Made by a program: the position numbers and the translations under genes
DNA from: an uncultured virus (IMG/VR IMGVR_UViG_3300031578_009156)
Lineage: Duplodnaviria > Heunggongvirae > Uroviricota > Caudoviricetes
IMG/VR virus record: IMGVR_UViG_3300031578_009156
Direction: 5' to 3' (one strand)
DNA length: 20,000 nt
The notes under the pieces: model-generated
Database searches by the model: none
What the model saw: the letters and a program-made list of their open reading frames with translations, nothing else
Told to the model about the DNA's origin: nothing
In this document: positions 1 to 20,000 of the stretch, one piece after another
How the letters are laid out: every line of letters starts with the position of its first letter
Numbering within the stretch: position 1 is the first letter of the stretch

Positions 1-877
1 AGAAATGCTGCAACCCCGCGTTTTCACCCTGGAGAACGTCTGGCCCTACAGGCATTTCGAATCGTTTGGGTACATTCTCGATTCACTAACAGGAATGGGC
101 TACTTCGTCCACTACGCCAATCTTAACGCCGCCGACTTTGGGGTTCCGCAGACGCGGAGGCGGCTGATCCTGCGTGCAGTTCGCGGCGGGCTGGTGCCCT
201 GTCTTCCCGTACCACGACCTTGGACGGGATGGTATGAGGCAATCGCTGATTTGATTGTCTCTCTGCCGGAGTCTGAGTTTGCACCCTGGCAACTGAAACG
301 GCTCCCAGACGCTCTGGTTGGAACAGTGCTCGTCTCGCAAGGAATCTCCAGAGACCACAAAGGCGGCGAGTATCCTATGGTGACCAGGAATGGGGGCAAT
401 CCTGCATTCACGGTGACGGCAAACACCAACATGGTTAATATGCGCGCCTACCTGGTCGGGGGACAATACGGGCAGCCCCTCGATGGGAACGACCGCCCCC
501 CACAGGTGAGGGATGGGGATGCGCCGAGTTTCACCGTGACGGCCAAAAATAAGGGGGACTGGCGGGTGTTCATCGTGGACGGGGGAAACGCGGGGCGGAC
601 CTCTACCGTCAGGATGGGCGATGAGCCAATGTTTACGGTCGATGCGATGCGGCTGACCAAGCACCCACATCGGGTATGGGTGGAGGGGCGGGTGGTACAA
701 ATGACGCCACGGGCACTGGCGCGGTTTCAGTCTTTCCCAGACACCTACATCCTGCCTGACAACAAGGGACTGGCGTGCAAGGTGATCGGGAACGCAGTCC
801 CCCCACTGATGTACCAGAGGATCATCGAGGGATTGAGGGAGACATTGATGAACACTGACCGAGGAGGTCTATCGTGA
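1..877 (+). CDS. DNA (cytosine-5) methyltransferase, 5'-truncated by window
   Basis: C5-MTase motifs ENV, AADFGVPQTRRR, ARFQSFPD and IGNAVPP; motifs I and IV are absent, so they lie upstream of the window. Confidence 0.92.
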   Translation, partial: EMLQPRVFTLENVWPYRHFESFGYILDSLTGMGYFVHYANLNAADFGVPQTRRRLILRAVRGGLVPCLPVPRPWTGWYEAIADLIVSLPESEFAPWQLKRLPDALVGTVLVSQGISRDHKGGEYPMVTRNGGNPAFTVTANTNMVNMRAYLVGGQYGQPLDGNDRPPQVRDGDAPSFTVTAKNKGDWRVFIVDGGNAGRTSTVRMGDEPMFTVDAMRLTKHPHRVWVEGRVVQMTPRALARFQSFPDTYILPDNKGLACKVIGNAVPPLMYQRIIEGLRETLMNTDRGGLS

Positions 878-1857
878 TCGGGATATTCCAGGGTAGAGGT
901 ATAGCAGATCGGGCACGGGCACACGCGCAGATCGATGTGGATTTTAGATCTCACGTACACCTGTTTAATAACGGCAGAAATCTCAACCCGCTGGGCGTGT
1001 TCCTGTGCGTGGCGCTTCACGCCAACGAGTACGGCTGGGCCTGGCCGTCACGGGATACCCTGATGCGCGAAACAGGAATTTCTACCCAAGAGGCCATGAC
1101 GTCTGCCCTGGCCCACCTGCGCCAACTGAGGATAGAGGACCAGCGGGTGTTCGCTCACTACCGCGAGATGGGCGAGGACGGACGGTACGGGCGGAGCGCC
1201 TACCTCATCTTCCCCGACCTCCCATCGGCCTGCATTCCGGATCAGTTCACGAACCTGCGCGAGTACGACCCCAGGGGCAGCCTGGCGGCGCTGGCGCAAG
1301 AGATCGAGGAGCACGCGGTGGCGGTGGTGCAGGAAAACGTCGCGTCCGTTGCGCTCTTTACGGACCTGTTCGGGGAGGGACCGCAGCCAACCGCACCACC
1401 CGCACGGACAACCGAGAGTGCTATGGCTGAGATTGCACAGGCCGAGACGCGGGCGTTCGCGCGGATCGCTGGCTCCCCGTGGCTGGCCTGGGGCAGCGGG
1501 AGCAGCATCATGGACCGCTACGGGCGCGAGGACATCCCCAAGGAGGCGGTGCAGCGGATCGGGCACGCCTTGGGGGAGTGTGGGCTGAAACCCGTCTGGG
1601 AGAACCCGAAAGAGGCCAAGTCGTGGGTGGCGGGTATCCAGCAACTCTACAGGGTTGCGGACGGGAACGTGGAGAGAGTTCTGCAGGCTATCGAGCGGGC
1701 GATAGCGGAGAACGCGCAACGGGCACCTACCGACCGCCTGACCCTGGTCAAGCCCCACAGTTTCGAGTTCGCGGTGCGTGACGCGATGGTGAGACAGGCA
1801 GAGGCGCAGATACCGGCAGTGGGTTCCCAGTTCTACCTGATCCAGGCGGAGGCATGA
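874..1857 (+). CDS. Phage replication initiator-like protein, N-terminal winged HTH
   Basis: LHANEYGWAWPSRDTLMRETG resembles HTH_36-type phage initiators; GGAGG RBS; directly upstream of and overlapping the helicase gene. Confidence 0.65.
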   Translation: MIGIFQGRGIADRARAHAQIDVDFRSHVHLFNNGRNLNPLGVFLCVALHANEYGWAWPSRDTLMRETGISTQEAMTSALAHLRQLRIEDQRVFAHYREMGEDGRYGRSAYLIFPDLPSACIPDQFTNLREYDPRGSLAALAQEIEEHAVAVVQENVASVALFTDLFGEGPQPTAPPARTTESAMAEIAQAETRAFARIAGSPWLAWGSGSSIMDRYGREDIPKEAVQRIGHALGECGLKPVWENPKEAKSWVAGIQQLYRVADGNVERVLQAIERAIAENAQRAPTDRLTLVKPHSFEFAVRDAMVRQAEAQIPAVGSQFYLIQAEA

Positions 1858-3257
1858 TGGGCAAACGAGCACAGAGCGGCACCGACAAAATGGTACCCCA
1901 CAACGAAGAGGCAGAGCAGGCGGTGGTCGGCTCACTGCTGATCGACCCCGAGGCGTTCTACCACGTCCCCTGGCTGAGGGGGGGGGACTTTCACGACCAG
2001 AGGCTCGCCTGGGTGTACGAGGCGGTCCAGGCCCTCCAGGAGCAGCGCAGCCCCGTGGACCTGGTGACCGTGTGCGATGAATTAGAGCGGCGCGACAGAT
2101 TGGAGCAGATCGGCGGGGTGGCCTATCTCACCCACCTGGTCAACGTCGTCCCGAGCGCCATTCACGTCGAGACCTACGGGCGCATCGTGGAGAGGATGGC
2201 GGGCCGGCGGCGCTTGCTCAACGTGGCGAGCAGTCTGGCGCAGTTGGCGTACCAGGATAGTGAGGACTTAGAGGACACACTGGCCCAGGCCGACCGTGTG
2301 TTCACGACCGCGCTGGCACGGAACGGGCACGGGCGGACCTTCACCGCCGGTGACCTGATCGGTCAAGTCTACGATGACGCTCAGATGTACTGCCAGAACC
2401 CGATAAAGGACGGGGAAACCCGATACCTTGACACTGGGTGGCCCGACCTTAACAAGGCGTTGGGTGGGTGGAAGACCGGCCTCTATATCATCATTGCGGT
2501 CCCCCACCTGGGCAAGTCGTGGTTCGTCTTGGACGCGGCAGCCAACGTGGCGAGCAGGGGGGGGCGGGTTCTGTTCTTCCCCCTGGAGATGACAGGCAAG
2601 CAGTTGATCGAGCGGCTCGTTCTGTCCACCGTCCACATCACCGACTACGACTATCAGCGCGGCGCGATACTGGAGGCTCAGTGGCCCGTGTTGGCGGCTC
2701 GGCTGGGCCAGGTCGGGGGGTGGGACCTCACTATAGACGAAGAGGCGGCCACCTTGCAACAGATACGCGCCTCAGTTCAGCGACATCACCGTGAGAAACC
2801 CCTCGACATGGTGGTGATTGATCCTCTGGGCATGATCGAGTTGGGCGGGGCAGGGGCAGAGAATAAGAACCTTGAGTTGGGTGGCGTGAGTCGGGCGCTG
2901 AAACTGCTCGCAAACAGCATAGGTGCTCCGATTCTGGTCCCCCACCACATCAGCGCCAAGAAGGTGGCAGAGCGGTCGAACAAGCGCCCTGAATTGAGTG
3001 ACCCATACCAAACAGGATATGCAGACATTATAGCGGACGTGGTTCTGGGGCTGTACCGTGACGAATTGTACAAACCTGAAACCGCTGCCTGCCACATCAT
3101 GGAAATCCTGGTATTGAAGGATCGGCTGGGAGGAAAAACAAAGGCCCAGGTTGACTTGTTCTTTTCGCTGTACGGGGAACTTCTGTCGGCAGAACGGCGC
3201 GCGGTTCCCGTGTATCTGGAGGGGGTGAGTAATGGAAATGGCAGTAACGGGTATTGA
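1854..3257 (+). CDS. dnaB: Replicative DNA helicase, DnaB family
   Basis: N-terminal PHNEEAEQAVVGSLL, TGWPDLNKALGG, Walker A variant AVPHLGKS, FFPLEM, VVIDP, RPELSD, ADVVLGLYRDELY. Confidence 0.93.
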   Translation: MMGKRAQSGTDKMVPHNEEAEQAVVGSLLIDPEAFYHVPWLRGGDFHDQRLAWVYEAVQALQEQRSPVDLVTVCDELERRDRLEQIGGVAYLTHLVNVVPSAIHVETYGRIVERMAGRRRLLNVASSLAQLAYQDSEDLEDTLAQADRVFTTALARNGHGRTFTAGDLIGQVYDDAQMYCQNPIKDGETRYLDTGWPDLNKALGGWKTGLYIIIAVPHLGKSWFVLDAAANVASRGGRVLFFPLEMTGKQLIERLVLSTVHITDYDYQRGAILEAQWPVLAARLGQVGGWDLTIDEEAATLQQIRASVQRHHREKPLDMVVIDPLGMIELGGAGAENKNLELGGVSRALKLLANSIGAPILVPHHISAKKVAERSNKRPELSDPYQTGYADIIADVVLGLYRDELYKPETAACHIMEILVLKDRLGGKTKAQVDLFFSLYGELLSAERRAVPVYLEGVSNGNGSNGY

Positions 3258-3675
3258 CCTGCGCTTGCGCGTAGGTATCCCCAACGTAGACGCTGCAATG
3301 CGGCGGCTGGCGGCAGCGCGGGTGCTCGAGGAGGTCCAGGGGTGTCTGGGCAAGCCAATGGGCATGCCTTACCTGGCAGCCTGGTTCCAGGCTGATGGAA
3401 GGGAGTGGTTGGACCTGGCGGGGATGGGACATCTGCTGGAGGTCCCGGCCGCAGAATTGGCCCAGCGTGTGTTCCAGTTCGCGCCCAGCCTGATCACAGC
3501 GCAGCGGTGCATCTACTGCGCTCACCTGGTGGGTAACGGGCGTGTGCGGTGTGAATCTGGCGTCTGGGAAGACGACTGGGATATGCGGGCGGAATACGCT
3601 ACCGCCACGGTGCGACATAGCAGCACCAGGTTCCCTGGCTGTCATTTGTTTGAAAAAGGAGAGGTGGAAGATTGA
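3232..3675 (+). CDS. Hypothetical phage protein (C-terminal Cys cluster)
   Basis: 147-aa ORF coupled to both neighbours; CIYC..C..C. Confidence 0.6.
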   Translation: MEMAVTGIDLRLRVGIPNVDAAMRRLAAARVLEEVQGCLGKPMGMPYLAAWFQADGREWLDLAGMGHLLEVPAAELAQRVFQFAPSLITAQRCIYCAHLVGNGRVRCESGVWEDDWDMRAEYATATVRHSSTRFPGCHLFEKGEVED

Positions 3676-4331
3676 GCACAATTGACGAAAACCAGAAGGT
3701 AGCAGACCTCATTGCCGCGGTCATCGAGGGAGCGATAGACGTCCCGTCGAGCGACCTGGAGGCCATGCGGCTCCGTTACATCCCCCAGGTGGGGGAGGTC
3801 GTGACCGAGGAGGAGTTCATTCAGCGCGGCGTGGACCTGGTGGCGACTGCGCGCAATTCCTTCACTCTCATAGGGGAACTGATCGGCTATAAGTTTGCCG
3901 TGGAAGGGGCAGATACCGAGCAGGGCAGGAACGCGATCGTGGGGCGGTATGCGCCCCAGTGGGGGGTCAGCCCGTCCACGATCTGGAAGGCGTGGGTGGT
4001 CTCCTCAGCAGGAATTGACCTACTGCCCGAGGACGCGCCCCCGACTCTCACCTACGAGATTGTGAGCGGGTGCGCCAATGCGCCAGAGGCGGAGCAGGTG
4101 TTGGACCTGGCCCTCGAGCGAGGCTACACGGTCAACGACGTGCGGGAGGTCAAGGCATTGCGGGCCCAGGGCCTCATCGAGGATTGGAACAAGTTGCGCC
4201 TGGTCCACAACGGAAACGGCACGATTTACGTTGACGATGGGCAGACGCGGGAGCCTATCGCCACCCTGCTGGCAGATACCGACCTGGCACGGGCGGGCGT
4301 GGCCTTGCTCAGGATGAGGGCGCGGGTATGA
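3672..4331 (+). CDS. Hypothetical phage protein
   Basis: 219-aa ORF, AGGAGAGG RBS, TTGA overlap with upstream stop. Confidence 0.65.
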   Translation: MSTIDENQKVADLIAAVIEGAIDVPSSDLEAMRLRYIPQVGEVVTEEEFIQRGVDLVATARNSFTLIGELIGYKFAVEGADTEQGRNAIVGRYAPQWGVSPSTIWKAWVVSSAGIDLLPEDAPPTLTYEIVSGCANAPEAEQVLDLALERGYTVNDVREVKALRAQGLIEDWNKLRLVHNGNGTIYVDDGQTREPIATLLADTDLARAGVALLRMRARV

Positions 4332-4343
4332 CACTATATCCTG

Positions 4344-4381
4344 TGTCACGAAAGTACCCTCCAGGCGTCACTTTCGTGACA
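4344..4381. repeat. Perfect 12-bp inverted repeat with 14-nt spacer
   Basis: TGTCACGAAAGT (4344-4355) / ACTTTCGTGACA (4370-4381), intergenic. Confidence 0.8.
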
Positions 4382-4400
4382 GAGAATATCACAAAATGGG

Positions 4401-5203
4401 GTGGAGACAATGATCCCACCTGAGTTAGCAGACTTCGAGACCTACGTGGTTGCATTCAGCGGTGGCAAGGACAGCACGGGCGCGCTCCTTTGGGCACTGG
4501 ACAACCTGCCCCCTGAGCGAATACGGGTAGTCTATCACCCCGTAGAGGAAGCGGACTTGCCCGAGGTTGATCCCTACATTGCCTATATCGAGGAGCGGCT
4601 GGGCGTGTGCGTGGAGAGGGTACGGGCGGGTGATCGGCCCCTCCCGCCCCAGAAGGGAGACCGGCCGCGCCAGGAATGGGAGTTTGAGGCTACACTTTTT
4701 GCCATGATTGAGAAGCGCGGGATGTGGCCGTCTGCGAAAGTTCGCTGGTGCTGTTCCTACCTGAAAAAATGGCCTGTGGCTCTCTATGCGTGGGAACTCT
4801 CTCGGCCTGTCCTCATAAGCGGCCAACGGGCAGAGGAGAGCGAGGCACGGGCTAAGCTGCCGGTGTTCAGCCTTGGTAAATCTGACCACCTTACACGGGC
4901 GATGCTTTCGACCTATCGCCCACTCTTGTACTGGTCGAAGCAAGAGGTTTGGGGGTTCCTGCAGCACCACGGCGTAGCACGCAACCCAGCCTACCAGTAC
5001 CAGGCACGGGTGGGCTGCTGGTGTTGCATCATGAGCAGTCCTAAAGAGGTCTTTCGCTTTTGCAGGAAGCACCCAGAGATAGCACAGGTGGCCGCTGACT
5101 TGGAGCAACGAATCGGGCACACTTGGCAGTATAGGCTAGCATTACAAGCCTGCTCCATCAGGCGCGGGCACAACTCACCTACTGGGAGGAACCGCATGAT
5201 TGA
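4401..5203 (+). pseudogene. PAPS reductase-family (PP-loop) protein with probable 1-nt frameshift near 5135
   Basis: VVAFSGGKDS PP-loop, RWCCSYLK, GQRAEESEAR, RVGCWCC; the shifted frame gives SITSLLHQARAQLTYWEEPHD* ending at TGA 5201-5203; the 4401-5324 ORF is a read-through fusion. Confidence 0.7.
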
Positions 5204-5324
5204 ACTCTGCGCAGACATGTGGACGGTCGCGGCTGATGCGCGCTGCATCACGACCAACGGTTACGTCAACAAGGCACACCTGTGCGTGATGGGACGGGGG
5301 ACGGCGAGACAGGCGGCAATCTGA
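5196..5324 (+). pseudogene. Truncated macrodomain-like (Appr-1-p) phage gene remnant
   Basis: Own GGGAGG RBS; MIELCADMW..ADARCITTNGYV..VMGRGTARQA resembles the macrodomain N-terminus; stops after 42 aa. Confidence 0.55.
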
Positions 5325-5375
5325 GAACCATACTTCACAGTGAAGTGAAACCAATTTCCTTAACTGGAGGATGAC

Positions 5376-5666
5376 GTGACTGAAGATACCAACGAGGCGC
5401 GGCGGCTGTTGCGTGATGCAGATCTCCGACAAGCTCTCTACACGTTGATGTGGGAACGCTATCAAAAAGGGAAGGCGCGCACAGAGCCGTGCGGCATATT
5501 GAGTGACGAGATGCTGTTGGGCGAATTGCGTCGCATCTTGGGTGGCGGCAGCCCGTCCATAACGGAACGGCTGACGAACCTGACCATGTACGTGCTCGCT
5601 GGCTCAGTGGCAGCGCTGATCCTGGCGGGCGTGGTGCGGCTGGTGGGGCTGATCCTGGGGCTGTAA
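5376..5666 (+). CDS. Small membrane protein, C-terminal TM helix
   Basis: GGAGG RBS; hydrophobic tail MYVLAGSVAALILAGVVRLVGLILGL. Confidence 0.6.
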   Translation: MTEDTNEARRLLRDADLRQALYTLMWERYQKGKARTEPCGILSDEMLLGELRRILGGGSPSITERLTNLTMYVLAGSVAALILAGVVRLVGLILGL

Positions 5667-6103
5667 TGAAGGGCGTCGGATTGGACGGCAAGTCCCATCT
5701 GGAGGCTGCCTTTTCTACTCTCTGGCACCAGATCGCTCCCGACTCCCCAGAGCCAGAGCACGACGTGACGTTCTATCCTGGCCGTGACTGGCGGGCAGAC
5801 TTCATCTGGAAGCCCCAACTCGTGCTGGTCGAATTGGAGGGGCAGGTCTGGGGGGCGCAGGTGCATTGTCAGGCATGCGGGGCGCTGGTGAAAAAGAGGA
5901 GCAAGGGCGGCAAGTGGTACGCGGTGCGCGAGGCGGGCGGGCGGCACGTCAGGGGCGACGGGTTTCAGAACGACGTGGACAAGTATAACGCGGCAGCCGA
6001 CCTCGGCTACAGGCTTTTCAGGGTGACGGCCAAGATGCTCGAGGAGGACCCCTACAGCATCATAATGACGGTGAAGGAGGCGGTGGAGGATGGGCAGAAG
6101 TGA
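5666..6103 (+). CDS. PD-(D/E)XK / DUF559-Vsr-like endonuclease
   Basis: SHLEAAF, WRADF..VLVELEG, GRH..GFQNDVDKYNAAADLGYRLFRVT. Confidence 0.75.
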   Translation: MKGVGLDGKSHLEAAFSTLWHQIAPDSPEPEHDVTFYPGRDWRADFIWKPQLVLVELEGQVWGAQVHCQACGALVKKRSKGGKWYAVREAGGRHVRGDGFQNDVDKYNAAADLGYRLFRVTAKMLEEDPYSIIMTVKEAVEDGQK

Positions 6104-6115
6104 CTGCTCTCCCCT

Positions 6116-7240
6116 CTAAAGAGGGGAGCTTCTAGGGCTTACACCCAAGCTCGCCAGTCCGCGAGCCAAAATGTTCAGAGACGCATTTAAGTCTCTGTCC
6201 ATTTCCAAACTGCAAAAAGGACAAGAGTGGACACGAACGGACAATGCTTTTTCGACAATCTGACCACAGCGAGAACACATCTTGGTGGTGTTGCGCGGAT
6301 CGACCAGCACACACGAACGACCGGCCCATGCTGCCTTGTACGTCGTGTACTGTACCAGTTGGCCCCACGCCGCATCCGAGATGCTCTTGTTCATGCTGCG
6401 CCAGTTGCCATCTTGCATGTCCTGGATATTCAAGTCCTCGAAGACCACGATCTGAAATTCATCTACCAGGCGTCTGCTGAGTTTGTGCGCAAAGTCGGCA
6501 CGCCGGTTCGCAATGCGCTGGTGGATGTGTTGAATTACCCGCTTGCATCGGGTATGCTCAGGTGTTCCCTTTTCGCACTTGGAGAGCTTGCGCTGTGCCT
6601 TGGCAAGCGCCTTTTCGTCCTTGCGGAAAAAACGCGGGTTGGCGATCATCTCGCCGGTGGACAGGGTCGCGAATTTTTCAAGTCCCAGGTCGATGCCAAT
6701 GACATTGGGAACTGGGGGCAAAGGAATGGACTCAACCTCACAGGAAAAGCAGGCATACCAATTACCCAAGGCGTCGCGCCTGACAGTGAGCGTCTTGATT
6801 TTACCCTCAATAGGGCGATGCAATCTGATCTTGACGTTGCCGATCTTGGAAAGATAGAGTCGTTCATCACTGGTGAGCTTGAATCCGCTCTGTGGATAGG
6901 TGAAAGAATCATAGCGGTCCGCTCCGCGAAACCGAGGATAGCCGGGGTTCTCTCCGCTTTCTCTCATGCGCCTGAAAAAGTGCTGGAGTGCCAGATCGAC
7001 ACGGGTTTGCGCATTTTGCAGACACTGCGAGAAAGCGTTCGAGAGTTCAGGCTTTTCCTGTTTCCATCTGGTGAGAAGTTTGTTTGTGTCGAACAGAGAC
7101 AACGACATCTGTTGTTCTTGCCATGCACCACGCCGCACCTCAAGAGTCTTATTGTAGACCCACCGACAAGCGTCGAGAGATACCTGCATGGCTTTGCGTT
7201 GGGCTCGGGTTGGATAGAGTCTGAACCGGAACGTCTTCAT
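6116..7240 (-). CDS. tnpB: RNA-guided endonuclease TnpB
   Basis: MKTFRFRLYPT HTH, RuvC-I GIDLG, RuvC-II FEDL, Zn finger CSRC/CPFC, RuvC-III DRDLNAS. Confidence 0.95.
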   Translation of the reverse strand: MKTFRFRLYPTRAQRKAMQVSLDACRWVYNKTLEVRRGAWQEQQMSLSLFDTNKLLTRWKQEKPELSNAFSQCLQNAQTRVDLALQHFFRRMRESGENPGYPRFRGADRYDSFTYPQSGFKLTSDERLYLSKIGNVKIRLHRPIEGKIKTLTVRRDALGNWYACFSCEVESIPLPPVPNVIGIDLGLEKFATLSTGEMIANPRFFRKDEKALAKAQRKLSKCEKGTPEHTRCKRVIQHIHQRIANRRADFAHKLSRRLVDEFQIVVFEDLNIQDMQDGNWRSMNKSISDAAWGQLVQYTTYKAAWAGRSCVLVDPRNTTKMCSRCGQIVEKALSVRVHSCPFCSLEMDRDLNASLNILARGLASLGVSPRSSPL

Positions 7241-7246
7241 GGCTCT

Positions 7247-7275
7247 ATTGTATCACGTATTAAGGCAGGTGTCAA
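7247..7275 (-). promoter_or_regulatory. Sigma70 promoter for a probably leaderless tnpB mRNA
   Basis: Minus strand TTGACA-N17-TACAAT, ending 6 nt before the ATG. Confidence 0.7.
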
Positions 7276-7833
7276 GTGCTTAATATCAGTAAACCGACGA
7301 CATTAGTGGCGTGTTCCCAGTGCGGGCGGGACTGGCCCCCCCAGCACCTGGTCGCGGGCCTGTGCGAGGACTGTGCGGCGAGGCGGATCGGGGCGCAAGC
7401 CCTCGTGGCCGCCTCCATCGAGGCGAGGGGGTATAGGGAGGGATGGGATCCCCAGGAGTTTGCAGCGCGTCAGTGTTGCAAACTGATGGAGGAGTTGGCG
7501 GAACTCCTGAAAGCCGTCTGCGACAAAAGCCCGACCAGTTACCACGTGTGGGCGTTTTTTCTGTCAGAGGGGGGCAGGCTGGCGCGGGGGGCATTCGATG
7601 GCCCGCGTGAATTGTGGTGGAAGGACGACCAGGTCCAGGTTGATGCACCACAGGCGATGAAGGAACTGGCAGACCTGCAGGTGGTCGTGTTCTGTCTGGC
7701 GCAGGTCTTGGTGGAACTAGCGGGGCAGCCGTTCGACATCGTGCGGGCGGCAATCGAGAAGGCCGAGGCTGGCGTGGGGCGGGGGGTGCGGGGGCAAATC
7801 GAGGGGGAAACAGACCAAACGCTTGACAAGTAG
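7276..7833 (+). CDS. MazG-like NTP pyrophosphohydrolase with N-terminal Zn ribbon (original start separated by IS)
   Basis: CSQC..CEDC; KLMEELAEL and KELADLQVV MazG-type motifs; original start is probably ATG 6090. Confidence 0.65.
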   Translation: MLNISKPTTLVACSQCGRDWPPQHLVAGLCEDCAARRIGAQALVAASIEARGYREGWDPQEFAARQCCKLMEELAELLKAVCDKSPTSYHVWAFFLSEGGRLARGAFDGPRELWWKDDQVQVDAPQAMKELADLQVVVFCLAQVLVELAGQPFDIVRAAIEKAEAGVGRGVRGQIEGETDQTLDK

Positions 7834-7851
7834 GGACCTATGATGTATAAT
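7823..7851 (+). promoter_or_regulatory. Consensus sigma70 promoter
   Basis: TTGACA-N17-TATAAT. Confidence 0.85.
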
Positions 7852-7883
7852 AGAGACAAATTGATGAGAGGAGGGGAAGGCAA

Positions 7884-8513
7884 GTGGTAGCAAGAGGAAA
7901 GCAGCAAGCGCGGGGCTTGCCATTGTGGCCCGAGGAGTGGGCGAACCTGGAGCAGTTGGCAGCGGAGTTCGACACGTGTCCCCCATCAGGCCCAAACGCC
8001 GGTCACCCATCGTGGCGTTCTCTGGTCAAGGAGATCGCGCGGGGTAACATCAGCCTGGTGCGGGAGAGCGAGGGGCAGGCAGTCCATAAACTGTACGACT
8101 CCAAGGTTTGCCCGTTCTGCGGCGAGACGACCACGGTGGTGGCGGGCGGGATTCCTCACCTGCGGGCGCACGTCCGCAAGGGGGAGGCTGAGGAGGTCTT
8201 GGTCGCGGGTGAGCGGCAGTTCCGCAAGCCTGGGGAGGTCTACCCCAACGAGGACGAGGTAGAAGTCGTGATGCGGGCGGGCGAGTACATCCCAGCCCCC
8301 ACGACCGTCTGCCCGTTCTGTGACCGCGAGGTAACGGCCTCTGGTGGCAGCGTATTGCACATGCGGGCACACGTCCGCAAGGGCGAGGCCGAGGAGATCG
8401 AGGTTGATGGCGGGCGCACGTTCCGCCGACCAGGGGAAACTTATGCCCCGAACAGGGAGCGGTTCGTGATCGTCATCAGGCGGGCTGGGGAGAGCGAGGG
8501 GCCAGCAGAATAG
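7884..8513 (+). CDS. Protein with two tandem C2H2-type zinc-finger repeats
   Basis: CPFC-X12-HLRAH and CPFC-X12-HMRAH, 67-aa period; AGGAGG RBS. Confidence 0.7.
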   Translation: MVARGKQQARGLPLWPEEWANLEQLAAEFDTCPPSGPNAGHPSWRSLVKEIARGNISLVRESEGQAVHKLYDSKVCPFCGETTTVVAGGIPHLRAHVRKGEAEEVLVAGERQFRKPGEVYPNEDEVEVVMRAGEYIPAPTTVCPFCDREVTASGGSVLHMRAHVRKGEAEEIEVDGGRTFRRPGETYAPNRERFVIVIRRAGESEGPAE

Positions 8514-8521
8514 GACGTACT

Positions 8522-8642
8522 GGGGGTGCTTGGCTTCGACGGGGGGCGGTGTGGTTGGTAGGTGAAAAGGCCCATTGAACGACACCGAAGGCCACGGATT
8601 GACAAACTCCGGACATGGGTTCAATTCCCATCACCTCCACTA
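8522..8642 (+). ncRNA. Miniature tmRNA-like RNA (tRNA-like domain only)
   Basis: 5' GGGGGTGCTTGGCTTCGACGGGG and 3' CTCCGGACATGGGTTCAATTCCCATCACCTCCA match tmRNA termini; acceptor stem has G3.U70 and A73; only ~120 nt long. Confidence 0.75.
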
Positions 8643-8698
8643 GCATGGCGCGTCAGGTGGACGTAGTCTGGGGTTCTGCATCAGGCAGCCATGCGAAC

Positions 8699-8850
8699 GC
8701 ACGGGGCAGCGAGGGCGGTCCGACGGATGGGCGTGGGCCGGGGCTACTGTTGGCCGAGGTGGTACTGGATACGCGGGCGCTGCCCGTAGTGGAGGGTACA
8801 ATCGGCGTCGGCATCGGCTAGGCCGAATGCGCAACCTCGTTGTCCCGTGT
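8699..8850 (+). ncRNA. Putative structured RNA of unknown class
   Basis: 16-bp closing helix 8699-8714 / 8835-8850 with 3 G.U pairs on the + strand. Confidence 0.4.
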
Positions 8851-8853
8851 GAC

Positions 8854-8881
8854 TTGACAAATCGCCAGACTATGGTATACT
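8854..8881 (+). promoter_or_regulatory. Sigma70 promoter upstream of the TnpB-CRISPR locus
   Basis: TTGACA-N16-TATACT with extended -10 TG. Confidence 0.75.
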
Positions 8882-8886
8882 ATACA

Positions 8887-9032
8887 TTGTCACACGCATA
8901 GAGGCGGGCGTTTTGCTTTAGTAGCCGTCTCACAACTTCAAAGGTAAGTTGGGCAAAGCGCCCTCATTATGGTGGACTCGCGTCCCGCTGTGCGTGTGAC
9001 AACGACGGCATACCATGATGGGGGCGCTTTGC
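8887..9032 (+). promoter_or_regulatory. Structured 5' leader with alternative helices (c4/CI-antisense-like switch)
   Basis: Helix A 8887-8901/8988-9002; crossing 21-bp helix B 8953-8973/9012-9032 covers the initiation region. Confidence 0.6.
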
Positions 9033-9033
9033 T

Positions 9034-10233
9034 ATGAAGGTTCTCAGAGCCTACAAGACAGAGCTTGATCCAACGAACAAGCAGTGCACATGGTTCATGC
9101 GATGTGCGGGCGCTGCCAGGTTCGTGTATAACTGGGCGCTGGCCGACCGCAAGGAGCGATGGGAACAGGGCCAGCAAAACACGAACTTGTATGAGCAAAA
9201 ACGGCGATTCAATGCCCTGAAACGCGAGCAGTGGCCGTGGCTTTATGATGTGCCTTACACCCTGCAAGATGCTGCCTTTGTCAACTTAGATACTGCTTAC
9301 CAGAACTTCTTTCGACGTGTGAAGCAAGGCCAGGAAAAAGTCGGCTTCCCCAAGTTCAAATCCCGTAAGCGCGGTATTGGCTCTTTCATTCTGCGCGGAA
9401 GCATCCACGTAGAGGAAGGTCGAATCAAGTTACCACGTATCGGATGGGTGAGGCTGAAGGAACATGAGTATCTACCCTCCGAGCAACAGGTTAAACTCTT
9501 GTCCGTGACTATCTCGGAGCGAGCAGGCAGGTGGTACGCTTCTGTACAGGTGGAAGAAGATGGGCCAGAACCAGAAACAGGCACGGATATTATCGGTGTG
9601 GACCTGGGCATATCCCACCTGGCAGTATGCTCAGATGGTACAGTATTTGAGAATCCAAAAGCACTTATACAGGCAGAACGTAAACTCGCACGGCTACAGC
9701 GTGAACTAGACCGCAGAACGCAAGGCGGCCAGAACTGGCATAAGACGAAAGCCAAGATCGCGCAGTGTCACGCCAGGATTGCCAATGTCAGGCAGCATGC
9801 GCTTCACCAGGTCAGTCATTACATCACGGCGAAAGTCAAGCCTGAGACAGTAGTGATTGAGGATTTGAACGTGAATGGTATGCTCCAGAATCATCACCTG
9901 GCAAGGGCAATTTCGGATGTGAGTTTTGGCGAACTGAGGAGACAGATCGAGTACAAGGCCAAGTGGCACGGCGTCAAGGTTGTGATAGCCGATAGATTCT
10001 GGCCGTCAAGCAAGGCTTGCTCGCGGTGTGGATGTGTCAAAAGCAACTTGACCTTGGCCGACAGAACCTATACCTGTGATGACTGCGGGTTGGTTATAGA
10101 TCGTGACTTGAACGCGGCGTTAAATCTTGCCGCGCTAGGGAAGGCGAAAACATCGCCGGATTGCCTGGGGAGTTGCGGTGCAGGAAGGCCGCACTGTGAA
10201 CCAGGAACCGAGCAGCCGCTTATCGCGGCATAG
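9034..10233 (+). CDS. tnpB: TnpB / Cas12f-like RNA-guided nuclease, CRISPR-adjacent
   Basis: RAYKTELDP HTH, RuvC-I GVDLG, RuvC-II VIEDL, CSRC/CDDC Zn finger, RuvC-III DRDLNAA; all catalytic residues present; no tnpA. Confidence 0.92.
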   Translation: MKVLRAYKTELDPTNKQCTWFMRCAGAARFVYNWALADRKERWEQGQQNTNLYEQKRRFNALKREQWPWLYDVPYTLQDAAFVNLDTAYQNFFRRVKQGQEKVGFPKFKSRKRGIGSFILRGSIHVEEGRIKLPRIGWVRLKEHEYLPSEQQVKLLSVTISERAGRWYASVQVEEDGPEPETGTDIIGVDLGISHLAVCSDGTVFENPKALIQAERKLARLQRELDRRTQGGQNWHKTKAKIAQCHARIANVRQHALHQVSHYITAKVKPETVVIEDLNVNGMLQNHHLARAISDVSFGELRRQIEYKAKWHGVKVVIADRFWPSSKACSRCGCVKSNLTLADRTYTCDDCGLVIDRDLNAALNLAALGKAKTSPDCLGSCGAGRPHCEPGTEQPLIAA

Positions 10234-10245
10234 GTCTCGGATGGC
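10160..10245 (+). ncRNA. Putative omegaRNA/reRNA scaffold overlapping the tnpB 3' end
   Basis: CCTGG..CCAGG, TGCGG..CCGCA and CCGAG..CTCGG helices; GCCTG..GAACCAGGAA pattern resembles TnpB right ends. Confidence 0.5.
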
Positions 10246-10261
10246 ACATTATAATTCTAGT

Positions 10262-10464
10262 GTGCACCCCACGGGCGTGTGGGGGGTTGGTTAGAGGTAC
10301 GGTCACACAATTGCGGTACGATGGTGCACCCCACGGGCGTGTGGGGGGTTGGGTTGACCTGATCCCGACCGACGCGGACAAGTGCGTGCACCCCACGGGC
10401 GTGTGGGGGGTTGGTCGCCCGCGCAGGCTTCCCCAGTGCACCCCACAGGCGCGTGGGTGTTTGG
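10262..10464 (+). CRISPR. CRISPR mini-array, four 29-nt repeats, spacers 33/33/21 nt
   Basis: GTGCACCCCACGGGCGTGTGGGGGGTTGG at 10262, 10324 and 10386; degenerate copy (4 mismatches) at 10436; internal CCCCAC/GTGGGG hairpin; TATAAT at 10250-10255 upstream and terminator downstream. Confidence 0.92.
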
Positions 10465-10495
10465 ACCTGGCCCCCGTGCTTACTTCACTGAGAAG

Positions 10496-10528
10496 CAGGC
10501 TCCGCTATTGCGGGGCCTGTTTTGTTTT
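10496..10528 (+). terminator. Intrinsic terminator after the array
   Basis: CAGGCTCCGC-TATT-GCGGGGCCTG-TTTTGTTTT. Confidence 0.85.
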
Positions 10529-10550
10529 CCCCTATTCCCCTACCCCCTAC

Positions 10551-10651
10551 CCCCAACCTTAACATTTTTGAAAATCCCTGTCAACCTCTTGACAACTGGT
10601 AAGTTATGTGCTATAATGATGCCATACTCAGGACAGGGAGACAGGACAATG
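10551..10651 (+). promoter_or_regulatory. Repeated promoter/operator/RBS cassette, copy 1
   Basis: CCCCAACCTTAACATTT; TTGACA 10589 -N17- TATAAT 10612; ACAACT-N4-AGTTAT; GGACAGGGAGACAGGACAATG. Confidence 0.85.
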
Positions 10652-10987
10652 AACCGCAACGCGAAGGCACTCCAAACGAAGTCGAAGAAGAACCAGGTAC
10701 AGCCCATCGGGCGGGGGGAGTTTATGGTCACCTCCGCAGCCTCTGGCAGCCGATACCTGGTCACTGACCTGGCGGGTGGCGGGCTTCAGTGTACTTGCGA
10801 GTGGAGCAAGTACCACAGGACAGACCTCAAGCCCTGCTCCCACTGTCTGGCGGTAGAAGAATGGTTGGAGCAGGCGGGGAGCCGCAGCCTGAGTTTCTGG
10901 GCTTCTGAGGATAACGCCAAGCGGCAGCATCGGCCGGCGCGGTTGGTGGGGCTGGGACTGTGGGCGACCAGCAGGGTGGCGGCATAA
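10649..10987 (+). CDS. SWIM zinc-finger protein
   Basis: F-V-S...Y-V...CTC-X12-CSH SWIM signature; start at the cassette ATG. Confidence 0.8.
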   Translation: MNRNAKALQTKSKKNQVQPIGRGEFMVTSAASGSRYLVTDLAGGGLQCTCEWSKYHRTDLKPCSHCLAVEEWLEQAGSRSLSFWASEDNAKRQHRPARLVGLGLWATSRVAA

Positions 10988-11556
10988 TGAGAAACGGCTT
11001 TCTGTCCCTCGAAGCAGAAAAGGCCCAGCAGGAAGGGGCAGCGCGGGCCAGCGACTGGCGGCCCACGGTCGCCCGCACTTCTGACAAGGCAATCGTCATC
11101 CGCTCACGCAAGAGCGGCGGCAGGAGCGGGTTCGTGGCCTGGATGGCCGCCAACCTCCCTACCTTCACCCACAACCCCCGCCAGGATCGGTGGGAGGGGC
11201 CGCTCGATGACCTGGGGACGGCGGTCGAGGCGCTGAGGTACTGCAACCTCTCGGACGGTGCGCGGGAGTGGTTGGCCGGGCACAAGGACCTCTTGACCCT
11301 GGCGCTGGAGCAGGCGGCGCGGTGGCAGATCGGGCAGCCGCAGGTTTGGCTGGTTCCCGACGTGGCCTACCTAGAGCAGGAAAACCACGGGATCAGGACC
11401 CTGGTCTTGCACCTGGCCGACCACGACACCCCCCTGGAGATCGCCCACCCCGACTATTGCACGGGGGTTTGGATCCCAGCAAAGGGGCTGAGACAGGCTT
11501 ACAGGGAATGGGTAGCAGGGGTTCCGCCAGTCGAGGCGGGACGGGTTAGATTTTAA
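10987..11556 (+). CDS. Hypothetical phage protein
   Basis: TAATG coupling with the upstream gene; 189 aa. Confidence 0.6.
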   Translation: MRNGFLSLEAEKAQQEGAARASDWRPTVARTSDKAIVIRSRKSGGRSGFVAWMAANLPTFTHNPRQDRWEGPLDDLGTAVEALRYCNLSDGAREWLAGHKDLLTLALEQAARWQIGQPQVWLVPDVAYLEQENHGIRTLVLHLADHDTPLEIAHPDYCTGVWIPAKGLRQAYREWVAGVPPVEAGRVRF

Positions 11557-11577
11557 CGAAAAGAGAGGACAGGGACA

Positions 11578-12810
11578 ATGAAGCAAAGCACGAATGGCGT
11601 CAAGATCGTAGCGGACAGGGACTGGCTCTGGGTATACTTTGACGCGAAACCCGCCGAGGACATCAGGGCGACCCTCAAGGACTGGGGCGCGCGCTGGAGC
11701 AGCAAGCGCGGCGGCTGGTACTTCACTGAGAACAACCCTGACCTGCAGGAAACCGTCGAGGAGTACGTGAGCGGGTGCGTGACGCAACCTGCCCTCCTGC
11801 CCCTCGATTCCCCTTCCCCTGAGCCTGATCCCGAGCCTGTCGGCCCAGTCCCCAGCCCCGAGATCGCCAAGAAACTGCGGGCGCTGGCCGACAAGATGGT
11901 TTCCCAGATCGAGGCCAAGCGCAACCCCGCCACGGCCAACCAGAACTACACCAGGCGGCGGGCGGGGATCGTTGCCAGTATGCAGGCAGAGGCCGATTCG
12001 CTGGAGCAGCGACAGTATGCGCTCTACGCCCTGGCAGAGATGCATGAGGGTGGCAATGTTCTGCCCCTCCTGGCAAAGATCGGGGACAGGGCTACCGTGG
12101 ACACTCTCTTGCTCAGGAACGAGTGGCCCGTGTCGCAGTGGACGGATGACGAGCGGAAGCGCCTCACGCGGGCGGGCATTACGGCTGGCACCATTGCAGA
12201 CGCACACGCGGCACTGGTAGCGATGGCGAATCCCCCAGACCGCTCGGCTGAGCGCCAGCGTCGGGAGTTGGAGCGGAAAGCGCGCTCCCTGGTCGGGCAG
12301 ATTCCAGGCTTCTTCCCTACTCCCACCCCCATTGCTGAGGAGATGGTCAGGCAGGCTGGCATCAGCACGGGCATGCGGGTGCTCGAACCCTCGGCGGGAT
12401 CGGGCAGCATTGCGGATGTGATCCGCGAGCAGTGCCCAGGGGCGGACCTGAGCGTGATCGAGTACAATCTGACGCTGCAGGACCTTCTGAAGGTCAAAGG
12501 CCACAACCTGGTAGGAGATGACTTCTTTTCGGTGGACGGCCAGCAGTGGGACAGGATCGTGCAAAACCCACCGTTCGAGAACCTACAGGACGTTGACCAC
12601 GTGCGCTGGGCGTTCGACCACCTGGCGGACGGCGGACGGCTCGTCTCGGTGATGGGCGAGTCGCCATTCTTTCGGAGTGACGCAAAGGCGGCAGAGTTTC
12701 GGGCCTGGCTGGACGATCAGGTGTACGACGTCGTGGACCTGGAAGCGGGCGCGTTCGCCGCCAGCGGCACGGGCGTCAAGGCAAGGATCGTGGTCATAGA
12801 TAAGGCGTAG
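11578..12810 (+). CDS. N6-adenine DNA methyltransferase-like protein with N-terminal extension
   Basis: FFPTP, motif I VLEPSAGSG, motif IV VQNPPF, GGRLVSVM, AFAASGTGV. Confidence 0.85.
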   Translation: MKQSTNGVKIVADRDWLWVYFDAKPAEDIRATLKDWGARWSSKRGGWYFTENNPDLQETVEEYVSGCVTQPALLPLDSPSPEPDPEPVGPVPSPEIAKKLRALADKMVSQIEAKRNPATANQNYTRRRAGIVASMQAEADSLEQRQYALYALAEMHEGGNVLPLLAKIGDRATVDTLLLRNEWPVSQWTDDERKRLTRAGITAGTIADAHAALVAMANPPDRSAERQRRELERKARSLVGQIPGFFPTPTPIAEEMVRQAGISTGMRVLEPSAGSGSIADVIREQCPGADLSVIEYNLTLQDLLKVKGHNLVGDDFFSVDGQQWDRIVQNPPFENLQDVDHVRWAFDHLADGGRLVSVMGESPFFRSDAKAAEFRAWLDDQVYDVVDLEAGAFAASGTGVKARIVVIDKA

Positions 12811-12816
12811 AGCGAG

Positions 12817-12847
12817 AGGCCCCCACCCGATGGGGGCCTTTTCGTTT
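12817..12847 (+). terminator. Intrinsic terminator
   Basis: AGGCCCCCA-CCCGA-TGGGGGCCT-TTTCGTTT. Confidence 0.85.
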
Positions 12848-12853
12848 CCCTTC

Positions 12854-12956
12854 CCCCAACCTTAACATTTCTGAAACTGACCACCAAACACTTGACAACT
12901 GACAAGTTGTGTGCTATACTATAGGCATACTCAGGACAGGAGACAGAGACAAAATG
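12854..12956 (+). promoter_or_regulatory. Repeated promoter/operator/RBS cassette, copy 2
   Basis: TTGACA 12892 -N17- TATACT 12915; ACAACT-GACA-AGTTGT; GGACAGGAGACAGAGACAAAATG. Confidence 0.85.
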
Positions 12957-13250
12957 GGAAAGTCAGTAGCAGAGACAATCTTAGAGCAAATGGGCGGGTA
13001 CAACAAACTGCGAGCAATGGTTGGCGCGCACAGTTTTGTAGGTGGCTCTGACTGCTTGCGGTTCGGTTACGCGGGCAAGGTTAAGAGGTGCATCATCATC
13101 CTCACACCAGATGACTTATACACCATGCGACTGTGGGAAATCCGCAAGGGCGGCCTGGACTGCAAGTTGGTGTACGAGCAGGAGCGGCTTTTTGCCGATA
13201 GCCTCCGCGAGGTGTTCGAGGCGCAGACAGGGCTGGTCCTGTCACTGTAG
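12954..13250 (+). CDS. Conserved phage hypothetical protein
   Basis: VAETILEQMGG..AMVGA..DDLYTM..VFEAQTGL pattern recalled from small phage proteins; starts at the cassette ATG. Confidence 0.7.
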   Translation: MGKSVAETILEQMGGYNKLRAMVGAHSFVGGSDCLRFGYAGKVKRCIIILTPDDLYTMRLWEIRKGGLDCKLVYEQERLFADSLREVFEAQTGLVLSL

Positions 13251-13272
13251 CCACGATCAGGGAGATTTGACA

Positions 13273-13482
13273 ATGGAAAACGCAATCAAGCGAAACTGGC
13301 ACGAAATAGACGGGTGGGCGGCAGGCAGCGCCCACGTCCCAGTGGCGGAGGTGCAGGCACTCGACCCCGCCCTCTGGGCAGAGATTCAGACAAGGGGACA
13401 TTCCCCATTCTACAGCGAGCAGTACCACGTCACCGTGCAACTGGCATACGGTGATCAGGGCGTGGTGACCTTTTCTTGCTGA
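13273..13482 (+). CDS. Small hypothetical protein
   Basis: GGGAG RBS, 69 aa, fills the operon gap. Confidence 0.55.
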   Translation: MENAIKRNWHEIDGWAAGSAHVPVAEVQALDPALWAEIQTRGHSPFYSEQYHVTVQLAYGDQGVVTFSC

Positions 13483-13502
13483 AACTCAGGGAGGATTACA
13501 CG

Positions 13503-13718
13503 ATGGGGAAGCAGTTGTCAATGTTCACCCAGGGGGAGGACCTCCCCCTCTTCAGCGGGACGGCTCAGCGGGCAACGGTCGAGACCTTCCAGCCGACCAC
13601 TGAGGCGGTACAGGAGACCTGGGCCACTTGCAGGGCCTGCAAGGACACGGGCAGGATCGGGCGCCGCTTCTGTAACTGCGAGGCGGGACAGCGGGCGCGG
13701 CGGGAGCAGTATCTATAG
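13503..13718 (+). CDS. Small Zn-finger protein with clamp-binding-like motif
   Basis: GGGAGG RBS; QLSMF, DLPLF; CRAC..CNC. Confidence 0.65.
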   Translation: MGKQLSMFTQGEDLPLFSGTAQRATVETFQPTTEAVQETWATCRACKDTGRIGRRFCNCEAGQRARREQYL

Positions 13719-13733
13719 GTGAGGGGGGGGGTG

Positions 13734-14066
13734 ATGGGCGGTACTTGGGAATGGCGCAAAGGACCCTACACACGGGCGCTGGTGCGGAAACTGGCCCGCG
13801 AGCGGCGATACTTTGTCGCTGGCAACGCGCGAGGCTCTAGGTGGGACGAGTGGGCCGAGGTCCCCGTGTGGGGCTTCAGGGCTGAGGACGGGCAGATCCT
13901 CTTGTGCCGCTTCGTGCTGGACAGCAAGCACCCGAACGGCTATTGTCAACTCCCTCCAGCGGGCGGTAGCATCTTCCCTGGCAATGGCGTGGTGGCGAAC
14001 CAACTCGGCCTCGATCTGGACTGGTCCGCCAATAGTAAACCCGCCTTCGGCAGTGGTTCACAGTGA
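13734..14066 (+). CDS. Hypothetical protein
   Basis: 110-aa ORF after a G-rich RBS, ending before a terminator. Confidence 0.5.
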   Translation: MGGTWEWRKGPYTRALVRKLARERRYFVAGNARGSRWDEWAEVPVWGFRAEDGQILLCRFVLDSKHPNGYCQLPPAGGSIFPGNGVVANQLGLDLDWSANSKPAFGSGSQ

Positions 14067-14087
14067 AGTGCTGTAGATCGAGATGAT

Positions 14088-14116
14088 AGGCCCCCTCCCT
14101 GGGGGTCTTTTCTTTT
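14088..14116 (+). terminator. Intrinsic terminator
   Basis: AGGCCCCC-TCCCT-GGGGGTCT-TTTCTTTT. Confidence 0.85.
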
Positions 14117-14121
14117 CCTTT

Positions 14122-14225
14122 CCCCAACCTTAACATTTTTGAAACTGACCACCAAACCCTTGACAACTAGTCAGTTGTATGCTATACTATTATCATCTTA
14201 GAGGACAGGAGACAGAGACAAAATG
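14122..14225 (+). promoter_or_regulatory. Repeated promoter/operator/RBS cassette, copy 3
   Basis: TTGACA 14160 -N17- TATACT 14183; ACAACT-AGTC-AGTTGT; GGACAGGAGACAGAGACAAAATG. Confidence 0.85.
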
Positions 14226-14390
14226 GAAAAGTGCCCCGATTGCAAAAAGTACTGGGAGACCAACTGGAAGAACGAGGAGTACTGCCCGAACTGCGGTCAG
14301 ACGAAGGCGCAGGCGATTGCACGGGCACAACGGGCGGGCAGCTCGCTCAAGGCGGGCAGGGCGGCAATCTCAGGGAGGAAAGGGCAATGA
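14223..14390 (+). CDS. 55-aa zinc-ribbon protein (not in ORF track)
   Basis: Manual translation MEKCPDCKKYWETNWKNEEYCPNCGQTKAQ...GQ*; starts at the cassette ATG, ATGA overlap with the parB-like gene. Confidence 0.75.
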   Translation: MEKCPDCKKYWETNWKNEEYCPNCGQTKAQAIARAQRAGSSLKAGRAAISGRKGQ

Positions 14391-15361
14391 CGGGCATTGA
14401 ACAGGTCCCAGTAGCGCAGATCGTACCAGGCGACAACGACCGCCAGACGTTCGACCAGGTGGCACTGCAAGAACTGGCCGACAGCATCGGGGAGCACGGC
14501 CTGGCCCAGCCCATCACCGTGCGGCCCATCTGGCTCTGCACGACCTGCGGCCACAGGGACGCTGACGCCCCTCTGACTTGCGAGCGGTGCAGCGGGGACA
14601 GCCTGGAGCAGCGCTTCGAGATCGTGGCGGGCGAGCGGCGCTTTCGGGCGGCGCTCCTGCTGGGCTGGCAGACCATCCCCGCAATCGTGCGGGAGGGGAT
14701 GAGTGACGAGGCGGCCAGCGCGGTGATGCTGGCGGAGAACACGAGTCGGGTTGACCTTAACCCCATTGACGAGGCCCGCGCTTACCAGGCCCGCATTGAC
14801 AAGTTTGCCTGGACGGTGGCGAAGGTCGCGGGGACGGCGGGCGTCAGCCCAGAACTGATCAGGCGGCGATTGACCCTCTTGCACCTGGTGCCCGAGATCC
14901 AGCACCTGGTCGCCAACGGCCACTTCCCCCTCGGTCACGCTGAAACGGCCTCCTGCCTGGACACGAACCGCCAACGGATCGCGGTCCGCATCTACAACGA
15001 GAGCAAGAACGGGTTGCCCGTAGCAGCGTTCCGTGGTATTGTGAATCAGCTTTTAGAGGAGCAAAGCCAAGAGGGACTTTTCGACCTGGAGCACTTCTGG
15101 GTGGAGCAGGTACAGACGGATGCCGACCTGCCCCGGCGGGGTAGGCGGGCGGTCACTGGCGCACCCATCCGCCACGACCTGCCAGCGGTTGACTATCCTG
15201 GCAAGGTTGGGGCGGCAGGATATATCGAGTTGTGCATTGAGGCATTCATGAGCAGCGGACTGGAAGCAGAGGCATCCGCACTGGGCACGGTCTACGACAG
15301 GATGGTACACCTTAACCTGGTGGCCGTGCCGATGGAATCACTATTGAGGGGGATGGCATGA
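14387..15361 (+). CDS. ParB/Spo0J-family partition protein with inserted Zn ribbon
   Basis: LQELADSI..GLAQPITVR, EIVAGERRFRA, LAENTSRVDLNPIDEA, HTH; GGGAGG RBS before ATG 14387. Confidence 0.88.
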   Translation: MTGIEQVPVAQIVPGDNDRQTFDQVALQELADSIGEHGLAQPITVRPIWLCTTCGHRDADAPLTCERCSGDSLEQRFEIVAGERRFRAALLLGWQTIPAIVREGMSDEAASAVMLAENTSRVDLNPIDEARAYQARIDKFAWTVAKVAGTAGVSPELIRRRLTLLHLVPEIQHLVANGHFPLGHAETASCLDTNRQRIAVRIYNESKNGLPVAAFRGIVNQLLEEQSQEGLFDLEHFWVEQVQTDADLPRRGRRAVTGAPIRHDLPAVDYPGKVGAAGYIELCIEAFMSSGLEAEASALGTVYDRMVHLNLVAVPMESLLRGMA

Positions 15362-15756
15362 TCTACACGATCGGTTACTCTGGGCGCAAGCTGAAGGATA
15401 TTAAGCGGTTCGCAGAAGGGCTGGACGCGGTAATCTTCGACATCCGCTACAGCCCCCGCTCGAGAAACCCCGAGTTCTCTGGCAAGCGGCTGGCGGAAGT
15501 CTTGGGCGACCGCTACCGCCACGTCCGCGACTTCGGTAACCGCAATTACAAGGGCGGCCCCATCGAACTGGTGGACTTTGAGGCTGGCTTGCACCTGATC
15601 GAGCAAGAGCAACGGGCGGTGATCCTGATGTGTGTCTGCGGGGATCCCGCGATTTGCCACCGCACCGTCATAGCGGCCCGCCTGCGGGAACTCGGCTACG
15701 AAGTCGAGGAGGTTGACGAACTGAAACCCCCACAGGCCCAGTTGCCGCTGTTCTAA
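15358..15756 (+). CDS. DUF488-family protein
   Basis: IYTIGYSGR, DIRYSPRSR, LMC...CHR. Confidence 0.85.
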   Translation: MIYTIGYSGRKLKDIKRFAEGLDAVIFDIRYSPRSRNPEFSGKRLAEVLGDRYRHVRDFGNRNYKGGPIELVDFEAGLHLIEQEQRAVILMCVCGDPAICHRTVIAARLRELGYEVEEVDELKPPQAQLPLF

Positions 15757-15781
15757 CCTTTTCTCAGCAGGAGATTGAGAA

Positions 15782-17653
15782 ATGCTAATCTACGAACCGA
15801 GCGGAAGGGCCAGGGAGTATGCGGCGCTGGCCCTCAATGTGTACAAGGGCTGTGAGCATCGGTGTGTCTACTGTCTAGATGGTGACACGCTTGTTCTGAA
15901 GTCGGACTTGTCCGCGGTGTCTTTGCGTACCATAGTCCCTGGTGATGAAATAGTTGGCGTTGCAAACCTGGGGAGTGGTACGACTAATACTCTGAAGTTT
16001 GTTCCGTCCGTAGTTGAGGCAGTTTGGACTGCGCGGAAGCCTGTTTTTGAGATCGAACTGGAAAACGGGATAACTGCAAAGTGCTCAGGTGACCACAGAT
16101 GGCTTACTGATAGGGGCTGGAAGTTCACCACGAATGCGATGGCGGGGACCATTGATCGCGCGCATCTTACGACCAATAATTCAATCAGGCTGGTTTCATC
16201 TCTGGCAATCACTCCCCAGGAGACCGATGACTATAGATTGGGGTACTTGTCTGGTGTAATCAGGGGAGACGGTCATATCGGTGTGCATGGCCCCTATCAC
16301 AGAAGGACAGCAAGACCTAATAGAGCGGTACGTATTTTTGATGAAGTCGTGCACTCTTTTAGTCTCCGCATGAAAGACGTAGCTGCACTGAGAAGGACAG
16401 AAGGCTATCTTTTGTATTTCGGCGTTACTGTGAAGCGCTTTATTTTCAACGATAGCATGGAGGGCATCAGAACTAGTGCAGAGCACACCATAAAATCTAT
16501 TCAACACTTAATCGAATGGCGGGACACATCAGAGTACGCGCGGGGATTCTTGGCTGGCATCTATGATGCGGAAGGCTCCTACAGCCAGGTGATCAGAATT
16601 TCAAACAGTGATCCAGAAATACTGCGGCGGTGCGAAGATGGACTGCGCACTTTTGGATTCGGTTTTGTGTACGATGTTCCACAACAGGCCCCTAACTGTA
16701 TTGTTCACAGTATTCGTTTACAGGGTGGGCGTGCTGAGATTATCAGGTTTGTTCAGTTGGTCAACCCAGCAATTGAGCGCAAGCGAACAATCTCTGGGCA
16801 AACTGTCAAGCAAAGTTCACGGGTGATCGGCATCAAGAACTTGGGCTATGAGGACACGTTATATGATATCCAGACGAGCACTGGGAACTTCATTGCTAAT
16901 GGGATGGTGTCCCACAACTGTTACGCTCCCAGCGCCACCTACAGCAGCCCCACCGACTTCTCCCACCCCAAGACGCGCGGGGCCGACTTCATCCCCAACT
17001 TGTTCCGCGAGGTCTCGCGGTGCCCTGGTCGCGGGCGGCGCGTGCTCCTCTGCTTTACCTGTGACCCATACCAGCCATTCGACGTCGAGGAGGGCATTAC
17101 ACGGCAGGCAATCCATGTTCTGCACGGCGGCGGCTACGCGGTCGAGGTGTTGACCAAGGGCGGCCAGCGGGCACTGCGCGACCTGGACCTGTTCGGGCCA
17201 GGGGATGCTTTCGCAACGACTTTGACCTTGCTGGACGACCTGCGCTCGATGACCTGGGAGCCAGGGGCGGCGCTTCCTGGTGACCGCATCACTACCATCG
17301 AGGCGTTTCACGGGGCGGGGATCGAGACCTGGGTCAGCCTGGAGCCAGTGCTCGACCCAGACACGGCCCTGGAGATCATCCGCCGAACCCACGAATTTGT
17401 AGACCTCTACAAGGTGGGTAAATTGAACTACGAAAACACGCTCCCCGTGCATTTGCGTAGTCTGGTTGACCACATAGACTGGCGGGCGTTCGGGATCGCG
17501 GCGGTGGACCTGCTGCGCTCCCTGGGCAAGCCGTACTACGTCAAGAAGGACCTGGCGGCGTTCCTGCCCCCTGAGTACCAGGCCCTATGCGGGGAGATGC
17601 CCAAGGCGGCCCCCATCCCCCAGCCCCAGGTGGGCCAGATGACCCTATTCTAA
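15782..17653 (+). CDS. Radical SAM protein (SPL/Rv2578c-like) with intein
   Basis: GCEHRCVY|CYA split CX3CX2C, CDPYQP, VLTKG, WEPGA, WVSLEP; 274 aa after splicing. Confidence 0.88.
   Translation: MLIYEPSGRAREYAALALNVYKGCEHRCVYCLDGDTLVLKSDLSAVSLRTIVPGDEIVGVANLGSGTTNTLKFVPSVVEAVWTARKPVFEIELENGITAKCSGDHRWLTDRGWKFTTNAMAGTIDRAHLTTNNSIRLVSSLAITPQETDDYRLGYLSGVIRGDGHIGVHGPYHRRTARPNRAVRIFDEVVHSFSLRMKDVAALRRTEGYLLYFGVTVKRFIFNDSMEGIRTSAEHTIKSIQHLIEWRDTSEYARGFLAGIYDAEGSYSQVIRISNSDPEILRRCEDGLRTFGFGFVYDVPQQAPNCIVHSIRLQGGRAEIIRFVQLVNPAIERKRTISGQTVKQSSRVIGIKNLGYEDTLYDIQTSTGNFIANGMVSHNCYAPSATYSSPTDFSHPKTRGADFIPNLFREVSRCPGRGRRVLLCFTCDPYQPFDVEEGITRQAIHVLHGGGYAVEVLTKGGQRALRDLDLFGPGDAFATTLTLLDDLRSMTWEPGAALPGDRITTIEAFHGAGIETWVSLEPVLDPDTALEIIRRTHEFVDLYKVGKLNYENTLPVHLRSLVDHIDWRAFGIAAVDLLRSLGKPYYVKKDLAAFLPPEYQALCGEMPKAAPIPQPQVGQMTLF
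15872..16918 (+). mobile_element. Intein with LAGLIDADG homing endonuclease (349 aa)
   Basis: N-terminal CLDGDT, block B SGDHRW, YLSGVIRGDG and FLAGIYDAEG, C-terminal YDIQTSTGNFIANGMVSHN|C; AT-richer than flanks. Confidence 0.93.
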
Positions 17654-17680
17654 CCCCGAGACCACTTCACAGTGAAGTAA

Positions 17681-17713
17681 AGGCCCCACCGAGGAGGTGG
17701 GGCCTCTTCGTTT
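17681..17713 (+). terminator. Intrinsic terminator
   Basis: AGGCCCCACC-GAGGA-GGTGGGGCCT-CTTCGTTT. Confidence 0.8.
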
Positions 17714-17741
17714 CAGAAAATTGGCAGGTTTGGAAAACCCC

Positions 17742-17770
17742 TTGACAATAGCGGATAAACCTGCTATTCT
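17742..17770 (+). promoter_or_regulatory. Sigma70 promoter
   Basis: TTGACA-N17-TATTCT with extended -10 TG. Confidence 0.7.
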
Positions 17771-17846
17771 ATGCTCAGTTGGCCGACAGGCAGAGGCGAC
17801 GGCAAGTGAAAGGCCGTTGCCTTTTTGTTATCTGTGGGCTACACAA

Positions 17847-17919
17847 CCGCGAGTCGTCTAGTGGCTCAGGACGCTGGTTGCTCAGACCAGAGACGGGGGT
17901 TCAAGTCCTCCCTCGCGGA
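17847..17919 (+). tRNA. tRNA-Glu(CTC)-like, non-canonical G33
   Basis: Acceptor CCGCGAG/CTCGCGG, D arm GTCTAGTGGCTCAGGAC, anticodon arm CTGGT-TGCTCAG-ACCAG, T arm GGGGG-TTCAAGT-CCTCC; no encoded CCA. Confidence 0.75.
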
Positions 17920-17922
17920 CTT

Positions 17923-19329
17923 ATGGCTAGAATACAGTTGTTCTCAGGCAAGACGCTGGTCGCTGATGCCAGTTTCATCGCCCGCGTTGTCAACAGTGGT
18001 AACTACGACCGCGTAGTTTTGCCCTGCGTTGGCAGTTTCACCGTCCCCGCCGCTGTCGCTGCGGCCGGCTTCCCCCGTGACCGCATCTTCACGTCAGACG
18101 TCTCGATTTACAGCAGCGTCATGGGCTACCTGCTCGACCCAGACAAACGCATCGAGCAGATGGGCCTGGAGCCGTCTGAGGAGGTCGCTTGCTTCGTGGA
18201 GGGGGCTGCTGATGATTTGGACTATGCCGCCGGCGTACTGGTGGCAATCGGCTGGTTGCAGCAGACGCGGGAGACACGCTACCACGCCAACTTGAGGCGC
18301 GAGATCGTCACCCACAGGGCTATCTACCGCGCACAAATACGGGCGGAACTGGAGAAACTGGTAGAGGCTGCCAGCGGTGTTCACTATGAGGACCACGATG
18401 TTAGGGACGTAGTAGCATCGGTCACGGACGATCCCCGCACTTTCCTGTATTTTAACCTGCCAGGGTTCAAGTTCGGCTACACTAAAATGTTCGGACCTGC
18501 TGAGGAGGCGTTCGGCTGGGGCGGGGTGGTGGTCCAGGAGTTCTTGCCGCAATACAGCGGTGAGGTCTACGAGTCGCTGGTCGGCAAGCCCGTCACGGCC
18601 ATGACCTACGTCAGCAGCGGTACGTCGTCCGACCGCATGGAGGAGGTTCCATCTGGCTGGGTGAAGGTCTACGCCAACGTGGCAGATGAGAAAAAGACGG
18701 GCTACCTGGTGACCAACCAACCCCACATGGATACCAGCATACACGCGCCGACCCTCGACCACGACATCCGCCACTTCCCCATATACGATGATGAGGAGAT
18801 CACGCCCGAGACACAGGTCGCTTTCGTGCAAGTGGACGAGCATACCTGTATGTACTACCGCGACCTGTTCGTCCACAGGCTCGGCATCACGAAGGCGGAG
18901 CAGTACTTCCTGATGCTACTCGATGGGCGCGTGGTGACCGCGCTGGGGCTGGCTATGAGAGATTACCGTCTCAATAGTTCAAGTACTTGTGAGTATACTG
19001 GAGAGGTGTTCGGCATCACTAAGACCTCCCGCCGCTACGCCCGCCTGGGCAAACTGTTCATGCTCTGTCTCACGTCGGGTGACTTTAAGCGGCTCCTGCT
19101 GACAGCATACCCATTCACACAATTTAGGGAGCCGCGTGGCATGAGAACGTCATCTATCACGATCCACCCAGAGGGCAAGACGGATCGTGGCGTGATGAAA
19201 CTGATCCACCGCGAGGAGATTGGTGATGGCAGGTTCAAGGTGATTTACCAGGCTGACTTCAGGGATGATACCTGGCCTGAAACTGTGCAGACGTGGCTGC
19301 GAAAGTGGGGAGGCAAGAGCCGTGAGTGA
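17923..19329 (+). CDS. Putative DNA-modification protein: degenerate adenine-MTase fold plus C-terminal GNAT/Mom-like domain
   Basis: VVLPCVGSF (motif I-like), TSDVS, FLYFNLPGF (motif IV-like); C-terminal RRYARLGKL; the upstream TTG start is rejected because it would span the tRNA. Confidence 0.5.
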   Translation: MARIQLFSGKTLVADASFIARVVNSGNYDRVVLPCVGSFTVPAAVAAAGFPRDRIFTSDVSIYSSVMGYLLDPDKRIEQMGLEPSEEVACFVEGAADDLDYAAGVLVAIGWLQQTRETRYHANLRREIVTHRAIYRAQIRAELEKLVEAASGVHYEDHDVRDVVASVTDDPRTFLYFNLPGFKFGYTKMFGPAEEAFGWGGVVVQEFLPQYSGEVYESLVGKPVTAMTYVSSGTSSDRMEEVPSGWVKVYANVADEKKTGYLVTNQPHMDTSIHAPTLDHDIRHFPIYDDEEITPETQVAFVQVDEHTCMYYRDLFVHRLGITKAEQYFLMLLDGRVVTALGLAMRDYRLNSSSTCEYTGEVFGITKTSRRYARLGKLFMLCLTSGDFKRLLLTAYPFTQFREPRGMRTSSITIHPEGKTDRGVMKLIHREEIGDGRFKVIYQADFRDDTWPETVQTWLRKWGGKSRE

Positions 19330-20000
19330 GAAACTACTGGACCTCGGCCAGGGTCTGGAACTGTGGCGCATCGACATTGACACCCTGTTGGAGCAGGACG
19401 AGAACGCCCGCGTTATGTCACGCGCAATGTTCAAACGGCTGGAGGATACCATCGGCAGGGACAAGCGGCTCGGGGCGCTTCCCTTCTGCGCTGCCACCGA
19501 TAAGGGGATCGAGATCGTCTCTGGTCACCACAGGATCAGGGCGGCCAGGGAGGCAGGGTTATCGGAAGTCCACGCCATCGTGGACGTCACGGGCCTGAGC
19601 AAGGACCAGATTCGAGCGAAGCAGTTGGCTCACAATTCAATCTCTGGCGAGGACGACGAACAGGTGCTCGCCAGAATCTACAGCAAGATCGCGGACGTAG
19701 AGGCGCGGTTGGAGTCGTTCATTGACCCGAAGGTGGTCGAGAAGGCAATCCAGAAGGCAAAGGCAATCGCCATGGACCTCAATCTCAGTTACCGCATGGT
19801 AGTGATTACGTTCATGCCCATCGAGTACGACAGATTTGTTGAGGCGGCCGACAAGGTACAACGGCACATCAGCGTGGTCGAGAAGGCAATCCAGAAGGCA
19901 AAGGCAATCGCCATGGACCTCAATCTCAGTTACCGCATGGTAGTGATTACGTTCATGCCCATCGAGTACGACAGATTTGTTGAGGCGGCCGACAAGGTAC
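19322..20000 (+). CDS. ParB/Srx-like N-terminal domain protein, 3'-truncated by window (not in ORF track)
   Basis: Manual translation MSEKLLDLG..NARVMS..EIVSGHHRIRAA..QLAHNSISGEDD; GGGAGG RBS; open to window end. Confidence 0.8.
   Translation, partial: MSEKLLDLGQGLELWRIDIDTLLEQDENARVMSRAMFKRLEDTIGRDKRLGALPFCAATDKGIEIVSGHHRIRAAREAGLSEVHAIVDVTGLSKDQIRAKQLAHNSISGEDDEQVLARIYSKIADVEARLESFIDPKVVEKAIQKAKAIAMDLNLSYRMVVITFMPIEYDRFVEAADKVQRHISVVEKAIQKAKAIAMDLNLSYRMVVITFMPIEYDRFVEAADKV
19733..20000 (+). repeat. Exact tandem duplication, 141-bp period
   Basis: 19874-20000 is identical to 19733-19859. Confidence 0.9.

What the first reader, a model, noticed from the sequence alone, without database searches (positions are those of the whole stretch)
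8522..8642. Miniature tmRNA lacking the mRNA-like domain
Seen: both tmRNA termini in normal order (GGGGGTG..TTCGACGGGG and CTCCG-GAC-T arm-CACCTCCA) with alanine identity G3.U70/A73. Only ~60 nt lie between them (hairpin CGGTGT..ACACCG) instead of ~250 nt of pseudoknots and tag ORF; the 3' end is ACTA, not ACCA. Known: the tRNA-like domain binds SmpB and EF-Tu and is alanylated. Inference: a phage decoy or tag-less rescue RNA that could titrate SmpB or block proteolytic tagging. An att remnant would normally keep only one end. A tiny GCC-ACG-GAT-TGA frame near 8591 is a speculative resume frame.
Basis: partly seen in the sequence, partly recalled or inferred. Interest (0 to 1): 0.85.

Follow-up and report, generated by a model that had tools for sequence, protein, structure and literature searches.

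The report
Phage tag-less mini-tmRNA with conserved arm
A soil phage carries a real 121-base gene for only the alanine-accepting, tRNA-like end of the bacterial ribosome-rescue RNA (tmRNA), a type already known from one mycobacteriophage, here in a longer form whose middle is a conserved folded arm rather than a tag-coding message.

Summary
Window 8522-8642 (+) matches Rfam tmRNA end to end (65.9 bits, gathering 47, E 5.9e-24). Only 62 nt stand where the model has 314 positions. G3:U70, A73, the D-loop analogue and the T arm are intact.

It lies in phage-like DNA from soil metagenomes. It is not a one-off deletion. Pattern scans of viral contigs gave over 100 distinct mini-tmRNAs with strong covariation (95.2% of cells paired against 66.0% when shuffled).

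The kind is already published: the 'TLD only' tmRNA of mycobacteriophage DS6A (PMC4131195, PMC11915505). This scan has also noted such RNAs on other DNA many times.

What is specific here is a rarer long form, with 10 distinct members found. Its middle is a conserved arm: an outer helix, a GUA/GAA internal loop, an inner helix and an A-rich loop containing GCCC. The helices are supported by compensatory changes.

The most likely function is an alanine-charged decoy that competes with host tmRNA for SmpB and stalled ribosomes. That is inferred from precedent and was not tested here.

The parts
7823..7851 (+). sigma-70-like promoter (TTGACA, 17 nt, TATAAT; 12 of 12) upstream of the ORF that precedes the RNA gene. 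It is the likely source of a co-transcript.
   Evidence: 3 promoter-like sites found in 7800-9100 against a mean of 0.3 in shuffles. No promoter-like site lies between 7851 and 8522.
7884..8513 (+). Upstream ORF of 209 aa with an internal duplication and CxxC-type motifs. Function unknown. It ends 8 nt before the RNA gene and is context only.
   Evidence: repeats D2 and D3. One search gave only sub-threshold Pfam hits. No relatives were found. RNA-library contigs cover 7913-8414 at 100% identity.
8522..8642 (+). Mini-tmRNA gene. The mature RNA probably runs 8522-8639, with a CTA trailer replaced by CCA after transcription (inferred).
   Evidence: Rfam RF00023 65.9 bits, E 5.9e-24. Model R1 63.4 bits. 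Model R2 121.6 bits, though the window was one of R2's 5 training sequences.
8522..8528 (+). Acceptor stem, 5' strand (G1-G7), including G3.
   Evidence: Pairs 7 of 7 with 8632-8638. Across the class, G3:U70 is present in 97 of 101 sequences.
8529..8540 (+). D-loop analogue CTTGGCTTCGAC.
   Evidence: Aligned to the Rfam consensus. GG and TTCGAC are invariant or nearly so in alignment A3, but TTCGAC was part of the search pattern.
8540..8544 (+). Helix P2a, 5' strand, pairing with 8607-8611.
   Evidence: helix 2 is 96.5% paired, and 5 of its 6 pairs show changes on both sides.
8550..8556 (+). Arm, outer helix 5' strand (TGTGGTT), pairing with 8590-8596 (GGCCACG).
   Evidence: helix 3: changes on both sides at 6 of the 6 pairs modelled, 96.7% paired in 10 long forms. 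The seventh pair (8556 with 8590) is read from this sequence only. The alignment was fitted to the model.
8557..8560 (+). GGTA, the 5' side of the internal loop. Relatives have AGTA.
   Evidence: GTA is invariant in 10 of 10. The full AGTA...GAA signature is present in 7 of 10.
8561..8564 (+). Arm, inner helix 5' strand (GGTG), pairing with 8583-8586 (CACC).
   Evidence: helix 4: 3 of 4 pairs show changes on both sides, 94.4% paired.
8565..8582 (+). Apical loop AAAAGGCCCATTGAACGA. It is A-rich and contains GCCC.
   Evidence: the loop's GCCC run is nearly invariant in the 10 long forms (8 of 10 have GCCC). The loop resembles the AAAGCC...GG core of the short forms.
8587..8589 (+). GAA, the 3' side of the internal loop.
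8597..8606 (+). Unpaired tail GATTGACAAA between the arm and the P2a 3' strand. It contains TGA.
   Evidence: Relatives have TTAAC-like tails of 7 to 25 nt. By my reading, a stop triplet is present in 8 of 10. No frame is implied.
8615..8631 (+). T arm: ATGGG, TTCAATT, CCCAT.
   Evidence: helix 3 is 99.8% paired, and 4 of its 5 pairs show changes on both sides.
8632..8639 (+). Acceptor stem 3' strand with U70 (8636), then the discriminator A73 (8639).

Best explanation
Window 8522-8642 is a functional phage gene for a tag-less mini-tmRNA. It consists of the complete tRNA-like domain of tmRNA joined to a 62-nt folded arm, in place of the roughly 250-nt message-and-pseudoknot domain.

Shown here:
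- It matches the tmRNA model end to end.
- It belongs to a large family of phage RNAs whose acceptor, P2a and T helices covary.
- Its arm is shared, helix for helix, by nine other distinct viral sequences.

Inferred:
- It is transcribed from the perfect promoter at 7823-7851 together with the upstream ORF.
- Its 5' end is cut by RNase P, and its CTA trailer is replaced by CCA.
- It is charged with alanine by the host AlaRS through G3:U70 and A73.
- It is bound by host SmpB and EF-Tu.
- Because it has no resume codon or tag frame, it competes with host tmRNA for SmpB and for stalled ribosomes. Trans-translational tagging is therefore reduced during infection.

The role of the conserved arm is unknown. 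It may contact a protein or the ribosome.
For: - Rfam RF00023: 65.9 bits against a gathering score of 47, E 5.9e-24, model 1-374 with a 62-nt middle.
- Phage-like context: DnaB helicase, DNA methylases, PAPS reductase, ParB and phage-typical domains, in 24 ORFs scanned.
- Family size: 114 of 120 loci from a pattern that specified no acceptor stem nevertheless have 7 of 7 acceptor pairs, G3:U70, A73 and a 5 of 5 T stem.
- Covariation in the family, 101 sequences: 95.2% of cells paired against 66.0% when shuffled; covariation score 0.709 against 0.141 (0 of 500 shuffles as high); slid controls 0.08-0.11.
- G3:U70 is kept in 97 of 101. This argues that charging with alanine is under selection.
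- Long-form arm, 10 distinct sequences: 98.1% paired against 71.1%; the outer helix has changes on both sides at 6 of 6 pairs and the inner helix at 3 of 4.
- DS6A's published 'TLD only' RNA is hit by the same model at 61.4 bits, against 63.4 for the window.
- PMC4131195 (passages read) states that a similar molecule strongly inhibits tmRNA, perhaps by titrating SmpB.
- Two long-form relatives have sigma-70-like promoters just upstream (read).
- RNA-library contigs cover the upstream ORF and 8662-8800 at 100% identity.
- A 170-nt RNA-library contig carries a 90%-alike copy of 8530-8599 inside different tmRNA-like ends.
Against: - Nothing here shows the RNA itself. The RNA-library contigs laid do not cover 8522-8642 of this phage, and DNA can be present in such libraries.
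- Alanylation, SmpB binding and inhibition were not tested. The inhibition experiment (Mao et al. 2009) was done with a similar molecule in E. coli, and I know it only through citing papers.
- No diverged relative of this phage was found, so conservation at this locus could not be checked.
- The single-sequence fold is no better than shuffles (z -0.48).
- A pure SmpB sponge would not need G3:U70 or a conserved arm, so the decoy model may be incomplete.
- The covariation alignments were fitted to the models, and 5 of the 10 long forms trained model R2.
Confidence: 0.55

Rival explanations
1. It is a productive, tag-free rescue RNA. Ala-mini-tmRNA with SmpB enters stalled ribosomes and takes over the nascent chain. 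The chain is then released without a degradation tag, either by a release factor reading a stop triplet in the short unpaired tail (TGA at 8600-8602) or by drop-off and peptidyl-tRNA hydrolase. Ribosomes are freed for phage translation.
For: - G3:U70 is kept in 97 of 101, which implies charging and ribosome entry rather than mere protein binding.
- By my reading, the tails of 8 of 10 long forms contain a stop triplet.
- PMC11915505 (passages read) reports natural tmRNAs with tags of only 2 residues, so very short messages exist.
Against: - The tail is 10 nt long and sits directly beside helix P2a. There is no conserved resume context or frame, 2 of 10 long forms lack a stop triplet, and the roughly 80-nt short forms have no tail at all.
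- Stop triplets are expected by chance in AT-rich unpaired stretches.
- The only experimental report, known to me indirectly, is of inhibition.
Confidence: 0.15
2. The tRNA-like frame is a carrier, and the conserved arm is the active part. The arm binds or distracts a host or phage factor. Candidates are a nuclease or toxin that attacks structured translation RNAs, or a translational GTPase acting through a sarcin-ricin-like internal loop.
For: - The arm's architecture is conserved in 10 distinct sequences from unrelated contexts while its helix sequences change freely.
- The invariant GTA and GAA flank the inner helix in the orientation of the bulged-G (sarcin-ricin) motif. That signature is recalled from general knowledge and was not tested.
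Against: - This rests on sequence signature only. The window has GGTA rather than AGTA, and 3 of 10 lack the full signature.
- No Rfam family matches the arm.
- No partner gene is shared among 5 long-form loci within 2.5 kb.
- Most family members (the short forms) lack this arm.
Confidence: 0.12
3. It is a decaying relic: a phage copy of tmRNA that lost its middle by deletion, or host ssrA sequence picked up at an integration site, with no present function.
For: - Phages integrate into ssrA and can carry fragments of it (stated in PMC9004378 and PMC4131195, passages read).
- The 29-nt 3' half occurs identically in 25 bacterial genome loci.
- No diverged relative of this phage was available to test conservation at the locus.
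Against: - Both ends are present in order with 7 of 7 acceptor pairs, and all identity elements are intact.
- The middle is not random leftover. It is an arm shared with nine other distinct viral sequences, with compensatory changes.
- No integrase was found among the 24 ORFs scanned in the window.
- The 25 bacterial hits are from diverse, mostly unrelated lineages.
Confidence: 0.08
4. It is part of the neighbouring TnpB (IS605-family) element at 9034-10233, for example its guide RNA or its cargo.
For: It lies 391 nt upstream of a TnpB gene, and a second TnpB gene lies at 6116-7240 on the other strand.
Against: - TnpB guide RNAs lie at the 3' end of the gene, not upstream (general knowledge).
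- A separate promoter (8854-8881) and inverted repeats (8887-9032) lie between the RNA and the gene.
- None of the other long-form loci shares a neighbour protein with the window.
Confidence: 0.02

Closest known systems
'TLD only' (CDS-less) tmRNA of Mycobacterium phage DS6A (Hudson, Lau and Williams 2014, PMC4131195; tmRNA database paper 2025, PMC11915505)
   Same: - Phage-borne, with a complete tRNA-like domain (G3:U70, A73, T arm).
- No tag frame and no pseudoknots.
- Both end in CACTA.
- Both are hit end to end by Rfam tmRNA and by my model R1: DS6A 61.4 bits, window 63.4 bits.
- Unannotated in the DS6A GenBank record.
   Different: - DS6A is 83 nt with a 20-nt middle and scores below Rfam's gathering score (43.2 against 47).
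- The window's RNA is 121 nt with a 62-nt arm of conserved architecture that DS6A lacks.
- There is no sequence similarity outside the tRNA-like domain.
Canonical one-piece tmRNA (SsrA; Rfam RF00023), including full-length phage copies
   Same: The acceptor stem with alanine identity, the D-loop analogue, the P2a helix and the T arm. The site passes the family's gathering score.
   Different: It lacks the resume codon, the tag reading frame and pseudoknots PK1-PK4. Full-length phage tmRNAs found in the same scans are 350-400 nt.
CDS-less organellar tmRNAs (jakobid mitochondria; Mallomonadaceae plastids, about 65 bp, as reported in PMC11915505)
   Same: They are reduced to little more than the tRNA-like domain.
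   Different: They are organellar and co-occur with a nucleus-encoded SmpB as the cell's own system. They are not a viral extra copy, and no comparable arm is described for them (passages read only).
Short-form phage mini-tmRNAs (77-82 nt) seen in viral contigs here and noted repeatedly by this scan
   Same: The same tRNA-like frame. Their AAAGCC...GG core resembles the apical part of the window's arm.
   Different: They lack the outer helix, the GTA/GAA internal loop and the unpaired tail. The window belongs to the rarer tail of 95-124 nt, plus three members of about 133 nt.

Membership tests
tmRNA (Rfam RF00023) | tRNA-like domain: 7-bp acceptor stem with G3:U70 and A73, D-loop analogue, T arm | tested here: met
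   7 of 7 acceptor pairs, G8524 opposite U8636, A8639, T arm 8615-8631. Score 65.9 bits against the gathering score of 47.
tmRNA (Rfam RF00023) | mRNA-like domain: resume codon and a tag reading frame ending in a stop codon | tested here: not met
Only 62 nt lie between the P2a strands. The GCN-to-stop frames in it are not conserved among the 10 long forms.
tmRNA (Rfam RF00023) | Pseudoknots PK1-PK4 | tested here: not met
   Infernal aligns none of them. I considered a PK1-like pairing of GCCC with an upstream G run and dropped it, because in relatives that G run belongs to the outer helix.
Phage TLD-only (tag-less) mini-tmRNA, DS6A type | Intact tRNA-like domain with the message domain replaced by a short hairpin, encoded by a phage | tested here: met
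   phage-like genes; the same model hits DS6A and the window.
Phage TLD-only (tag-less) mini-tmRNA, DS6A type | Helices maintained by compensatory change across members | tested here: met
   14 of 18 pairs show changes on both sides; covariation 0.709 against 0.141 when shuffled (0 of 500). The alignment was fitted to the model.
Phage TLD-only (tag-less) mini-tmRNA, DS6A type | Binds SmpB and/or inhibits trans-translation | not testable with these tools
   Known only from the statement in PMC4131195 and PMC11915505 citing Mao et al. 2009, which I could not read.
Long-arm subfamily of mini-tmRNAs (defined here) | P2a, outer helix, (A/G)GTA, inner helix, A-rich loop with GCCC, inner helix return, GAA, outer helix return, unpaired tail | tested here: met
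   the window fits every element, with GGTA in place of AGTA. There are 10 distinct members.
Sarcin-ricin (bulged-G) internal loop motif | AGUA opposite GAA forming the S-turn with non-Watson-Crick pairs | tested here: inconclusive
   Sequence signature only: AGTA/GAA in 7 of 10 long forms and GGTA/GAA in the window. The consensus is recalled, not taken from a call, and no 3D test was possible.
Ordinary tRNA-Ala | Cloverleaf with D arm and anticodon arm | tested here: not met
   ARAGORN finds no tRNA at the site, and the Rfam tRNA model does not report it.
att-site fragment of ssrA left by integration | Only the 3' part of ssrA, next to an integrase | tested here: not met
   Both ends are present and paired. 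There is no integrase family among the 24 ORFs scanned, but only 20 kb is visible.

The most novel reading that the evidence does not exclude
The long-arm mini-tmRNAs are not passive sponges but a distinct phage tool. They are charged with alanine and enter stalled ribosomes. They then use the conserved arm, with its sarcin-ricin-like GUA/GAA loop and invariant GCCC loop, together with the short stop-containing tail. With these they either release nascent chains untagged or engage a translation factor or defence nuclease. This would be a second, virus-specific mode of ribosome rescue or anti-defence built on the tmRNA frame.
Probability: 0.15. Interest if true: 0.8.

Novelty: new variant of a known kind. 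Interest (0 to 1): 0.5.

Why it matters
Trans-translation is the main ribosome-rescue and protein-tagging pathway of bacteria, and some phages depend on it or carry full tmRNA copies.

A stripped-down, chargeable tmRNA made by phages is a natural inhibitor or re-router of that pathway. The only published example I found is DS6A. The scans here show over 100 distinct versions in viral metagenomes, so it is a common phage strategy that standard annotation misses: ARAGORN did not call this one, and DS6A's falls below Rfam's threshold.

The long form in this window adds a conserved arm of unknown role. That gives a concrete handle (arm deletion, pull-down, probing) for asking what these RNAs do beyond binding SmpB.

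Tried and rejected
**Searches for relatives of this phage**
- blastn of 8400-8760 against phage records: no match.
- tblastn of the upstream ORF: no match.
- tblastn of DnaB: nothing closer than 34% identity.
- The search for related loci in viral contigs with the upstream ORF and with DnaB: none confirmed.
- The one metagenome hit, L148, is 100% identical to window 7247-11303 and adds nothing.
- No whole genome is held for this window.

**Host clue.** The exact 29-nt 3' half occurs in 25 bacterial loci of diverse lineages, which is not informative.

**RNA evidence**
- The contigs of two RNA libraries do not cover 8522-8642 of this phage. That is no evidence either way.
- The joint 8605 to 8699 in one low-depth DNA contig has a 20-letter side and is not interpreted.

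**Structural ideas dropped**
- A PK1-like pseudoknot (GCCC with an upstream G run): the G run is part of the outer helix in L161, L167 and L231, and the geometry is unfavourable.

**Other negative results**
- Rfam search of the arm alone: only a chance-level hit, E 3.7.
- Shared neighbour genes among 5 long-form loci: none.
- Literature: 'mini-tmRNA', 'tmRNA-like', 'truncated tmRNA', 'tag-less tmRNA' and 'TLD-only' gave no relevant paper. Searches gave only the DS6A statements. Mao et al. 2009 is not in the library.
- CRISPR-like array: spacers have no significant match in phage records, and the repeat is absent from viral contigs.
- Earlier-notes look-ups by sequence and by place: nothing.

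Full report
**Observation**

The sequence at 8522-8642 contains, in normal order:
- a 7-bp acceptor stem (8522-8528 with 8632-8638) with G3 opposite U70, and A73 at 8639;
- the tmRNA D-loop analogue CTTGGCTTCGAC;
- helix P2a (8540-8544 with 8607-8611);
- GGAC and a standard T arm (8615-8631).

Rfam's tmRNA model matches it end to end: 65.9 bits, gathering 47, E 5.9e-24. It places 62 nt where the model has 314 positions. ARAGORN calls nothing there. The 3' end is ACTA.

**Context**

No whole genome is held for the window. Twenty-four ORFs were scanned against Pfam and PHROGs. They include:
- a DnaB-type helicase, C5 and N6 DNA methylases, and a PAPS reductase;
- two ParB-like proteins, DUF488, and a phage DAM-like/GNAT protein;
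- an intein-bearing ORF;
- two TnpB (IS605 OrfB) genes, at 6116-7240 (-) and 9034-10233 (+).

There is no integrase and no SmpB among them. The DNA is held almost completely by six runs labelled soil metagenome. It has no close relative in the phage records or viral contigs. One metagenome contig, L148, is identical to 7247-11303.

The RNA gene starts 8 nt after the stop of a 209-aa ORF of unknown function (7884-8513). A perfect TTGACA-17-TATAAT promoter at 7823-7851 precedes that ORF. No promoter-like site lies directly before the RNA, and no terminator-like site follows it. Co-transcription and processing are therefore the likely route (inference).

**Is it a one-off deletion?**

No. I scanned viral contigs with a pattern that asks only for TTCGAC, a 16-46-nt gap, GGAC and a T loop.
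- 114 of the 120 also have a perfectly complementary 7-bp acceptor stem at the right distance, G3:U70, A73 and a 5 of 5 T stem.
- With a 47-77-nt gap, 11 of 80 loci do.
- A sample of 20 of those 80 loci holds mostly full-length or permuted tmRNAs and tRNA clusters.

In all there were 115 distinct candidates, of which 104 carry every hallmark. Lengths to A73 peak at 77-82 nt, with a tail of 95-124 nt.

I built a covariance model from 105 sequences and realigned 101 hits from 100 sources. This set left out 9 near-duplicate loci of the 103 and added four long forms. On that alignment:
- 95.2% of cells are paired, against 66.0% when shuffled.
- The covariation score is 0.709 against 0.141 (0 of 500 shuffles as high). 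Slid controls give 0.08-0.11.
- 14 of 18 pairs show changes on both sides.
- G3:U70 is present in 97 of 101.

The alignment is fitted to the model, which leans towards the structure. The acceptor result is independent of that.

CCA is encoded in only 32 of 103 and CTA in 12 of 103. The window's ACTA is therefore ordinary for the class.

**What is known**

- PMC4131195 (Table 2 and text passages read) lists 'Mycobacterium phage DS6A (TLD only)'. [quoted passage not shown] It cites Mao et al. 2009.
- PMC11915505 (passages read) repeats this. It also reports CDS-less plastid forms and 2-residue tags.
- I could not read Mao et al. 2009.

I fetched DS6A (accession recalled). The RNA lies unannotated at record positions 28478-28560. 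It is 83 nt, ends in CACTA, and scores 43.2 bits with Rfam, below the gathering score. My model R1 scores it at 61.4 bits.

Five literature searches found no description of a wider phage family.

The scan's own notebook holds 155 notes on such RNAs in at least 120 genomes. This is therefore a repeat of a recurring finding on new DNA.

**What is specific here: the arm**

The long forms are not random in the middle. Ten distinct sequences share one architecture: the window, L002, L161, L167, L202, L209, L231, L232, L235 and L241. From 5' to 3' it runs:
- P2a;
- an outer helix of 4-7 bp;
- an invariant GTA, mostly AGTA;
- an inner helix of 3-4 bp;
- an A-rich loop containing GCCC (8 of 10) and ending in AAGA;
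- the return strand of the inner helix;
- GAA;
- the return strand of the outer helix;
- an unpaired tail of 7-25 nt;
- the P2a return strand.

I built a second model from five of them and realigned all ten. On that alignment:
- 98.1% of cells are paired, against 71.1% when shuffled.
- Covariation is 0.792 against 0.220 (0 of 500).
- The outer helix shows changes on both sides at 6 of 6 pairs, and the inner helix at 3 of 4.

Two caveats apply: the alignment is fitted to the model, and half the sequences trained it.

In the window the elements are:
- outer helix 8550-8556 with 8590-8596;
- GGTA 8557-8560;
- inner helix 8561-8564 with 8583-8586;
- loop 8565-8582;
- GAA 8587-8589;
- tail 8597-8606.

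This fold evaluates at -34.1 kcal/mol.

AGTA opposite GAA, in this orientation, is the sequence signature of the sarcin-ricin (bulged-G) motif. That is recalled knowledge, and it is a lead rather than a test.

The apical part resembles the AAAGCC...GG core of the short forms, so the long form looks like a short form with an added helix, loop and tail.

No Rfam family matches the arm. No neighbour protein is shared among five long-form loci. Two long forms, L002 and L232, have sigma-70-like promoters immediately upstream (read).

**The proposed resume frame**

GCC ACG GAT TGA (8591-8602) begins inside the 3' strand of the covarying outer helix and is not conserved. I reject it.

By my reading, the tails of 8 of 10 long forms do contain a stop triplet (the window's is TGA at 8600-8602). 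This keeps a 'resume equals stop' release idea alive only as a low-probability rival. The tail abuts P2a, has no conserved frame, and is absent from the short forms.

**RNA evidence**

Contigs from one RNA library cover 7913-8414 and 8662-8800 at 100% identity. A second RNA library holds a 170-nt contig that is 90% alike over 8530-8599, but with different tmRNA-like flanks. That is a related long-form mini-tmRNA.

These are contigs from libraries that may also contain DNA. They show presence, not transcription, and they do not cover this phage's RNA gene.

**Mechanism**

Shown:
- Identity as a tmRNA tRNA-like domain.
- Membership of a covarying phage family.
- A conserved arm.

Inferred, from established tmRNA biology and the DS6A precedent:
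- RNase P processing and CCA addition.
- Alanylation through G3:U70 and A73.
- Binding by SmpB and EF-Tu.
- Competition with host tmRNA, so that tagging falls.

The near-universal G3:U70 suggests that charging, and hence ribosome entry, matters. A simple SmpB sponge would not require that. The decoy model may therefore be incomplete.

My estimates are:
- decoy or competitor: about 0.55;
- tag-free rescue: 0.15;
- arm-centred function: 0.12;
- relic: 0.08;
- part of the TnpB element: 0.02.

**Verdict**

This is a real feature whose interpretation is broadly right but not new in kind. It is a new variant, the long-arm form, of a published but little-studied phage RNA.

Noticed in passing
window 10262-10464: A CRISPR-like mini-array lies 29 nt after the TnpB gene (9034-10233). 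It has four 29-nt direct repeats (GTGCACCCCACGGGCGTGTGGGGGGTTGG, the fourth degenerate), each with an internal palindrome. The spacers are 33, 33 and 21 nt, and a TATAAT-containing AT-rich leader precedes it. The 29/33 spacing recalls type I-E arrays (recalled, not tested). No significant protospacer was found in phage records, and the repeat is absent from viral contigs.
   Followed up: partly
window 6116-7240 (-) and 9034-10233 (+): Two TnpB (IS605 OrfB) genes flank the RNA locus. They are only 33% identical and share no DNA similarity. Inverted repeats at 8887-8904/8985-9002 and 8953-8973/9012-9032, and a TTGACA-16-TATACT promoter at 8854-8881, lie just upstream of the second gene.
   Followed up: partly
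viral contig loci L003-L122: Short-form (77-82 nt) tag-less mini-tmRNAs are abundant in viral contigs. They share a core of P2 helix, AAAGCC, a small GC hairpin and AG.
   Followed up: yes
L070 1674-1753 and 2986-3064: One viral contig carries two mini-tmRNA genes about 1.2 kb apart.
   Followed up: no
window 8530-8599, RNA-library contig of run X8: A 170-nt contig from an RNA library is 90% alike over the arm region but has different acceptor-side and T-arm flanks. This is a related long-form mini-tmRNA in the same kind of habitat.
   Followed up: no
window 8662-8800: An RNA-library contig covers this GC-rich stretch between the RNA gene and the TnpB promoter at 100% identity. A possible small ORF (ATG at 8649, ending at 8821) lies there.
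   Followed up: no
window 7884-8513: The ORF just upstream of the RNA gene has an internal tandem duplication (80-nt copies 201 nt apart, 76% identical) with CxxC motifs. It gives only sub-threshold zinc-ribbon-like Pfam hits, and I found no relatives in the collections I searched.
   Followed up: partly
window 15782-17653: A 623-aa ORF has intein splicing and LAGLIDADG domains and a weak radical-SAM N-terminus. It is probably an intein-interrupted gene.
   Followed up: no
window 17847-17920: A tRNA-Glu (CTC) gene lies here. The listed ORF 17779-19329 overlaps it, so that ORF's real start is probably downstream.
   Followed up: no
L242 679-761 (phage DS6A record 28478-28560): The published DS6A TLD-only tmRNA is not annotated in the GenBank record and scores below Rfam's gathering score (43.2 against 47). 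Standard pipelines will therefore miss this class.
   Followed up: yes

Follow-up and report, generated by a model that had tools for sequence, protein, structure and literature searches.

Does a tnpB gene that stands directly upstream of a short CRISPR-like array in a phage genome form one system with that array, or do the two only happen to adjoin? The question is raised by a locus of an uncultured soil virus of the Caudoviricetes (IMG/VR record IMGVR_UViG_3300031578_009156), of which a stretch of 20,000 nucleotides, here called the window, was analyzed. TnpB-sized intermediates between transposons and CRISPR systems, one of them phage-borne, are already published, as the accessible parts of two sources describe (bioRxiv 10.64898/2026.03.27.714800, PMC10691335). 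According to the available text of Altae-Tran et al. 2023 (PMC10691335), TnpB acquired downstream arrays on many occasions. TranC systems (Jin et al., Cell 2025, as reported in the accessible portions of bioRxiv 10.64898/2026.03.27.714800, PMC13565253 and PMC13639567) include CauTranC9 from Caudoviricetes; the same preprint text describes a split omegaRNA for TranC and an active TranC of the 414-aa class from a Caudoviricetes genome. The original prediction was that the window holds a compact phage TnpB-to-Cas12 intermediate with an omegaRNA-like scaffold at the 3' end of the gene, and clade linkage and RNA covariation support it. From the observed anatomy, clade-wide linkage, covariation, catalytic-site conservation and spacer turnover we infer, with a probability of about 0.75, that the locus is an intermediate between transposon and CRISPR system, carried by a phage and of the TranC or type V-U-like kind.

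Anatomy of the locus

All features of the unit lie on the + strand. It opens with a predicted sigma-70-like promoter at 8854..8881 (TTGACA-16-TATACT, 11 of 12 consensus matches), the core of which, CTTGACAAA, is common to the window and to the nearest relative of the locus (L164). A structured 5' leader follows at 8885..9033, in which two long inverted repeats are interleaved (8887-8904 with 8985-9002, and 8953-8973 with 9012-9032). The 3' inverted repeat covers the ribosome-binding site and stops 1 nt short of the ATG, and the leader folds with a minimum free energy of -68.8 kcal/mol (z -5.3). By eye, the leader of L164 has a like arrangement with a different sequence. The promoter and leader that had been ascribed to tnpB are thus borne out as predicted elements. 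At its far end the unit is closed by a terminator-like hairpin with a U-rich tail at about 10492-10529 (hairpin ~10492-10523). Folding, with 14 pairs and the U-rich run, favors the terminator claimed there, but a consensus scan listed none at the unit.

The tnpB gene (9034..10233) encodes a protein of 399 aa, predicted to be an ISDra2-like RNA-guided nuclease with an intact RuvC triad (D190, E276 and D356) and an intact CxxC...CxxC zinc ribbon. The three acidic residues align with the ISDra2 TnpB motifs GVDVGI, GTEHL and HDRDENAALN. Pfam placed HTH_OrfB_IS605, OrfB_IS605 (RuvC) and Cas12f1-like_TNB on the protein (E 8.6e-18, 1.4e-26 and 1.1e-22, respectively), and PHROG 506 was matched at E 2e-120. 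In a PDB sequence search, ISDra2 TnpB (8h1j/8bf8) was matched over residues 5-367 at E 6e-65, whereas Cas12f chains reached only E 8e-10 to 4e-4. The solved LaTranC resembles the protein only in the C-terminal RuvC and zinc ribbon (residues 242-369, E 5e-23). The triad and the four zinc-ribbon cysteines were retained in all 37 rows of the clade described below. An intact RuvC D-E-D in a 399-aa TnpB, as originally read from the sequence, therefore stands. Identity as a Cas12f (type V-F) was rejected, with neither close sequence kinship nor a tracrRNA-type anti-repeat.

Among the 25 window ORFs scanned, no member of the tnpA, cas1, cas2 or cas6 families was detected, in agreement with the original prediction, and no transposon ends were recognizable around tnpB. 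The usual transposon context, consisting of tnpA, left and right ends and a single flank guide, is not what surrounds this gene: the window RNA enters an array and not a flank. A second TnpB, 33% identical and overlooked earlier, lies on the opposite strand 1.8 kb upstream (6116-7240); it is a canonical element with its own omegaRNA end.

The array begins 28 bp past the tnpB stop codon with repeat 1 (10262..10290), a 29-nt self-folding hairpin (CCCCAC/GTGGGG) with the tail GGTTGG, whose hairpin also appears in the consensus structure of the clade. Repeat 2 (10324..10352) and repeat 3 (10386..10414) are identical to it, and repeat 4 (10436..10464) is degenerate, differing at 4 of 29 positions like the old end of a CRISPR array. 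Spacer 1 (10291..10323) and spacer 2 (10353..10385) are each 33 nt long, and spacer 3 (10415..10435) is truncated to only 21 nt. The four repeats are thus where they had been placed. Repeats like repeat 4 flank other spacers of 31-32 nt, at low depth, in the same soils. Duplexes between the repeat and the upstream 260 nt or the leader did not surpass those obtained with shuffled repeats (z -0.84 to +1.09), which confirms the earlier impression that no convincing anti-repeat is present. None of the CRISPR-DR families of Rfam reached E 10 on the array.

The scaffold RNA and its linkage to the array

Between tnpB and the array, and overlapping the last ~100 nt of the gene, lies an omegaRNA-like scaffold (10132..10261), which was folded with RNAalifold on an alignment of 18 clade members. 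It consists of a 5' hairpin, a long-range CCTGG/CCAGG helix that encloses a stem-loop, a conserved CTGTGAACCAGGAA, a hairpin CCGAG...CTCGG and a small hairpin. The small hairpin (10244-10265) was recognized in the sequences themselves; bases 1-4 of repeat 1 enter its 3' arm, and the RNAalifold consensus does not include it. Since compensatory changes occur in 25 of the 33 predicted pairs among the 18 members, the scaffold is, on comparative grounds, a real structured RNA under selection at the RNA level. The Rfam model Transposase-2 (RF03015) matched 10198-10266 with 30.1 bits (E 0.0012), below its gathering score of 42.7. A simple origin of the repeat by duplication of the terminal hairpin of the closest canonical omegaRNAs was rejected; the sister lineages end differently, in ...TCGG-ACAACGG.

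The tie between nuclease, scaffold and array was followed in a tree of 105 distinct TnpB relatives, built with a quick method under LG+G4. One clade of 37 rows (SH-aLRT 100) holds 22 of the 23 rows with at least two downstream repeats and all nine single-repeat rows, the remainder being three rows with too little downstream DNA and three others. In 31 of the 34 evaluable clade rows, one to eight repeats are fused to the covarying omegaRNA scaffold, and the clade contains none of the 46 rows that a crude motif test labels as having a canonical transposon-type RNA end. L219, also outside, has a repeat that is a different duplication with a 56-nt period. The nearest relative, L164 (83% identity), carries two repeats of the same kind, in the same place and behind the same scaffold as the window; L165 (80% identity) has the same scaffold and at least one repeat before its contig ends, and codon 17 of its tnpB is an in-frame TAA. 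The expectation, set in advance, that close homologs should flank the same repeat was thus confirmed by L164, L165 and the clade as a whole. The junction of scaffold and repeat is conserved from 51% to 83% protein identity, in AT-rich and in GC-rich genomes, and the repeats vary in step with TnpB lineages. Database names for these relatives, where any are given, read 'putative transposase'.

The scaffold, then the small hairpin, always precedes the first repeat in clade loci, and scaffold and array remain joined also in loci that lack a tnpB immediately before them. The scaffold and three repeats of L242 have a promoter of their own and precede tnpB, and L310, a 14-kb contig fragment without tnpB, has the scaffold and seven repeats. 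No array without scaffold was found among the loci examined. In the true single-repeat relatives L176 and L169, the repeat is followed almost immediately by a terminator-like hairpin, and these loci resemble arrays without spacers more than omegaRNAs with a single guide. The sister lineages are mobile, as near-identical copies with differing flanks reveal (L247, L248, L249 and L200).

Near matches of the locus were absent from GenBank phages, and neither the exact window repeat nor the subclade repeat pattern was found in IMG/VR. A search of sequencing runs listed no RNA run that contains the locus. A repeat-only pattern search of IMG/VR returned the scaffold-plus-array of L310, along with L309 and L311, which are chance single matches.

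Spacer turnover and the origin of the spacers

The spacers turn over within the clade. No spacer is common to the window and L164 at 83% protein identity, and L218 and L221 have different spacers beside near-identical TnpB and scaffold. When 84 spacers and tails were compared with all loci by local BLAST, one spacer was common to the twin arrays L001 and L163, a stretch behind the L161 array matched omegaRNA scaffolds in L170, L238 and L161 itself, and two 15-nt matches (L243, L210) were at chance level.

Spacer 1 has a candidate protospacer in the same soil metagenomes. Its matches, one contig each in the metagenomes X2, X5 and X6, are limited to 10290-10322, each being bounded on either side by at least 255 letters of unlike sequence. 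The 5' flank of the candidate, which was read from loose contig ends and is a single case, ends in AA before a shared G (AAG), this G being the last base of the repeat. An AAG PAM whose G is shared by the last base of the repeat is the habit of type I-E systems. For spacers 1 and 2, no targets were found in GenBank phages (one chance-level match, E 0.3), in IMG/VR or in the window; plasmids held no targets of the window array, and phages held none of the L162 and L250 arrays.

The distance between repeat starts in the clade is 61 or 62 nt in 45 of 51 cases (61 nt in 30, 62 nt in 15), and in the type I-E array of E. coli K-12 (L312) it is 61 nt eight times and 62 nt twice. The clade repeat profile found no match in the E. 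coli K-12 I-E repeats. The class 1-like appearance originally noted for the repeat therefore holds in geometry but, as far as the E. coli repeats show, not in sequence. A class 1 (I-E-like) Cas1-Cas2 of the host is suggested by the tight 61-62-nt spacing, by decay at the far end of the array and by the one AAG-flanked target, and the spacers were probably written by such a host integrase. No Cas1 family member was detected in five clade viral contigs, two of them rated complete, and the control was found in 7 of 14 genomes. A search of 805 distinct genomes (401 from each of two phyla and three further), with up to three mismatches allowed, did not recover the window repeat.

Proposed working, alternatives and known systems

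In the intermediate that we favor, a TnpB of ordinary size and fold, free of transposon context, would be expressed from its own promoter in one transcription unit with its guides. The transcript would run from the tnpB mRNA through the 3' omegaRNA scaffold into 29-nt hairpin repeats alternating with 32-33-nt spacers, and the scaffold would be bound by TnpB. The repeat hairpin and its conserved TTGG tail may replace the guide-proximal end of the omegaRNA, and each spacer that follows a repeat could then be a guide. Spacer 1 would be joined to the scaffold in cis and, as described for TranC, later spacers would act as separate crRNAs that rely on the scaffold in trans. The loaded nuclease would cut matching DNA of competing mobile elements. 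The phage would not make its own spacers; a class 1 (I-E-like) Cas1-Cas2 of the host would provide them in trans. Against the proposed intermediate stand the lack of any anti-repeat that would tie the repeat to the scaffold, and the class 1 geometry of the array, by which host Cascade might also use the crRNAs. The single candidate protospacer, the otherwise negative target searches, the empty look of the single-repeat loci L176 and L169 and the in-frame TAA in the tnpB of L165 also count against it.

A tentative extension, which we consider possible at best, makes the locus a hybrid across CRISPR classes. The omegaRNA end of the clade would have been shaped as an I-E repeat, and I-E Cas1-Cas2 of the host would write AAG-selected spacers of 32-33 nt behind the phage scaffold, thereby arming a miniature class 2 nuclease of the phage, perhaps with crRNAs shared with Cascade. 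In a related but unlikely variant, an array written by host I-E Cas1-Cas2 would yield crRNAs that serve both host Cascade and phage TnpB. The I-E geometry and PAM hints, next to the clade-wide linkage of TnpB and scaffold, fit such dual use; against it, neither host nor host array was found in the genomes searched, the conserved TTGG tail has no testable counterpart in the type I-E handle, and the PAM evidence is one case. Still less probable is the reading that the phage loads host Cascade against rival elements by means of a mini-array of class 1 (I-E or IV-like), next to which tnpB stands by chance. Virus-borne mini-arrays have reportedly been described, by Medvedeva et al. in 2019. A 29-nt self-folding repeat, spacers of 32-33 nt, the period of the E. 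coli I-E array, the AAG at the sole candidate protospacer, the negative anti-repeat search and the tnpB-free L310 fragment with scaffold and array all agree with a Cascade mini-array. The scaffold nevertheless accompanies the array in every locus examined, L242 and L310 included, the clade profile misses the E. coli I-E repeats, the window repeat is absent from the 805 genomes searched (up to three mismatches), and subclade repeats were not found in IMG/VR. The linkage of TnpB and covarying scaffold to the array is clade-wide and of one origin, and because the array-bearing rows gather in one clade (SH-aLRT 100), incidental adjacency, which had been offered as the alternative, is not supported.

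The two remaining explanations treat the locus as a transposon and are both very improbable. Spacers of such even length indicate the ruler of an integrase rather than captured flanks, which speaks against a selfish array of several omegaRNA guides with which a TnpB element would home to several sites and take no part in defense or competition, even if the available text of PMC10691335 mentions omegaRNA arrays among TnpB relatives. Neither transposon ends nor tnpA accompany the gene, and no spacer matches within the window; elsewhere only the twin arrays L001 and L163 share one. The least probable is a mobile TnpB that recently landed beside a pre-existing array in a functionless arrangement. 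Such elements do insert in this phage, as the canonical TnpB 1.8 kb away attests, and the sister lineages, with their differing flanks, are mobile. A recent landing is already contradicted by clade-wide conservation, with the same junction retained from 51% to 83% protein identity in AT-rich and GC-rich genomes, with repeats that co-vary with the TnpB lineages and with no tnpA in the window. Also dropped was the idea that TnpB takes the repeat as its guide and so attacks host arrays; no constant TAM could precede the repeats.

As an intermediate, the locus would be a natural snapshot of the start of type V CRISPR systems, with no added domains and with the scaffold still in the 3' end of the gene, on a branch whose loci range from a single repeat without spacers to arrays of eight. 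Should the AAG flank and the class 1-like spacing hold, the RNA end of a transposon would have been taken over by an existing adaptation machine, and the hybrid, if true, would give one concrete route from a transposon guide RNA to a growing CRISPR array. The predicted nucleases of 355-400 aa, with short 29-nt crRNA handles, are also candidates for compact editors.

By the published descriptions available to us, TranC systems share with the locus a TnpB-sized nuclease without added domains, a downstream CRISPR-like array without cas1, cas2 and cas4, a retained omegaRNA-derived scaffold, carriage by phage (CauTranC9) and short arrays (3-20 repeats reported for TranC, 1-8 in the window clade). 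They are set apart, again by description, by repeats of 32-38 nt in TranC clades 3, 9, 11 and 20 versus 29 nt here, and the window locus differs in its lack of an anti-repeat, in a scaffold joined in cis to the first repeat and in the class 1-like period of 61-62 nt. The likeness to LaTranC is C-terminal only, whereas ISDra2 TnpB is matched end to end. Type V-U* systems (V-U6 to V-U45, 40 branches, to which the window clade was compared by description in the accessible part of PMC10691335) likewise encode a TnpB-like protein followed by a conserved array that replaces the omegaRNA guide, and have no further cas genes. ISDra2 TnpB with its omegaRNA (PDB 8h1j, 8bf8/8exa) is the closest natural solved relative, alike in length, domains, catalytic motifs and a scaffold RNA that overlaps the 3' end of the gene, but it has one flank-derived guide, a tnpA partner and transposon ends in place of a spacer array. 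The type I-E array of E. coli K-12 shares the 29-nt hairpin repeat, the 32-33-nt spacers and the period, and the AAG beside the one candidate protospacer, with its G in the last base of the repeat, would fit type I-E as well; the window, in contrast, has no genes for Cascade, Cas3, Cas6e or Cas1-Cas2 among its 25 ORFs, its clade repeat is not recognizably alike in sequence, and its array is fused to a TnpB scaffold. Cas12p, the Cas12 hacker, is another phage-borne, small and early-branching type V effector with an array and without adaptation genes, as far as the accessible text of bioRxiv 10.1101/2025.01.20.633832 describes it, but it measures 500-700 aa and uses tracrRNA with crRNA and a thioredoxin cofactor, whereas the window protein, at 399 aa, is TnpB-like throughout.

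The tnpB-array unit and its scaffold RNA

We find that the best explanation of the unit is a putative TnpB-dependent guide array, because the array is linked to one TnpB lineage, the scaffold RNA covaries, the active site is conserved and the spacers turn over. The surrounding genes, which encode a DnaB-like helicase, several DNA methyltransferases, ParB-like proteins, a PAPS-reductase-like protein and PHROG-only families, make the window look like part of a phage or other mobile element. ORF and domain searches identified tnpB at 9034-10233 (+ strand), whose 399-aa product has three TnpB domains and matches ISDra2 TnpB from end to end (PDB sequence search, E 6e-65). The ISDra2 catalytic motifs align with D190, E276 and D356, and the active site is kept in 37/37 rows of the clade, the TnpB branch that includes the window's protein. 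Four 29-nt repeats on the + strand start at 10262, 10324, 10386 and 10436, the first of them 28 bp past the tnpB stop codon; spacers 1-3 are 33, 33 and 21 nt long, and repeat 4 differs from the other repeats at four positions. A promoter-like site with 11/12 consensus matches lies at 8854-8881 (+ strand). The original prediction of a nuclease with an intact RuvC D-E-D, its own promoter and a closely following four-repeat array was thus borne out, as was the reported lack of tnpA, cas1, cas2 and cas6, since no tnpA or cas gene was found among the 25 window ORFs scanned. Its closing terminator was recovered in part: folding gave a 14-pair hairpin with a U-rich tail that closes the unit at ~10492-10529 (+ strand), but this hairpin was absent from the consensus terminator scan.

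The tnpB leader (8885-9033) folds well (z -5.3) and holds two interleaved long inverted repeats in the order A5'-B5'-A3'-B3', the second of which spans the ribosome-binding site; a role as a translational switch is possible. Among relatives, an arrangement like it by eye, with a different sequence, occurs at 2868-3000 of locus L164, and locus L165 has no such leader.

An omegaRNA-like scaffold had been proposed at the 3' end of the gene, and covariation supports it. When 18 clade members were aligned over the stretch that starts 62 nt 5' of the conserved CTGTGAACCAGGAA and closes with repeat 1, a common fold of 33 pairs emerged, 25 of them with compensatory changes. The fold comprises a 5' hairpin, a long-range helix of CCTGG with CCAGG (CTCAG/CTGGG, CTTAG/CTAAG and CCTAG/CTAGG in other members), a CCGAG...CTCGG hairpin and the repeat hairpin. 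Rfam Transposase-2 matched below threshold, at 30.1 bits in the window and 34.1 bits in a relative (L204). In sister lineages the RNA stops directly after a CCGA...TCGG hairpin with ACAACGG, followed by divergence. The extra small hairpin and repeat module at the guide-proximal end are therefore acquisitions of the clade. The repeat is self-folding and ends in a near-invariant TTGG. No upstream complement of it was detected in five loci and the window leader (z -0.84 to +1.09 versus shuffled repeats), in agreement with the earlier failure to see an anti-repeat by eye.

Linkage across the TnpB clade

Relatives with their flanks (308 loci) were drawn from IMG/VR, one genome per species, and JGI metagenomes; the best 120 database relatives carry either no name or 'putative transposase'. 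In L164 (83% identity), the same scaffold leads into two 29-nt repeats, and the 32-nt spacer between them is unrelated to those of the window. L165 (80% identity) retains the first repeat before its contig ends; codon 17 of its tnpB (1349-1351) is an in-frame TAA instead of the CAA of the window, so that either the gene is broken or the assembly is wrong. At 52% identity the layout persists in two viral contigs, one AT-rich (L001) and one GC-rich (L006), each carrying a repeat variant of its own.

A tree of 105 distinct relatives (identity of 40% or higher, 330 or more query residues) was constructed using an IQ-TREE quick search under LG+G4, after identical translations were merged (for example, L001 was dropped as equal to L163) and the partial matches L204, L210 and L234 were excluded. 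Repeats were counted using a profile from 15 repeats and a k-mer test for periodic copies; the label 'canonical end', a crude motif test, denotes an RNA ending in ...AACGG and then unrelated flank. The clade (SH-aLRT 100) has 37 rows: 22 with at least two repeats, nine with one, three with too little downstream DNA, three other and none with a canonical end. Outside it, the 68 rows include one with at least two repeats, none with a single repeat, 10 with too little downstream DNA, 11 other and 46 with a canonical end; the sole repeat-bearing row (L219) has a different duplication of 56-nt period. An incidental adjacency of TnpB and array, which the original prediction had offered as an alternative, is not supported, as in this tree repeats of this kind occur in one clade and all 46 canonical ends outside it. 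The check that it proposed, whether close homologs flank the repeat as well, was positive for L164 and L165, and repeats were counted in 31 of the 34 clade rows that could be evaluated.

Four of the nine single-repeat rows are cut by a contig end (L165, L196, L188, L179), and five are truly single (L176, L169, L170, L224, L235). In the clade's 'other' rows, L180 has diverged units discernible by eye, no repeat units were seen in L168, and L242 carries a scaffold and three repeats upstream of tnpB (2600-2950) as a separate unit with its own TTGACA...TATACT promoter. An IMG/VR repeat-pattern scan added L310, with a scaffold and seven 30-nt repeats (2130-2680, - strand); tnpB was not found anywhere in its 14-kb contig, rated 17% complete. 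Based upon the tree counts, L242 and L310, array and scaffold stay together, and the pair follows this TnpB lineage. None of the outcomes that the original prediction named as refuting it was observed.

An FMN riboswitch (100 bits) lies near the single-repeat member L176, at 2707-2874 (- strand). L176 may come from a bacterial chromosome and not from a phage, in which case the clade reaches beyond phages. Downstream arrays with repeats of ~36 nt also occur in the distant TnpB relatives L121 (4260-4676; 37%, Ekhidna) and L150 (4274-4481; 33%, Segatella), apparently independent TnpB-array lineages.

Array geometry, spacer turnover and known systems

Start-to-start distances in the clade are 61 nt in 30/51 cases and 62 nt in 15/51; in the record of the E. 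coli K-12 type I-E array, the distance is 61 nt in eight cases and 62 nt in two. The class 1 character originally ascribed to the repeat therefore stands for the period of 61-62 nt, but the E. coli K-12 repeats give no hit with the clade profile. The original prediction proposed a search for the repeat in host CRISPR loci; at up to three mismatches, the window's repeat was not found in 805 distinct genomes (401 from each of the phyla of genomes G007 and G008, and three others). No Cas1 family match was obtained in five clade viral contigs, two of them rated complete; the control search matched in 7/14 reference genomes. Neither captured flanks nor plain duplication can produce spacers of uniform length, so we infer a ruler from an integrase acting in trans; its figures match class 1 type I-E.

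Spacers differ between the near-identical loci L218 and L221. The locus is present in six soil metagenome runs, and in run X2 8981-10700 is present as one identical contig. Lower-depth contigs in X2 and X5 have other 31-letter inserts between repeat-4-like repeats, and a 26-letter insert of like kind occurs in X7, one of two groundwater runs that each hold a small share of the stretch only. In X2, X5 and X6, one contig apiece aligns over 10290-10322 alone, a segment made up of the final G of repeat 1 and 32 nt of spacer 1, and both of its flanks are unlike the window for at least 255 letters; this sequence is most simply a candidate protospacer. Its 5' flank, a single case, has AA before the shared G, giving AAG. 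An AAG whose G passes into the repeat is typical of type I-E.

Judged by analogy, the window locus is of the same kind as TranC (Jin et al., Cell 2025) and the type V-U candidates. An active TnpB-sized TranC with 38-bp repeats has been reported from a Caudoviricetes genome (bioRxiv 10.64898/2026.03.27.714800), and 40 TnpB branches with downstream arrays have been described (Altae-Tran et al., PMC10691335). LaTranC, a solved TranC, has only distant likeness to the window TnpB by sequence search, and the reported Cas12 hacker is larger, at 500-700 aa versus 399 aa (bioRxiv 10.1101/2025.01.20.633832). Transposon-CRISPR intermediates are themselves already published; the class 1-like ruler and AAG flank may be the novel part.

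Other features of the window

A second TnpB (6097-7275, - strand, 374 aa), 33% identical to the first, has a promoter-like site immediately upstream. Its omegaRNA end is canonical, with a C-rich/G-rich hairpin and an 8-nt tail directly past the stop, then flank; the last three bases of the tail complement the stop codon of ORF 5666-6103, which runs towards the element, and the element therefore sits at the very end of that gene. A 121-nt tmRNA-like gene (8522-8642; Rfam, 65.9 bits) has an acceptor stem and T arm, with 62 nt where the model has 314, and was not called by ARAGORN. No integrase was detected close by, so the gene may encode a minimal tmRNA-like RNA of the phage and not mark an attachment site.

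An intergenic cassette of ~90 nt, CCCCAACCTTAACATTT...TTGACAACT...TATAAT/TATACT, occurs at 10530-10619, 12833-12922 and 14101-14190 and resembles a strong promoter module that the phage has in several copies. The right border of the tnpB-array unit is marked by the first copy, the core of which is covered two to three times as deeply as its surroundings in the soil runs. An exact 127-nt direct repeat with 141-nt spacing (19733-20000) runs into the window end. The 623-aa ORF at 15782-17653, with intein splicing and LAGLIDADG domains in a weak radical-SAM-like frame, is by its predicted domains an intein-bearing phage gene. Finally, tRNA-Glu(CTC) (17847-17920) falls within ORF 17779-19329 as called mechanically; this methylase/GNAT-like gene therefore probably starts downstream of it.
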